From positions 137,850-169,849 of the forward strand of contig NZ_JBNNTG010000001.1 in the NCBI RefSeq assembly GCF_050278525.1: 32,000 nt of DNA, written 5' to 3'. This stretch comes from Peribacillus sp. NPDC096540. Lineage in GTDB: Bacteria > Bacillota > Bacilli > Bacillales > DSM-1321. Positions 1 to 32,000 of this stretch are shown here, piece after piece; position 1 is the first letter of the stretch, and the number at the start of each line of letters is the position of its first letter. Made by a program: the position numbers and the translations under genes. The notes under the pieces are model-generated. The model saw only the letters and a program-made list of their open reading frames with translations, was not told the origin of the DNA and ran no database searches.

Positions 1-798
1 AATCGTCGGGATGAACTTGAGCTTAGATTAAGGGGATTACAGCAGACGATTGATAAAGCTGTACATCTCGTCTCGCAAATCTCTGTTGTACAAAACTATT
101 TGACACAGGATTTGAAATTTGTAGGAGAAGCTCTACAAGAAGCGAAACGTAAGCAGGACTTCGGCTTGAAAATAATAGAAGCTCAGGAGCAGGAACGAAA
201 AAAACTCTCACGGGAAATCCATGATGGCCCCGCGCAAATGCTTGCTAATGTCATGATGCGTTCGGATTTGATAGAGCGTGTACAACGAGAGAGAGGCCCT
301 GATGAAGCTCTTGTGGAAATCCGTAGCTTAAAAGTCATGGTACGGAATGCATTATATGAAGTGCGTAGAATCATCTATGATCTTCGCCCTATGGCCCTTG
401 ACGATCTAGGCCTTGTTCCTACCCTCAGAAAGTATCTGCAAACGACCGAAGACTATAATACTGGTGTGCATTTGAATTTCGTTAACCTCGGCCAGGTCAA
501 AAGGCTTCCCTCTGATATGGAGGTTGCTTTATTTAGGCTGGTCCAAGAGGCTGTACAAAATTCACTGAAACATGCAGAGCCAAAGCAAGTTCAAGTTAAG
601 CTTTCCATTTCTAAAGAGATGGTTACGGTTGTCGTCAAAGATGATGGAAAAGGGTTTGATTCTTCCATTCAAAAAGAGGGTTCTTTTGGCTTGGTAGGCA
701 TGAGAGAAAGAGTCGAGCTGCTTGAAGGTGAAATGACGATTGATTCACAACCAGGGGCGGGCACTTTGGTGTTTATACAAATTCCCTATCATTTATAA
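1..798 (+). CDS. degS: Two-component sensor histidine kinase DegS, 5'-truncated by the window edge
   Basis: The reading frame is open from nt 1 (NRRDELELRLRGLQQTIDKA...). It contains an H-box (EIHDGPAQ) and an HATPase region (DDGKGF ... GLVGMRER). A DegU-like regulator follows immediately. Confidence 0.9.
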   Translation, partial: NRRDELELRLRGLQQTIDKAVHLVSQISVVQNYLTQDLKFVGEALQEAKRKQDFGLKIIEAQEQERKKLSREIHDGPAQMLANVMMRSDLIERVQRERGPDEALVEIRSLKVMVRNALYEVRRIIYDLRPMALDDLGLVPTLRKYLQTTEDYNTGVHLNFVNLGQVKRLPSDMEVALFRLVQEAVQNSLKHAEPKQVQVKLSISKEMVTVVVKDDGKGFDSSIQKEGSFGLVGMRERVELLEGEMTIDSQPGAGTLVFIQIPYHL

Positions 799-845
799 AT
801 TTTTAGAGAATAGGCAATTAAATAGAAATTAGGAGGAAGAGGCCG

Positions 846-1529
846 TTGAAGACTAGTATCATCATTATAGATGACCATCAGCTTTTCCGTGAAGGTGTTA
901 AGCGTATATTAGATTTTGAATCATCCTTTGATGTTGTTGCCGAAGGTGATGACGGAAGCGAGGCTATGGATCTTGTTGAAACACACAAACCAGATGTTGT
1001 TATCATGGATATCAACATGCCGAATATGAACGGTGTTGAAGCGACTAAAATGCTTGTAAACCGTTATCCTGAAACGAAAGTCATCATTTTATCGATTCAT
1101 GATGATGAAAACTATGTACAGCATGCATTGAAAACAGGAGCACAAGGTTACCTGTTGAAAGAAATGGACGCAGATGCGCTAATTGACGCTGTTCGTGTAG
1201 TCGCAGAAGGTGGCTCATACCTTCATCCGAAGGTGACACATAATCTAGTTAAAGAATATCGCCGTTTAGCTGCTGAAGAGGGTGCTGATCGTGATTCAGT
1301 GCATGCTGTAGAGATTAGAAGACCGCTTCACCTATTGACTCGACGCGAGTGTGAAGTTCTTCAACTTTTAGCAGACGGAAAAAGCAATCGTGCCATCGGC
1401 GAAACTTTATATATCAGTGAAAAAACAGTAAAAAACCATGTAAGTAACATTCTTCAAAAAATGAATGTAAACGACCGTACCCAAGCTGTTGTTCTAGCTA
1501 TTAAAAACGGCTGGGTAGAAGTGAAATAA
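846..1529 (+). CDS. degU: Response regulator DegU (NarL/LuxR family)
   Basis: TTG start 7 nt after GGAGGAAGAGG. The protein is close to B. subtilis DegU as recalled along its whole length ([20 protein letters not shown] ... [21 protein letters not shown] ... [18 protein letters not shown]). Confidence 0.95.
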
Positions 1530-1548
1530 TTTCAACTTATGGATAAGT

Positions 1549-1596
1549 CCGGCTCTTCAGTTTTCGCAATGCGTGCTGAAGAGCCGGTCTTTTTTC
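1549..1596 (+). terminator. Rho-independent terminator after degU
   Basis: 12-bp perfect stem CCGGCTCTTCAG / CTGAAGAGCCGG followed by TCTTTTTT. Confidence 0.8.
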
Positions 1597-1743
1597 GTCA
1601 AATACCGAATTCGGCATAAATCTGCACCTACTTTCTTTTTGCATATTTATGGTAAAAAGAGAAGCTATTTAATGCAAATTAAGGCATTTTCAGATAAGAT
1701 ATTAAGATATATAGAGTAAATTTGTATAAGGATGGTACTCATT

Positions 1744-2586
1744 ATGAAAACCGCAGTCGTAACAGATAGCACTGCATATATACCTAAGGATATGCGTGAT
1801 CGTTTACATATACATATGATGCCGCTTAATGTCATTTTCTCCAATGAAGCCTATCGGGAAGAAATCGATATTACTGCAGATGAGTTTTATGAAGAAGTAA
1901 AAAGGCAAGAGAAGCTGCCGACCACGTCACAGCCGCCAATCGGTCAGTTTGTTGAGAAGTTCGAAGAGCTGAAAAAAGAATATGATGATGTTATTTCGAT
2001 TCATTTATCGAGTGGTATCAGTGGTACGTATCAAGGTGCAATTTCGGCAGGTGAAATGGTAGAGGGAGTTCGGGTCCACGCCTTTGATTCTGAAATTAGC
2101 TGTAGAGTCCAGGGGTTTTATGTTCTCGAAGCGGCTCAGATGGCACTTGACGGCAAGGATGCAGAAGAGATTATGGCCAGGCTCGAAGAAATGAAACTTT
2201 CCGTCCGGGCATATTTCATGGCGGATGACTTATCCCATTTGCAACGTGGGGGGCGGCTAAGCAGTGCCCAAGCCTTGATAGGGAGTTTGCTACAAGTAAA
2301 GCCTGTTCTCCATTTTGTTGACAAAGTCATTGTCCCGTTCGAAAAAATCCGTACCAGAAAAAAGGCGATGAAACGGATTGCTGATTTACTTGGAGAAGAC
2401 GCCGCAAACGGTGAAAACTATAAAGCGGTCATTATTCATGCTAAGCGCGAAGCTGAAGCTAAAGACTGGAAAACGGAACTTGAAGCGCGGTTCCCAAATG
2501 TCGAGTTTGACATCAGCTACTTCGGTCCTGTGATCGGAACGCATCTGGGCGAAGGCTCGATGGGGATGGGCTGGTATAAAGTATAA
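1744..2586 (+). CDS. degV: DegV-family fatty-acid-binding protein
   Basis: ATG at 1744 lies behind AAGGATGG. The N-terminus MKTAVVTDSTAYIP and the SSGISGTYQ motif are typical of DegV/YviA. The position after degSU is syntenic. Confidence 0.85.
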   Translation: MKTAVVTDSTAYIPKDMRDRLHIHMMPLNVIFSNEAYREEIDITADEFYEEVKRQEKLPTTSQPPIGQFVEKFEELKKEYDDVISIHLSSGISGTYQGAISAGEMVEGVRVHAFDSEISCRVQGFYVLEAAQMALDGKDAEEIMARLEEMKLSVRAYFMADDLSHLQRGGRLSSAQALIGSLLQVKPVLHFVDKVIVPFEKIRTRKKAMKRIADLLGEDAANGENYKAVIIHAKREAEAKDWKTELEARFPNVEFDISYFGPVIGTHLGEGSMGMGWYKV

Positions 2587-2592
2587 ACAGAG

Positions 2593-2630
2593 GAACGCCT
2601 TTCCTTGAAAAAGGAGGAGGCGTTTTTTTT
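2593..2630 (+). terminator. Rho-independent terminator after degV
   Basis: GAACGCCTTTCCTT ... AAGGAGGAGGCG stem followed by a T8 run. Confidence 0.7.
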
Positions 2631-2712
2631 ATGGATGTAAGAGGGATTCTAATGTGAAAAGCGAATTCTATTTACGAGTGTAAAATTCTATTCTAAGAAA
2701 GAAGGTTATAGT

Positions 2713-4113
2713 TTGGAAAATACGATTATCTCTCCCCCTTTTTCCCCAGAACTTCAGAATCACCTCACAGGAAGGTTGTTATTGGCCTCCGAAATTCCTT
2801 TTTCCCCGGCAATCATTTCCGACCAAATAAAGCACGGCTATGTCTCGGTGACTTGCGGAGTGCATTGTGTGAATGGTAAGTACAATTGTGTTCGCTGCGG
2901 TAACCAAAATTCTGCTTTGTTTTATACGTTTCCGTGTAAGATTTGCAATCAAGATTGTACTTACTGCCGGGCCTGTATCATGATGGGTCGGGTCAGTGAA
3001 TGTGCAAAATTATATGGCTGGATCGGTCCTGATTTGAAGTTTGAGGTTCCTGACAAAGTAATGAGCTGGGATGGTACTCTAACTGCAGGACAGCAAACGG
3101 CCTCGGACTGTGTCGTTGAGGCTGTAAAAAGAAAAAGTGAATTACTGGTATGGGCAGTATGCGGCGCTGGTAAAACGGAGGTCCTATTTGCTGGCATTGA
3201 GGCGGGCTTGCTTGCCGGAAAACGAATCTGTATGGCAACACCTCGGACCGATGTCGTTCTCGAACTGTCACCCCGGTTAAAAAGAGCCTTTCCAGCCATT
3301 GAAGTATCAGCTCTTTATGGGGGCAGCGAAGACCGAAGCAAAGCGTCGCCTCTAACTGTATCCACCACACATCAGCTTTTTCGTTTTTCTGAAGCCTTTG
3401 ATGTAGTCATCATTGATGAAGTCGATGCGTTTCCCTACTCTATTGATGATTCTCTACATTATGCGGTTAATAAATCCAAAAAGCCCTCTGCTACAACTAT
3501 CTACTTAACAGCCACTCCTTCTAAACAAATGCAACGATCTTACCGTTGCGGGAAACTGCAAGCCGTGACAATCCCTGCCCGTTACCATCATAAGCCGATC
3601 CCTGTTCCTGAAATGAAATGGAGCGGCAATTGGCAAAAACAATTTCTCCAAAAAAAGATTCCACCTATGATTGCCAGTTGGGTAAGTGAACGTCTTCAGC
3701 AGAAGATTCCTCTATTATTATTTTTCCCAAGTATTCAAGTGATGGAGCAGGTCGTTCCGTTGTTTCAAACACTATCCCCTAAATTGGAGACCGTTCACTC
3801 ACAGCACCCTGAACGAAAAGAAAGAGTACAGGCATTACGGAATGGCGAGGTCCCTGGGTTATTGACCACGACGATTTTAGAACGCGGGGTGACGATTGAA
3901 CGACTAGAAGTAGCTGTGATTGGTGCCGAACATGAGGTCTTTTCTGAGAGTGCTCTCGTCCAGATTGCTGGCCGCGTCGGCAGAAGCTTTACTTATCCTT
4001 CCGGAACTATCACTTTTTTTCATTACGGAAAAAGCAAAGCTATGGTCGAGGCGATCCGCCATATACAAATGATGAATAAAGAGGCCTGGAAGAGAGGTCT
4101 GCTGGATGGGTAG
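2713..4113 (+). CDS. comFA: Competence helicase ComFA (DEAD/DEAH-box, N-terminal Zn-finger)
   Basis: Cys-rich N-terminus (CVRCGN ... CKICNQDCTYCRAC), Walker A AVCGAGKT and a DEVD box. It is followed by comFC. Confidence 0.85.
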   Translation: MENTIISPPFSPELQNHLTGRLLLASEIPFSPAIISDQIKHGYVSVTCGVHCVNGKYNCVRCGNQNSALFYTFPCKICNQDCTYCRACIMMGRVSECAKLYGWIGPDLKFEVPDKVMSWDGTLTAGQQTASDCVVEAVKRKSELLVWAVCGAGKTEVLFAGIEAGLLAGKRICMATPRTDVVLELSPRLKRAFPAIEVSALYGGSEDRSKASPLTVSTTHQLFRFSEAFDVVIIDEVDAFPYSIDDSLHYAVNKSKKPSATTIYLTATPSKQMQRSYRCGKLQAVTIPARYHHKPIPVPEMKWSGNWQKQFLQKKIPPMIASWVSERLQQKIPLLLFFPSIQVMEQVVPLFQTLSPKLETVHSQHPERKERVQALRNGEVPGLLTTTILERGVTIERLEVAVIGAEHEVFSESALVQIAGRVGRSFTYPSGTITFFHYGKSKAMVEAIRHIQMMNKEAWKRGLLDG

Positions 4114-4798
4114 ATGTTTATTTTGTGTTGAGGAAATGAAAGAAGTAATGACATGGAAAAGTCTATTACTGAAGAAAGAGGCAATGACAATTTGTGAAAG
4201 ATGTGAAGGGAAACTTAAAAAGTTAGCCGGCGAGACATGCTCGATTTGTTCTCGAGAGCTTGATGAGAATTACCGCATTGAGGATCTTTGTTTGGATTGT
4301 GTGAGATGGGAAAAAGATAAGAAATGGGGCGGGTATTTGTCCATAAACATATCACTATTTCATTATAATGAATTTCTGAAAGACATGATTGCGAAATATA
4401 AGTACCGAGGAGATTATGCACTGGCTGAGGCCTTCGTGCCCTTTTTAAAAGACAAACTAAAAGACATGAATTTTGATTTGGTAACGTTCATTCCTCTTAG
4501 TAATGAACGGCTGATGGAGAGAGGTTTCAATCAGGCGCAAGCTTTGACAGATCTGCTAGGCGTTAACACGGTTGAGCTATTAACGCGCCTCCATACGGAA
4601 AAACAATCGAAAAAGTCACGTGAGGAACGGATATCATTGCCGCAAGTTTTTCAGGTTACCAAACCGGATTTATTAAAGCACAAATCGATCTTAATCGTGG
4701 ATGACATTTACACAACAGGCTCAACACTCCGGCATGCGGCTAAGGCTTTGAAAACCGCTGGTGCCACAGAAGTTTCATCAATCACTCTGGCTAGGTAA
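4106..4798 (+). CDS. comFC: ComFC (ComF family phosphoribosyltransferase-like competence protein)
   Basis: N-terminus MGRCLFC ... CERC ... CSICSR ... CLDC and a PRTase loop ILIVDDIYTTGST. The start overlaps the comFA stop by 8 nt. Confidence 0.85.
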   Translation: MGRCLFCVEEMKEVMTWKSLLLKKEAMTICERCEGKLKKLAGETCSICSRELDENYRIEDLCLDCVRWEKDKKWGGYLSINISLFHYNEFLKDMIAKYKYRGDYALAEAFVPFLKDKLKDMNFDLVTFIPLSNERLMERGFNQAQALTDLLGVNTVELLTRLHTEKQSKKSREERISLPQVFQVTKPDLLKHKSILIVDDIYTTGSTLRHAAKALKTAGATEVSSITLAR

Positions 4799-4823
4799 AA
4801 CCGAATATTTTTGATAAACCTTC

Positions 4824-4850
4824 TAAAGTATCGCTGCTAATATTCGATAT
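4824..4850 (+). promoter_or_regulatory. SigD-type promoter upstream of yvyF-flgM operon
   Basis: TAAA (4824-4827), 15-nt spacer, TTCGATAT (4843-4850), compared with the consensus TAAA-N15-GCCGATAT. Confidence 0.6.
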
Positions 4851-4899
4851 ATACAGTACTGAAGAACAATCATTGTGATAGTAAAGGAGGGGGCCCTCA

Positions 4900-5319
4900 A
4901 TGGATTTGTTCAACTGCCAAAATTGTAATTCGTTATTTGTTAAAACAAAATTCCGTGATGTTTGCGATGCTTGCTATAAAGAAGAAGAAGCTAAATTTGA
5001 TAAAGTGTATGCCTACATTCGCAAGAAAAGTAATCGAACGGCGTTAATGATGCAAGTGGTGGAGGCCACAGGTGTGGAAGAAGATTTAATTATTAAATTT
5101 GTAAAAACAGGAAAGCTGAGAATTTCTCAATTTCCTAACCTAGGCATTCCTTGTGAAAAATGCGGCACCAACATTCAGAGTGGGAGATTATGTAGCAAAT
5201 GCAGCGATTCCCTTCGCTCTGAATTACAGGCGTTTGAAGATGAAGAAAAGTGCCTAACTAAAATACAAGTACCTAATAAAAAAAATACGTATTATATTAA
5301 AGATAATCACGAAGGATAA
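4900..5319 (+). CDS. yvyF: Flagellar operon protein YvyF (Zn-ribbon, TIGR03826-like)
   Basis: MDLFNCQNCNSLFVKTKFRDVCDACYKEEE ... CEKCG ... CSKC. The position directly upstream of flgM matches B. subtilis. Confidence 0.75.
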   Translation: MDLFNCQNCNSLFVKTKFRDVCDACYKEEEAKFDKVYAYIRKKSNRTALMMQVVEATGVEEDLIIKFVKTGKLRISQFPNLGIPCEKCGTNIQSGRLCSKCSDSLRSELQAFEDEEKCLTKIQVPNKKNTYYIKDNHEG

Positions 5320-5411
5320 TCCTTGGCTTCATGATTGGCATTTTGTTAGAATATTCGGTATTGAGAACAAAGTTCGACAATGGTTGTCGAAGGAAAGATC
5401 ACAGGAAACCA

Positions 5412-5438
5412 TAAAAAAAAATAAGTCCTTGTCGATAA
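5412..5438 (+). promoter_or_regulatory. Second SigD-type promoter directly upstream of flgM
   Basis: TAAA (5412-5415), 15-nt spacer, GTCGATAA (5431-5438). The -10 octamer is the same as at the hag promoter in this window. Confidence 0.55.
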
Positions 5439-5558
5439 AAATGATAGGGAGAATAAACACAGCCAAGAGTCATTCTCATGGTCTGTTAAAGGAATCGAAA
5501 AATGAGGTTATATATTAGATTAGATAAAGAAAATCGGCCGAAGGAGAGGATCTGGAAT

Positions 5559-5822
5559 ATGAAAATCAATAACGTCGGTATGACAGGGATTAACCCGTAT
5601 AATCTTCAAGCCAATAAAGTAGGAAATGTCAAAGATTCTAAGGTCAATGCCGTAGATAAAGTTGAAATTTCTTCAGCGGCAAAAGAAATGCAGCAATTAT
5701 CTCCAATTCCTGCTGCAAGACAAGCGAAAGTGGATGAACTGAAAATCCAAGTGGAAAATGGAAATTATAAATTGAATTCACAGGCGACAGCAAAAGGCCT
5801 TATTGATTTTTACCGAAAATAG
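5559..5822 (+). CDS. flgM: Anti-sigma-28 factor FlgM
   Basis: ATG at 5559 lies 8 nt after AAGGAGAGG; the longer ORF from 5502 has no RBS. The C-terminus KVDELKIQVENGNYKLNSQATAKGLIDFY is typical of FlgM. Confidence 0.85.
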   Translation: MKINNVGMTGINPYNLQANKVGNVKDSKVNAVDKVEISSAAKEMQQLSPIPAARQAKVDELKIQVENGNYKLNSQATAKGLIDFYRK

Positions 5823-5899
5823 ATTATTAATAAAACGTTAGATTATTGTGAACGGAATCATATTCCGTCAATCATCCATGAGCAGAGGAGGGAGCAAGA

Positions 5900-6388
5900 A
5901 TGTCTGCACAATACATCATCGAATCGCTTGAAAAATTGATCAGGCTTCATAAAAGCTTCAATCAATTAGCGTTAAGAAAAACAACCATTTTAAAAGTTAG
6001 CGACACTGAGGCAATTACCTCCCTGCTAATCGAAGAACAAATGCATATTAAAGCAATCAGTCAAACGGATAAAGAAAGAGAAGCAGCTGTCGAAGGATTT
6101 TTCACAGCAAATGGAGCAGTGAGACAGACGGTTTCTATCGACACCGTAATGGAATTAACAGAGCCAATTGAAACGGATGCACTTAAACGACTAAAAAAAG
6201 AGCTAATCGATGAAGTAGCTAAGCTGAAAGAGAGGAACATTTTAAATCAGCAATTAATCTATCAGTCACTTCAATTCATTAATGTCTCTTTAGATATGCT
6301 GAGACCGCAAAATCAGGATATGAACTACGGGAAGTCGGTTAAAAAGCCAACAAAAAGCGGTATAGGCATATTTGATTCGAAAGCATAA
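5900..6388 (+). CDS. flgN: FlgN-family flagellar chaperone (YvyG)
   Basis: Size, helical composition and position between flgM and flgK all fit. RBS GGAGGGAG. Confidence 0.7.
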   Translation: MSAQYIIESLEKLIRLHKSFNQLALRKTTILKVSDTEAITSLLIEEQMHIKAISQTDKEREAAVEGFFTANGAVRQTVSIDTVMELTEPIETDALKRLKKELIDEVAKLKERNILNQQLIYQSLQFINVSLDMLRPQNQDMNYGKSVKKPTKSGIGIFDSKA

Positions 6389-6418
6389 GAAACAGAAAAG
6401 AGATGGAGGTTTGAGCAA

Positions 6419-7978
6419 ATGATTTCAACCTTTATGGGGCTTGAAACAGCTAAACGTGGATTATCGACCTCACAAGGCGCTTTATATACTACAGGAAATA
6501 ATGTTGCAAATGCCAATACATTAGGATATTCAAGGCAGCGTGTCAACTTGGTACAGACATCTGGGTTTCCTACGGTCGGATTAAACAGCCCCCGTGTAGC
6601 AGGTCAACTCGGGACAGGGGTGGCGGCAGAAACGGTACAGCGAATCAGAGACAGCTTTTTGGACTCACAATACAGGACTCAAAGTAATAAAATCGGTTTT
6701 TACGGGGCGATGAGCGAATCATTGTCTAAAATGGAAGGAATCATGAATGAACCAACCGACAGTGGATTGTCAGCAATGATGGAAAAATTCTGGAATTCTC
6801 TGCAGGGGTTAACGGCCAATACGGAAAACTCAGGGGCTCGTGAGGTTGTTGCCTCAACAGGTGTTATGGTCGCGGATACCCTAAACTACTATTACAATTC
6901 GCTAAAAAGCGTTCAAACTGATATCGGAAATCAAATTAACGTCAAAGCAAACGAAATAAATATGCTTATTAGCAGTATTGATCAACTTAACCAGCAGATT
7001 AGTAAAGTAGAGCCGCATGGTATAATCCCCAATGAACTTTACGATAAACGCGATTTACTTGTAGACAGCCTCTCTCAGCTTGTTAGTATAAATGTAAAAA
7101 ACGTCATTCCAACAGATTATGGCAAAGCCAGTGATGTAGCAACAGGACTATACAACATTGAATTAATGCAAGAAGACGGTTCTTCCTTTGCGCCGCCTAT
7201 CAATCTGGTCAGTGTTAACCAAACAGGGATGCTGGGAACTTCAAAAGTTGAAGTTAGCTATGATAAATCGACAGGTATGGTAGATGGAGTAAAGTTTGGT
7301 TCGAAAACATTAACGGAGCACAAGTTTTCAGGAGAGCTATCCGGATTGATTAACAGCTTTGGTTATAAAAAGAGTGATGGTACAATCGGAGGAACCTATC
7401 CTGATATGCTGCAAAAGCTGGATAATATGACAACGGCTTTTGTGAATGAGTTTAATGCTATTCATAAACAGGGATATGCGTTAGGAGCTAGTGAAACATC
7501 AACACTAAACTTTTTTGAAATTGAACCAGGCAAGAGTGCTGCTCAAAGCATCAAGGTGAATAGTGAGATTTTGAAGGACCCTTCATTAATTGCCGCAGGT
7601 GGTAATAGTGGAGGAGCTTCTGGGGATAATGAAAATGCTAAACTCTTAGCTGATTTGAAAAAGAAAGCTTTTAGTGATTACTCAACTAAAGACCAAAATT
7701 CTAAGGAGTTAACTGGAACCTTTGACACCTATTATTCCGGGATTATTGGGAAATTGGGTGTTGATTCACAAAGTGCTCAAAAGAATCTTTCCAACTCTGT
7801 AGTGCTTGCTACATCCGTTAACCAAAATAGAGACTCTGTCAGTTCTGTATCCTTGGATGAAGAGATGACCGATATGATTAGATTCCAGCAAGCTTATAAT
7901 GCTTCTGCAAGAATGATGACGATGATGGATGAAATGCTCGATAAAATCATTAACGGAATGGGTACGGTAGGCCGATAA
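6419..7978 (+). CDS. flgK: Flagellar hook-associated protein 1 FlgK
   Basis: N-terminus STFMGLETAKRGL ... NNVANANTLGYSRQ and C-terminus SGVSLDEEMTDMIRFQQAYNASARMM are both typical of FlgK. Confidence 0.9.
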   Translation: MISTFMGLETAKRGLSTSQGALYTTGNNVANANTLGYSRQRVNLVQTSGFPTVGLNSPRVAGQLGTGVAAETVQRIRDSFLDSQYRTQSNKIGFYGAMSESLSKMEGIMNEPTDSGLSAMMEKFWNSLQGLTANTENSGAREVVASTGVMVADTLNYYYNSLKSVQTDIGNQINVKANEINMLISSIDQLNQQISKVEPHGIIPNELYDKRDLLVDSLSQLVSINVKNVIPTDYGKASDVATGLYNIELMQEDGSSFAPPINLVSVNQTGMLGTSKVEVSYDKSTGMVDGVKFGSKTLTEHKFSGELSGLINSFGYKKSDGTIGGTYPDMLQKLDNMTTAFVNEFNAIHKQGYALGASETSTLNFFEIEPGKSAAQSIKVNSEILKDPSLIAAGGNSGGASGDNENAKLLADLKKKAFSDYSTKDQNSKELTGTFDTYYSGIIGKLGVDSQSAQKNLSNSVVLATSVNQNRDSVSSVSLDEEMTDMIRFQQAYNASARMMTMMDEMLDKIINGMGTVGR

Positions 7979-7993
7979 TAGGAGTGAGAAATT

Positions 7994-8872
7994 ATGCGCG
8001 TGACGCAATCCATGCTAACCAATAATATGTTAAGAAACTTAAGCAGCAGCTACGAAAAGATGGGCAAGCTGCAGGAACAAGTCTCTTCTCAAAAAAAATT
8101 CTCTAAACCATCTGATAATCCTGTTGCAGCCATGATGGGAATGGGGTACCGGATAAATCTCAATCAAATCCAGCAGTATACCAGTAACATCTCGGAGGCA
8201 ACTAACTGGATTGACAGTACTGATGATGCCATTTCTGAAGCTGTTTCCGCCATGCAGCGGATTCGTGAGTTGACGGTTCAGGCCAGCAATGGTACGTATG
8301 AAGGCGAACAACTGAAAAATGTTGCTGAGGAAATAAAGCAATTAAAAGAACATCTCATAACTCTTGGCGACACACAGATAGGCGGGAAATATATTTTCAA
8401 CGGCCAGGATACAAATGCGAGACCGTCTTCCGTTAAAGATGGGAATGGGAATACGGTGTATGGCACAGGGGACATAAACCTTGAAGTGTTTTCCGGGATT
8501 TCCCTGAAAATCAATACGGACGGTTCTAAGATTTTTGGAGATGCGCTTGCTATTGGCGGCAGCATTGATCAAACGATAGATGCACTTGAAAACGGCGGTG
8601 ACGTGAGTAGCACACTGGAAGGAATTGACGAAACTATCAATACATTCTTAGCTATGCAAGCTCAGGTTGGTGCCAGGCAGAATCGAATTGAATTGATGAC
8701 GGAACGCCTAAAGCAGCAGGAGGTTTTTGCTACGGAAATCCTTTCGAAAAATGAGGATGTCGATATCGAAAAGGCGATAATGGATTTAACGACACAGGAA
8801 AGTATTCATAGTGCCGCATTAAGTATTGGAGCAAGAATCATTCAACCGAGTTTACTAGATTTTCTTCGCTAA
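7994..8872 (+). CDS. flgL: Flagellar hook-associated protein 3 FlgL
   Basis: MRVTQSMLTNNMLRNL ... flagellin-like N- and C-terminal helices, immediately after flgK. Confidence 0.9.
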   Translation: MRVTQSMLTNNMLRNLSSSYEKMGKLQEQVSSQKKFSKPSDNPVAAMMGMGYRINLNQIQQYTSNISEATNWIDSTDDAISEAVSAMQRIRELTVQASNGTYEGEQLKNVAEEIKQLKEHLITLGDTQIGGKYIFNGQDTNARPSSVKDGNGNTVYGTGDINLEVFSGISLKINTDGSKIFGDALAIGGSIDQTIDALENGGDVSSTLEGIDETINTFLAMQAQVGARQNRIELMTERLKQQEVFATEILSKNEDVDIEKAIMDLTTQESIHSAALSIGARIIQPSLLDFLR

Positions 8873-8922
8873 GCTATTCTTAAATGGGTAGCTTTTTTTC
8901 TATAAGGAGAGGAGTGGTAAGG

Positions 8923-9501
8923 ATGCAAATGCCACAAATACAATTGCAGTCTGTCTCAATGAAGATTGGATTGAATATAGACCAACCTGTACAGGAAATT
9001 GAACAGAAGGCAGCGGACCAATCAATTGAACAGCCGAGAGCAATCTTAGAAATTCAGATAACCCCAGGGAAGCTAACGATTGATCAAACAAAAGCGAGAG
9101 AAGATATGGATTTGAAAAGCCTATCCAAGCGAGTTGAGGAATTTGCACAGCGGGGCTATCAGGATTGGCTGGCAGGTATGGCAAGAAGGTCACAGCAGGG
9201 CACGGAGCTGAGGCATATTGAAAAAGGCGGTAATGCACTCGCTGATCAAGCCAGGCAAAACAGCAAGGGGCCAGAAAAGCAATTCAATCTCGGTTGGGTT
9301 CCCTCTCATTTCAGTGTTCAGATGGACTATCAACCGGCCCAGGTAGAAATTGAAGCAACCCCTCAAAAACCGATCATCGATGTGCAGGTTAATAAACCAA
9401 ACCATACATACACGCCAGGTAATGTAGAAGTGGAAGTTTTACAAGAAAATTCACTGGATATAGATTTCATTAATTTGTTTCCAGATGAGATAGGTGAGTG
9501 A
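8923..9501 (+). CDS. yviE: YviE-like protein of unknown function (flagellar locus)
   Basis: ATG at 8923 lies behind AGGAGAGGAG. The position between flgL and fliW matches B. subtilis yviE. No recognisable catalytic motifs. Confidence 0.6.
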   Translation: MQMPQIQLQSVSMKIGLNIDQPVQEIEQKAADQSIEQPRAILEIQITPGKLTIDQTKAREDMDLKSLSKRVEEFAQRGYQDWLAGMARRSQQGTELRHIEKGGNALADQARQNSKGPEKQFNLGWVPSHFSVQMDYQPAQVEIEATPQKPIIDVQVNKPNHTYTPGNVEVEVLQENSLDIDFINLFPDEIGE

Positions 9502-9509
9502 GAACATAT

Positions 9510-9953
9510 ATGATTATACAGACAAAATTTCATAACGAACTCGAATTGGCAGAGAAAGAGATTTATGTATTTGAAAGCGGGATACCAGGATTTTTAGAAG
9601 AAAAACAGTTTTGCTTGCTAGCTTTGGGGGAAACGCCATTTGTCGTTCTGCAATCTATAACAACAAAAGAGGTTGCTTTTATCATGTTGAACCCTTTTGA
9701 TATTTTTCACGATTATGAAGTGAATCTTACTGATGAGGTACTATCTACTTTGCGAATAGAAGCAGAAAAGGAAGTCATTATGTTCGTGATTTTAACGATC
9801 CACGAACCATTCAATAAAACGACCGCTAATCTTCAAGCTCCTATCATTTTAAATAGCTCTAAAAAAACAGGAAAGCAGTTTATCATGAATGGAAGTGGCT
9901 ACATGACTAAGCATCTTCTTATTGAACCTTCAGTAGAACAGGAGGAAAAATAA
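9510..9953 (+). CDS. fliW: Flagellar assembly factor FliW (CsrA antagonist)
   Basis: [34 protein letters not shown] matches the FliW N-terminus as recalled. The stop overlaps the csrA start (TAATG). Confidence 0.9.
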
Positions 9954-10186
9954 TGCTTGTCCTAACTAGAAAATCTAATGAATCGATCATGATAGGTAAT
10001 GATATTGAAATTACGGTCTTAGCTATAGAAGGCGAACAGATCAAACTTGGTATCAATGCTCCAAAAAATGTCGAGATTCATCGAAAAGAAATCTATCTAT
10101 CTATTCAGCAAGAAAATAATGAAGCTACTAAAACAGAAACCAGTATTCTGGAAAATTTATATGAACATTTCAAGAAAAAATCTTAA
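9953..10186 (+). CDS. csrA: Carbon storage regulator CsrA
   Basis: [48 protein letters not shown] is a canonical CsrA sequence. Confidence 0.95.
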
Positions 10187-10192
10187 AATCTC

Positions 10193-10219
10193 TAAATATG
10201 TTTCTGAGCATGTCGATAA
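10193..10219 (+). promoter_or_regulatory. SigD-type promoter of flagellin gene
   Basis: TAAA (10193-10196), 15-nt spacer, GTCGATAA (10212-10219). Confidence 0.7.
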
Positions 10220-10281
10220 TACATATACAACGATGAGTAGTGATATAGACGGGCGTCTTATTCACTATCCATCGTAAAAAA

Positions 10282-10295
10282 CCACATGGATGTGG
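10282..10295 (+). promoter_or_regulatory. CsrA-binding hairpin in hag leader (GGA in loop); a second GGA lies in the SD at 10309-10315
   Basis: CCACA-TGGA-TGTGG is a 5-bp stem presenting GGA in a tetraloop. It lies 14 nt upstream of the AAGGAGG SD, the architecture known for CsrA control of hag. Confidence 0.55.
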
Positions 10296-10323
10296 GAACT
10301 TAAAACTCAAGGAGGAAACATAA

Positions 10324-11547
10324 ATGATTATCAATCACAATATCTCAGCTCTAAACACGCACCGTCAATTATCAAGTGCAACGAATGCACAATCAAAATC
10401 AATGGAGAAACTTGCATCAGGTATGCGTATCAACCGTGCAGGCGATGACGCAGCCGGTCTTGCAATCTCTGAAAAAATGCGTGGACAAATCCGCGGTTTG
10501 GACCAAGCTTCCCGTAACTCCCAAGATGGAATTTCTTTAATCCAAACTGCCGAAGGCGCATTGAACGAAACTACAGACATTCTGCAACGTATGCGTGAGC
10601 TTGCTACACAAGCATCAACTGATACTAATACAACTAGTGACCGTGGAGAAATCCAAAAGGAAATGGATTCATTAACATCTGAAATTAACCGTATCGGTAA
10701 TACTACTGAATTCAATACACAGAAATTATTGAATGGTTCTAAAGACACGGCTACTCTTGCTAAAGATGCTGTTGCAGCAGAAGATGCAGTAGCTGGTGTA
10801 TATTCAATAGCTGGACCAACAGCGGATATTACAATTGATGGGAAAGACTTTGCTTATGATGCTGGTGGAGCAAAAGATTTTAAAGATGTAGATGAGTTGG
10901 TATCAGCAATAAATGCTGATACAGATTTAAAAACTAAGTACACTGCGAGTAAAGATGCAAGTGGTAAACTAGTATTAACACAGAATTCAGGTTTTGAATC
11001 AGCAACAGCACCAACAGGTGCAACATTCACAGAAGATACAGCAGGAAAAGCAGCTGTAGAGGCTAAAGATGCTGTTGAAGCTGGCTCAGGTCTTCAATTC
11101 CAAATCGGTGCAAACGAAAACCAAAGCCTGACACTTGAAATTGGTGACATGCGTGCAAGTGCTCTTGGGTTGACTGGTTCTGGTGCAGGGTTCACAACTG
11201 ATGCAAATGTAAGCAATGGTACAGATTCTAAAGGTGTTGAATCTGGCCTGGATGTTTCTAATGCTAAAAACGCATCAGCGGCTATCACAAAAATCCAAAC
11301 TGCAATTGACACAGTATCAGCTGAACGTTCTAAACTAGGTGCTAACCAAAACCGTTTAGAGCATACTATCAACAACTTAGGTACTTCTTCTGAAAACCTG
11401 ACTGCTGCTGAATCACGTATCCGTGATACAGATATGGCAAAAACAATGATGGAGCAAACTAAAAACTCTATCCTGGCGCAAGCATCACAAGCAATGTTGG
11501 CTCAAGCAAATTCCGCACCTCAAGGGGTTTTACAACTTCTAAGGTAA
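10324..11547 (+). CDS. hag: Flagellin (Hag/FliC), as read from unspliced DNA. An alternative spliced form would be join(10324..11502,11874..11918).
   Basis: MIINHNISALNTHRQL ... conserved D0/D1 N- and C-terminal helices ending QGVLQLLR, with an Ala/Thr/Asp-rich variable middle. Confidence 0.9.
   Translation: MIINHNISALNTHRQLSSATNAQSKSMEKLASGMRINRAGDDAAGLAISEKMRGQIRGLDQASRNSQDGISLIQTAEGALNETTDILQRMRELATQASTDTNTTSDRGEIQKEMDSLTSEINRIGNTTEFNTQKLLNGSKDTATLAKDAVAAEDAVAGVYSIAGPTADITIDGKDFAYDAGGAKDFKDVDELVSAINADTDLKTKYTASKDASGKLVLTQNSGFESATAPTGATFTEDTAGKAAVEAKDAVEAGSGLQFQIGANENQSLTLEIGDMRASALGLTGSGAGFTTDANVSNGTDSKGVESGLDVSNAKNASAAITKIQTAIDTVSAERSKLGANQNRLEHTINNLGTSSENLTAAESRIRDTDMAKTMMEQTKNSILAQASQAMLAQANSAPQGVLQLLR
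10759..10774 (+). repeat. 16-nt direct repeat copy 1 inside the flagellin variable region
   Basis: GCTAAAGATGCTGTTG is identical to 11062-11077. The offset is 303 nt (101 codons, in frame). Confidence 0.9.
11062..11077 (+). repeat. 16-nt direct repeat copy 2 inside the flagellin variable region
   Basis: GCTAAAGATGCTGTTG is identical to 10759-10774. Confidence 0.9.
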
Positions 11548-11873
11548 ATTTGAAGGGCGTTTTATCTAGTAATGGATAAAATTATAACTGGGTGAATTGC
11601 TGGAACTTCCTAAAGCTACATCAACCACAACGTAACTGGAAACGGTAAGCGTGAAGGTTTGAAAATGATGAAGATGATCCAATGGATAATCAGCAGCCAA
11701 GCTCCTTTGAGGAAACTCTGGAGAAGGTTCAACGACTAGGGTATACAGTCTAAGGCGAAGGCTATGACAATGAAATCCGTAGGGTGGCATAAGCCATTCG
11801 AAGTGCCCAGCCCCATAGAATAATATGGGTGAAGATATAGTCTATTCTATGTTCGAAAGACATAGTCGCGAAG
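11503..11873 (+). ncRNA. Group I intron (self-splicing ribozyme), ORF-less, IA-like. The core is certain; the splice boundaries are inferred.
   Basis: P AATTGCTGGAA at 11595-11605. Q AATCAGCAGC at 11688-11697. R GTTCAACGACTAGG at 11727-11740. S AAGATATAGTCT at 11832-11843. Supporting helices: P4 TTGCTGG/TCAGCAG; P7 GACTA/TAGTC; P3 CTGGGTG (11588-11594) with TGCCCAG (11804-11810); P8 CCCATA/TATGGG (11812-11829). P6/P6a (11702-11723) and P9 (11847-11865) both carry GAAA tetraloops. P2 is the hairpin at 11559-11582. The proposed 5' splice site follows U11502 (U.G with G11556) and the proposed omega-G is G11873. Confidence 0.8.
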
Positions 11874-11918
11874 CAAGCGAACCAACAACCACAAGGAGTT
11901 TTACAACTTCTTCGTTAA
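11874..11918 (+). other. Second copy of the flagellin 3' end (14 codons plus stop): putative 3' exon
   Basis: CAA GCG AAC CAA CAA CCA CAA GGA GTT TTA CAA CTT CTT CGT TAA encodes QANQQPQGVLQLLR*. It shares 33/45 nt and 12/14 aa with 11503-11547 and is in frame with exon 1 if joined at 11502/11874. Confidence 0.7.
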
Positions 11919-11934
11919 TTTTAGATTACTTGAA

Positions 11935-11966
11935 AGAGACTCTAGTTTTGCTAGGGTCTCTTTTGT
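11935..11966 (+). terminator. Rho-independent terminator following the second flagellin 3' end
   Basis: 11-bp stem AGAGACTCTAG / CTAGGGTCTCT (one G.U), 5-nt loop, then TTTTGT. No comparable terminator follows the first stop at 11547. Confidence 0.8.
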
Positions 11967-12304
11967 ATAGAAGGAAGCATGGAAAAAAAGTAGAGTTAAG
12001 GGTGAATGAAAATACTAGGGTGGAATCAGGATGGATAAGGCCCAACAAGATCAGAAGGAATTCCTCAAACACAGCTTAAATGGACCAAGGAACAGGTTCT
12101 TATTTTGGACGAGATGGAAGTGAAGTTATGAAATGAAAAGGATAGCAGAATATGCGAAATGAAATTGAGAGGCTAAATTGTGAACTGAATGTCCTAAAGA
12201 AAGAAGGAAATCAGTTACCCGGAACAACAGTTATATAAAGCACTCGGTTAGATAAGCATTACTATTGATAGGGTCTAGCACCTCGATACAATCACGAGGT
12301 GGAG

Positions 12305-13146
12305 TTAGTCTAGTTTTTTGATGTCTTGCCATTTGTAAGTAACTGACCAATAACTTCTTTTTAGCATCTTTGCAATTTCATTTGTTGTATAACCATTTTC
12401 TTTAAGTTGTCTTAGTAATTTAATTTCATCTTGAGAATAGGGTTTAGATCGATCTGAACTGCTGGTAAGAATCGTGTAATCAGGATACTTAGATTTCCAT
12501 CTGAGTATTTCCTTTTGATTTCGGAATTCCCAAGAGGTTTTATATAGCATAGAAGAACAAGTTTTTGCTACAGGTTCGATTAGTTTGAGGAAACGAAAAG
12601 TTTCTTTAACAGAAGTAGTTTTTAGAATATATCCATAACCATCCTTACGAGAACTCAACTTTAAGGATAAATGATATGTGGTAAATATAGTTCCTTTAGT
12701 TTCTCTAATTCGTCTTTAGGATAGCATTGAAGGTAAAGGTAAATATGCGGTGTGAGGTATATAATTCTCTTATTATGATTTATCCTAAATGAGATGCTTA
12801 ATGAGCCATCATCCATGTATAGAATAGTTAGGAAATGTGGTAAACGGCAATTTTTCACTAATGTGAAAGGGAGATGTTTAGTTCCATCTTTGCTGTAAAA
12901 GTGAGGAAATAAATTTGTGAATAATTCCAAAGAAGCGGAACGGACACATTGGCTAGCCGGAGTGATATACAATAATCCATCAAAAAAGGAAATTTTCCAT
13001 TTTCGATAATCTTCCTGAGATGTGCCGTAGTGTTCCCGGTAGCTATTGTTCTTTCTCCTGCTATTTTTATAAATTTTCGTAATTTAACCGTCACTTATAA
13101 TACTGGCATATAATATATTTTTCTGGATTTCAGTAAGATAAATCAT
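12305..13146 (-). pseudogene. Degenerate free-standing LAGLIDADG homing endonuclease gene (double-motif, C-terminal HTH)
   Basis: AAGGAGG RBS then ATG at 13146. Motif 1 is LTEIQKNILYASIISDG, followed by an in-frame TAA at 13084-13086. The same frame continues ...YREHYGTSQEDYRKWKISFF ... to motif 2, FLTILYMDDGSLS (about 12798-12836). A frameshift near 12660 leads into SSRKDGYGYILKTTSVKETFRFLKLIEP ... and an HTH-like tail DEIKLLRQLKENGYTTNEIAKML. Confidence 0.75.
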
Positions 13147-13265
13147 GAAAACCTCCTTATATAAGAGTGTATACTCTTCTTCTTAGTCCCATTCTATAAC
13201 GTTATCCCCTCCAATGGTAGAATGTTTGTTCTCTATTTAATGATAAATCCTTTGTATGTACACTG

Positions 13266-13290
13266 TAAAGTTTCATTTCAGAACCGATAT
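13266..13290 (+). promoter_or_regulatory. Possible SigD-type promoter of flaG-fliDST
   Basis: TAAA (13266-13269) and ACCGATAT (13283-13290). The spacer is 13 nt instead of 15, so the call is only tentative. Confidence 0.4.
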
Positions 13291-13324
13291 AAAAAGTAAA
13301 GATATCATATTGGGGGCTATTTAG

Positions 13325-13687
13325 ATGCTGGAGAGTTTGTCCACGAATATTCTTTCCTCACAACTTAGAACAGCAATCTCAGACGGAATTAGTTCATATT
13401 ATCAACGTGAAATGAATACGCTTGCCTATTCAGAACAAAGTGTAGAATCTAATAATGAGCCTGCAAAAGAAAAGGTGAAAGAAGTAGTGGAAAGTTTGGA
13501 CGCCTTCCTGGATCCAACACATACGGCCATTCGTTTTGAGTATCATGAGGAGCTGAATGAGTATTATGTCAAGGTTGTGGATGACGTTACGGATGAGACG
13601 ATCAGGGAGATCCCTCCTAAGAAGTTACTGGATTTCTATGCGGCAATGACAGAGTTTGTCGGGATTATGGTGGATGAAAAAATATAG
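13325..13687 (+). CDS. flaG: FlaG family flagellar protein
   Basis: C-terminus IRFEYHEELNEYYVKVVDDVTDETIREIPPKKLLDF is the FlaG signature. It lies upstream of fliD. Confidence 0.85.
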   Translation: MLESLSTNILSSQLRTAISDGISSYYQREMNTLAYSEQSVESNNEPAKEKVKEVVESLDAFLDPTHTAIRFEYHEELNEYYVKVVDDVTDETIREIPPKKLLDFYAAMTEFVGIMVDEKI

Positions 13688-13701
13688 GCGGGTGATCAAT
13701 T

Positions 13702-15213
13702 GTGGTACGAATCAGTGGTTTTGCGAGTGGAATGGACATTGATGAATTAGTTAAGAGTATGATGCAGGCGGAACGGGTGCCATTGGATAAATTAACACAG
13801 AAAAAGCAGTATTCCGAGTGGCAGCGGGATGATTACCGCTCGATAAATACATCTTTATCAGAATTGGATAGACTCATTCGTGATGGGGTTGGGAAGCAGT
13901 CATCCTTTATTAAAAAGAAAATATCGGTATCGAATCCAGATGCAGTATCGGTGAAAAATGTGAGTTCGACCAGTGATTTTACTGGAAATATCAAGGTGAA
14001 CGGGCTTGCCAAAGCAGCAACCATGACAAGTACGGAGAAATCAGCTGTTACTGACTCCAAAAAGAAACTATCGGAATTGGGTATCACGACACCTCAAGAT
14101 ATTACGATACTGGCCATCAATAAAGATGGCGGTTTTGATACGGAAGTAAAAGATGGAGTAACAATGGACAAACCGTATACGCTTACTCTTAATGAAAACG
14201 ATACGCTAGAGAGTGTTATTAATAAAATTAATGCTAACTCGGGAGTGACTCTATTTTTTGATGAAACCTCCCAGAAGTTTTCCATCACTGCTAAAAATAC
14301 CGGTGATGTAAAAGATCGCCCTGAAATTGAATTAGGGGGTACCGGAGATTTTTTTGCTGCGTTAAAAATGAGCAGTAACAATGAAGGGACTGGCGGCACA
14401 ATAGGGGAAAATGCAACGATTACTTATAATGGACTGGACATTTCCCGACCTTCGAATACGTTTCAAATCAATGGAGCAGAAATAACGGTTAAGCAGAAAA
14501 CGATGGATACCGTCACATTCTCATCAACGGCTGATGTGGATTCCATCTTGGACACAATCACTCAGTTTGTGAATAAATACAATGAAATCATTAAAAAGGT
14601 TCAGGATAAAACGGGTGAAGCGAAATATCGCTCCTTTACCCCGCTTACCACTGAGCAAAAGAAGGCAATGACAGAAGATGAAGTGAAGATGTGGGAAGAG
14701 AAAGCGAAGAGCGGAACGTTAAAAAGTGACTCGACACTAAAAAGTCTTCTAACCACAATGCGATCATCTCTATACACCTCGGTGGATGGGATCACAGGTA
14801 AAAACAATCTCAGCAGTTTGGGAATCACTACGACCAAGAATTATTTGGAGGGCGGTAAATTAACGATTGATGAGGACAAGCTCCGGGCAGCCATTAGTGA
14901 AGATCCAAATGCGATTTATGATATGTTCATGGCCAATGGAACGGAGAAAAGCGATAAAGGCCTCGCGCGCCGGTTACGGGATGATATAGAATCATCCATG
15001 AAGGTGATTACTGAAAAAGCCGGAAAAGCTGGATATGTTAATAACAATTTTACAATCGGAAAATTGGTTGATGGGCTGGATAAGAAGATTTCAACATTTG
15101 AAGCAAAGTTAACGAAATTGGAATCGCGCTACTACAATCAGTTCACAGCTATGGAAAAAGCGATTCAAAGGGCAAACAGCCAAAGTGCATCGTTAGCATC
15201 TTATTTTAGTTAA
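13702..15213 (+). CDS. fliD: Flagellar filament cap protein FliD
   Basis: GTG start. The N-terminus VRISGFASGMDIDELVKSMMQAERVPLDKLTQKKQ matches FliD as recalled. Confidence 0.9.
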   Translation: MVRISGFASGMDIDELVKSMMQAERVPLDKLTQKKQYSEWQRDDYRSINTSLSELDRLIRDGVGKQSSFIKKKISVSNPDAVSVKNVSSTSDFTGNIKVNGLAKAATMTSTEKSAVTDSKKKLSELGITTPQDITILAINKDGGFDTEVKDGVTMDKPYTLTLNENDTLESVINKINANSGVTLFFDETSQKFSITAKNTGDVKDRPEIELGGTGDFFAALKMSSNNEGTGGTIGENATITYNGLDISRPSNTFQINGAEITVKQKTMDTVTFSSTADVDSILDTITQFVNKYNEIIKKVQDKTGEAKYRSFTPLTTEQKKAMTEDEVKMWEEKAKSGTLKSDSTLKSLLTTMRSSLYTSVDGITGKNNLSSLGITTTKNYLEGGKLTIDEDKLRAAISEDPNAIYDMFMANGTEKSDKGLARRLRDDIESSMKVITEKAGKAGYVNNNFTIGKLVDGLDKKISTFEAKLTKLESRYYNQFTAMEKAIQRANSQSASLASYFS

Positions 15214-15237
15214 GGTAAGCCGGAAAGGGAGATAAAT

Positions 15238-15639
15238 ATGGCGATAAATAATCCATATCATTCGTATCAACAGAATTCAGTCAATACAGCATCTCCGGGA
15301 GAGCTTACATTAATGCTGTATAATGGCTGCCTAAAGTTCATCATGCTTGGGAAGAAAGCCATTAAAGCTGGTAATATCGAAGCGAAGAATACGAACATCA
15401 TTAAGGCGCAAAACATAGTCCATGAATTGATGGTGACGCTGGATATGGATGTCGAAGTATCCAAAGAAATGATGAGTCTGTATGATTTCATGAATCGCCG
15501 TCTGGTAGAGGCGAATATGAAAAATGATGTTGCTGCCTTGGAAGAGGTGGAGGGACTCGTTACTGACTTCCGTAATACTTGGAAGGAAGTAATTCAGATG
15601 AACAGGAAAAAACAGTTTACACAAAGCGGTCAAGTGTAA
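15238..15639 (+). CDS. fliS: Flagellin-specific export chaperone FliS
   Basis: NPYHSYQQNSVNTASPGELTLMLYNGCLKFI is typical of FliS. Confidence 0.9.
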   Translation: MAINNPYHSYQQNSVNTASPGELTLMLYNGCLKFIMLGKKAIKAGNIEAKNTNIIKAQNIVHELMVTLDMDVEVSKEMMSLYDFMNRRLVEANMKNDVAALEEVEGLVTDFRNTWKEVIQMNRKKQFTQSGQV

Positions 15640-15983
15640 TGATCATTCAAACCTTTCATGATTTGACTGTTGAATTAATTGCCGTTCTGGAAGATAGGAC
15701 GATTGCAGAACGTGATGATAAAATAGAAAGGGTCACACAGCTGATTGATCAGCGAGATGAACTTCTTTCTCAAATCAAACCGCCTTTTACTGGTGAAGAG
15801 CAACAGCTTGGCCGCGCAATAATGTTGCTTAACCAACAGGTCGATCGCTTGCTGAATCTTCAAAGGCTGGAGATAAAGCGGGACATCCAGGAAATAAATA
15901 AGAAGAAAAAATCATCTAATAAATACACGAACCCGTATGAAAGTCTATCAGTAGATGGCATGTTCTACGATAAAAGAAATTAG
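15639..15983 (+). CDS. fliT: FliT-like flagellar chaperone
   Basis: ATG overlaps the fliS stop (TAATG). It is a small helical protein in the fliT position. The longer ORF from 15579 overlaps fliS and is rejected. Confidence 0.7.
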   Translation: MIIQTFHDLTVELIAVLEDRTIAERDDKIERVTQLIDQRDELLSQIKPPFTGEEQQLGRAIMLLNQQVDRLLNLQRLEIKRDIQEINKKKKSSNKYTNPYESLSVDGMFYDKRN

Positions 15984-16167
15984 ATATTAATTAGCCGTTT
16001 AAATTCCAAACGGTATTAATGTTAAATATTTTTTAATTTTTTGTAAATATTAAGGGCTTAATTTTTTCTTTATAGCGTTACATTTGTTATAATAAAGCTA
16101 GGGCAGACATCAACCCTTTCCAAACCTTCCGACAATTGTTTCATAATTTCGACATATTTCGTGATGT

Positions 16168-16193
16168 GTTTCTAAAGGAAACCGGAGGGGTAT
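16168..16193 (+). promoter_or_regulatory. SigB-type promoter of hpf
   Basis: GTTTCT, 14-nt spacer, GGGTAT, compared with the consensus GTTTAA-N12-15-GGGTAT. The B. subtilis orthologue yvyD is known to be SigB-dependent. Confidence 0.55.
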
Positions 16194-16238
16194 TGTAGAA
16201 TCTAACTGTATAGTCTTAATTTAAGGAGGACTCACTTT

Positions 16239-16796
16239 ATGAATTACAACGTACGCGGTGAAAACATTGAGGTAACTCCAGCAATTCGAGAATACGTCGA
16301 AAAGAAAATTGGCAAGTTAGAACGATATTTTAACAATACACCAGATGCAAATGTGTTAGTGAATTTGAAAGTGAACAATAATACATCCAAGGTCGAAGTG
16401 ACGATTCCAATGCAGAATTTGGTTCTTCGCGCTGAAGAGGAAAATGCGGATATGTATGCTGCCATTGACTTGATTAATGACAAGCTTGAACGCCAAATTC
16501 GTAAACATAAAACGAAAGTCAATCGTAAATTCCGTAACAACTTATCTACAACTCCTGAGGCGTTCGCCTTTAATACGGAAACTGATGAAATGGTGGACGA
16601 ATTTGAAGATGATACTGATATTGAAGTAGTCCGCAATAAGCGCTTTGATTTGAAGCCAATGGATAGTGAAGAAGCGATTCTGCAAATGAATATGCTTGGT
16701 CACAGTTTCTTCGTTTACACCAATGCGGATACAAATACAACGAATGTTGTGTACCGTCGTAAAGATGGGCGCTACGGATTAATTGAACCTAGTTAA
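16239..16796 (+). CDS. hpf: Ribosome hibernation promoting factor, long form (YvyD)
   Basis: MNYNVRGENIEVTPAIREYVEKKIGKLERYF ... C-terminal dimerisation domain RFDLKPMDSEEAILQMNMLGHSFFVY. Confidence 0.95.
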   Translation: MNYNVRGENIEVTPAIREYVEKKIGKLERYFNNTPDANVLVNLKVNNNTSKVEVTIPMQNLVLRAEEENADMYAAIDLINDKLERQIRKHKTKVNRKFRNNLSTTPEAFAFNTETDEMVDEFEDDTDIEVVRNKRFDLKPMDSEEAILQMNMLGHSFFVYTNADTNTTNVVYRRKDGRYGLIEPS

Positions 16797-16811
16797 TATG
16801 AATCTATAAAC

Positions 16812-16846
16812 AAAAGCACAACCCAGACTATGGGTTGTGCTTTTTA
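16812..16846 (+). terminator. Rho-independent terminator after hpf
   Basis: AAAAGCACAACCCA-GACT-ATGGGTTGTGCTTTTT. Confidence 0.85.
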
Positions 16847-17087
16847 AATTTTACTTCTATCCATTGCATGTCCATTTAGACTAAGGAGTTCTATAGTTCT
16901 GGAAAAACAACCATCAGTTTCAACCAAAGAGGTCAATGATTGTTTATTTTTCATTCCCTTTTCATTCCTGATTATTTAGCTGACTAATTAGCAATTCGAT
17001 AAGTGTCTTTATAATAAGTAAATTCTTCTGTTGAAAGCGAGGTATCAAATATTATCGATTAACTGGTTGGTCTCTGGGAATTTCATT

Positions 17088-17235
17088 GTTCTCTAAAAAA
17101 TACAATGAAGTACGGAAAGTATAATATTTTCTTTAAAAAGGCACTTTTGTTCTTTAATAAGATAAATGGGTATTTATACTCGTTTGAATACTCCCCTATT
17201 GTACTGCACTTGAATTAAAGTTCTTTAAAAAGAAC
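17088..17235. promoter_or_regulatory. Cluster of SinR-type operator motifs (GTTCTYT)
   Basis: GTTCTCT at 17088-17094, GTTCTTT at 17149-17155, and a perfect inverted pair GTTCTTT-AA-AAAGAAC at 17220-17235. That is four half-sites within 148 bp. Confidence 0.5.
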
Positions 17236-17341
17236 AAAAATTCATTTGAATAAAACATTTGATTATAGTGCATAGGGAGTGGATTATTGTATCAGGAAAA
17301 TTGCTATACATGCCATAGGGCGTCTTTTAGAAGTGCAGAAT

Positions 17342-17479
17342 ATGGCAACTTGTCCGACCTGTGGTGAGGACTTGTCTGCGCAAAAAGCTTTTGATGCACT
17401 TACAATGGAAAGAATTAATATGCACCATCGTTTGAATAAGAAGGGCAATGTTTATTATTTTGTAAAAAAACGAACATGA
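17342..17479 (+). CDS. Hypothetical 45-aa protein (single CxxC)
   Basis: MATCPTCGEDLSAQKAFDALTMERINMHHRLNKKGNVYYFVKKRT. The RBS is weak (GAAGTG) and there is no recognisable family. It lies just downstream of the SinR-box cluster. Confidence 0.25.
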   Translation: MATCPTCGEDLSAQKAFDALTMERINMHHRLNKKGNVYYFVKKRT

Positions 17480-17792
17480 AACATTGGAACCATCTTGCTT
17501 TGTACATAAAATAGACAAAAACTATCATTAATTTTCTTGATTTTGTAATATTTTGTCGATAAAAAGTTGTATATTGTGGTAAATTAGCGACATAAAATAG
17601 CAATATTTGGAGTCGATATTAGCTATAATAAGATACTAAATATAGTATTTGTAATAATTACCCTGACAAAGGCAAACTTAGCGAAAGGTGAGGTCGCAAG
17701 GCATAGGTCTAAGGTTGCTTGATACTAAGATGGACTGGTCTGCTTAAAATACATACAAGTAGTATTTTAGGAGGATAAAAGAGGTGGTTTAA

Positions 17793-17924
17793 GTGAAAGT
17801 GGATCAAGAATGGGTGAAGTTGATTGCAGAAGCTAGGAAATTGGGTTTTAAGAAAGAAGAAATTAGTGCTTTTTTACAAAAAGAGAATCTTAATGTGTCA
17901 ATAGAGGAGAACAATGAAAACTAA
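17793..17924 (+). CDS. sinI: SinI-like antirepressor (43 aa); absent from the ORF track because it is under 60 aa
   Basis: GTG start 5 nt after GAGGTGG, with tandem SDs. VDQEWVKLIAEARKLGFKKEEISAFL matches the SinI/SinR oligomerisation helix motif (B. subtilis SinI has LDQEWVELMVEAKEANISPEEIRKYL, from memory). Confidence 0.65.
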   Translation: MKVDQEWVKLIAEARKLGFKKEEISAFLQKENLNVSIEENNEN

Positions 17925-17950
17925 GAATCAAAAAATGATTGAAAAAAACA

Positions 17951-17992
17951 TCCCTATAAACAGTTGATTTACAACATAGCTGTCTATAGGGA
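17951..17992. terminator. Long hairpin between the convergent sinI-like and sinR-like genes (possible bidirectional terminator)
   Basis: TCCCTATAAACAG ... CTGTCTATAGGGA forms a 13-bp stem with one mismatch, flanked by A-rich sequence on the 5' side and T-rich sequence on the 3' side. Confidence 0.55.
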
Positions 17993-18074
17993 TTATTTTA
18001 TTGTGTGAAATTCTATCAAGACTAGTTTGATAGAGCAGTACTATTTATGTTTGTGTAGATAGTTTAGAATTTAT

Positions 18075-18398
18075 CTATTCTTCTTTATCTTTTCTCCATT
18101 TATTAAACTCAATGAACTCTCTGAATTGTTGTTTAGAAACGCCAGAATTCATGGCTTCCTCAACAATTTTCATCCAGTCAGTGTCCAAGGATTCCTTATT
18201 TGGTACATCGTAAAGAAGGGCATCTACAGGAATGTTAAGTACAGCGGAGATTTTTTCAAGAAATTGAATAGAAGGATTCGTTTGTAAGTTCCGCTCGAGC
18301 GAACTTAAGTATGACTTTGCTACTCCGGCTTTATCGGCTAGTTCAGTCATTGACATTTTCTTTTCTTCTCGCAGTTTTTTTACACGTTCACCAATCAA
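18075..18398 (-). CDS. sinR: SinR-like XRE-family master regulator of biofilm/motility
   Basis: TTG start 5 nt after GAGGTGG gives MIGERVKKLREEKKMSMTELADKAGVAKSYLSSLERNLQTNPSIQFLEKISAVLNIPV ... SGVSKQQFREFIEFNKWRKDKEE. This is near-collinear with B. subtilis SinR as recalled. The 22 extra N-terminal residues in the ORF track are rejected. Confidence 0.8.
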   Translation of the reverse strand: MIGERVKKLREEKKMSMTELADKAGVAKSYLSSLERNLQTNPSIQFLEKISAVLNIPVDALLYDVPNKESLDTDWMKIVEEAMNSGVSKQQFREFIEFNKWRKDKEE

Positions 18399-18838
18399 CA
18401 ATACCACCTCGAAACATGTTCTATTTATCTTCAATTTATAAGTTTTAAACCCACATAAAATCACAGGAATAGGAAGCCTGAAAAGCTAGATTACTTCAAC
18501 TGACTATCAGTATAGAGGGACCAAAAATATCTATTAATAGAAGGTTGTGTTTAATCCGCATTTTCGTTTGTCTTGTTAAAGACTCATATGAAAAGTGGGG
18601 GAATGTGTAAGGTACTTTTGATACTTCCCTCTATTTTAACAGCTCTACCCCTCTTTTATCCATTGTTTTTCGTAAGAATTGAATTCAGGTCCATAGACAT
18701 AGAGTGACATGAAGTTGTACCTCTAGAATAGAAGTGTTAAAATTAAGCTTGGATTAGTATTAACAGAAGGTGTGTTTCTTCTTACTTATATGAATGTGTT
18801 ATTGAATGATCATTACCATAATAGAGGAGCGTTATTGA

Positions 18839-21352
18839 ATGCTTAATATATTAAATAAAGTTTTTGATCCGAATAAGCGAGAAATTAAGCGTCTGGAAAA
18901 AGTCGCTGATCAGGTCGAAGCGCTGGCTGATGAGACAGCTGCGTTATCGGATGAGCAGTTGCGCGCCAAAACAGAGGAGTTTAAGGAGCGCTATCAAAAC
19001 GGGGAAACCGTGGATGATTTGCTTGTTGAAGCTTTTGCAGTTGCGCGTGAAGGGGCAAAACGAGCTCTTGGTTTGTATCCTTACCGTGTTCAAATCATGG
19101 GTGGGGCATCCCTTCATGATGGAAACATCTCCGAGATGAAAACGGGTGAAGGTAAAACATTAACATCAACCATGCCGGTTTATTTAAACGCTCTTACTGG
19201 TAAAGGTGTGCATGTCGTGACTGTCAATGAATACTTGGCGCACCGTGATGCAACTGAGATGGGTGTATTGTATGATTTCCTGGGTTTGACTGTCGGGTTG
19301 AATTTGAACAGTCATTCTAAAGAAGAAAAACAAGCCGCCTACAATGCTGACATTACTTATAGCACGAATAATGAGTTAGGCTTTGATTACTTGCGTGACA
19401 ATATGGTTTTGTATAAAGAACAAATGGTACAGCGCCCGTTGCATTTTGCTGTCATCGATGAAGTCGATTCAATTTTGATTGATGAAGCGAGAACGCCTTT
19501 GATCATTTCTGGTTCAGCGCAAAAATCAGCACAGCTTTACATCCAAGCAAATGCTTTTGTGAGGACGTTACAAAAAGAAACGGACTATACGTATGATGAA
19601 AAGACAAAAGGTGTTCAGCTGACCGAAGAAGGTATGAACCGTGCTGAAAGAGCATTTAATATTGATAACTTATTCGATATCAACCATGTTACCTTAAACC
19701 ATCATATTAATCAGGCTTTGAAGGCGCATGTTTCCATGCATTTGGATGTGGATTATGTTGTTCAAGAAGGCGAGATTGTTATCGTCGACCAATTCACTGG
19801 CCGTTTAATGAAGGGCCGCCGTTACAGTGAAGGTCTTCATCAGGCAATTGAAGCAAAAGAGGGCCTTGAAATTCAAAATGAAAGCATGACTCTAGCGACT
19901 ATCACGTTCCAAAACTATTTCCGGATGTACGAAAAACTTTCTGGTATGACAGGTACAGCTAAGACAGAGGAAGAGGAATTTCGTAATATCTACAATATGA
20001 ATGTTATTGCGATTCCAACAAACCGGAATATTGTTCGTGATGACCGCGCCGATCTTATTTACGCGTCAACGGATGGGAAATTCCGCGCTGTTGTGGAAGA
20101 CATCGCTGAGCGTTATACAAAAGGACAGCCAGTGCTCGTTGGTACTGTTGCCATTGAAACGTCTGAAGTCATTTCTGCGTATTTATCCAAAAAGGGTATA
20201 CCTCATGATGTTTTGAATGCAAAGAATCATGAGCGTGAAGCAGAAATCATTGCGAATGCAGGTAATCAAGGTTCAGTTACAATCGCTACTAATATGGCTG
20301 GCCGTGGTACGGATATCAAGCTTGGCGAAGGTGTCAAAGAACTTGGCGGCCTTGCTGTTATCGGTACGGAGCGTCATGAAAGTCGAAGGATAGATAACCA
20401 GTTGCGTGGTCGTTCCGGTCGTCAGGGAGATCCTGGGATTACTCAATTCTATTTATCAATGGAAGATGAACTGATGCGACGCTTCGGTTCGGATAATATG
20501 AAAAGTATGATGGCACGTCTTGGAATGGATGATTCACAGCCAATTCAAAGTAAAATGGTGACGAGAGCCGTTGAATCCGCTCAGAAACGAGTGGAAGGTA
20601 ATAACTTTGATTCGCGTAAACAATTGCTTCAGTATGACGATGTCCTACGTCAACAACGGGAAATCATCTATAAACAGCGTTTTGATGTGATGGAAAGTGA
20701 AAATTTACGTGAAATTGTTGAGACGATGATTGAGGCATCCATTCAGCGTAACGTTGCTGCATTTGCTCCAATGGGTGATGAAGAAGGCTGGAACTTACAA
20801 GGTCTTGTCGATTACTTGAATGGTAACCTATTCAATGAAGGTTCAATCACTATAGAAGGTTTAGAAGGAAAAAATGAATCGGAATTGGTTGAATTTATCG
20901 TAGGTAAAGTGAAAGAAGACTATGATCAAAAAGAAGCAGAGCTCTCAGAAGATCAAATGCGGGAGTTTGAAAAGGTTATCGTTCTTCGTGCGGTTGATAG
21001 CAAGTGGATGGACCATATCGATGCTATGGAACAATTGCGTCAAGGGATTCACCTTCGTGCTTATGGTCAAATTGACCCGCTTCGTGAATACCAATCGGAA
21101 GGTTTCGCAATGTTTGAAGCCATGATTGCCTCCATGGAAGATGAAGTCGCTAAATACATTATGAAAGCTGAAATTCGCAATAATTTAGAGCGAAAAGAAG
21201 TCATAAAAGGACAAGCGGTCAATCCGAAGGAAGAAGATGGAGGGAAAGTGAAGAAGGCTCCAGCCCGTAAAAAGGAAGAAGTCGGACGAAATGCCTTATG
21301 TCCATGCGGCAGCGGCAAAAAATATAAGAATTGCCATGGTAATTTAGCCTAA
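18839..21352 (+). CDS. secA: Preprotein translocase ATPase SecA
   Basis: Full-length SecA with the MKTGEGKTL Walker A, a [19 protein letters not shown] motif and the C-terminal Zn motif [14 protein letters not shown]. Confidence 0.97.
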
Positions 21353-21516
21353 AATTAGGTGTATAATGATATGAGAGACGGTGTAAGAACTTGCCGCCTC
21401 TTTTCATGTTTAGTTTGCGTAAAGCAATATTTGCATATAGTATGAAGAGGTTTATTGGTACTGAAACACATCCCTGTAAAGGGATTTTTTTAACATACTT
21501 AATGAGGTGAAGAGAA

Positions 21517-22615
21517 ATGGAATTAGCAGAAATTAGAAATGAACTTGAACGAACCGCGCAACGATTAACGGACTTTAGGGGGTCTCTTTGACTTAGATGA
21601 AAAAGAGGCACGAATCGCACAGCTAGAAAATGAGATGACACACCCTGATTTTTGGAATGATCAGTCAAAAGCACAGACTGTTATTAATGAAACGAATGCA
21701 TTGAAAGATCAAGTCAATCAATTGTCCGATTTGAATGATGCGTATGAAAATCTGGATTTGACGTATGAATTAGTGAAAGAAGAAAGTGATGAAGAACTTC
21801 TGGCTGAACTAGTAGAAGAAATCACAATTCTTTCACAAAAGATGAATGAATTTGAACTTCAGCTCTTACTAAGTGAAGAATATGATTCGAAAAATGCAAT
21901 TCTGGAATTGCATCCTGGTGCAGGCGGAACTGAGTCCCAAGATTGGGGTTCAATGTTGCTTCGTATGTATACAAGATGGGGCGAAAAAAGGGGCTTTAAA
22001 GTAGAAACCCTTGATTACCTTCCAGGTGATGAAGCTGGAATCAAGAGTGTCACGTTGCTGTTCAAAGGCCATAACGCATATGGTTATTTGAAAGCAGAAA
22101 AAGGTGTTCACCGTCTTGTTCGGATTTCTCCTTTCGATTCATCAGGCCGCCGTCATACTTCATTCGTTTCTTGCGAAGTTATGCCGGAATTCGACGAGAC
22201 GATTAATATAGAAATTCGTACGGAAGATCTGAAGGTAGACACGTACCGGGCAAGTGGGGCAGGTGGTCAGCATATCAATACGACTGACTCAGCCGTAAGG
22301 ATAACGCATTTACCTACGAATACTGTGGTAACGTGCCAAAACGAGAGATCGCAAATCAAAAATAAGGCTCAAGCCATGAATATGCTGAAAGCCAAATTAT
22401 ATCAACTTGAAATTGAACAACAGCAAGCCGATTTGGATGAAATTCGCGGAGAACAAAAGGAAATTGGTTGGGGAAGCCAAATTCGTTCTTACGTCTTCCA
22501 TCCGTACTCCATGGTAAAAGACCACCGTACTAGTGCGGAGACAGGGAACTTGGGAGCTGTCATGGACGGAGATATCGATATGTTCATTGATGCGTATTTA
22601 CGTTCAAAATTATAA
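21517..22615 (+). CDS. prfB: Peptide chain release factor 2, requiring a programmed +1 frameshift: join(21517..21588,21590..22615)
   Basis: Frame 0 encodes [24 protein letters not shown] and then hits TGA. The +1 frame continues [16 protein letters not shown] ... and carries the SPF and GGQ motifs. Confidence 0.95.
21577..21592 (+). promoter_or_regulatory. RF2 autoregulatory +1 frameshift site
   Basis: AGGGGG TCT CTT TGA C: an internal SD-like AGGGGG, 3-nt spacer, then the slippery CTT followed by in-frame TGA C. This is the canonical prfB recoding signal. Confidence 0.9.
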
Positions 22616-22624
22616 GAAGTAAAA

Positions 22625-22656
22625 GCCGGGCCGGATTTTTGGTTCGGCTTTTTTTA
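22625..22656 (+). terminator. Rho-independent terminator after prfB
   Basis: GCCGGGCC / GGTTCGGC stem (two G.U pairs) followed by a T7 run. Confidence 0.75.
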
Positions 22657-22795
22657 TGATTACGTATACATGGAAGTTCAATTCACTACCACTTTAAAGT
22701 CATTTGGCTGACTTTTACAGGATATTATAGGGGATGCAATAAAACGTTCGGCCAATACTAGATAAAAATGATGGTTTTTTAGGAGAAAATATAGA

Positions 22796-23659
22796 ATGAG
22801 AAAACGATACCGGGAGCAGAAGCATCCCTTGATACAAAAGTTAATGGAGTATGGGTTGGTAATTGTCGGTTCAGCTATAATTGCAATTGGTTTTAATGTA
22901 TTCTTGCTTCCTAACCAGATTGCTTCAGGCGGAGTCAGCGGAATTAGTACGATTCTCGATTCTACGCTCGGTTGGGAACCAGCCTATGTACTGTGGGGGT
23001 GTAATATTCCTTTATTTCTTGCTGGACTAATTATACTTGGGCGGCATTTTGGTGCCAAGAGTCTGATTGGAACCTTGTTCTTACCGCTTGTGGTATTCCT
23101 TACAAAGGATTGGGAGCCATGGACGAATGATGCTTTGCTTGGTTCAATATGTGGGGGAATTATGGTAGGCTTTGGGTTAGGAATTGTTTTTCGCGGAAAG
23201 GGTTCCACCGGGGGAACCGATTTAGCAGCACAGATTATTCATAAGTATGCCCATATGTCATTAGGGACATGTGTAGCTGTCATTGATGGAATTATTGTCT
23301 TAAGCGCTGCGATTGTTTTTGATATTGAAAAAGGTCTTTATGCGTTAATAGGTTTATATGTGACGAGCAAGACGATTGATCTTGTTCAGGTTGGGTTGAA
23401 TCGTTCTAAGATGGCATTAATTATCATGAATAATGAAATGGAAGTAAGGGATGCTATCTTACATGAGCTAGACCGGGGAGTAACTCGAATTTCCGGGTAT
23501 GGTGGCTATACGGATGATACTCGTCCAATTTTGATGTGTGTAATAGACCAGTCGGAATTCACTAAATTGAAACAATTGGTTAAACTTGTTGACCCTAAAG
23601 CGTTTGTGATCGTGATGGATGCATCGGAAGTACTTGGGGAGGGTTTTAAACTAGATTAA
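22796..23659 (+). CDS. yvjA: YitT-family membrane protein (DUF2179 C-terminal domain)
   Basis: Multiple TM helices followed by a soluble C-terminal domain (VTRISGYGGYTDDTRPILMCV ... ). The position after prfB is syntenic. Confidence 0.8.
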   Translation: MRKRYREQKHPLIQKLMEYGLVIVGSAIIAIGFNVFLLPNQIASGGVSGISTILDSTLGWEPAYVLWGCNIPLFLAGLIILGRHFGAKSLIGTLFLPLVVFLTKDWEPWTNDALLGSICGGIMVGFGLGIVFRGKGSTGGTDLAAQIIHKYAHMSLGTCVAVIDGIIVLSAAIVFDIEKGLYALIGLYVTSKTIDLVQVGLNRSKMALIIMNNEMEVRDAILHELDRGVTRISGYGGYTDDTRPILMCVIDQSEFTKLKQLVKLVDPKAFVIVMDASEVLGEGFKLD

Positions 23660-23708
23660 AATTGGTATAATGTTTCTGTACTGGTAAAAATCAGAGGGGG
23701 TAAATTCT

Positions 23709-24050
23709 ATGAAAAAGAAATGGTTAGCCTTAGTAATGGGCACGTCTCTCGCCTTGGCTGCATGCGGAGGAAACGATGATAATGCAGATAATAAGCCAGC
23801 AAGTGATAAAAGCGAAACTACAACCGTAGATGCCGGAGATGCAGCGAAAATTTATGAAAACAAATGTTCAAGCTGTCATGCAGTAAATCTTGAAGGTGGC
23901 GTAGGACCGAATTTAACGAAAGTTGGTTCGAGATTATCAAAAGCAGAAATCGAGCAAGTCATTGCAAAAGGTCAAGGAGCAATGCCAAAAGGTATAATTC
24001 AGGGAACCGAAGCGAGCAAAGTTGCTGAATGGCTTGCTGAACATAAATAA
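23709..24050 (+). CDS. cccB: Lipoprotein cytochrome c-551
   Basis: Lipobox LALAAC, heme-binding CSSCH and a distal Met (GAMP). Confidence 0.85.
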   Translation: MKKKWLALVMGTSLALAACGGNDDNADNKPASDKSETTTVDAGDAAKIYENKCSSCHAVNLEGGVGPNLTKVGSRLSKAEIEQVIAKGQGAMPKGIIQGTEASKVAEWLAEHK

Positions 24051-24345
24051 CGACTATAGAAACGTTCTGCATACAGCGGGGCGTTTCATTTATTCTCCTT
24101 TTAAATCCACAGAAAACCCACATCTAATCCCTAATCAAGAAAACTAATCCTAGAATTATTACGTAGATGTTGATAATCTTTCTCACTGAAATGAAACTGT
24201 AATATTTTTATGCTTAATTTGACAAAATTAGATGTTATAATGTTTCTGTGCTCTAGTAAGAAAGATTCCTGTCAGATTCCAGTGAAAATTGTCGAAAAAG
24301 CTTAGTTACATAGATATAAAAACAAGCAAATTAGGTGGTTTTAGA

Positions 24346-25032
24346 ATGATAGAAATGATAGATGTGAAAAAGACCTATCCTAATGGCGTAACTGCCATTA
24401 ATGGACTCAATGTAAAAATAAAACCAGGCGAATTCGTTTATGTAGTAGGACCCAGCGGTGCCGGCAAATCGACCTTCATCAAAATGATGTATCGGGAAGA
24501 AAAGCCGACAAGTGGTAATATCTTGGTTAATGGTGTCAGCCTTCCAAGTATCCGCAATTCGAAAGTTCCTCTATTCCGCCGTAATATCGGTATGGTATTC
24601 CAAGATTTCAAACTCCTTCAAACCTTCACAGTTTATGAAAATGTTGCATTTGCGATGGAAGTTATCGAAAAAGAACCAGAAGAAATTAAAAAGAGAGTCA
24701 TGGAAGTTCTTGATCTAGTAGGGCTTAAACATAAAGCTAGAATGCTCCCTACCGAGCTATCTGGTGGCGAACAGCAGAGGGTTGCGATTGCCCGTTCGAT
24801 TGTCAATGATCCTAAGGTGGTTATCGCCGATGAACCTACAGGGAATCTAGATCCTGAAACATCATGGGAAATTATGAACATATTTGAAGAAATTAATAAA
24901 CGTGGAACAACACTTATCATGGCCACACATAATAGGGACATCGTTAACAATATTAAACGACGTGTCATTGCCATTGAAAGTGGAAAAATAGTTCGTGACG
25001 AACATCGAGGTGATTACGGATATGAAATTTAG
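24346..25032 (+). CDS. ftsE: Cell-division ABC ATPase FtsE
   Basis: ATG at 24346 lies 7 nt after AGGTGG. MIEMIDVKKTYPNGVTAINGLNVKIKPGEFVYVVGPSGAGKST, LSGGEQQR and a Walker B box are present. The upstream extension from 24289 is rejected. Confidence 0.95.
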   Translation: MIEMIDVKKTYPNGVTAINGLNVKIKPGEFVYVVGPSGAGKSTFIKMMYREEKPTSGNILVNGVSLPSIRNSKVPLFRRNIGMVFQDFKLLQTFTVYENVAFAMEVIEKEPEEIKKRVMEVLDLVGLKHKARMLPTELSGGEQQRVAIARSIVNDPKVVIADEPTGNLDPETSWEIMNIFEEINKRGTTLIMATHNRDIVNNIKRRVIAIESGKIVRDEHRGDYGYEI

Positions 25033-25915
25033 AACATTACTCCGTCACTTCCGTGAAAGTTTTAAAAATATTGGCCGTAATGGATGGATGACGTTTGCAT
25101 CAGTCAGTGCAGTAACAGTCACTCTAACATTGGTTGGCGTTTTTTTAGTGCTCATGATGAATTTAAATCATATCGCGGGAAATGTGGAGAAGGATGTCGA
25201 AGTTCGTGCACATATTGATAATGCGGCGAATGATGACGATATAAAAGCAATTGGTAAGAAAATTACAGAGATGAGCGGCATCGAAACAGTCATATTCTCT
25301 CCAAAAGATGAAGAGCTCACCAATTTAATAGATGATTTAGGCGATAATGGTGATGCCTTTAAACCATTTGAACAGGACAACCCATTAAGGGACGTTTATA
25401 TTATCAAAACGAAATCACCGCAAGATGTCATCAAGGTGGCAAAAAAAATCGAAGGCTTTGAATATATTCAAAGTGTTAAATATGGACAGGGCTATGTCGA
25501 GAATCTATTCAGTTTCGTGAATATAGCCAGAAACATAGGAATCGTTCTTATTGTAGGTTTGCTTTTTACTGCGATGTTCCTTATTTCGAATACTATTAAA
25601 ATTACAATTGTAGCTAGAAGAAAAGAAATTGAGATTATGAGATTAGTAGGAGCAACGAATAACTTCATCCGTTGGCCATTTTTCTTAGAGGGACTCTGGT
25701 TGGGAATTCTCGGTTCAATCGTGCCAATTGGTCTGGTTTCTGTACTCTATTACAATATTTATAAATATGCAGCACCACAGATTACGTTTAAATTCATAGA
25801 TTTTCTACCTGCAAGCCCGTTTATTTATCAAGTTTCGGCCATTCTTATTGCAATAGGCGCCGTTATCGGAATATGGGGCAGCTTGATGTCAGTTAGGAAG
25901 TTCTTAAAAGTATAA
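25022..25915 (+). CDS. ftsX: Cell-division ABC permease-like FtsX
   Basis: MKFRTLLRHFRESFKNIGRNGWMTFASV ... extracellular domain followed by 3 C-terminal TM helices. The start overlaps the ftsE stop. Confidence 0.9.
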   Translation: MKFRTLLRHFRESFKNIGRNGWMTFASVSAVTVTLTLVGVFLVLMMNLNHIAGNVEKDVEVRAHIDNAANDDDIKAIGKKITEMSGIETVIFSPKDEELTNLIDDLGDNGDAFKPFEQDNPLRDVYIIKTKSPQDVIKVAKKIEGFEYIQSVKYGQGYVENLFSFVNIARNIGIVLIVGLLFTAMFLISNTIKITIVARRKEIEIMRLVGATNNFIRWPFFLEGLWLGILGSIVPIGLVSVLYYNIYKYAAPQITFKFIDFLPASPFIYQVSAILIAIGAVIGIWGSLMSVRKFLKV

Positions 25916-26025
25916 AAATATAACTCACACCTTCTTTTACACTCGAATGTCAAAAGAAGCCTAGTACAAATAGAGAGACGTTACAAGGCGTTAGATGTGA
26001 CGGGATTGAAAGGGGAAATGAAACG

Positions 26026-27438
26026 TTGAAAAAAAATATTATTGCAATGAATGCTTCAATATTGATTGGGCTGGGGAGCATTTTAGCTGCTCCTTCGGCT
26101 TATGCTGAATCAATTTCAGATTTGCAACAAAAGAAAGAATCTATTCAGGAGAAACGCTCGGATGTTGAATCGAATATTTCCGATACTGTGAAAAAAATCG
26201 ATAACCTGCAGGATAAACAATTGACGGCAGAGGAACAAATTGCAGCCATTGAAGCGAAAATTGCAGAATCGACAAAAAAAATCGATGCTAAAAATGCTGA
26301 AATTACACAAACGAAAAAAGAAATTGAAAAATTAAAAGAAGAGATTAAAGTATTAAAAGAACGGATTGCTAAACGTAATGAAGTTTTGAAGGAAAGGGCG
26401 CTTTCTTTCCAAGAGACTGGTGGGGACGTGAACTACCTAGAAGTGTTATTCGGATCATCAAGTTTCGGTGATTTAATTGACCGTGTCGGAGCTGTAGCGA
26501 CAATTGCTGAAGCCGATCGGGATATTTTAAAGCAACATGAGTTGGATAAAAAGGATCTAGAAGAAAAGCAGACAGCTGTTGAAAAGAAGCTTGCTAGTCT
26601 AGAAGTAGCCAAAGCCGAACTTTTAGAAATCCAAAAGCAACAAAAACAGCAGAAGCAAGAAAAGGCTGCTTTAGTTAAGAAATTAAAGCAACAAACCAAA
26701 AAACATGAAGATGAGAAAATGGGCTTAGAGGAAGAAAAAGCGAACCTTGCTGCTCAAGAAACGGCTATCAAATCGGCCATCAACTTAGAACGAAACCGTC
26801 TTGCTGAATTGGAAGCAGCTCGTAAAAAAGCAGCAGCCGAAGCCAAAAAGCGTGCAGAGCAAGCAGCGGCACAAGCAGTGGCACAAGCAGCATCTCAAGC
26901 AGCATCTCAAGCAGCTGAATCAAAAAAACAATCTTCTTCTTCCAGCTCTAGTGCAAATAGCAGCAGTTCATCACCATCTTCATCATCAGCACCATCGGCA
27001 CCATCTACGGCTAATGTAAGTCAAGTGCCAGCTGTTTCATCGGGTACTTTTACTAGACCAAGTGCAGGATATGTATCTTCAACAATGGGTGAACGTTGGA
27101 ATAAACAGCATGCAGGTATTGATATTGCTGCTAGTGGAACAGTTCCTGTTGTAGCAGCAGCAGATGGAGTTGTAAGCCGTTCTTACTTCTCTAGTACATA
27201 CGGTAATGTTATCTTTGTTACTCATTCAATCGGTGGTCAGCAATGGACAACGGTATATGCACATTTAAGCTCTAGACAAGCAAGTACTGGTTCTGTTGTT
27301 GCCAAAGGTCAACAAATTGGTATCATGGGGAACACAGGACATTCATTCGGTCAGCATTTACACTTTGAGCTACATAAAGGTGCATGGAATTATAGCAAGT
27401 CAAATGCAGTAAATCCATTAAACTACATACCTAATTAA
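26026..27438 (+). CDS. Secreted coiled-coil / M23 (LytM) peptidoglycan metalloendopeptidase
   Basis: TTG start and a signal peptide, then about 260 aa of heptad-rich coiled coil and an AQ/Ser-rich linker. The M23 domain has intact HAGIDIA ... and GHSFGQHLHFELH metal ligands. Confidence 0.85.
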   Translation: MKKNIIAMNASILIGLGSILAAPSAYAESISDLQQKKESIQEKRSDVESNISDTVKKIDNLQDKQLTAEEQIAAIEAKIAESTKKIDAKNAEITQTKKEIEKLKEEIKVLKERIAKRNEVLKERALSFQETGGDVNYLEVLFGSSSFGDLIDRVGAVATIAEADRDILKQHELDKKDLEEKQTAVEKKLASLEVAKAELLEIQKQQKQQKQEKAALVKKLKQQTKKHEDEKMGLEEEKANLAAQETAIKSAINLERNRLAELEAARKKAAAEAKKRAEQAAAQAVAQAASQAASQAAESKKQSSSSSSSANSSSSSPSSSSAPSAPSTANVSQVPAVSSGTFTRPSAGYVSSTMGERWNKQHAGIDIAASGTVPVVAAADGVVSRSYFSSTYGNVIFVTHSIGGQQWTTVYAHLSSRQASTGSVVAKGQQIGIMGNTGHSFGQHLHFELHKGAWNYSKSNAVNPLNYIPN

Positions 27439-27456
27439 TACCCAATATATCAATAG

Positions 27457-27492
27457 AAAAACAGACTAGGATAAAATTCTAGTCTGTTTTTT
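27457..27492 (+). terminator. Rho-independent terminator after the M23 gene
   Basis: AAAAACAGACTAG ... CTAGTCTGTTTTTT. Confidence 0.8.
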
Positions 27493-27578
27493 GTTGTGTT
27501 CACTTTTTTTCTACAAGCATATTTCCTCCTAGCTGCTCATATAGTGAAATACATATCAGGGCAGAAATGGGGATAAAT

Positions 27579-29003
27579 ATGGTCAAAAAATGGGTACTTC
27601 CTCTAGCGATCATTATGTCATTAATTATCGGGGCAGGGGGCGGCATATATTGGACAAGCTTCCCAGTTAAGAATGAGACAAAACAGGAAAACCAAATGGT
27701 AATAAAAGATAAGGAATGGGCAAAAGTGGAACAAGCTTATGGTTTGATCGTAAATCAGTATGTGGACAAGGTGGACGGTTCTCACCTGGTCGAAGGTGCC
27801 ATTCAAGGGATGCTGTCAGCATTGAAAGATCCATACTCCGTATATATGGACAAGGGAACCGCAAAGCAATTTAATGAAACGTTAGACTCCTCGTTTGAAG
27901 GGATCGGTACGGAAATCGGGATGGAAGATGGTAAGGTCATTATTGTGTCTCCTTATAAAGACTCCCCTGCTGAAAAAGCGGGGTTAAAGCCAAAGGACCA
28001 AATTCTTAAGGTGAATGGTGAAAATGTCGAAGGTTTGGATTTGTATGAGACACGCTTAAAAATCCGTGGTGAAAAAGGGTCAGCCGTCAAAATGGAAATA
28101 AAGCGTGCGGGGGTTTCAAATCCAATTGAATTCAATATGGTTCGTGATGAAATTCCACTTGATACTGTTTTTTCATCGATTAAAGAAGTGGCGGGAGAGC
28201 AAATCGGCTATATTGAGTTAACCACTTTCTCGGAAAATACCGCATCTGATTTTAAAAAGCAGATGAAGGAGCTAGAAAAGAAAGGGATTAAAGGATTGGT
28301 CATAGACGTACGCGGCAATCCAGGTGGCCTCCTATCGAGTGTGGAAACGATACTTGGAGAGTTTATCACAAAAGATAAACCATATTTACAAATTGCCGAA
28401 AGAACGGGAGAAACGCAATCCTTTTTTACAAACCTAAATAAAGAAAAGGATTATCCGATCGCTGTCTTGACGGATAAGGGAAGTGCTTCAGCCTCAGAAA
28501 TCTTAGCTGGTGCGATGCAGGAGGCGGGGGGCTACCCATTGATCGGTGAGAAGACCTTCGGCAAGGGCACGGTACAGCAGGCTGTACCAATGGGAGATGG
28601 CAGCAAGATTAAGCTTACGCTCTACAAGTGGCTGACGCCATCTGGGAACTGGATTCATAAAAAGGGGATTAAGCCGACAATTGAAGTAAAGCAGCCGGTT
28701 TACTTTGATGCCCATCAGCTGTCCGTTGAAAAGGTATTGCAGCGTGATATGAATGATGAACAAATTCAATATGCCCAAACAATTTTAAAAGGGCTTGGTT
28801 TTGAAACGGGACGTGAAGATGGCTATTATGACTGGAGTACAGAGATAGCAGTTAAAGCATTCCAAAAGCAGTATGGTTTGAAAGTGACAGGTAAACTGGA
28901 CACTAAAACCGCTGCACACCTAGAAACCGCAATTCTGGGGGAAATTCAGGATGAAGACAATGATATTCAGTTGCGCACGGCATTGAATTATGTGGTGAAG
29001 TAA
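27579..29003 (+). CDS. ctpB: Carboxy-terminal processing protease (S41, PDZ domain plus C-terminal PG-binding domain)
   Basis: Tail-specific protease core (GIG ... PDZ ... GLVIDVRGNPGG ... SASASEI ... GTVQ) and a PG_binding_1-like C-terminus. The ctpB symbol is assigned from synteny only. The start may instead be 27567. Confidence 0.8.
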   Translation: MVKKWVLPLAIIMSLIIGAGGGIYWTSFPVKNETKQENQMVIKDKEWAKVEQAYGLIVNQYVDKVDGSHLVEGAIQGMLSALKDPYSVYMDKGTAKQFNETLDSSFEGIGTEIGMEDGKVIIVSPYKDSPAEKAGLKPKDQILKVNGENVEGLDLYETRLKIRGEKGSAVKMEIKRAGVSNPIEFNMVRDEIPLDTVFSSIKEVAGEQIGYIELTTFSENTASDFKKQMKELEKKGIKGLVIDVRGNPGGLLSSVETILGEFITKDKPYLQIAERTGETQSFFTNLNKEKDYPIAVLTDKGSASASEILAGAMQEAGGYPLIGEKTFGKGTVQQAVPMGDGSKIKLTLYKWLTPSGNWIHKKGIKPTIEVKQPVYFDAHQLSVEKVLQRDMNDEQIQYAQTILKGLGFETGREDGYYDWSTEIAVKAFQKQYGLKVTGKLDTKTAAHLETAILGEIQDEDNDIQLRTALNYVVK

Positions 29004-29008
29004 AGGAG

Positions 29009-29042
29009 AAGGCATCGCACATTTGTAGCGATGCCTTTTTGA
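29009..29042 (+). terminator. Rho-independent terminator after ctpB
   Basis: AAGGCATCGC-ACATTTGTA-GCGATGCCTT followed by TTT. Confidence 0.85.
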
Positions 29043-29219
29043 ATTGGTTCAATTTGAGGGCTGGATATTTTAAATACGATGAACAGAGAAAACTTAAGGA
29101 AACGCTATTTTTTCTTCATCTTAATAGGCAGGGAGCTGACATATTTGATAGAATAGTAGGTAACTGATTAGGAGAAATTATACATACAGTTGATTACTTG
29201 TAAGGATGGTGGGAAGAAA

Positions 29220-30413
29220 TTGACAACAGATTGGCTGAGTGCATGCTTACTAGGATTAGGAAAACTCTTTCTTCATCCATTGCTTTATGTTTCAATTGCA
29301 TATTGTTTATTCATAGGTTATCTTCGCGTTAAACGAGAACGCCATGACTTTAATACGAAGATTTACAGAAAATCCATGGAGCTGCGTGCTTTGTTTCCGC
29401 AAGGACTGATCTGGGGATTAATTCTTTCTTTCCTCACCTTGGCTTCTGGAATTGTCATTCCGCTGGCGGCGTTAATCATTGTGGCAGTGGTTACGATTAT
29501 AGCTGTGCTGACCGTGAACAGGAGATTTGTTTCACCCGTTTATACAATGGGAGTCACCTTCTTTATCCTTTTCTTTTTATACGATAGAGATATTCAACTG
29601 CCGATATTTCAGGATGCGTTTAATCAGTTGAATCAATCTGTCTATCCAACACTCGTTTTGTTGATTGGGTTTTTATTGATTGCTGAAGGCTTTCTGATTG
29701 TTAGTAATGGAAGTAAAAGGATATCCCCTCAGTTGGAGGTTTCCAAGCGGGGACAGCCAATAGGTGTGTATGTTTCTCAACGAATATGGCTAATTCCGAT
29801 GTTCGTTATGATTCCAGGAGGTGAACTTCCAGCGCCTTTCGAATGGTATCCGGTTTTTTCAATCGGTGAAGTGTATCTGTCACCGATTGTTGTGCCCTTT
29901 TTAATTGGGTTTAAGCAAAAAGTTCATGGAACGCTTCCGGAACAGGCTATTAGGGCCCAAGGTAAAAAGGTAGGAGCATTAGGGTTCGTGATTACAGCAT
30001 TTGCGGTTATTAGTAACTGGTACCCGCTATTGGCCATCATAACAGCTGTTTTAGCTCTTCTAGGACGAGAGTTTCTGCATTATTCACAAAAGGTTTCGGA
30101 CGCAAGGCTCCCTTTTTATTTTTCGAAAAGCAAGCTTGGTGTCCAGATTTTAGGCGTTATCCCTCAGTCCCCGGCGGATAAAATGGGGTTAGTTAAAGGC
30201 GAGATCATCTCGAAAATAAATGGTATCGTCGTCAGGGAAGAAGAAGAGTTATACAGGGCGCTGCAGGTAAATCGGGCTCACTGTAAGCTTGAGGTCATCG
30301 GTAATAATGAACAAATTCGTTTTGTGCAAAGAGCTTTATTTGACGGCGAGCATTATGAATTAGGCATTCTGTTTGTTGACGATCAATTGAAAGAGAGTGG
30401 GCAAGCAGGGTAA
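29220..30413 (+). CDS. minJ: MinJ-like polytopic membrane protein with C-terminal PDZ domain
   Basis: LFLHPLLY ... GYLRVKRERHDF resembles the MinJ N-terminus as recalled. Several TM segments and a C-terminal PDZ (GVQILGVIPQSPADKMGLVKGEIISKING) are present. The start is uncertain: TTG at 29220 behind GGTGGG, or TTG at 29190. Confidence 0.65.
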   Translation: MTTDWLSACLLGLGKLFLHPLLYVSIAYCLFIGYLRVKRERHDFNTKIYRKSMELRALFPQGLIWGLILSFLTLASGIVIPLAALIIVAVVTIIAVLTVNRRFVSPVYTMGVTFFILFFLYDRDIQLPIFQDAFNQLNQSVYPTLVLLIGFLLIAEGFLIVSNGSKRISPQLEVSKRGQPIGVYVSQRIWLIPMFVMIPGGELPAPFEWYPVFSIGEVYLSPIVVPFLIGFKQKVHGTLPEQAIRAQGKKVGALGFVITAFAVISNWYPLLAIITAVLALLGREFLHYSQKVSDARLPFYFSKSKLGVQILGVIPQSPADKMGLVKGEIISKINGIVVREEEELYRALQVNRAHCKLEVIGNNEQIRFVQRALFDGEHYELGILFVDDQLKESGQAG

Positions 30414-30423
30414 TTGCGATAAT

Positions 30424-30460
30424 CACGTGGAATAGTGTCTAATTCCACGTTAATAATTTT
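30424..30460 (+). terminator. Hairpin after minJ (weak terminator)
   Basis: ACGTGGAAT / ATTCCACGT is a 9-bp stem followed by TAATAATTTT. Confidence 0.5.
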
Positions 30461-30595
30461 GCGTGACGTATTATTTTTGTTGTTGATCGATATAGAGGAA
30501 AATAGTTGCCGATTTTGAATGGATCTTTGACCACATCACTACCTTTTACTTCAATGAAAGAGACAAAACTTCAATTGAAATGAATTTGAAAAAAT

Positions 30596-30634
30596 GAAAC
30601 GGCCTTTCTTGATTATCGAGAAAGGCCGTTTCTT
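30596..30634 (-). terminator. Rho-independent terminator of fhuD (minus strand)
   Basis: GAAACGGCCTTTCT / AGAAAGGCCGTTTC is a 14-bp stem. On the minus strand it is followed by ATTTTTTC. Confidence 0.8.
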
Positions 30635-30644
30635 AGTTTGAGTT

Positions 30645-31634
30645 TTACTTTTCAAGCATTATTTTTTCTAGATCATCTAGCATCTTGTTAGCTGCAATAA
30701 CACCGCCAGCTGTATTCCAAGTTGCGTCGCTGACCTCATAGGTATTTCCTTTTTTCACTGCATCTAGGTTTTTCCAAAGAGGATCATTTGTCCATTCTTT
30801 TGCTGTACTTAGGGCTTGTTTGTCACCTTCAGGTGCGTATGTGAAGTAGAAAAGAATATCTCCATCCATTTTAGGTATGACTTCTTTTCCTACCTCAATT
30901 GCAAGGTTACCAAGTTTATTATCTGCAGTAAACAGTTCTTTCTGCTGCTCTGCACGTTTAAATCCTAATTGATCGAAAATTACTCCAGAGAATGAATCTG
31001 TGTAGTAAATACGAGTTGTTCCAGCCATGAAACGAACAATAGATACTTCTTGATTTACCTTATCACCAAGTTTAGCTTTTAAGTCTTCAGTATGGGCATC
31101 AAATTGAGCAATTACATCGTTACCTTTTTCTTCAAGATTTAAAGCTTTTGCATATAATTTAAAGTTTTCTTTCCAATCTCCTCTAAGTGTTTCTGAAAAA
31201 ACAGTAGGAGCAATCGCACTTAATTTATCATATACAGCTTCCTGGCGTATTTTACTGCCGATAATTAAATCAGGTTTTAGTGCTGCAATTTTCTCTAAAT
31301 TTACTTCATGCTCAACACCAACAACTTCAACGCCATCCATATCTTCTTTAATATGATCGTACCAAGGGTCTCCAAGCCAAGATTGAACAGCACCAACTGG
31401 TTTAACTCCTAAAGCAAGTAATGCTTCTGTACCTTCATTTGTAAGAACGACCACTCTTTTAGGTTGTTTTTCTAATTTTGTGGTTCCCATTGCATGTTCA
31501 ATTGTATAGCTTTTCTCTTCTTTTTTGTCATCAACCTTATTTCCTTCAGCTTGATCATTTGAACTTCCGCAAGCTGCTAGAAGGAAGACTGCAAATAAAG
31601 TAATAATAGTAAAAAGTGATCTAATCTTAAACAT
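30645..31634 (-). CDS. fhuD: Iron(III)-hydroxamate/siderophore ABC substrate-binding lipoprotein
   Basis: ATG at 31634 lies 8 nt after AGGAGGGA. Lipobox LLAACGSS and a periplasmic-binding-protein type 2 pattern (RVVVLTNEGTEALLALGVKPVG) are present. It is divergent from a FhuB-like permease. The 15-codon upstream extension in the ORF track is rejected. Confidence 0.85.
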   Translation of the reverse strand: MFKIRSLFTIITLFAVFLLAACGSSNDQAEGNKVDDKKEEKSYTIEHAMGTTKLEKQPKRVVVLTNEGTEALLALGVKPVGAVQSWLGDPWYDHIKEDMDGVEVVGVEHEVNLEKIAALKPDLIIGSKIRQEAVYDKLSAIAPTVFSETLRGDWKENFKLYAKALNLEEKGNDVIAQFDAHTEDLKAKLGDKVNQEVSIVRFMAGTTRIYYTDSFSGVIFDQLGFKRAEQQKELFTADNKLGNLAIEVGKEVIPKMDGDILFYFTYAPEGDKQALSTAKEWTNDPLWKNLDAVKKGNTYEVSDATWNTAGGVIAANKMLDDLEKIMLEK

Positions 31635-31658
31635 CTTATGTATCCCTCCTAATTTAAA

Positions 31659-31677
31659 GCGAATGATAATCATTCGC
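31659..31677. promoter_or_regulatory. Fur box (perfect 9-1-9 palindrome)
   Basis: GCGAATGATAATCATTCGC matches 15/19 positions of the classical GATAATGATAATCATTATC. It lies 25 nt upstream of the fhuD start. Confidence 0.6.
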
Positions 31678-31727
31678 ACTTACCAGCATCATCATAAAAT
31701 GAATATACTTTTCTGTCAATATATAAT

Positions 31728-31750
31728 TGAAAATGATTCTCAAAATCATT
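31728..31750. promoter_or_regulatory. Second Fur-box-like element (7-1-7), facing fhuB
   Basis: TGAAAATGATTCTCA matches 12/14 positions of TGATAAT-N-ATTATCA and overlaps the inverted repeat AATGATT-N5-AATCATT. Confidence 0.55.
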
Positions 31751-31823
31751 GACATAGTCCCTTTACCGCCAGTACAATTAATTATCATAAGTATTACAAA
31801 AGTGATTGGGAAGGTAATTGGAT

Positions 31824-32000
31824 ATGTTATTAAAAAATACATGGCAGAAATGGATGGGGTTATTTATTACCATTGTTTTGCTGCTTTTTTTACTGTGCTC
31901 AAGCATTGTATACGGTTATACGAATACAACTTGGCAAATGGCCATTGACGCATTTACACATTTCAATGGATCAAATGAACATATTGTTATTCAATCTGTA
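31824..32000 (+). CDS. fhuB: Iron-siderophore ABC permease (FhuB-like), 3'-truncated by the window edge
   Basis: ATG lies 9 nt after GGGAAGG. MLLKNTWQKWMGLFITIVLLLFLLCSSIVYGYTNTTWQMAIDAFTHFNGSNEHIVIQSV is a typical FecCD-family N-terminus. It is in a different frame from the track ORF 31727..31948. Confidence 0.75.
   Translation, partial: MLLKNTWQKWMGLFITIVLLLFLLCSSIVYGYTNTTWQMAIDAFTHFNGSNEHIVIQSV

Follow-up and report, generated by a model that had tools for sequence, protein, structure and literature searches.

The window analyzed here, a stretch of 32,000 nucleotides from Peribacillus sp. NPDC096540, carries the flagellin gene hag, whose immediate upstream neighbors are csrA and fliW, together with the features listed in Table 1. 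The ORF 10324-11547 is matched by the Pfam families Flagellin_N (164 bits) and Flagellin_C (94.7 bits, positions 1-86 of 86), and thus represents a complete flagellin. The gene is interrupted between Ala393 (GCU) and its final 14 codons, and the predicted intron, as an earlier note on this DNA had proposed, lies at the extreme 3′ end of hag.

Table 1. Features of the hag locus; positions are counted from the first nucleotide of the window.
Feature	Position	Strand	Remarks
hag (flagellin), exon 1	10324-11502	+	ends ...ATG TTG GCT (MLA)
Predicted group I intron, IA type, no endonuclease ORF	11503-11873	+	371 nt; RF00028
In-frame copy of exon 2 (mimic)	11503-11547	+	14 codons QANSAPQGVLQLLR plus TAA (11545-11547)
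P1, 5′ splice-site helix	11500-11558	+	G11500-C11558, C11501-G11557, U11502·G11556 wobble, C11503-G11555
P1 extension	11507-11512 with 11547-11552	+	
P2 hairpin	11560-11581	+	8 bp; 7/8 pairs change on both sides; 95.7% paired
Catalytic core	11588-11842	+	P3 to P8 helices
P3	11588-11593 with 11805-11810	+	
P element	11595-11605	+	AATTGCTGGAA
P4	11598-11603 with 11690-11695	+	invariant; both strands (P, Q) in search pattern
P5 with extended arm	11608-11686	+	
Q element	11688-11697	+	AATCAGCAGC
P6/P6a	11696-11728	+	GAAA loop on P6a at 11712-11715
R element	11727-11740	+	GTTCAACGACTAGG
P7	11734-11738 with 11838-11842	+	GACTA with TAGTC; invariant; 5′ strand (R) in search pattern
P7.1	11739-11778	+	4/4 pairs change on both sides
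P7.2	11782-11799	+	7/7 pairs change on both sides
P8	11812-11817 with 11824-11829	+	
S element	11832-11843	+	AAGATATAGTCT
P9 hairpin	11847-11865	+	GAAA loop 11855-11858
Hairpin spanning the 3′ splice site	11866-11869 with 11877-11880	+	terminal G at 11873
hag, exon 2	11874-11918	+	QANQQPQGVLQLLR plus TAA (11916-11918)
Terminator-like hairpin	11935-11969	+	11 bp, 11935-11945 with 11951-11961, then T-rich run; read from the sequence
Free-standing LAGLIDADG_2 homing endonuclease pseudogene	12314-13155	-	convergent with hag

The covariance-model check that the earlier note had suggested was positive: the cmscan comparison with Rfam matched Intron_gpI (RF00028) at 11529-11865 of the forward strand, over the full model (1-253), with 87.1 bits (gathering score 50) and an E-value of 3.8e-21, and no further Rfam match at E ≤ 1 was found within 11300-13400. 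The P, Q, R, and S elements and the helices named in that note are all in the sequence, and compensatory changes are seen in 50 homologous introns. The assignment to an ORF-less IA-type intron also held, since P7.1 and P7.2, both of which covary, lie between P7 and the 3′ strand of P3, and no endonuclease ORF is contained in the 371 nt, the sole read-through being the 14-codon exon copy. ORFs 11566-11790 (reverse strand) and 11825-12079 (forward strand), earlier regarded as artefacts, overlie the ribozyme and have no Pfam match.

Related introns were gathered by an exact P/Q/R pattern in a genome scan, due to which decayed copies are under-sampled and conservation of the P/Q/R core elements is circular. 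The scan yielded at least 119 loci, and at least 98 related intron copies sit in flagellin genes, where they occupy two sites. The class A site is inside the conserved ESRIRDVD motif (ESRIRDVD/MAKEMM, the slash marking the insertion), and the class B site, to which the window intron belongs, is 14 codons before the stop; in many of the genomes with this intron family, the sister (class A) intron occupies the site 105 nt upstream. There are at least 50 class B copies, with carriers such as Exiguobacterium antarcticum, Peribacillus muralis, and Priestia megaterium BHS1-like strains, and the mimic arrangement is kept in at least 49 other Bacillota species. The hosts include Priestia, Peribacillus, Metabacillus, Neobacillus, Planococcus, Exiguobacterium, and some Clostridium, with no Geobacillus locus among the 119 matches listed, and one decayed copy is carried by locus L061. 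Judging by this census, this intron lineage often resides in flagellin genes, and the earlier description of such introns as rare in bacterial protein-coding genes was overstated for flagellin, the family being present in dozens of Bacillota genomes. In a BLAST search of phage sequences, only the conserved P3-P6 core was matched (69-78% identity over 34-38% of the query). Matches with 75-78% identity lie in phage genomes of Staphylococcus, Listeria, and Serratia, in stretches that are unannotated or assigned to hypothetical proteins and that we take to be intron cores; no close phage relative was found.

The fold was assessed on the alignment of 50 class B introns, in which 91% of cells pair, compared with 78% for shuffles and 33-41% for slid partners. 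Both sides change in 61 out of 99 helix pairs, and the covariation score of 0.376 (versus 0.142) was reached by none of 500 shuffles. Several compensatory pairs are found in each of P5a, P6a, P7.1, P7.2, and P8, and every helix pair of the window intron is standard save one A·A in P5a. Minimum free energy folding of the window intron alone recovered most helices with z = -1.5, a value uninformative as a significance test.

At the 5′ splice site, the guide sequence GGGC (11555-11558) pairs with GCU/C (the slash marking the splice site), so that P1 proper has only 4 bp, within a hairpin about 50 nt long. P1 is paired in 100% of cells, the U·G at the splice site is present in all 50 homologues, the C-G pairs beside it in 50 and 49 out of 50, respectively, and the motif ATG(T/C)T(G/A)GCT directly precedes the intron in 50 out of 50 class B loci. 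At the other end, G11873 is equally invariant (50/50) and always followed by CA(A/G)GC, exon 2 is found 3′ of the intron in every one of the 50 loci, and one pair of the 3′ hairpin covaries (GC 23, CG 15, UA 7). Moreover, the exons ligated at 11502/11874 match uninterrupted alleles that have no intron at this site, such as that of locus L008 (91% identity over 102 nt). The comparative data thus support splice sites after U11502 and after G11873, that is, the intron boundaries 11503 and 11873 given in the earlier note, and both signs that it had named for a comparison of homologues, compensatory changes in the helices and alleles lacking an intron at this site, were found. The predicted splice junction reads ...TTGGCT/CAAGCG..., i.e., ...ATGTTGGCT/CAAGCGAACC....

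The Rfam alignment itself implies other sites, namely, a 5′ splice site after U11540, with P1 formed by 11533-11541 and 11554-11562, and a 3′ splice site after G11865, so that the junction would read ...CAACTTCT/TCGCGAAG. The cmscan alignment does place P1 there, and U11540 can pair with G11555 as the U·G. However, 53.6% of cells pair in this P1, the same as in shuffles, and no covariation is seen; joining 11540 to 11866 would shift the frame and add about 70 unrelated residues (in the frame of ORF 11825-12079, which has no Pfam match); and G11865 falls inside P9 of the comparative fold. Due to the shuffle-level pairing, lack of covariation, and out-of-frame product, this P1 was rejected, and we consider these splice sites scarcely credible.

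The P1 extension required separate treatment: the MAFFT alignment misaligns its 3′ strand (21-46% of cells pair), and hence duplexes were folded for each locus. In the window the extension is weak (six A/U-rich pairs, -3.3 kcal/mol). The mean duplex energy across loci is -6.1 kcal/mol, compared with -2.8 kcal/mol for shuffled sequence and -4.65 kcal/mol for partners taken from other loci, the latter being a weak control because many loci share AATCAA. Support for the extension thus rests on individual compensations between loci, such as CAATAG/CTATTG, TCTCAACAA/TTGTTGAG, and a 13-bp version in one locus (L059).

The mimic consists of the first 45 nt of the intron, which fill the P1 loop along with the 5′ strand of the P1 extension; it reads QANSAPQGVLQLLR compared with QANQQPQGVLQLLR in exon 2 (asterisks denote stop codons). 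The earlier remark that hag looks intact is correct, and the reason, this in-frame copy of exon 2 with its stop codon, had been missed. Exactly 14 in-frame codons and a stop are present in 49 out of 50 class B loci, whereas in locus L044 a stop codon already stands at the first mimic codon. In the window the mimic's stop comes 8 nt before the guide sequence; across loci, a spacer of 7 to 18 nt separates the two. The pN/pS ratio of the mimic is 0.23 in frame, versus 0.82 and 3.6 in the other two frames, and its variation has a period of three (0.44 at third codon positions, 0.085 at second ones); in the class B loci, pN/pS is 0.17 for exon 2 and 0.21 for the end of exon 1. These values show purifying selection at the protein level on the mimic as well as on exon 2. 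Gene conversion as the source of similarity between the two copies was rejected because, within a locus, 76% of synonymous sites but only 16.5% of non-synonymous ones differ between them (pS 0.76, pN 0.165 for mimic versus exon 2).

The lineage-specific endings of exon 2 (LLG*, LLQ*) match the mimic of the same genome. For example, both copies end in ...QSVLQLLG* in locus L003, with Ser encoded by TCG in one and by AGC in the other; LLQ* ends both copies in loci L026 and L101, and QQVLQLLR occurs in both copies of locus L055. In the window, just two residues distinguish the two C-termini (SA against QQ); other loci have 0-4 such differences among the 14 residues, and most of these fall at positions 2, 4, and 5. 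The predicted C-terminal tryptic peptides end in ...AQANSAPQGVLQLLR for the unspliced and ...AQANQQPQGVLQLLR for the spliced form. A search of the stretch from the mimic stop to exon 2 revealed no terminator-like site. Downstream of exon 2, a GC-rich hairpin with a T-run is present in most class B loci with downstream sequence read; in the window, a simple terminator scan did not flag the hairpin listed in Table 1.

In the databases, the entries for the intron-terminated flagellins from Exiguobacterium antarcticum and Peribacillus muralis read simply “flagellin,” in line with the expectation that ORF-based annotation would be blind to the intron; the window's own flagellin is not on record. 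Predicted spliced flagellins of eight species are absent from a collection of 15 billion proteins, in which the unspliced forms are present, an outcome with no bearing either way on splicing.

Taking all this into account, we consider it likely that the segment 11503-11873 is a self-splicing group I intron of the IA type and that hag produces a full-length flagellin with the intron either removed or retained, the mimic serving as a spare exon. Splicing would join 11502 to 11874 and create the canonical C-terminus QANQQPQGVLQLLR; a ribosome crossing the 5′ splice site of the unspliced mRNA would also make a complete flagellin, ending in QANSAPQGVLQLLR, because the mimic repeats exon 2 in frame and adds a stop. 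Both mRNA forms are presumably translated in vivo. Judging by general footprint sizes, a ribosome translating or terminating near P1 would mask the guide sequence and the P1 extension along with the 5′ splice site, and splicing and translation would then compete on the very heavily translated hag mRNA, with more splicing expected at low translation. With the spare exon, the intron would do no harm whichever of the two wins; failed splicing would no longer carry a cost, and the persistence of a group I intron in a highly translated bacterial gene would be explained. In a broader formulation, which we put forward tentatively, the class B introns could represent conserved “optional” group I splicing, retention and splicing both giving a functional flagellin with slightly different C-termini, as an evolved answer to the conflict between translation and ribozyme folding. 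A counterpoint is that a good flagellin made from unspliced mRNA leaves the upkeep of the ribozyme unaccounted for.

Spread between genomes was probably aided by the neighboring free-standing LAGLIDADG endonuclease, the gene of which is a pseudogene in the window. It lies on the opposite strand about 400 nt downstream of the intron and has an in-frame stop inside the first LAGLIDADG motif (the asterisk in SDG*ITK) and a frameshift near 12680-12690; the tblastn comparison with the intact protein of locus L019 gives 69% and 59% identity in two frames, and the match to Pfam LAGLIDADG_2 is weaker for the window fragment (30 bits) than for the L019 protein (62 bits). The same position is occupied by uninterrupted frames of 284-310 codons in six other loci (L019, L024, L032, L048, L060, and L105). 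The family is LAGLIDADG_2, with an HTH-like tail.

One may suppose that the intron is a conventional one with obligatory splicing, and that the 14-codon copy never becomes protein and is conserved for RNA reasons, that is, because it forms the P1 extension and loop, because it replaces exon 2 in the exchange between P1 and P10, or because it halts ribosomes before the core, as in phage T4 introns. Indeed, bacterial and phage group I introns commonly have an in-frame stop shortly downstream of the 5′ splice site (PMC3984707), the 5′ strand of the P1 extension is made up of mimic codons 2-4, and CAAGC/CAATC begins the intron as well as exon 2, as expected for strand exchange from P1 to P10. However, RNA constraints predict neither the period-3 variation and the low pN/pS in one frame only, nor the fixed 14-codon length and the residues matching exon 2 via different codons (TCG/AGC). 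The read-through of class A introns has only five codons (DYALAA*) and bears no resemblance to their exon 2, hence a long mimic is not a general need of this ribozyme lineage. Thus, obligatory splicing seems unlikely to us. Still less probable is that 11547 is the true end of hag and that an old rearrangement or duplication left the ribozyme and “exon 2” behind as an inert, structured 3′ UTR. Such a dead relic would agree with the complete flagellin encoded by ORF 10324-11547, the form recorded in databases for relatives, with the decay of the adjacent endonuclease gene, and with the existence of a truly decayed intron copy in L061. At the same time, compensatory changes in nearly every helix show that the fold has remained under selection, neither the splice-site U·G nor the terminal G varies, and the window copy keeps all core elements intact; the low pN/pS of exon 2 and its host-specific endings imply that translation of exon 2, and therefore splicing, is needed.

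A domesticated ribozyme, used by the host as a splicing switch to choose the flagellin C-terminus or to alter the stability of the hag mRNA in response to temperature, translation state (CsrA/FliW), or guanosine or GTP supply, overlaps with the spare-exon explanation and seems rather unlikely as a reading in its own right. It agrees with reports, cited in a review (PMC4853749), that flagellin introns splice in a temperature-dependent manner and may play a regulatory role, with the allosteric group I ribozyme described for C. difficile (PMC8987985), and with the location of csrA and fliW next to hag; also, the ribozyme is intact even though the unspliced mRNA encodes the whole flagellin, which suggests some value of splicing. 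On the other hand, the Rfam search found no adjacent ligand-binding RNA (E ≤ 1, 11300-13400), the two C-termini differ little, and an element that is selfish and has a fail-safe can do without a host function; the differences at codons 2-4 coincide with the P1 extension, and hence may reflect RNA needs rather than protein function. If both mRNA forms are indeed translated, as in the spare-exon explanation that we prefer, the spliced-to-unspliced ratio might report or respond to the translation state of hag (CsrA/FliW) or to temperature.

Group I introns have been thought to be largely excluded from bacterial protein-coding genes, because the folding of the ribozyme is disturbed by ribosomes moving behind the polymerase (PMC3984707). 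In the present case, a single intron lineage has become established, across Bacilli and Clostridia, in a gene that is among the most heavily translated in the cell. If confirmed, the spare exon would offer a simple, testable account of how such introns persist in bacterial protein genes, a natural setting in which the competition of translation with splicing could be measured, and a bacterial case of two protein forms produced by intron retention versus splicing. For many Bacillota flagellins, the annotated C-terminus is possibly not the sole or the main one, the intron and exon 2 being unannotated in these genes.

The locus shares features with several known systems. Collaborative homing by a free-standing endonuclease and an ORF-less intron was reportedly described by Bonocora and Shub in 2009; similarly, we observe an ORF-less intron and a separate endonuclease gene beside the host gene; some genomes retain an intact endonuclease gene and others a decayed one, as in the course of a homing cycle. 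Trans homing by a free-standing endonuclease is also exemplified in a review by mobE of phage T4 (PMC3984707); unlike the mobE type, the endonuclease here belongs to LAGLIDADG_2, has an HTH-like tail, and is convergent with hag, and its role in mobility is putative.

More than one protein form per gene is possible for other bacterial self-splicing elements, such as the alternatively spliced group II intron in the S-layer gene of Clostridium tetani, and IStrons. IStrons carry an IS200/605 transposase (PMC4853749), whereas exon 2 and a terminator-like hairpin lie directly 3′ of the hag intron; besides, neither IStrons nor the C. tetani intron contain a copy of the downstream exon that would equate retention with splicing. 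The c-di-GMP-II-controlled group I ribozyme of C. difficile (Lee et al., 2010, as described in PMC8987985) is likewise chromosomal, comes from Bacillota, lacks an endonuclease gene, and changes by its splicing outcome what is translated. According to the same description, it is fused to a riboswitch in a 5′ leader and creates a ribosome-binding site, whereas the hag intron has no aptamer (the c-di-GMP-I riboswitch of the window is 5.8 kb away, upstream of another gene), is located at the 3′ end of the coding region, and would encode nearly the same protein with either outcome.

The closest parallel is provided by the group I introns of the IA2 subtype in flagellin genes of thermophilic Geobacillus/Bacillus (Hayakawa and Ishizuka, 2009, 2012, as cited in PMC3984707 and PMC4853749), to which the earlier note had correctly pointed: the host gene, the group I IA type, and the Bacillaceae chromosome are the same, the label IA2 being the one that the literature gives to the Geobacillus introns (PMC4853749). 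These were the only reports on flagellin-gene introns in our literature search, and the reviews citing them mention neither an in-frame exon copy nor a site at the last 14 codons; a prior description of either is possible. Class A introns (ESRIRDVD/MAKEMM) look like conventional ones, unlike the class B intron of the window. Finally, the phage T4 introns in td, nrdB, and sunY and other phage and bacterial IA introns resemble the window intron in having an IA core with P7.1/P7.2 and an in-frame stop upstream of the core, and interference between translation and splicing, as well as in-frame stops, in bacterial group I introns has been reviewed (PMC3984707). However, in the phage T4-type introns the read-through is short and meaningless, and splicing is needed, whereas in the window the read-through reproduces the missing exon.

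The Rfam model Intron_gpI matched positions 11529-11865 of the forward strand over its whole length (cmscan, 87.1 bits against a gathering score of 50, E 3.8e-21), and a permissive rescan of 11300-13400 revealed no other Rfam match. The earlier note had proposed an IA-like group I intron here, with this search as a check; all the intron elements it listed lie in the sequence at the positions it gave, and, as far as sequence allows one to judge, the element agrees in every testable feature with group I introns of the IA type. An endonuclease-bearing intron, a riboswitch-ribozyme, and an IStron were ruled out as classes. The intron is located in a late flagellar cluster (flgM, flgN, flgK, flgL, DUF6470, fliW, csrA, hag, flaG, fliD, fliS), and the hag ORF (10324-11547) encodes a complete flagellin, in which the Pfam domain Flagellin_C is matched end to end.

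A species-representative genome collection was scanned with the exact P...Q...R pattern of the intron core, yielding at least 119 loci (L001 and onwards). Among the matches listed, flagellin genes hold 98 of about 130 intron copies, with hosts including Bacillaceae, Planococcaceae, Exiguobacterium, Clostridium, Fusibacter, and Peptostreptococcaceae. Class A introns (47 copies among the matches listed, in L001, L008, L022, and 44 other loci, e.g., L008:3928-4064) split the flagellin at ...ESRIRDVD|MAKEMM..., with a read-through of only five codons (YALAA*). Class B introns, including that of the window, are inserted 14 codons before the stop; the matches listed contain 49 complete class B loci besides the window, all with the window's arrangement, and two further copies (L019, L108) are truncated by the end of the locus. 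The window has no intron at site A (11411-11455); in at least ten loci (L026, L032, L042, L058, L065, L066, L074, L078, L092, L104), one hag gene carries both introns, separated by about 455 nt. Among the matches listed, intron identity is 86% within class A, 78% within class B, 69% between the classes, and about 60% between flagellin introns and introns in other genes; the intron of Peribacillus muralis is the closest to that of the window (93%). The main difference in the guide region, the internal 3' strand of P1, is GUC in class A (pairing with GAU|) versus GGC in class B (pairing with GCU|).

A decayed class B copy is seen in L061 (1-1000, reverse strand), where hag has the canonical C-terminus and is followed by a 93-aa ORF (444-725) and then by a 5'-truncated class B ribozyme without P1 and the guide sequence, a copy of exon 2 and a terminator being still present. 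The hag copy of L049 (Neobacillus niacini 3240) has a stop within the end of exon 1 (SILS*AAQ) and may be a pseudogene. In L087 (Priestia megaterium BHS1), which also carries a class B intron, a gap of ~300 nt between flagellin tblastn segments near site A (about 4620-4917) suggests a second intron unmatched by the exact search pattern. The pattern also matches non-flagellin group I introns in L029, L063, L089 (Neobacillus, Evansella, Fictibacillus), and about 20 other loci; several of them have a common distinct 5' region, GTCCGCGTC(A/G)TTCAGAAAATGAA(T/C)GAC.

In all class B loci listed, the intron is preceded by ...ATG(T/C)T(G/A)GCT, and its last nucleotide is an invariant G, after which comes CA(A/G)GCNAA(C/T)CAA. 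Ligation of 11502 to 11874 would yield ...SQAMLA|QANQQPQGVLQLLR*, and the ligated-exon DNA occurs uninterrupted in genomes without an intron at this site, e.g., in Sporosarcina sp. A2 (L008; 91% identity over 102 nt spanning the junction). P1 is formed by GCU|C with GGGC (11500-03 with 11555-58), its U·G wobble being present in 50 out of 50 class B loci; the P1 extension, intron positions +5 to +10 with 11547-52, is weak in the window copy and shows clear compensations in other loci. The P1 placement by Rfam is unsupported. Taken together, the conserved exon sequence and terminal G, the alleles uninterrupted at this site, and P1 pairing with its invariant U·G show that the boundaries proposed earlier, 11503 and 11873, are right.

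The full secondary structure, from P1 to P9 including the P5 sub-helices, P6a, P7.1, and P7.2, was drawn from the window sequence and scored on the alignment of 50 class B sequences. Of the alignment cells assigned to pairs, 91.0% are paired; the shuffles give 78.3%, and slid partners 33-41%. In 61 out of 99 pairs, both bases change, in line with the compensatory changes expected in the helices of the earlier note; no shuffle attained any of the observed measures. P4 and P7 do not vary at all, which adds little, since the search pattern itself included the two strands of P4 and the 5' strand of P7.

The final 14 codons of hag are present twice in the window, as exon 2 and as an in-frame copy within the intron, hereafter the mimic (see the table); this duplication goes beyond the features listed in the earlier note.

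Features of the window discussed in the text
Feature	Position	Strand	Remark
Exon copy (mimic), QANSAPQGVLQLLR*	11503-11547	+	upstream of ribozyme core
Exon 2, QANQQPQGVLQLLR*	11874-11918	+	directly 3' of core; then terminator-like hairpin
LAGLIDADG_2 gene remnant	13155-12314	-	about 400 nt downstream, convergent with hag
c-di-GMP-I riboswitch, RF01051	17661-17746	+	47.1 bits
SinI-family anti-repressor ORF, PF08671	17793-17924	+	43 aa; 40.5 bits
SinR-like gene (HTH_3 plus SinI domain)	18075-18464	-	convergent with SinI-family ORF
prfB (RF2) ORF	21635-22615	+	begins at position 12 of PCRF domain profile

The two copies in the window differ mainly at synonymous positions. Among the matches listed and the window, 49 out of 50 class B mimics consist of 14 in-frame codons, no more and no fewer, closed by a stop and followed by an untranslated spacer of 7 to 18 nt before the guide sequence; the sole exception is L044 (Oceanobacillus arenosus), whose first mimic codon is nonsense (TAA) and which has a second in-frame TAA, so that splicing would be needed there for full-length flagellin. 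Mimic variability is highest at third codon positions (0.44 vs. 0.085 at second positions), and pN/pS (pooled Nei-Gojobori, class B loci) is 0.23, compared with 0.21 for the end of exon 1, 0.17 for exon 2, and 0.82 and 3.6 for the other two frames of the mimic DNA. Host-specific residues recur in both copies: LLG* in Alkalicoccus and Gracilibacillus, LLQ* in Oceanobacillus, and QQV in C. gallinarum; some of the common residues use different codon families, e.g., TCG vs. AGC for Ser. Gene conversion might have produced such likeness, and is excluded by the comparison within genomes, where the divergence between mimic and exon 2 is 76% at synonymous and 16.5% at non-synonymous sites; by this measure they are old paralogues. 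Judging by these substitution patterns, the exon copy in the intron is protein-coding, and the simplest reading is that both copies are translated, the mimic from unspliced and exon 2 from spliced mRNA.

Few mRNAs in the cell are translated as heavily as that of flagellin, and hence a conflict between translation and intron folding should be severe. Such a conflict is known for group I introns (PMC3984707). The mimic stop, which overlaps the P1 extension in its 3' strand, lies 8 nt 5' of the guide sequence. If a ribosome translates or terminates at the mimic end, the 5' splice site, the guide sequence, and the P1 extension should all be covered, and thus P1 could form only on mRNA momentarily free of ribosomes; the spare exon would abolish the penalty of failed splicing. 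Selection might then maintain the ribozyme and exon 2 because the canonical C-terminus is slightly the better one, because of an influence on mRNA stability, or for the sake of regulation.

For E. antarcticum (WP_026830134.1) and P. muralis (WP_057911987.1), the database entry is the protein with the mimic ending, under the plain name "flagellin," and for eight species the protein collection lacks the predicted spliced flagellin. Hence the intron is invisible to current annotation, as had been anticipated for ORF-based methods.

The LAGLIDADG_2 remnant has a stop codon in its first LAGLIDADG motif and a frameshift. In Peribacillus loiseleuriae, Salimicrobium, Rossellomorea, Planococcus, and Exiguobacterium, intron-bearing hag has homologous uninterrupted frames of 284-310 codons at the corresponding position next to it; the homologues have two LAGLIDADG motifs, and the L019 protein has an HTH-like tail (Pfam). 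This fits a free-standing endonuclease that would promote the spread of ORF-less introns and then decay.

Elsewhere in the window, the RF01051 riboswitch lies about 45 nt upstream of the SinI-family ORF, which suggests c-di-GMP control of a SinI/SinR biofilm-motility switch. A programmed +1 frameshift near the 5' end of prfB is well known, and the start of the prfB ORF within the PCRF profile is consistent with it.

In the literature searched, which covers the Geobacillus reports through citing reviews, we found no flagellin-gene group I introns beyond those reports, and relative to this literature the breadth of the flagellin intron family is new. The copy of the downstream exon carried in P1, conserved and under protein-level constraint, is likewise a new element, as compared with the Geobacillus introns described in citing reviews. 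According to these reviews, flagellin-gene group I introns are known from Geobacillus (PMC3984707, PMC4853749), and their splicing is reported to be temperature-dependent (PMC4853749). As far as the reviews describe them, they share with the introns studied here both the host gene and the group I class.

Follow-up and report, generated by a model that had tools for sequence, protein, structure and literature searches.

The flagellin gene hag of Peribacillus sp. NPDC096540 lies on the forward strand of a 32,000-nucleotide stretch of DNA, referred to here as the window, and the last 14 codons of the gene and their stop are present in it twice. Exon 1, delimited from the list of open reading frames (ORFs) and an in-frame join, extends from 10324 to 11502 (+ strand) and ends in ...AMLA, with GCU as its final codon. 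Copy 1 of the ending (11503–11547, + strand) follows immediately as an in-frame mimic of exon 2 and reads QANSAPQGVLQLLR*, its stop at 11545–11547. Copy 2 (11874–11918, + strand) is exon 2 itself, the canonical flagellin ending QANQQPQGVLQLLR*, with its stop at 11916–11918. The 371 nucleotides from 11503 to 11873 (+ strand) are a predicted IA-type group I intron with P7.1 and P7.2 hairpins (Rfam RF00028), and copy 1 is coding in the unspliced hag mRNA and intronic in the spliced one. It is the unspliced ORF that has been annotated, as flagellin WP_427695535.1. A strong hairpin follows exon 2, and beyond it lies a decayed endonuclease gene convergent with hag. FliW and CsrA are encoded just upstream of hag, at 9498–10186.

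The two copies differ at 12 of 45 nucleotides (27% divergence), a figure from the first-pass annotation of this DNA that direct recomputation in the window reproduces; the recount also agrees with its tally of six synonymous codon differences and two amino-acid changes (S->Q and A->Q), the other seven codons, including the stop, being identical. Homology starts exactly at CAA in both copies, because the 60 nucleotides upstream of each show no similarity. T11502 stands directly 5' of copy 1 and G11873 directly 5' of copy 2, and the junction 11502|11874 keeps the reading frame and encodes a flagellin of 407 aa. The unspliced and spliced products would be distinguishable by their C-terminal peptides, ...AQANSAPQGVLQLLR versus ...AQANQQPQGVLQLLR. 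Comparison of hag loci, a check proposed in the same annotation, identifies the ending in copy 2 as that of 9 of 11 intronless paralogues and copy 1 as the deviant version. Copy 2 differs from that of its nearest relative, L011, at seven nucleotides, all seven of them synonymous.

Core Structure of the Intron

The element between the copies is, as judged from its predicted fold, a complete group I intron whose conserved P3–P9 core matches the family covariance model. The Rfam Intron_gpI match covers 11529–11865 (+ strand) and the full model (1–253) with 87.1 bits (E 3.8e-21), the gathering score being 50. Sixty-four of the 66 family-consensus core pairs are formed in the window, and compensatory changes are found in 47 of the 80 pairs predicted by an RNAalifold consensus fold of 32 relatives. 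The P2 hairpin (11561–11580, + strand; 11561–11568 with 11573–11580) has eight pairs, in which both sides have changed in up to 15 of the 32 sequences. The catalytic core (11588–11865, + strand), placed by the Rfam match, RNAalifold, and a check of the consensus pairs, comprises P3 (11588–94/11804–10), P4 (11598–603/11690–95), P5 with its extension (11608–11686), P6 (11696–11728), P7.1 (11739–11778), P7.2 (11782–11799), the conserved GAAGAUAUAGUC (11831–11842), and the P9 hairpin (11847–11865), all on the + strand. P7.1 and P7.2 are two co-varying hairpins that follow the GUUCAACGACUA segment and precede the 3' strand of P3, a feature of subgroup IA (IA2-like), and the intron is described here as IA-type (IA2-like) on predicted structure without a formal subgroup assignment. 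The ORF list contains no credible ORF inside the intron. The intron partly resembles those of staphylococcal and other phages, and a phage database search with it returned matches of about 75% to the conserved core only, with no close relative and no flagellin context.

P1 and the Splice Sites

U11502 is the predicted 5' splice-site base of exon 1, and the codon that it closes is GCT in 76 of 76 relatives. The in-frame join, the U before copy 1, and the terminal G before copy 2 (omega-G, G11873), both retained in 76/76 loci, support the splice sites 11502|11874 as the first-pass annotation had placed them; splicing itself is inferred, with no RNA data. The invariance of the U agrees with this splice site but cannot by itself establish it, and was set aside as proof, since intronless paralogues at the same loci also use GCT.

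P1 (11500–11558, + strand) is taken from the minimum free energy (MFE) fold and consists of a core and an extension. The core pairs are G11500-C11558, C11501-G11557, U11502.G11556, and C11503-G11555, with the guide sequence GGGC at 11555–11558 (+ strand), and the extension joins 11507–11512 (CAAAUU) to 11547–11552 (AAUUUG). Copy 1 is housed within this stem-loop, codons 2–4 in the extension and codons 4–15 forming the loop. The MFE fold of 11494–11566 is identical to the P1 drawn earlier, although this segment alone folds no better than its shuffles (z -0.83), and the support comes from relatives. The 4-bp core (GCUC/GGGC) is paired in 75/75 loci; its exon part is only 3 bp and invariant, and therefore shows no co-variation of its own. 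The extension has at least five contiguous pairs in 69 of 73 loci and occurs as 54 helix types, among them CACAACA/TGTTGTG, CAATAG/CTATTG, GAATACA/TGTATTC, and CAAATAACC/GGTTATTTG. In an alignment-free test of cognate against non-cognate duplexes, cognate extensions averaged -5.9 kcal/mol and non-cognate ones -3.8 kcal/mol (permutation p<1e-4), so that codons 2–5 of copy 1 co-vary with bases 3' of its own stop. This test replaced co-variation counts at fixed columns of MAFFT alignments, which are unsuited to a helix whose register varies by +/-1 from locus to locus; P1 was also missed by RNAalifold. Rfam's own placement of P1 (11533–11541 with 11554–11562) was also rejected: on average 4.8 of its 9 positions pair across the family, and only 28 of 75 loci have U as the splice-site base that it would imply.

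Pairings at the 3' splice site are less informative. For P10, 59 of 75 loci contain a TTG that could pair with the exon CAA (in the window UUG, 11550–11552, with 11874–11876); the Gln codons alone would lead one to expect such a TTG, and its presence does not discriminate. A candidate 3-bp helix across the 3' splice site (11867–11879, + strand; C11867-G11879, G11868-C11878, C11869-G11877) holds the omega-G in its loop. Position -7 of the intron and +6 of exon 2 are G-C in 37 loci, C-G in 23, U-A in 11, and unpaired in 5 (n=76). The reality of this helix is merely suggested, because the changes fall into only about three linked haplotypes.

Coding Constraint on the Two Endings

A public genome scan yielded 84 usable flagellin-intron loci, and in 74 of them copy 1 keeps its 14-codon length, frame, stop, and amino acids amid abundant synonymous change. 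The loci were chosen by patterns that demanded some of the conserved codons, but not the most informative ones, codons 6–9 of copy 1 and codons 11–15 of copy 2. The ratio pN/pS for copy 1 is 0.25 overall and 0.15 for codons 6–14, which lie in the loop and have no pairing role, against 0.87 and 3.6 in the shifted frames. For copy 2 the ratio is 0.17, against 0.98 and 4.9 in shifted frames, and among pairs of loci with intron cores at least 90% identical it falls to 0.06. The wrong-frame and non-coding controls, at 0.6–4.9, reveal no such constraint. Neither frameshift nor nonsense change was found in copy 2 in the 76 twin loci despite a pS of about 0.6; it is disrupted only in 5'-truncated relics. 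By these measures both copies evolve as coding sequence, which bears out the earlier proposal of two functional endings, while translation itself is inferred in the absence of protein data. Synonymous divergence in the copies exceeds that of the intron core, which hints at recombination, and the coding-like pattern of copy 2 could in part have been inherited from resident genes by co-conversion or gene conversion from paralogues and not reflect selection after insertion.

Constraint on copy 1 is hard to accommodate if the element is no more than a standard intron that happens to contain an in-frame stop, in which only the spliced mRNA works, the product of the unspliced mRNA is negligible or discarded, and copy 1 is a duplication leftover with no role in protein. 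Group I introns of bacteria and phages do commonly contain such a stop close to their 5' end (PMC3984707), and in the relatives without a mimic (L079, L008, and L116) the P1 loop is short and includes a stop. The preserved length and residues, however, and the contrast between the unpaired loop codons and the shifted frames, would find no cause in such an intron. The last residue of copy 1 also tracks that of copy 2 in several hosts, both ending ...LLG in L003, L089, and L112 and ...LLQ in L018, L019, L094, and L117; the exception is L085, where copy 1 ends in G but copy 2 in R. We regard this explanation as improbable.

Distribution of the Twin Endings

The 74 loci with the twin layout come from independent assemblies and span about 30 genera of Bacillales and Clostridia, which makes the layout a family trait and not a local accident. 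Carriers of the element include Peribacillus muralis DSM 16288, Priestia megaterium BHS1, and Rossellomorea aquimaris. The bare presence of a repeat, and nothing more, could be put down to a recent local duplication, recombination, or an assembly artefact peculiar to this genome. The recurrence of the layout, the 27% divergence of the copies, and a P1 helix that has co-evolved with copy 1 refute that possibility, which we no longer entertain. The recurrence also leaves unsupported the local origin by allele replacement or recombination that the first-pass annotation had suggested, because the arrangement is old and shared by some 30 genera. The duplication may have originated when intron core, exon 2, and endonuclease gene were inserted behind a resident stop codon in a single illegitimate event, or by unequal exchange between paralogues; the data favour neither.

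Several loci depart from the layout. In L079 an intron occupies the same insertion site without copy 1, the ORF ends in AMLAQFEQVA*, and the flagellin is incomplete unless it is spliced GCU|...G|CAG. In a neighbour-joining tree L079 nests among twin-type Sporosarcina introns, although at only about 78% identity, which suggests, but does not prove, that it lost copy 1 secondarily. In L031 two TAA codons have killed copy 1 while the ribozyme and exon 2 are intact. L049 is the reverse: an insertion stands in place of both the guide sequence and P2's 5' half, yet copy 1 still ends the ORF. Each of the two routes has its natural knock-outs, L031 and L079 on one side and L049 on the other. Many relatives carry a second hag intron without a mimic, so a mimic is not required for intron life in hag.

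These loci bear on whether copy 1 could be the sole working ending. The intron, exon 2, and the endonuclease gene would then form a selfish cassette in what is effectively a 3' untranslated region, with splicing rare or irrelevant and exon 2 coding-like through recent residence, homing co-conversion, or gene conversion. L049 fits such an account, and so does the protein record: the flagellin that has been annotated ends in copy 1, and the protein collection contains no spliced form. Copy 2 is near-uniform across genera and has the ending of most intronless paralogues, and the excess of synonymous divergence over that of the intron core, with its hint of recombination, can be read in the same way. 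Without splicing, however, it is hard to explain a ribozyme fold that has been kept by many compensatory changes and is intact in the window, or an omega-G retained in all 76 loci. Copy 2, moreover, stays open in every twin locus and is under its strongest constraint among near-identical introns, and L031 and L079 depend on splicing. The account is unlikely in our judgement but retains more weight than that of an ordinary intron, and we prefer the reading in which both endings are used.

The Convergent Endonuclease Gene and a Probable Terminator

A free-standing LAGLIDADG homing endonuclease pseudogene lies at 12305–13203 on the - strand, convergent with hag, and is broken by an in-frame stop at 13086–13084 and a frameshift near 12700–12660. 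The fragment 12661–12972 matches Pfam LAGLIDADG_2 (PF03161; E 5.9e-7, 30 bits), and tblastn with the intact L077 protein covers residues 12–311 in two frames at 55–61% identity; the window has no intact two-motif LAGLIDADG_2 domain, and only fragments remain. In at least 25 loci tblastn places a LAGLIDADG homologue next to exon 2, encoded on the other strand; L024 and L077 are among the loci with an intact one. Intact relatives are 278–351 aa long and score 69–91 bits, and their ORFs end 23 to about 340 nt past the stop of exon 2. An ORF-less intron with an adjoining free-standing endonuclease gene is the layout of collaborative homing. This linkage and the family-wide recurrence, both established from sequence comparison, are additions to what the first-pass annotation contained. 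The divergence of copy 1 in codons 2–5 may protect the junction of exon 1 and copy 1 from the endonuclease, an inference for which there are no cleavage data.

Between exon 2 and the pseudogene, a strong hairpin (11927–11967; -20.5 kcal/mol, z -3.7) with a preceding A-run and a following U-run is probably, as modelled, a two-way terminator serving hag and the convergent endonuclease gene. A simple terminator scan did not list this hairpin (11932–11966), which folding shows to be strong, and it found no + strand terminator-like site in 11548–11918. The strong fold after copy 2 and the absence of such sites within the intron both support the earlier expectation that transcription runs through the intron.

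Proposed Mechanism

We think it probable that spliced and unspliced hag mRNAs both yield a complete flagellin, copy 1 acting as a surrogate exon within an enlarged P1. Sequence anatomy, RNA co-variation, and coding-type constraint are the observed basis of this model, while splicing, the two proteins, the competition between ribosome and ribozyme, and the target of the endonuclease are inferred. Production of either isoform is unproven, since neither transcript data (RNA-seq, RT-PCR), in vitro splicing assays, nor proteomics bear on it.

According to the model, a 371-nt intron was inserted 14 codons before the natural hag stop, and its P1 stem-loop was enlarged to house an in-frame, stop-terminated surrogate of exon 2. 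Transcription would start at the hag promoter, cross both the intron and exon 2, and end at the hairpin (about 11927–11967). A ribosome that reaches the 5' splice site before P1 has formed would read copy 1, terminate at its stop (11545–11547), and release a 407-aa flagellin ending in QANSAPQGVLQLLR. While on copy 1 or its stop, the ribosome would occupy the P1 strands (11500–11512 and 11547–11558), so translation and splicing are inferred to be mutually exclusive for any one molecule. Where the stretch is free, P1 would form, the RNA would be cut after U11502, and this base would be joined to C11874, following G11873; the spliced mRNA would encode a flagellin of equal length with the canonical ending QANQQPQGVLQLLR. 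The intron would be cheap in the very heavily translated hag gene because either route gives working flagellin. Its spread is attributed, by inference, to mobility conferred by the free-standing LAGLIDADG endonuclease gene, tail to tail past exon 2. The likely target of this enzyme, in the manner of collaborative (trans) homing, is the insertion site in flagellin genes that lack the intron; in the window its gene has decayed.

A broader proposition, to which we give about even chances, is that these loci represent a widespread and overlooked class of "splicing-optional" introns, endonuclease-borne, with a surrogate exon in the P1 loop and two isoforms as products. If so, such introns would insulate the host from splicing failure, and the isoform ratio would be set by a race between ribosomes and ribozyme folding; it could therefore respond to FliW/CsrA translational control of hag or to temperature. 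Annotation pipelines would have missed the intron because the hag ORF looks complete.

Relation to Known Systems

Group IA2 self-splicing introns are known in the flagellin genes of Geobacillus stearothermophilus and other thermophilic Bacillus, and their splicing is reported to be temperature dependent (Hayakawa & Ishizuka 2009, 2012, as summarised in PMC3984707 and PMC4853749). The present element likewise is an IA-type group I intron in a Bacillales flagellin gene. In those summaries there is no mention of a C-terminal duplication or of a linked endonuclease, which sets the published introns apart as far as such secondary accounts go. The thermophile relatives L010 and L077 contain two hag introns each, and from the same summaries the published intron may be either the upstream one, which lies after RIRDVD and visibly truncates the ORF, or the one that bears the mimic. 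Full-text searches of the literature yielded no description of the twin-ending arrangement; in these searches the two Hayakawa & Ishizuka papers were represented only by citing summaries.

The introns of phage T4 td, nrdB, and sunY and of Bacillus recA and nrdE also lie in translated genes with an in-frame stop in or near P1, and in these, too, translation and ribozyme folding interact (PMC3984707). Their read-through peptide is junk and the product requires splicing, whereas in hag the read-through encodes a conserved, selected replacement for all of the exon downstream. IStrons and the c-di-GMP-controlled ribozyme of Clostridioides difficile resemble hag in that a processing choice alters the product (PMC4227781, PMC3984707), but they employ alternative splice sites or a ligand-sensing aptamer, while the choice in hag would lie between splicing and no splicing with a surrogate exon. 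In the mitochondrial atp6 and cob genes of the fungus Endoconidiophora resinifera, a second gene 3' end lies beside LAGLIDADG/GIY-YIG genes, and one copy likewise closes the reading frame (PMC6279837). In the fungal cases the displaced copy is mostly a defunct relic, and no ribozyme connects it to the upstream gene (PMC6279837). The displaced copy 2 of hag shows coding constraint (pN/pS 0.17) and is ribozyme-linked to exon 1, so that it lacks the non-functional displaced copy by which the fungal type is recognised; in hag both copies appear to be selected, with an intron able to switch from one to the other.

Few bacterial protein-coding genes contain group I introns, which is commonly put down to disturbance of ribozyme folding by the ribosomes behind the polymerase (PMC3984707). 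The hag family suggests one evolutionary answer, in that splicing failure would be harmless because the intron brings its own copy of the missing exon. Introns can hide 3' of seemingly complete ORFs, as with the flagellin of the window, annotated unspliced, and C-terminal D0 sequences of flagellins in databases may be the surrogate and not the canonical version.

Collaborative homing, as described for cyanophage S-PM2 psbA/F-CphI and T4 mobE/I-TevIII, pairs an ORF-less intron with an adjoining free-standing endonuclease in the same way (PMC3984707, PMC2790892, PMC6083498). Those systems belong to phages and have no described exon duplication; in hag the endonuclease is of the LAGLIDADG type, its gene is convergent, and its target is only inferred. 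The hag family adds a chromosomal, bacterial case of an ORF-less intron travelling with an adjoining free-standing endonuclease.

Twin Endings of the Flagellin Gene

The window covers the flagellar locus of Peribacillus sp. NPDC096540, in which the genes are ordered as DUF6470, fliW (9498-9953), csrA (9953-10186), hag (from 10324), flaG (13325-13687), and fliD. A c-di-GMP-I riboswitch aptamer is located downstream of the flagellar genes on the + strand (17661-17746; Rfam 47.1 bits, E 2.2e-6). The hag open reading frame (ORF) spans 10324-11547, and its final 14 codons plus stop (copy 1, 11503-11547) encode QANSAPQGVLQLLR. This ending is repeated with its stop at 11874-11918 (copy 2), encoding QANQQPQGVLQLLR, and a full-length group I intron lies between the copies (Rfam 11529-11865, 87.1 bits, E 3.8e-21). 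Direct comparison agrees with the first-pass annotation in that the twin endings mismatch at 12 of 45 nt, with six codons being synonymous variants and two being replacements. As it had also stated, homology starts exactly at CAA, because the sequences upstream of the two copies are dissimilar; U11502 precedes copy 1, G11873 precedes copy 2, and joining 11502 to 11874 is in frame. Its placement of the only strong terminator after copy 2 holds as well: folding gives a hairpin 3' of copy 2 of -20.5 kcal/mol (z -3.7), and a terminator scan found no + strand terminator-like site inside the intron. As direct repeats (45 nt, 73% identical), 11503-11547 and 11874-11918 could permit recombinational deletion of the intron at the DNA level, leaving a chimeric ending.

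Recurrence of the Twin Arrangement

Public genomes, one per species, were scanned for the conserved intron 3' motif plus the exon 2 start (GAAGATATAGTC, 15-45 nt, CARGCNAAY), and at least 119 loci matched. Among the matches listed, 91 are flagellin 3' ends, the window included, and for 84 of these the sequence available upstream is 400 nt or longer. A complete upstream flagellin ORF with its own Q[AS][NQ]xx[P]Q.VLQLL[RGQK] ending and stop is present in 74 of the 84, and in 73 of the 74 the second, canonical ending follows the copy 1 stop at a distance of ~300-400 nt, the exception being L055 (475 nt). The hosts among these matches belong to ~30 named genera that include, in Bacillales, Peribacillus, Priestia, Metabacillus, Neobacillus, Rossellomorea, Sporosarcina, Planococcus, Exiguobacterium, Oceanobacillus, and Anoxybacillus, and, in Clostridia, Clostridium, Fusibacter, Caloranaerobacter, and several MAGs. 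Peribacillus muralis (L011), whose intron core is 93% identical, is the closest listed relative of the window. The twin arrangement is a family trait.

Copy 2 is the canonical ending and copy 1 the deviant one: among the matches listed, 9 of the 11 flagellin paralogues that lie in these loci and lack the intron also end in QANQQPQGVLQLLR. Hag of Bacillus subtilis has a similar C-terminus. A recent allele replacement in the window genome, as suggested earlier, is unsupported, since ~30 genera share the arrangement and copy 1 is the deviant ending. Copy 1 diverges from its own copy 2 by 35% in the first 18 nt and 27% in the remainder; we infer that this 5' divergence prevents the junction of exon 1 with copy 1 from looking like an intronless target, or avoids P1/P10 confusion. 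Some intronless paralogues carry non-canonical, copy-1-like endings (L106, QSQQASQGVLQLLR; L022, QANAAPQGILQLLR).

Splice Sites and the Extended P1 Helix

Among the matches listed, a GCU codon precedes copy 1 and a G precedes copy 2 in 76 of 76 twin instances, with the guide sequence being GGGCGU in 66 and GGGUCY in 10 (9 of the latter Clostridia or unclassified Bacillota). The previously proposed 4-bp P1 core, GCU|C with GGGC or GGGU, is paired in 75/75 listed loci, which is consistent and not decisive because the core is invariant and intronless paralogues likewise use GCT. The minimum free energy fold of 11494-11566 reproduces the proposed P1 exactly; this single-sequence fold is no better than those of shuffles. 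The decisive evidence for the splice site, at the level of sequence, is an extension of P1 in which the 5-13 nt after the stop of copy 1 are complementary to that copy's own variable codons 2-5, and the two segments co-vary (AATCAA/TTGATT, CACAACA/TGTTGTG, CAATAG/CTATTG, GAATACA/TGTATTC, CAAATAACC/GGTTATTTG, CTCAACAA/TTGTTGAG). There are 54 helix types, with at least 5 contiguous pairs in 69 of 73 non-redundant listed loci; cognate duplexes average -5.9 versus -3.8 kcal/mol for non-cognate ones, and 0 of 10,000 permutations reached the cognate mean. The 5' part of copy 1 is thus one strand of an extended P1, and the remainder its loop, as originally drawn. The P1 extension reaches ~15 bp in L046 and L102, covering most of the first eight codons of copy 1, and other size variants of the P1/P2 region are a 520-nt intron (L055) and a 39-nt post-stop segment (L050). 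The Rfam placement of P1 was rejected, as its supposed splice-site base is U in just 28/75 listed loci.

In L079 (Cerasibacillus), the site, guide sequence, and exon 2 are shared with the twin loci and the P1 hairpin is short; its ORF ends in ...AMLAQFEQVA, and completion is possible solely via a GCU|...G|CAG splice. A related intron lacking copy 1 is inserted 4 nt upstream (AUGCU|A GCN CAG) in L008 and L116, which form the outgroup in the intron-core tree.

A 3-bp helix spanning the 3' splice site (11867-11879), with omega-G in its loop, is suggestive. Intron position -7 pairs with exon 2 position +6, a synonymous Ala third base, as G-C in 37, C-G in 23, and U-A in 11 of 76 listed instances, with 5 unpaired; the support is no stronger because these are only about three linked haplotypes. 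RNAalifold additionally pairs exon 1 GUU-GC (11496-11501) with omega-G and CAAGC of exon 2 (11873-11878) in 32/32 sequences, a pairing untestable by co-variation because most columns are invariant, without two-sided changes.

Constraint on Both Copies and on the Ribozyme

Nei-Gojobori pN and pS were computed over all distinct sequences of the loci among the matches listed. In the true frame, copy 1 gives pS 0.67 and pN 0.17 (pN/pS 0.25), copy 2 gives 0.62 and 0.10 (0.17), and the last ten codons of exon 1 give 0.46 and 0.12 (0.25). Loop codons 6-14 of copy 1, which have no pairing role, give pS 0.70 and pN 0.11 (0.15). Shifted frames yield pN/pS of 0.87 and 3.6 for copy 1 and of 0.98 and 4.9 for copy 2, and two non-coding intron stretches yield 0.6-1.2. 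In pairs with intron cores at least 90% identical, copy 1 has a pN/pS of 0.09 and copy 2 one of 0.06. Some conserved codons were demanded by the locus filters; the codons not demanded (copy 1, 6-9; copy 2, 11-15) have the same constraint pattern. Between the window and L011, copy 2 differs at 7 nt in 4 codons, all synonymously; in copy 1 the sole differences are GGG/GGA and TAA/TGA. Within several hosts the two copies end in the same residue, as ...LLG (L003, L089, L112) or ...LLQ (L018, L019, L094, L117), and L085 breaks the pattern (G in copy 1, R in copy 2). Both copies thus behave as coding sequence, without protein data at present, and the uniformity of copy 2 may owe something to gene conversion or homing co-conversion.

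The ribozyme is likewise maintained. For 32 diverse members, the RNAalifold consensus includes P2, P3, P4, P5 and its extension, P6, the IA-type hairpins P7.1/P7.2, and more, with two-sided changes in 47 of 80 pairs, and the window intron forms 64 of 66 consensus core pairs.

One-sided losses occur both ways. In L031 (Oceanobacillus arenosus), copy 1 contains two TAA codons, the ribozyme and exon 2 are intact, and an intronless paralogue lies nearby. In L049 (Bacillaceae bacterium C204), the guide sequence has been lost, along with the 5' half of P2, to an insertion with an ORF fragment; copy 1 still closes the ORF, and exon 2 reads ...LFR versus ...LLR in most loci. Exon 2 is broken only in the 5'-truncated relics L013, L048, L086, and L100 among the matches listed.

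Proposed Mechanism and Precedents

In the proposed mechanism, transcription would proceed through the intron to the hairpin beyond copy 2. Ribosomes ahead of P1 formation would translate copy 1 and release complete flagellin; with copy 1 and its stop codon situated on or next to the two P1 strands, this translation should prevent splicing of the same molecule. Untranslated or paused molecules would fold and undergo splicing at 11502|11874, giving an mRNA for the canonical ending. Such a scheme fits a very heavily translated mRNA and a locus under translational gating by FliW and CsrA, whose genes lie just upstream of hag; the FliW/CsrA link is speculation.

Flagellin genes of thermophilic bacilli are already known to contain group I introns (Hayakawa & Ishizuka 2009, 2012, as cited in PMC3984707 and PMC4853749). 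A full-text literature search, which did not extend to those two papers, turned up no description of a duplicated ending, a surrogate exon encoded in P1, or a linked endonuclease; which of two insertion sites the published introns occupy is undetermined. In databases the annotated flagellin is the unspliced hag ORF, and the protein collection searched lacks the spliced form, so the intron may simply have been overlooked. The twin-ending intron is of high interest, and confirmation at the RNA and protein levels is needed.

Linked Endonuclease and a Second hag Intron

Beyond exon 2, the minus strand of the window carries fragments of a LAGLIDADG_2 gene (12305-13203) with an in-frame stop and a frameshift. 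At least 25 loci have homologues next to exon 2 and oriented opposite to hag; about 15 of these homologues are ORFs that remain intact, at ~260-350 aa (69-91 bits in Pfam for the three scanned), and end 23 to ~340 nt past the stop of exon 2, and others are decayed or absent. Among solved structures, even the closest matches only weakly (6x1j, E 1.6e-4). The layout is that of collaborative (trans) homing, in which an ORF-less intron adjoins a free-standing endonuclease gene (PMC3984707); the cleavage target here is untested.

Many relatives among the matches listed, thermophiles included, carry a second group I intron in hag after ...RIRDVD (L010, 6233-6582; L024, 5684-6033; L077, 1732-2087; L049, 911-1274 on the - strand). 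The unspliced ORF is then visibly truncated, ending in RIRDVDYALAA, and since this intron has no surrogate exon, those hag genes need splicing. The corresponding site in the window, 11433|11434, is empty.

What the first reader, a model, noticed from the sequence alone, without database searches (positions are those of the whole stretch)
12305..13146. Decayed free-standing LAGLIDADG homing endonuclease gene, antisense, next to the ORF-less intron
On the minus strand a good RBS and ATG (13146) open a double-motif LAGLIDADG protein of about 278 aa. Motif 1 is ILYASIISDG and motif 2 is ILYMDDGSLS, and there is a C-terminal helix-turn-helix-like tail. The reading frame is broken by an in-frame TAA directly after motif 1 (13084-13086) and by a frameshift near 12660. 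The ORF track splits it into three pieces, one of which (12858..13094) is an out-of-frame overlap. The gene lies outside the intron, about 390 nt beyond exon 2, and is inserted between the hag terminator and the flaG promoter. An ORF-less intron beside a free-standing endonuclease resembles the 'collaborative homing' arrangement described in phages. The inactivating lesions fit the degeneration phase of the homing-endonuclease life cycle. If the enzyme once cut intron-less hag alleles, the whole 11.5-13.15 kb block may have moved as one unit. That could also explain the hybrid 3' end of hag.
Basis: partly seen in the sequence, partly recalled or inferred. Interest (0 to 1): 0.65.

Follow-up and report, generated by a model that had tools for sequence, protein, structure and literature searches.

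The report
Dead homing endonuclease beside flagellin intron
This is a recently broken copy of a DNA-cutting "selfish" gene that in more than 70 Bacillus-like species sits directly behind the flagellin gene, next to a self-splicing intron, a conserved pairing the searched literature does not describe.

Summary
Window 13146..12305 (minus strand) is a LAGLIDADG endonuclease gene. The repaired protein hits Pfam LAGLIDADG_2 (46 bits). It is 92-95% identical to intact 280-aa Peribacillus proteins, and an orthologue's model resembles I-SceI/I-WcaI. The rest of the gene still shows purifying selection, so the decay is recent.

The context is the more interesting result. In 70 of 73 assessable species of Bacillaceae, Planococcaceae and Exiguobacterium, this gene lies convergent to flagellin. 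It typically lies about 64 nt past the stop codon of exon 2, beside the same ORF-less group I intron. About a quarter of the copies are decayed. Many metagenomic introns have no endonuclease at all.

This matches the phage "collaborative homing" layout. However, the cleavage target is untested, and inheritance looks mostly vertical.

One feature is unexplained. The intron's first 45 nt re-encode the flagellin C-terminus in frame, so unspliced mRNA should also yield full-length flagellin.

The parts
12305..13146 (-). Pseudogene of a free-standing, I-SceI-like, double-motif LAGLIDADG endonuclease. Intact orthologues are 280 aa.
   Evidence: Translation. Pfam LAGLIDADG_2, 46 bits. Intact orthologues at 92-95% identity. 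Codon-level alignment.
13084..13086 (-). Nonsense codon TAA replacing GAA (Glu21), directly after motif 1.
   Evidence: All 25 aligned relatives have E or T/A at this position and none has a stop.
12689..12690 (-). Site of a 1-nt deletion (the A of codon 153, CAT) that causes a -1 frameshift. The shifted frame stops at 12663-12661.
   Evidence: window GGAAC-TATATTT against orthologues GGAACATATATTT.
13087..13116 (-). LAGLIDADG motif 1 (ILYASIISDG). Asp19 and Gly20 are invariant in the family.
12796..12825 (-). LAGLIDADG motif 2 (ILYMDDGSLS). Asp113 and Gly114 are invariant; Asp112 is nearly invariant.
12308..12436 (-). C-terminal three-helix, Myb/HTH-like extension. It is read in the shifted frame.
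   Evidence: Weak Pfam hits, below cut-off. Helices 239-250, 255-262 and 266-279 in the AlphaFold2 model of orthologue P0001.
13152..13158 (-). Ribosome-binding site AAGGAGG, 5 nt upstream of the ATG.
   Evidence: Read directly from the sequence.
13240..13269 (-). Sigma-70-like promoter match (TTTACA-18-TATCAT). This is a consensus match only.
   Evidence: The number of such matches in the region is not above the shuffle expectation.
10324..11502 (+). Flagellin (hag) exon 1, ending ...ATG TTG GCT.
   Evidence: ORF list. Splice-site assignment.
11503..11873 (+). ORF-less group I intron, 371 nt. The guide sequence G11556-G57-C58 pairs with exon G11500-C01-U02. The terminal G is at 11873.
   Evidence: Rfam RF00028, 87.1 bits. 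Homology with the unambiguous 'site-B' flagellin intron. 57 of 89 consensus pairs carry compensatory changes. 87 of 89 pairs are intact in the window.
11503..11547 (+). The intron's first 45 nt. These are 14 in-frame codons plus TAA that re-encode the flagellin C-terminus (QANSAPQGVLQLLR*).
   Evidence: They evolve like translated coding sequence: codon positions 1+2 at 0.90 against position 3 at 0.68.
11874..11918 (+). Flagellin exon 2 (QANQQPQGVLQLLR plus TAA).
   Evidence: An invariant G precedes CAAGC. An in-frame TAG lies just upstream in L068-L070. A hairpin across the 3' splice site covaries.
11935..11966 (.). Hairpin plus T-run between the convergent hag and endonuclease genes; probably a shared terminator.
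   Evidence: Seen in the sequence. Conserved with compensatory changes across loci. Not flagged by the simple scan.
11965..12299 (.). A 335-nt stretch absent from the closest relatives. It holds a decayed copy of a small coiled-coil ORF (+ strand, about 12031-12250).

Best explanation
SHOWN. Window 13146..12305 (minus strand) is a recently inactivated copy of a conserved, monomeric, I-SceI-like LAGLIDADG endonuclease with an extra C-terminal three-helix DNA-binding-like domain. One nonsense codon and one 1-nt deletion kill it. Its ribosome-binding site, both catalytic motifs and the rest of the coding sequence are otherwise intact.

The gene belongs to a family with a fixed home in Bacillales chromosomes. 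It lies just past the terminator of the flagellin gene, on the opposite strand. It is nearly always beside the same ORF-less group I intron, which interrupts flagellin 14 codons before its stop.

INFERRED. Intact family members act as free-standing homing endonucleases. They would cut flagellin alleles that lack the block, most likely in the conserved 3' coding sequence at or near the intron insertion site (ATGTTGGCT|CAAGCGAACCAACAACC). Repair from a block-bearing allele would then copy the intron, the 45-nt exon 2, the terminator and the endonuclease gene together. This is 'collaborative' or trans homing. The intron would protect its own allele by splitting the site.

In this strain the block is fixed and the nuclease has begun to decay, while the ribozyme persists. 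That is the late stage of the homing-endonuclease life cycle.
For: Identity:
- Pfam LAGLIDADG_2 at E 6.5e-12.
- 186 homologues, the best at 92-93% identity and intact at 280 aa.
- Invariant D19/G20 and D113/G114.
- AlphaFold2 model of orthologue P0001 with pLDDT 91.5. Its best structural matches are I-WcaI and I-SceI, at Foldseek E 1e-10 and 2e-9 and target TM 0.66-0.68.
- PDB sequence hits to the same enzymes.

Lesions and their age:
- Exactly two lesions against three intact orthologues.
- 29 synonymous to 16 non-synonymous codon differences, like the intact-to-intact comparisons of 21:12 and 61:44.

Fixed context:
- The same flaG / endonuclease / intron / hag order occurs in Peribacillus, Geobacillus and Priestia.
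- Of 75 species loci found through the protein, 70 hold the full intron block downstream. L082 and L083 end before the place where it would lie.
- The median spacing is 64 nt from the endonuclease stop to the exon 2 stop.
- Rfam confirms the introns in distant genera.

Life-cycle spectrum:
- About 17-19 of 75 copies are broken by stops, frameshifts, truncation or an IS element.
- Of 44 metagenome contigs with the intron, about 10 have the family endonuclease, 4-5 have remote LAGLIDADG genes or remnants, and about 20 have none despite at least 1 kb of flank.
- The window's intron keeps 87 of 89 consensus pairs.

Target plausibility:
- Third-codon positions are unusually conserved around the exon junction: 0.84 and 0.78, against 0.68 elsewhere.
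- The two intact endonuclease genes that lie next to intron-less flagellins (L037, L055-A) face diverged junction sequences.
Against: - No cleavage site is known, and nothing here tests it.
- Endonuclease identity tracks identity of the neighbouring FliD (Spearman 0.66) and of the intron (0.66). No pair suggests recent inter-genus transfer, so mobility is not demonstrated.
- The family is about 75% intact and more conserved than FliD (median 51% against 38%). That is more persistence than simple selfish-element theory predicts.
- In L059 and L061 an intact endonuclease coexists with an exon 1 / intron junction that differs from the presumed target at only about 2 of 22 central positions. This sits uneasily with a target centred exactly on the junction.
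- The raised synonymous-site conservation could instead reflect RNA constraints (P1 and the 3' splice-site hairpin).
- No relatives were found in phage genomes, and only one distant hit in viral contigs.
Confidence: 0.6

Rival explanations
1. The endonuclease family is mobile on its own and unrelated in function to the intron. On this view its target lies elsewhere. One possibility is the hag terminator / hag-flaG intergenic region. Another is exon 2 of alleles that already carry the intron. The pairing would then arise only because both elements favour the conserved flagellin 3' end.
For: - The intron is often found without the endonuclease.
- Intact endonucleases occur next to intron-less flagellins (L037, L055-A) and once with no flagellin at all (L040).
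- The gene is always inserted right after the conserved terminator, which is also present in endonuclease-less alleles.
- The near-cognate exon 1 / intron junctions in L059 and L061 argue against a junction-centred site.
Against: - Intergenic sequence is poorly conserved across genera, which makes it a poor long-term target.
- 70 of 73 assessable endonuclease loci have the intron.
- The layout copies the documented phage cases, in which the nuclease gene lies just downstream of the intron-bearing gene (review PMC3984707).
Confidence: 0.2
2. The family has been domesticated. The LAGLIDADG protein, with its added HTH-like domain, would serve the host or the intron, for example as a splicing helper (maturase) or as a regulator or recombination driver at the flagellin locus. 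The window copy would simply be a loss in one strain.
For: - Long, mostly vertical persistence.
- About 75% of copies are intact across families.
- The protein is more conserved than FliD.
- LAGLIDADG maturases are an established precedent: the I-AniI and bI3 structures are among the fold matches.
- The ribozyme is under strong selection although splicing seems dispensable for making full-length flagellin.
Against: - The catalytic acidic residues of both motifs are invariant, as expected for an active nuclease.
- A quarter of copies are decayed, and many lineages keep the intron without the gene. The gene is therefore dispensable.
- Related flagellin introns are reported to self-splice in vitro (Hayakawa and Ishizuka 2009, 2012, as cited in PMC3984707 and PMC4853749).
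Confidence: 0.15
3. The two lesions are sequencing or assembly errors, and the gene is intact in the organism.
For: Only two single-base differences separate it from an open frame. The rest of the gene shows no relaxed constraint.
Against: - One lesion is a substitution and the other a deletion outside any homopolymer run. Two independent errors in 842 nt would be unusual.
- None of the fragment ORFs is recorded as a protein, whereas the adjacent flagellin is. That fits the region being treated as a pseudogene in the source record.
- Decay is common in this family.
Confidence: 0.05

Closest known systems
[quoted passage not shown] Examples are F-CphI with the psbA intron of cyanophage S-PM2 (Zeng et al. 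2009) and the T7-like phage DNA polymerase intron case (Bonocora and Shub 2009), both as summarised in PMC3984707.
   Same: - An ORF-less self-splicing intron sits in a highly conserved coding sequence.
- The endonuclease gene is outside the intron, immediately downstream of the interrupted gene.
- The pairing recurs in many genomes.
   Different: - It is chromosomal in free-living Bacillales, not in phage.
- The enzyme is a LAGLIDADG; F-CphI is an Endo VII-like enzyme (PMC6083498, listed).
- The gene is convergent with its neighbour.
- The target is untested.
- Inheritance is mostly vertical.
- The intron carries an in-frame substitute C-terminus.
I-SceI and I-WcaI, monomeric double-motif LAGLIDADG homing endonucleases (PDB 1R7M, 6X1J)
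   Same: - Same Pfam family (LAGLIDADG_2).
- They are the best sequence and fold matches.
- Both catalytic motifs are conserved.
   Different: - Those enzymes are encoded inside mitochondrial rRNA group I introns, whereas this one is free-standing.
- Identity is only about 18-19%.
- This family has an extra C-terminal three-helix domain of about 45 aa.
- The window copy is broken.
Group I (IA2) self-splicing introns in flagellin genes of thermophilic Bacillus/Geobacillus (Hayakawa and Ishizuka 2009, 2012). The papers were not readable here and are cited through PMC3984707 and PMC4853749.
   Same: - Same host gene.
- The 'site-B' intron found here, 37 codons before the stop in Geobacillus and many others, is a paralogue of the window's terminal intron.
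   Different: - The window's intron sits at a different site, 14 codons before the stop.
- It contains an in-frame replacement C-terminus.
- I found no mention of a partner endonuclease in the accessible literature.
edn1/edn2 LAGLIDADG genes noted in the flaA2-flaG region of Geobacillus (De Maayer and Cowan 2016, PMC5109656)
   Same: Same protein family and same locus. P0027 from Geobacillus sp. C56-T3 and JF8 is in my set.
   Different: That paper treats the gene as a hallmark of horizontal transfer of the glycosylation island. It does not mention any intron (0 occurrences).
Mitochondrial free-standing or 3'-terminal homing endonuclease gene insertions that bring a duplicate of the host gene's 3' end. 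This is recalled from my own knowledge of fungal mitochondrial genomes and was not checked here.
   Same: The last codons of the host gene are present twice, so the host protein stays complete despite the insertion.
   Different: Here the two copies flank a ribozyme core. One copy lies inside the intron, and the endonuclease is on the other strand beyond a terminator.

Membership tests
LAGLIDADG homing endonuclease (Pfam LAGLIDADG_2, I-SceI-like monomer) | Profile match above the curated threshold | tested here: met
   PF03161 at 46.2 bits against a cut-off of 25 for the repaired window protein. 53.1 bits for orthologue P0001.
LAGLIDADG homing endonuclease (Pfam LAGLIDADG_2, I-SceI-like monomer) | Two LAGLIDADG helices, each ending in a catalytic acidic residue | tested here: met
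   ILYASIISDG and ILYMDDGSLS are present in the window. D19/G20 and D113/G114 are invariant in 43 relatives.
LAGLIDADG homing endonuclease (Pfam LAGLIDADG_2, I-SceI-like monomer) | Pseudo-dimeric alpha-beta-beta-alpha-beta-beta-alpha fold | tested here: met
   The model of orthologue P0001 has pLDDT 91.5. Top Foldseek hits are I-WcaI and I-SceI, at E 1e-10 and 2e-9. This was tested on the orthologue, not on the broken window copy.
LAGLIDADG homing endonuclease (Pfam LAGLIDADG_2, I-SceI-like monomer) | Intact open reading frame | tested here: not met
   TAA at codon 21 and a -1 frameshift at codon 153. The window copy is a pseudogene of the family.
LAGLIDADG homing endonuclease (Pfam LAGLIDADG_2, I-SceI-like monomer) | Site-specific cleavage of a long (about 18-22 bp) DNA target | not testable with these tools
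   Needs enzyme assays with an intact orthologue.
Collaborative (trans) homing pair: free-standing endonuclease plus ORF-less group I intron | ORF-less group I intron in a conserved gene | tested here: met
   Rfam RF00028 at 87 bits. No ORF in the 371-nt intron apart from the 14-codon read-through. 57 of 89 pairs are compensatory. Splicing itself was not tested.
Collaborative (trans) homing pair: free-standing endonuclease plus ORF-less group I intron | Endonuclease gene outside the intron but adjacent to the interrupted gene, recurrently | tested here: met
   70 of 73 assessable species loci. Median spacing 64 nt.
Collaborative (trans) homing pair: free-standing endonuclease plus ORF-less group I intron | The endonuclease cuts intron-less alleles at or near the intron insertion site, and intron-bearing alleles are immune | not testable with these tools
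   Only indirect hints. Synonymous-site conservation at the junction and diverged junctions in L037 and L055-A point towards it. Near-cognate junctions in L059 and L061 point against it.
Collaborative (trans) homing pair: free-standing endonuclease plus ORF-less group I intron | Evidence of joint horizontal spread | tested here: inconclusive
   The endonuclease and intron co-diverge (rho 0.66), but both also track FliD (0.66 and 0.39). No clear inter-genus transfer is seen. Within-species polymorphism was not sampled.
Degenerating stage of the homing-endonuclease life cycle (Goddard-Burt model) | Inactivating lesions relative to intact orthologues, with intact, decayed and absent states coexisting among lineages | tested here: met
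Group I intron (Rfam RF00028) | U.G pair at the 5' splice site, terminal G, and a conserved P3-P9 core | tested here: met
   U11502.G11556 and G11873 are invariant across 75 copies. Core covariation. The splice sites were assigned by homology and reading frame, not by RNA data.

The most novel reading that the evidence does not exclude
The block may not be a transient parasite. It could be an ancient, vertically kept module of the Bacillales flagellin locus.

On this reading the ribozyme chooses between two flagellin C-termini. The unspliced mRNA would end with the intron-encoded 14 residues. The spliced mRNA would end with the exon 2 version.

The LAGLIDADG-HTH protein would be retained because it does something for the host or the locus. 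Candidates are driving flagellin allele exchange, helping splicing, or regulating expression.
Probability: 0.15. Interest if true: 0.8.

Novelty: new variant of a known kind. Interest (0 to 1): 0.6.

Why it matters
Collaborative homing has been proposed as the route by which endonuclease genes and introns first come together. So far it has been documented in a handful of phages.

This pairing is chromosomal and LAGLIDADG-based, recurs in more than 70 species, and is seen here in every stage from intact to decayed to lost. It would therefore be a large natural series in which that hypothesis, and the endonuclease life-cycle model, can be tested directly.

Flagellin is a major antigen and a highly expressed gene. 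A nuclease that promotes gene conversion at its 3' end could shape flagellin diversity.

The intron's built-in replacement C-terminus may be a new way for an intron to be harmless in a translated bacterial gene. That idea is easy to test by RT-PCR and mass spectrometry.

The enzymes are also a source of new I-SceI-like specificities.

Tried and rejected
1. Rfam's own P1 placement put the 5' splice site inside the read-through codons, near 11538. I rejected it. The pairing has mismatches and is not conserved in other genera. It also gives no in-frame product with any G-preceded 3' site.

2. A 5' splice site after U11498 (AUGUU paired with GGCGU) was also rejected, for the same frame reason.

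3. Testing the P1 extension (intron CAAUC with GAUUG) by a shuffle control gave only modest support: 14 of 71 loci with at least 5 bp, against a shuffled mean of 3.1 and a maximum of 8. I do not lean on it.

4. Phage origin was checked. tblastn against 50,697 phage records found nothing. IMG/VR gave one 27%-identical hit.

5. I looked for the pseudogene fragments as recorded proteins, to see whether other assemblies share the lesions. None is on record, so this was uninformative.

6. Hayakawa and Ishizuka's papers could not be read.

7. I looked for uninterrupted exon 1 / exon 2 junctions in loci with an intact endonuclease. Only exon 1 / intron junctions matched. This neither proves nor excludes the target hypothesis.

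8. I did not build a custom covariance model, because a 370-nt model would exceed the calibration limit. nhmmer plus Rfam sufficed.
Full report
**The observation**

On the minus strand, an AAGGAGG ribosome-binding site (13158-13152) precedes an ATG at 13146. The frame reads MIYLTEIQKNILYASIISDG and then hits TAA at 13086-13084. It resumes in the same frame through ILYMDDGSLS (12825-12796) and stops at 12663-12661. The last 117 residues continue in a different frame to the stop at 12307-12305.

With the two lesions conceptually repaired, the 280-aa protein matches Pfam LAGLIDADG_2 (PF03161) at E 6.5e-12 and 46.2 bits, against a cut-off of 25. It finds 186 homologues. The best are intact 280-aa 'DNA endonuclease' proteins of Peribacillus at 92-93% identity and E about 1e-169.

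A codon-level DNA alignment with three intact orthologues shows exactly two inactivating changes. One is GAA->TAA at codon 21. The other is loss of the A of CAT (codon 153), between window 12690 and 12689.

Apart from these lesions, the gene differs from its closest intact relative by 29 synonymous and 16 non-synonymous codons. Two intact-to-intact comparisons give similar ratios, 21:12 and 61:44. The gene evolved under purifying selection until recently.

**What kind of protein it is**

Both catalytic motifs are invariant in the family: D19/G20 and D113/G114.

An AlphaFold2 model of orthologue P0001 is confident, with mean pLDDT 91.5. Its best structural matches are the monomeric enzymes I-WcaI and I-SceI, at Foldseek E 1e-10 and 2e-9 and target-normalised TM 0.66-0.68. 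These are also the only sequence-level PDB hits.

Residues 239-279 form an added three-helix unit. It scores only weakly against Myb-like and HTH profiles, below their cut-offs, so 'HTH-like tail' is reasonable but not proven.

An exhaustive profile search found 49 cluster representatives at E <= 1e-30 and 180 at E <= 1e-10. No relative was found in 50,697 phage genomes, and only one distant hit (27% identity) in IMG/VR. This is a chromosomal family.

**The neighbourhood in the window**

The flagellin ORF is 10324..11547. Rfam finds a group I intron at 11529..11865 at 87.1 bits.

The sequence holds two versions of the flagellin C-terminus:
- QANSAPQGVLQLLR*, in frame with hag, at 11503-11547.
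- QANQQPQGVLQLLR*, after the ribozyme core, at 11874-11918.

A conserved hairpin with a T-run follows at 11935-11966. Next comes a 335-nt stretch that the closest relatives lack. Then comes the endonuclease stop codon.

**A fixed partnership across species**

Intact orthologues in Peribacillus, Geobacillus and Priestia sit in the same place: between flaG and a convergent flagellin gene.

A scan of one genome per species returned 75 true relatives. They come from Bacillaceae, Planococcaceae, Exiguobacterium and a Sporolactobacillus. tblastn shows a convergent flagellin gene just downstream in nearly all of them.

An nhmmer search with window 11500-11925 finds the whole block in 70 of the 75. 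The block is exon 1 end, read-through codons, ribozyme, and exon 2. L082 and L083 stop at a contig end before the place where the intron would lie, so they cannot be assessed. The three real exceptions are:
- L037, which has an intron-less flagellin;
- L040, which has no flagellin;
- L081, which holds only an endonuclease fragment.

The median distance from the endonuclease stop to the exon 2 stop is 64 nt, and 50 of 68 loci are at 150 nt or less. Rfam independently confirms the introns in distant genera.

**Splice sites**

Many loci hold a second, paralogous intron 37 codons before the flagellin stop ('site B'). Its exons are unambiguous...GAC GTN GAT | intron | ATG GCG AAA. Its P1 helix shows clear covariation.

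Mapping its guide sequence onto the terminal intron gives the pairs G11500-C11558, C11501-G11557 and U11502.G11556. The 5' splice site therefore follows GCT at 11502. That GCT is invariant, including its third position, in all copies except one degenerate one.

At the 3' end an invariant G (11873) precedes CAAGC. The frame just upstream holds TAG in three Exiguobacterium loci, so exon 2 must start exactly at CAA. A small hairpin across this site covaries, TCGC...GCGA against GGC...GCC.

The intron is therefore 11503..11873. The spliced message reads ...AMLA|QANQQPQGVLQLLR*.

I rejected Rfam's placement of P1 inside the read-through codons. It is mismatched, it is not conserved, and it yields no in-frame product.

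**The ribozyme is functional RNA**

In 40 diverse copies, 57 of 89 consensus base pairs show changes on both sides that keep the pair. The window's copy keeps 87 of 89 pairs. This is the same as relatives whose endonuclease is intact. Only the protein gene has decayed.

**An unexpected feature**

In every copy seen, the first 45 nt of the intron continue the flagellin frame. They encode a full replacement for the last 14 residues plus a stop. In most genera this is QSNQMPQGVLQLLR*.

These codons evolve like translated sequence. The majority-base frequency is 0.90 at codon positions 1+2 and 0.68 at position 3. That is the same as ordinary upstream flagellin codons, at 0.91 and 0.68.

Unspliced mRNA should therefore also give full-length flagellin. 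The 'hybrid 3' end of hag' is a conserved design of this intron, not a scar of a recent event. Why the ribozyme is nevertheless so well conserved is unexplained.

**Life-cycle spectrum**

Among the 75 species copies, about 17-19 are broken:
- single stops: L013, L018, L028, L044;
- frameshifts: L060, L074, L075, L076, L080;
- multiple lesions: L072, L073, L077, L079;
- N-terminal truncation: L063, L064;
- fragments: L081, L083;
- an IS insertion: L052.

A metagenome scan for the intron's 3' end plus exon 2 gave 44 contigs:
- about 10 have the family endonuclease downstream;
- 4-5 have a remote LAGLIDADG gene or remnants;
- about 20 have none despite at least 1 kb of flank.

Intact, decaying and lost states thus coexist. 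The window is an early-decay case.

**Does the enzyme target the intron site?**

This is inference only.

In favour:
- The layout copies the phage 'collaborative homing' cases reviewed in PMC3984707.
- Third-codon positions are unusually conserved in the last 10 codons of exon 1 (0.84) and in exon 2 (0.78 overall, and about 0.9 in its first seven codons except the GCN wobble, which covaries with the hairpin).
- The two intact endonucleases that face intron-less flagellins (L037, L055-A) face diverged junctions.

Against or neutral:
- The same conservation could be due to RNA pairing.
- L059 and L061 combine an intact endonuclease with an exon 1 / intron junction that differs from the presumed site at only about two central positions.
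- Over 406 locus pairs, endonuclease identity tracks FliD identity (Spearman 0.66) and intron identity (0.66). No pair suggests recent inter-genus transfer.
- The family is better conserved than FliD (median 51% against 38%).

Descent is therefore mostly vertical. Homing, if it occurs, is within populations. A host-serving role cannot be excluded.

**Literature**

The accessible library contains:
- the flagellin group I introns of thermophilic bacilli (Hayakawa and Ishizuka 2009, 2012, cited in PMC3984707 and PMC4853749; the originals are not held);
- a comparative study that noted LAGLIDADG 'edn1/edn2' genes in the Geobacillus flaA2-flaG region without mentioning any intron (PMC5109656).

Four searches found no paper that links the two elements, describes the terminal intron, or describes its in-frame C-terminus. 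Subscription journals are not covered, so this absence is provisional.

**Verdict**

The finding is real and correctly read. The window holds a recently dead member of a conserved, uncharacterised family of I-SceI-like free-standing endonucleases. [quoted passage not shown]

I rate it a new variant of a known kind: collaborative-homing-like, but chromosomal, LAGLIDADG-based and ancient. Interest is moderate to high. It rests on the family-wide pattern rather than on the single pseudogene.

Noticed in passing
window 11503..11547: The group I intron begins with 14 in-frame codons plus a stop that re-encode the flagellin C-terminus. This is conserved at protein level in every copy examined, so unspliced mRNA should also give full-length flagellin.
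   Followed up: partly
window 17661..17924: A c-di-GMP-I riboswitch (17661-17746, Rfam 47 bits) lies 47 nt upstream of a 43-aa SinI-like ORF (17793-17924). A SinR-like HTH gene is convergent at 18075-18464. The same arrangement occurs in L001 and L004.
   Followed up: partly
window 11965..12299 (ORF remnant about 12031..12250, + strand): A 335-nt stretch absent from the closest relatives (L004, L001, L009). It holds a frameshifted copy of a 79-aa coiled-coil ORF that is intact in L010 5231..5470. This is a second pseudogene between hag and flaG.
   Followed up: partly
L023 5905..7699; L026 6091..7924: Up to three group I introns in a single flagellin gene: one in the N-terminal domain, 'site B' 37 codons before the stop, and the terminal site. 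Site B and the terminal intron are paralogues, separated by a 69-nt exon that is nearly identical across genera.
   Followed up: partly
L107 4559..5578 (-) and L114 1154..2074 (-), coordinates after orienting each contig so that flagellin is on the + strand: A different, only remotely related LAGLIDADG ORF (339 and 306 aa) occupies the same convergent position after the terminal intron in some metagenome contigs.
   Followed up: no
P0127, P0128, P0129 (570-593 aa): Proteins that are tandem fusions of two LAGLIDADG_2 enzymes. The C-terminal half belongs to this family.
   Followed up: no
L052 4636..6005: In Geobacillus icigianus the endonuclease gene is split by an insertion that encodes a 407-aa transposase-like protein.
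   Followed up: no
L055 3983..8346: Metabacillus malikii has an intact endonuclease next to an intron-less flagellin that ends with the intron-type C-terminus (QSNQMPQGVLQLLR*). A second flagellin just upstream carries both the terminal and site-B introns.
   Followed up: partly
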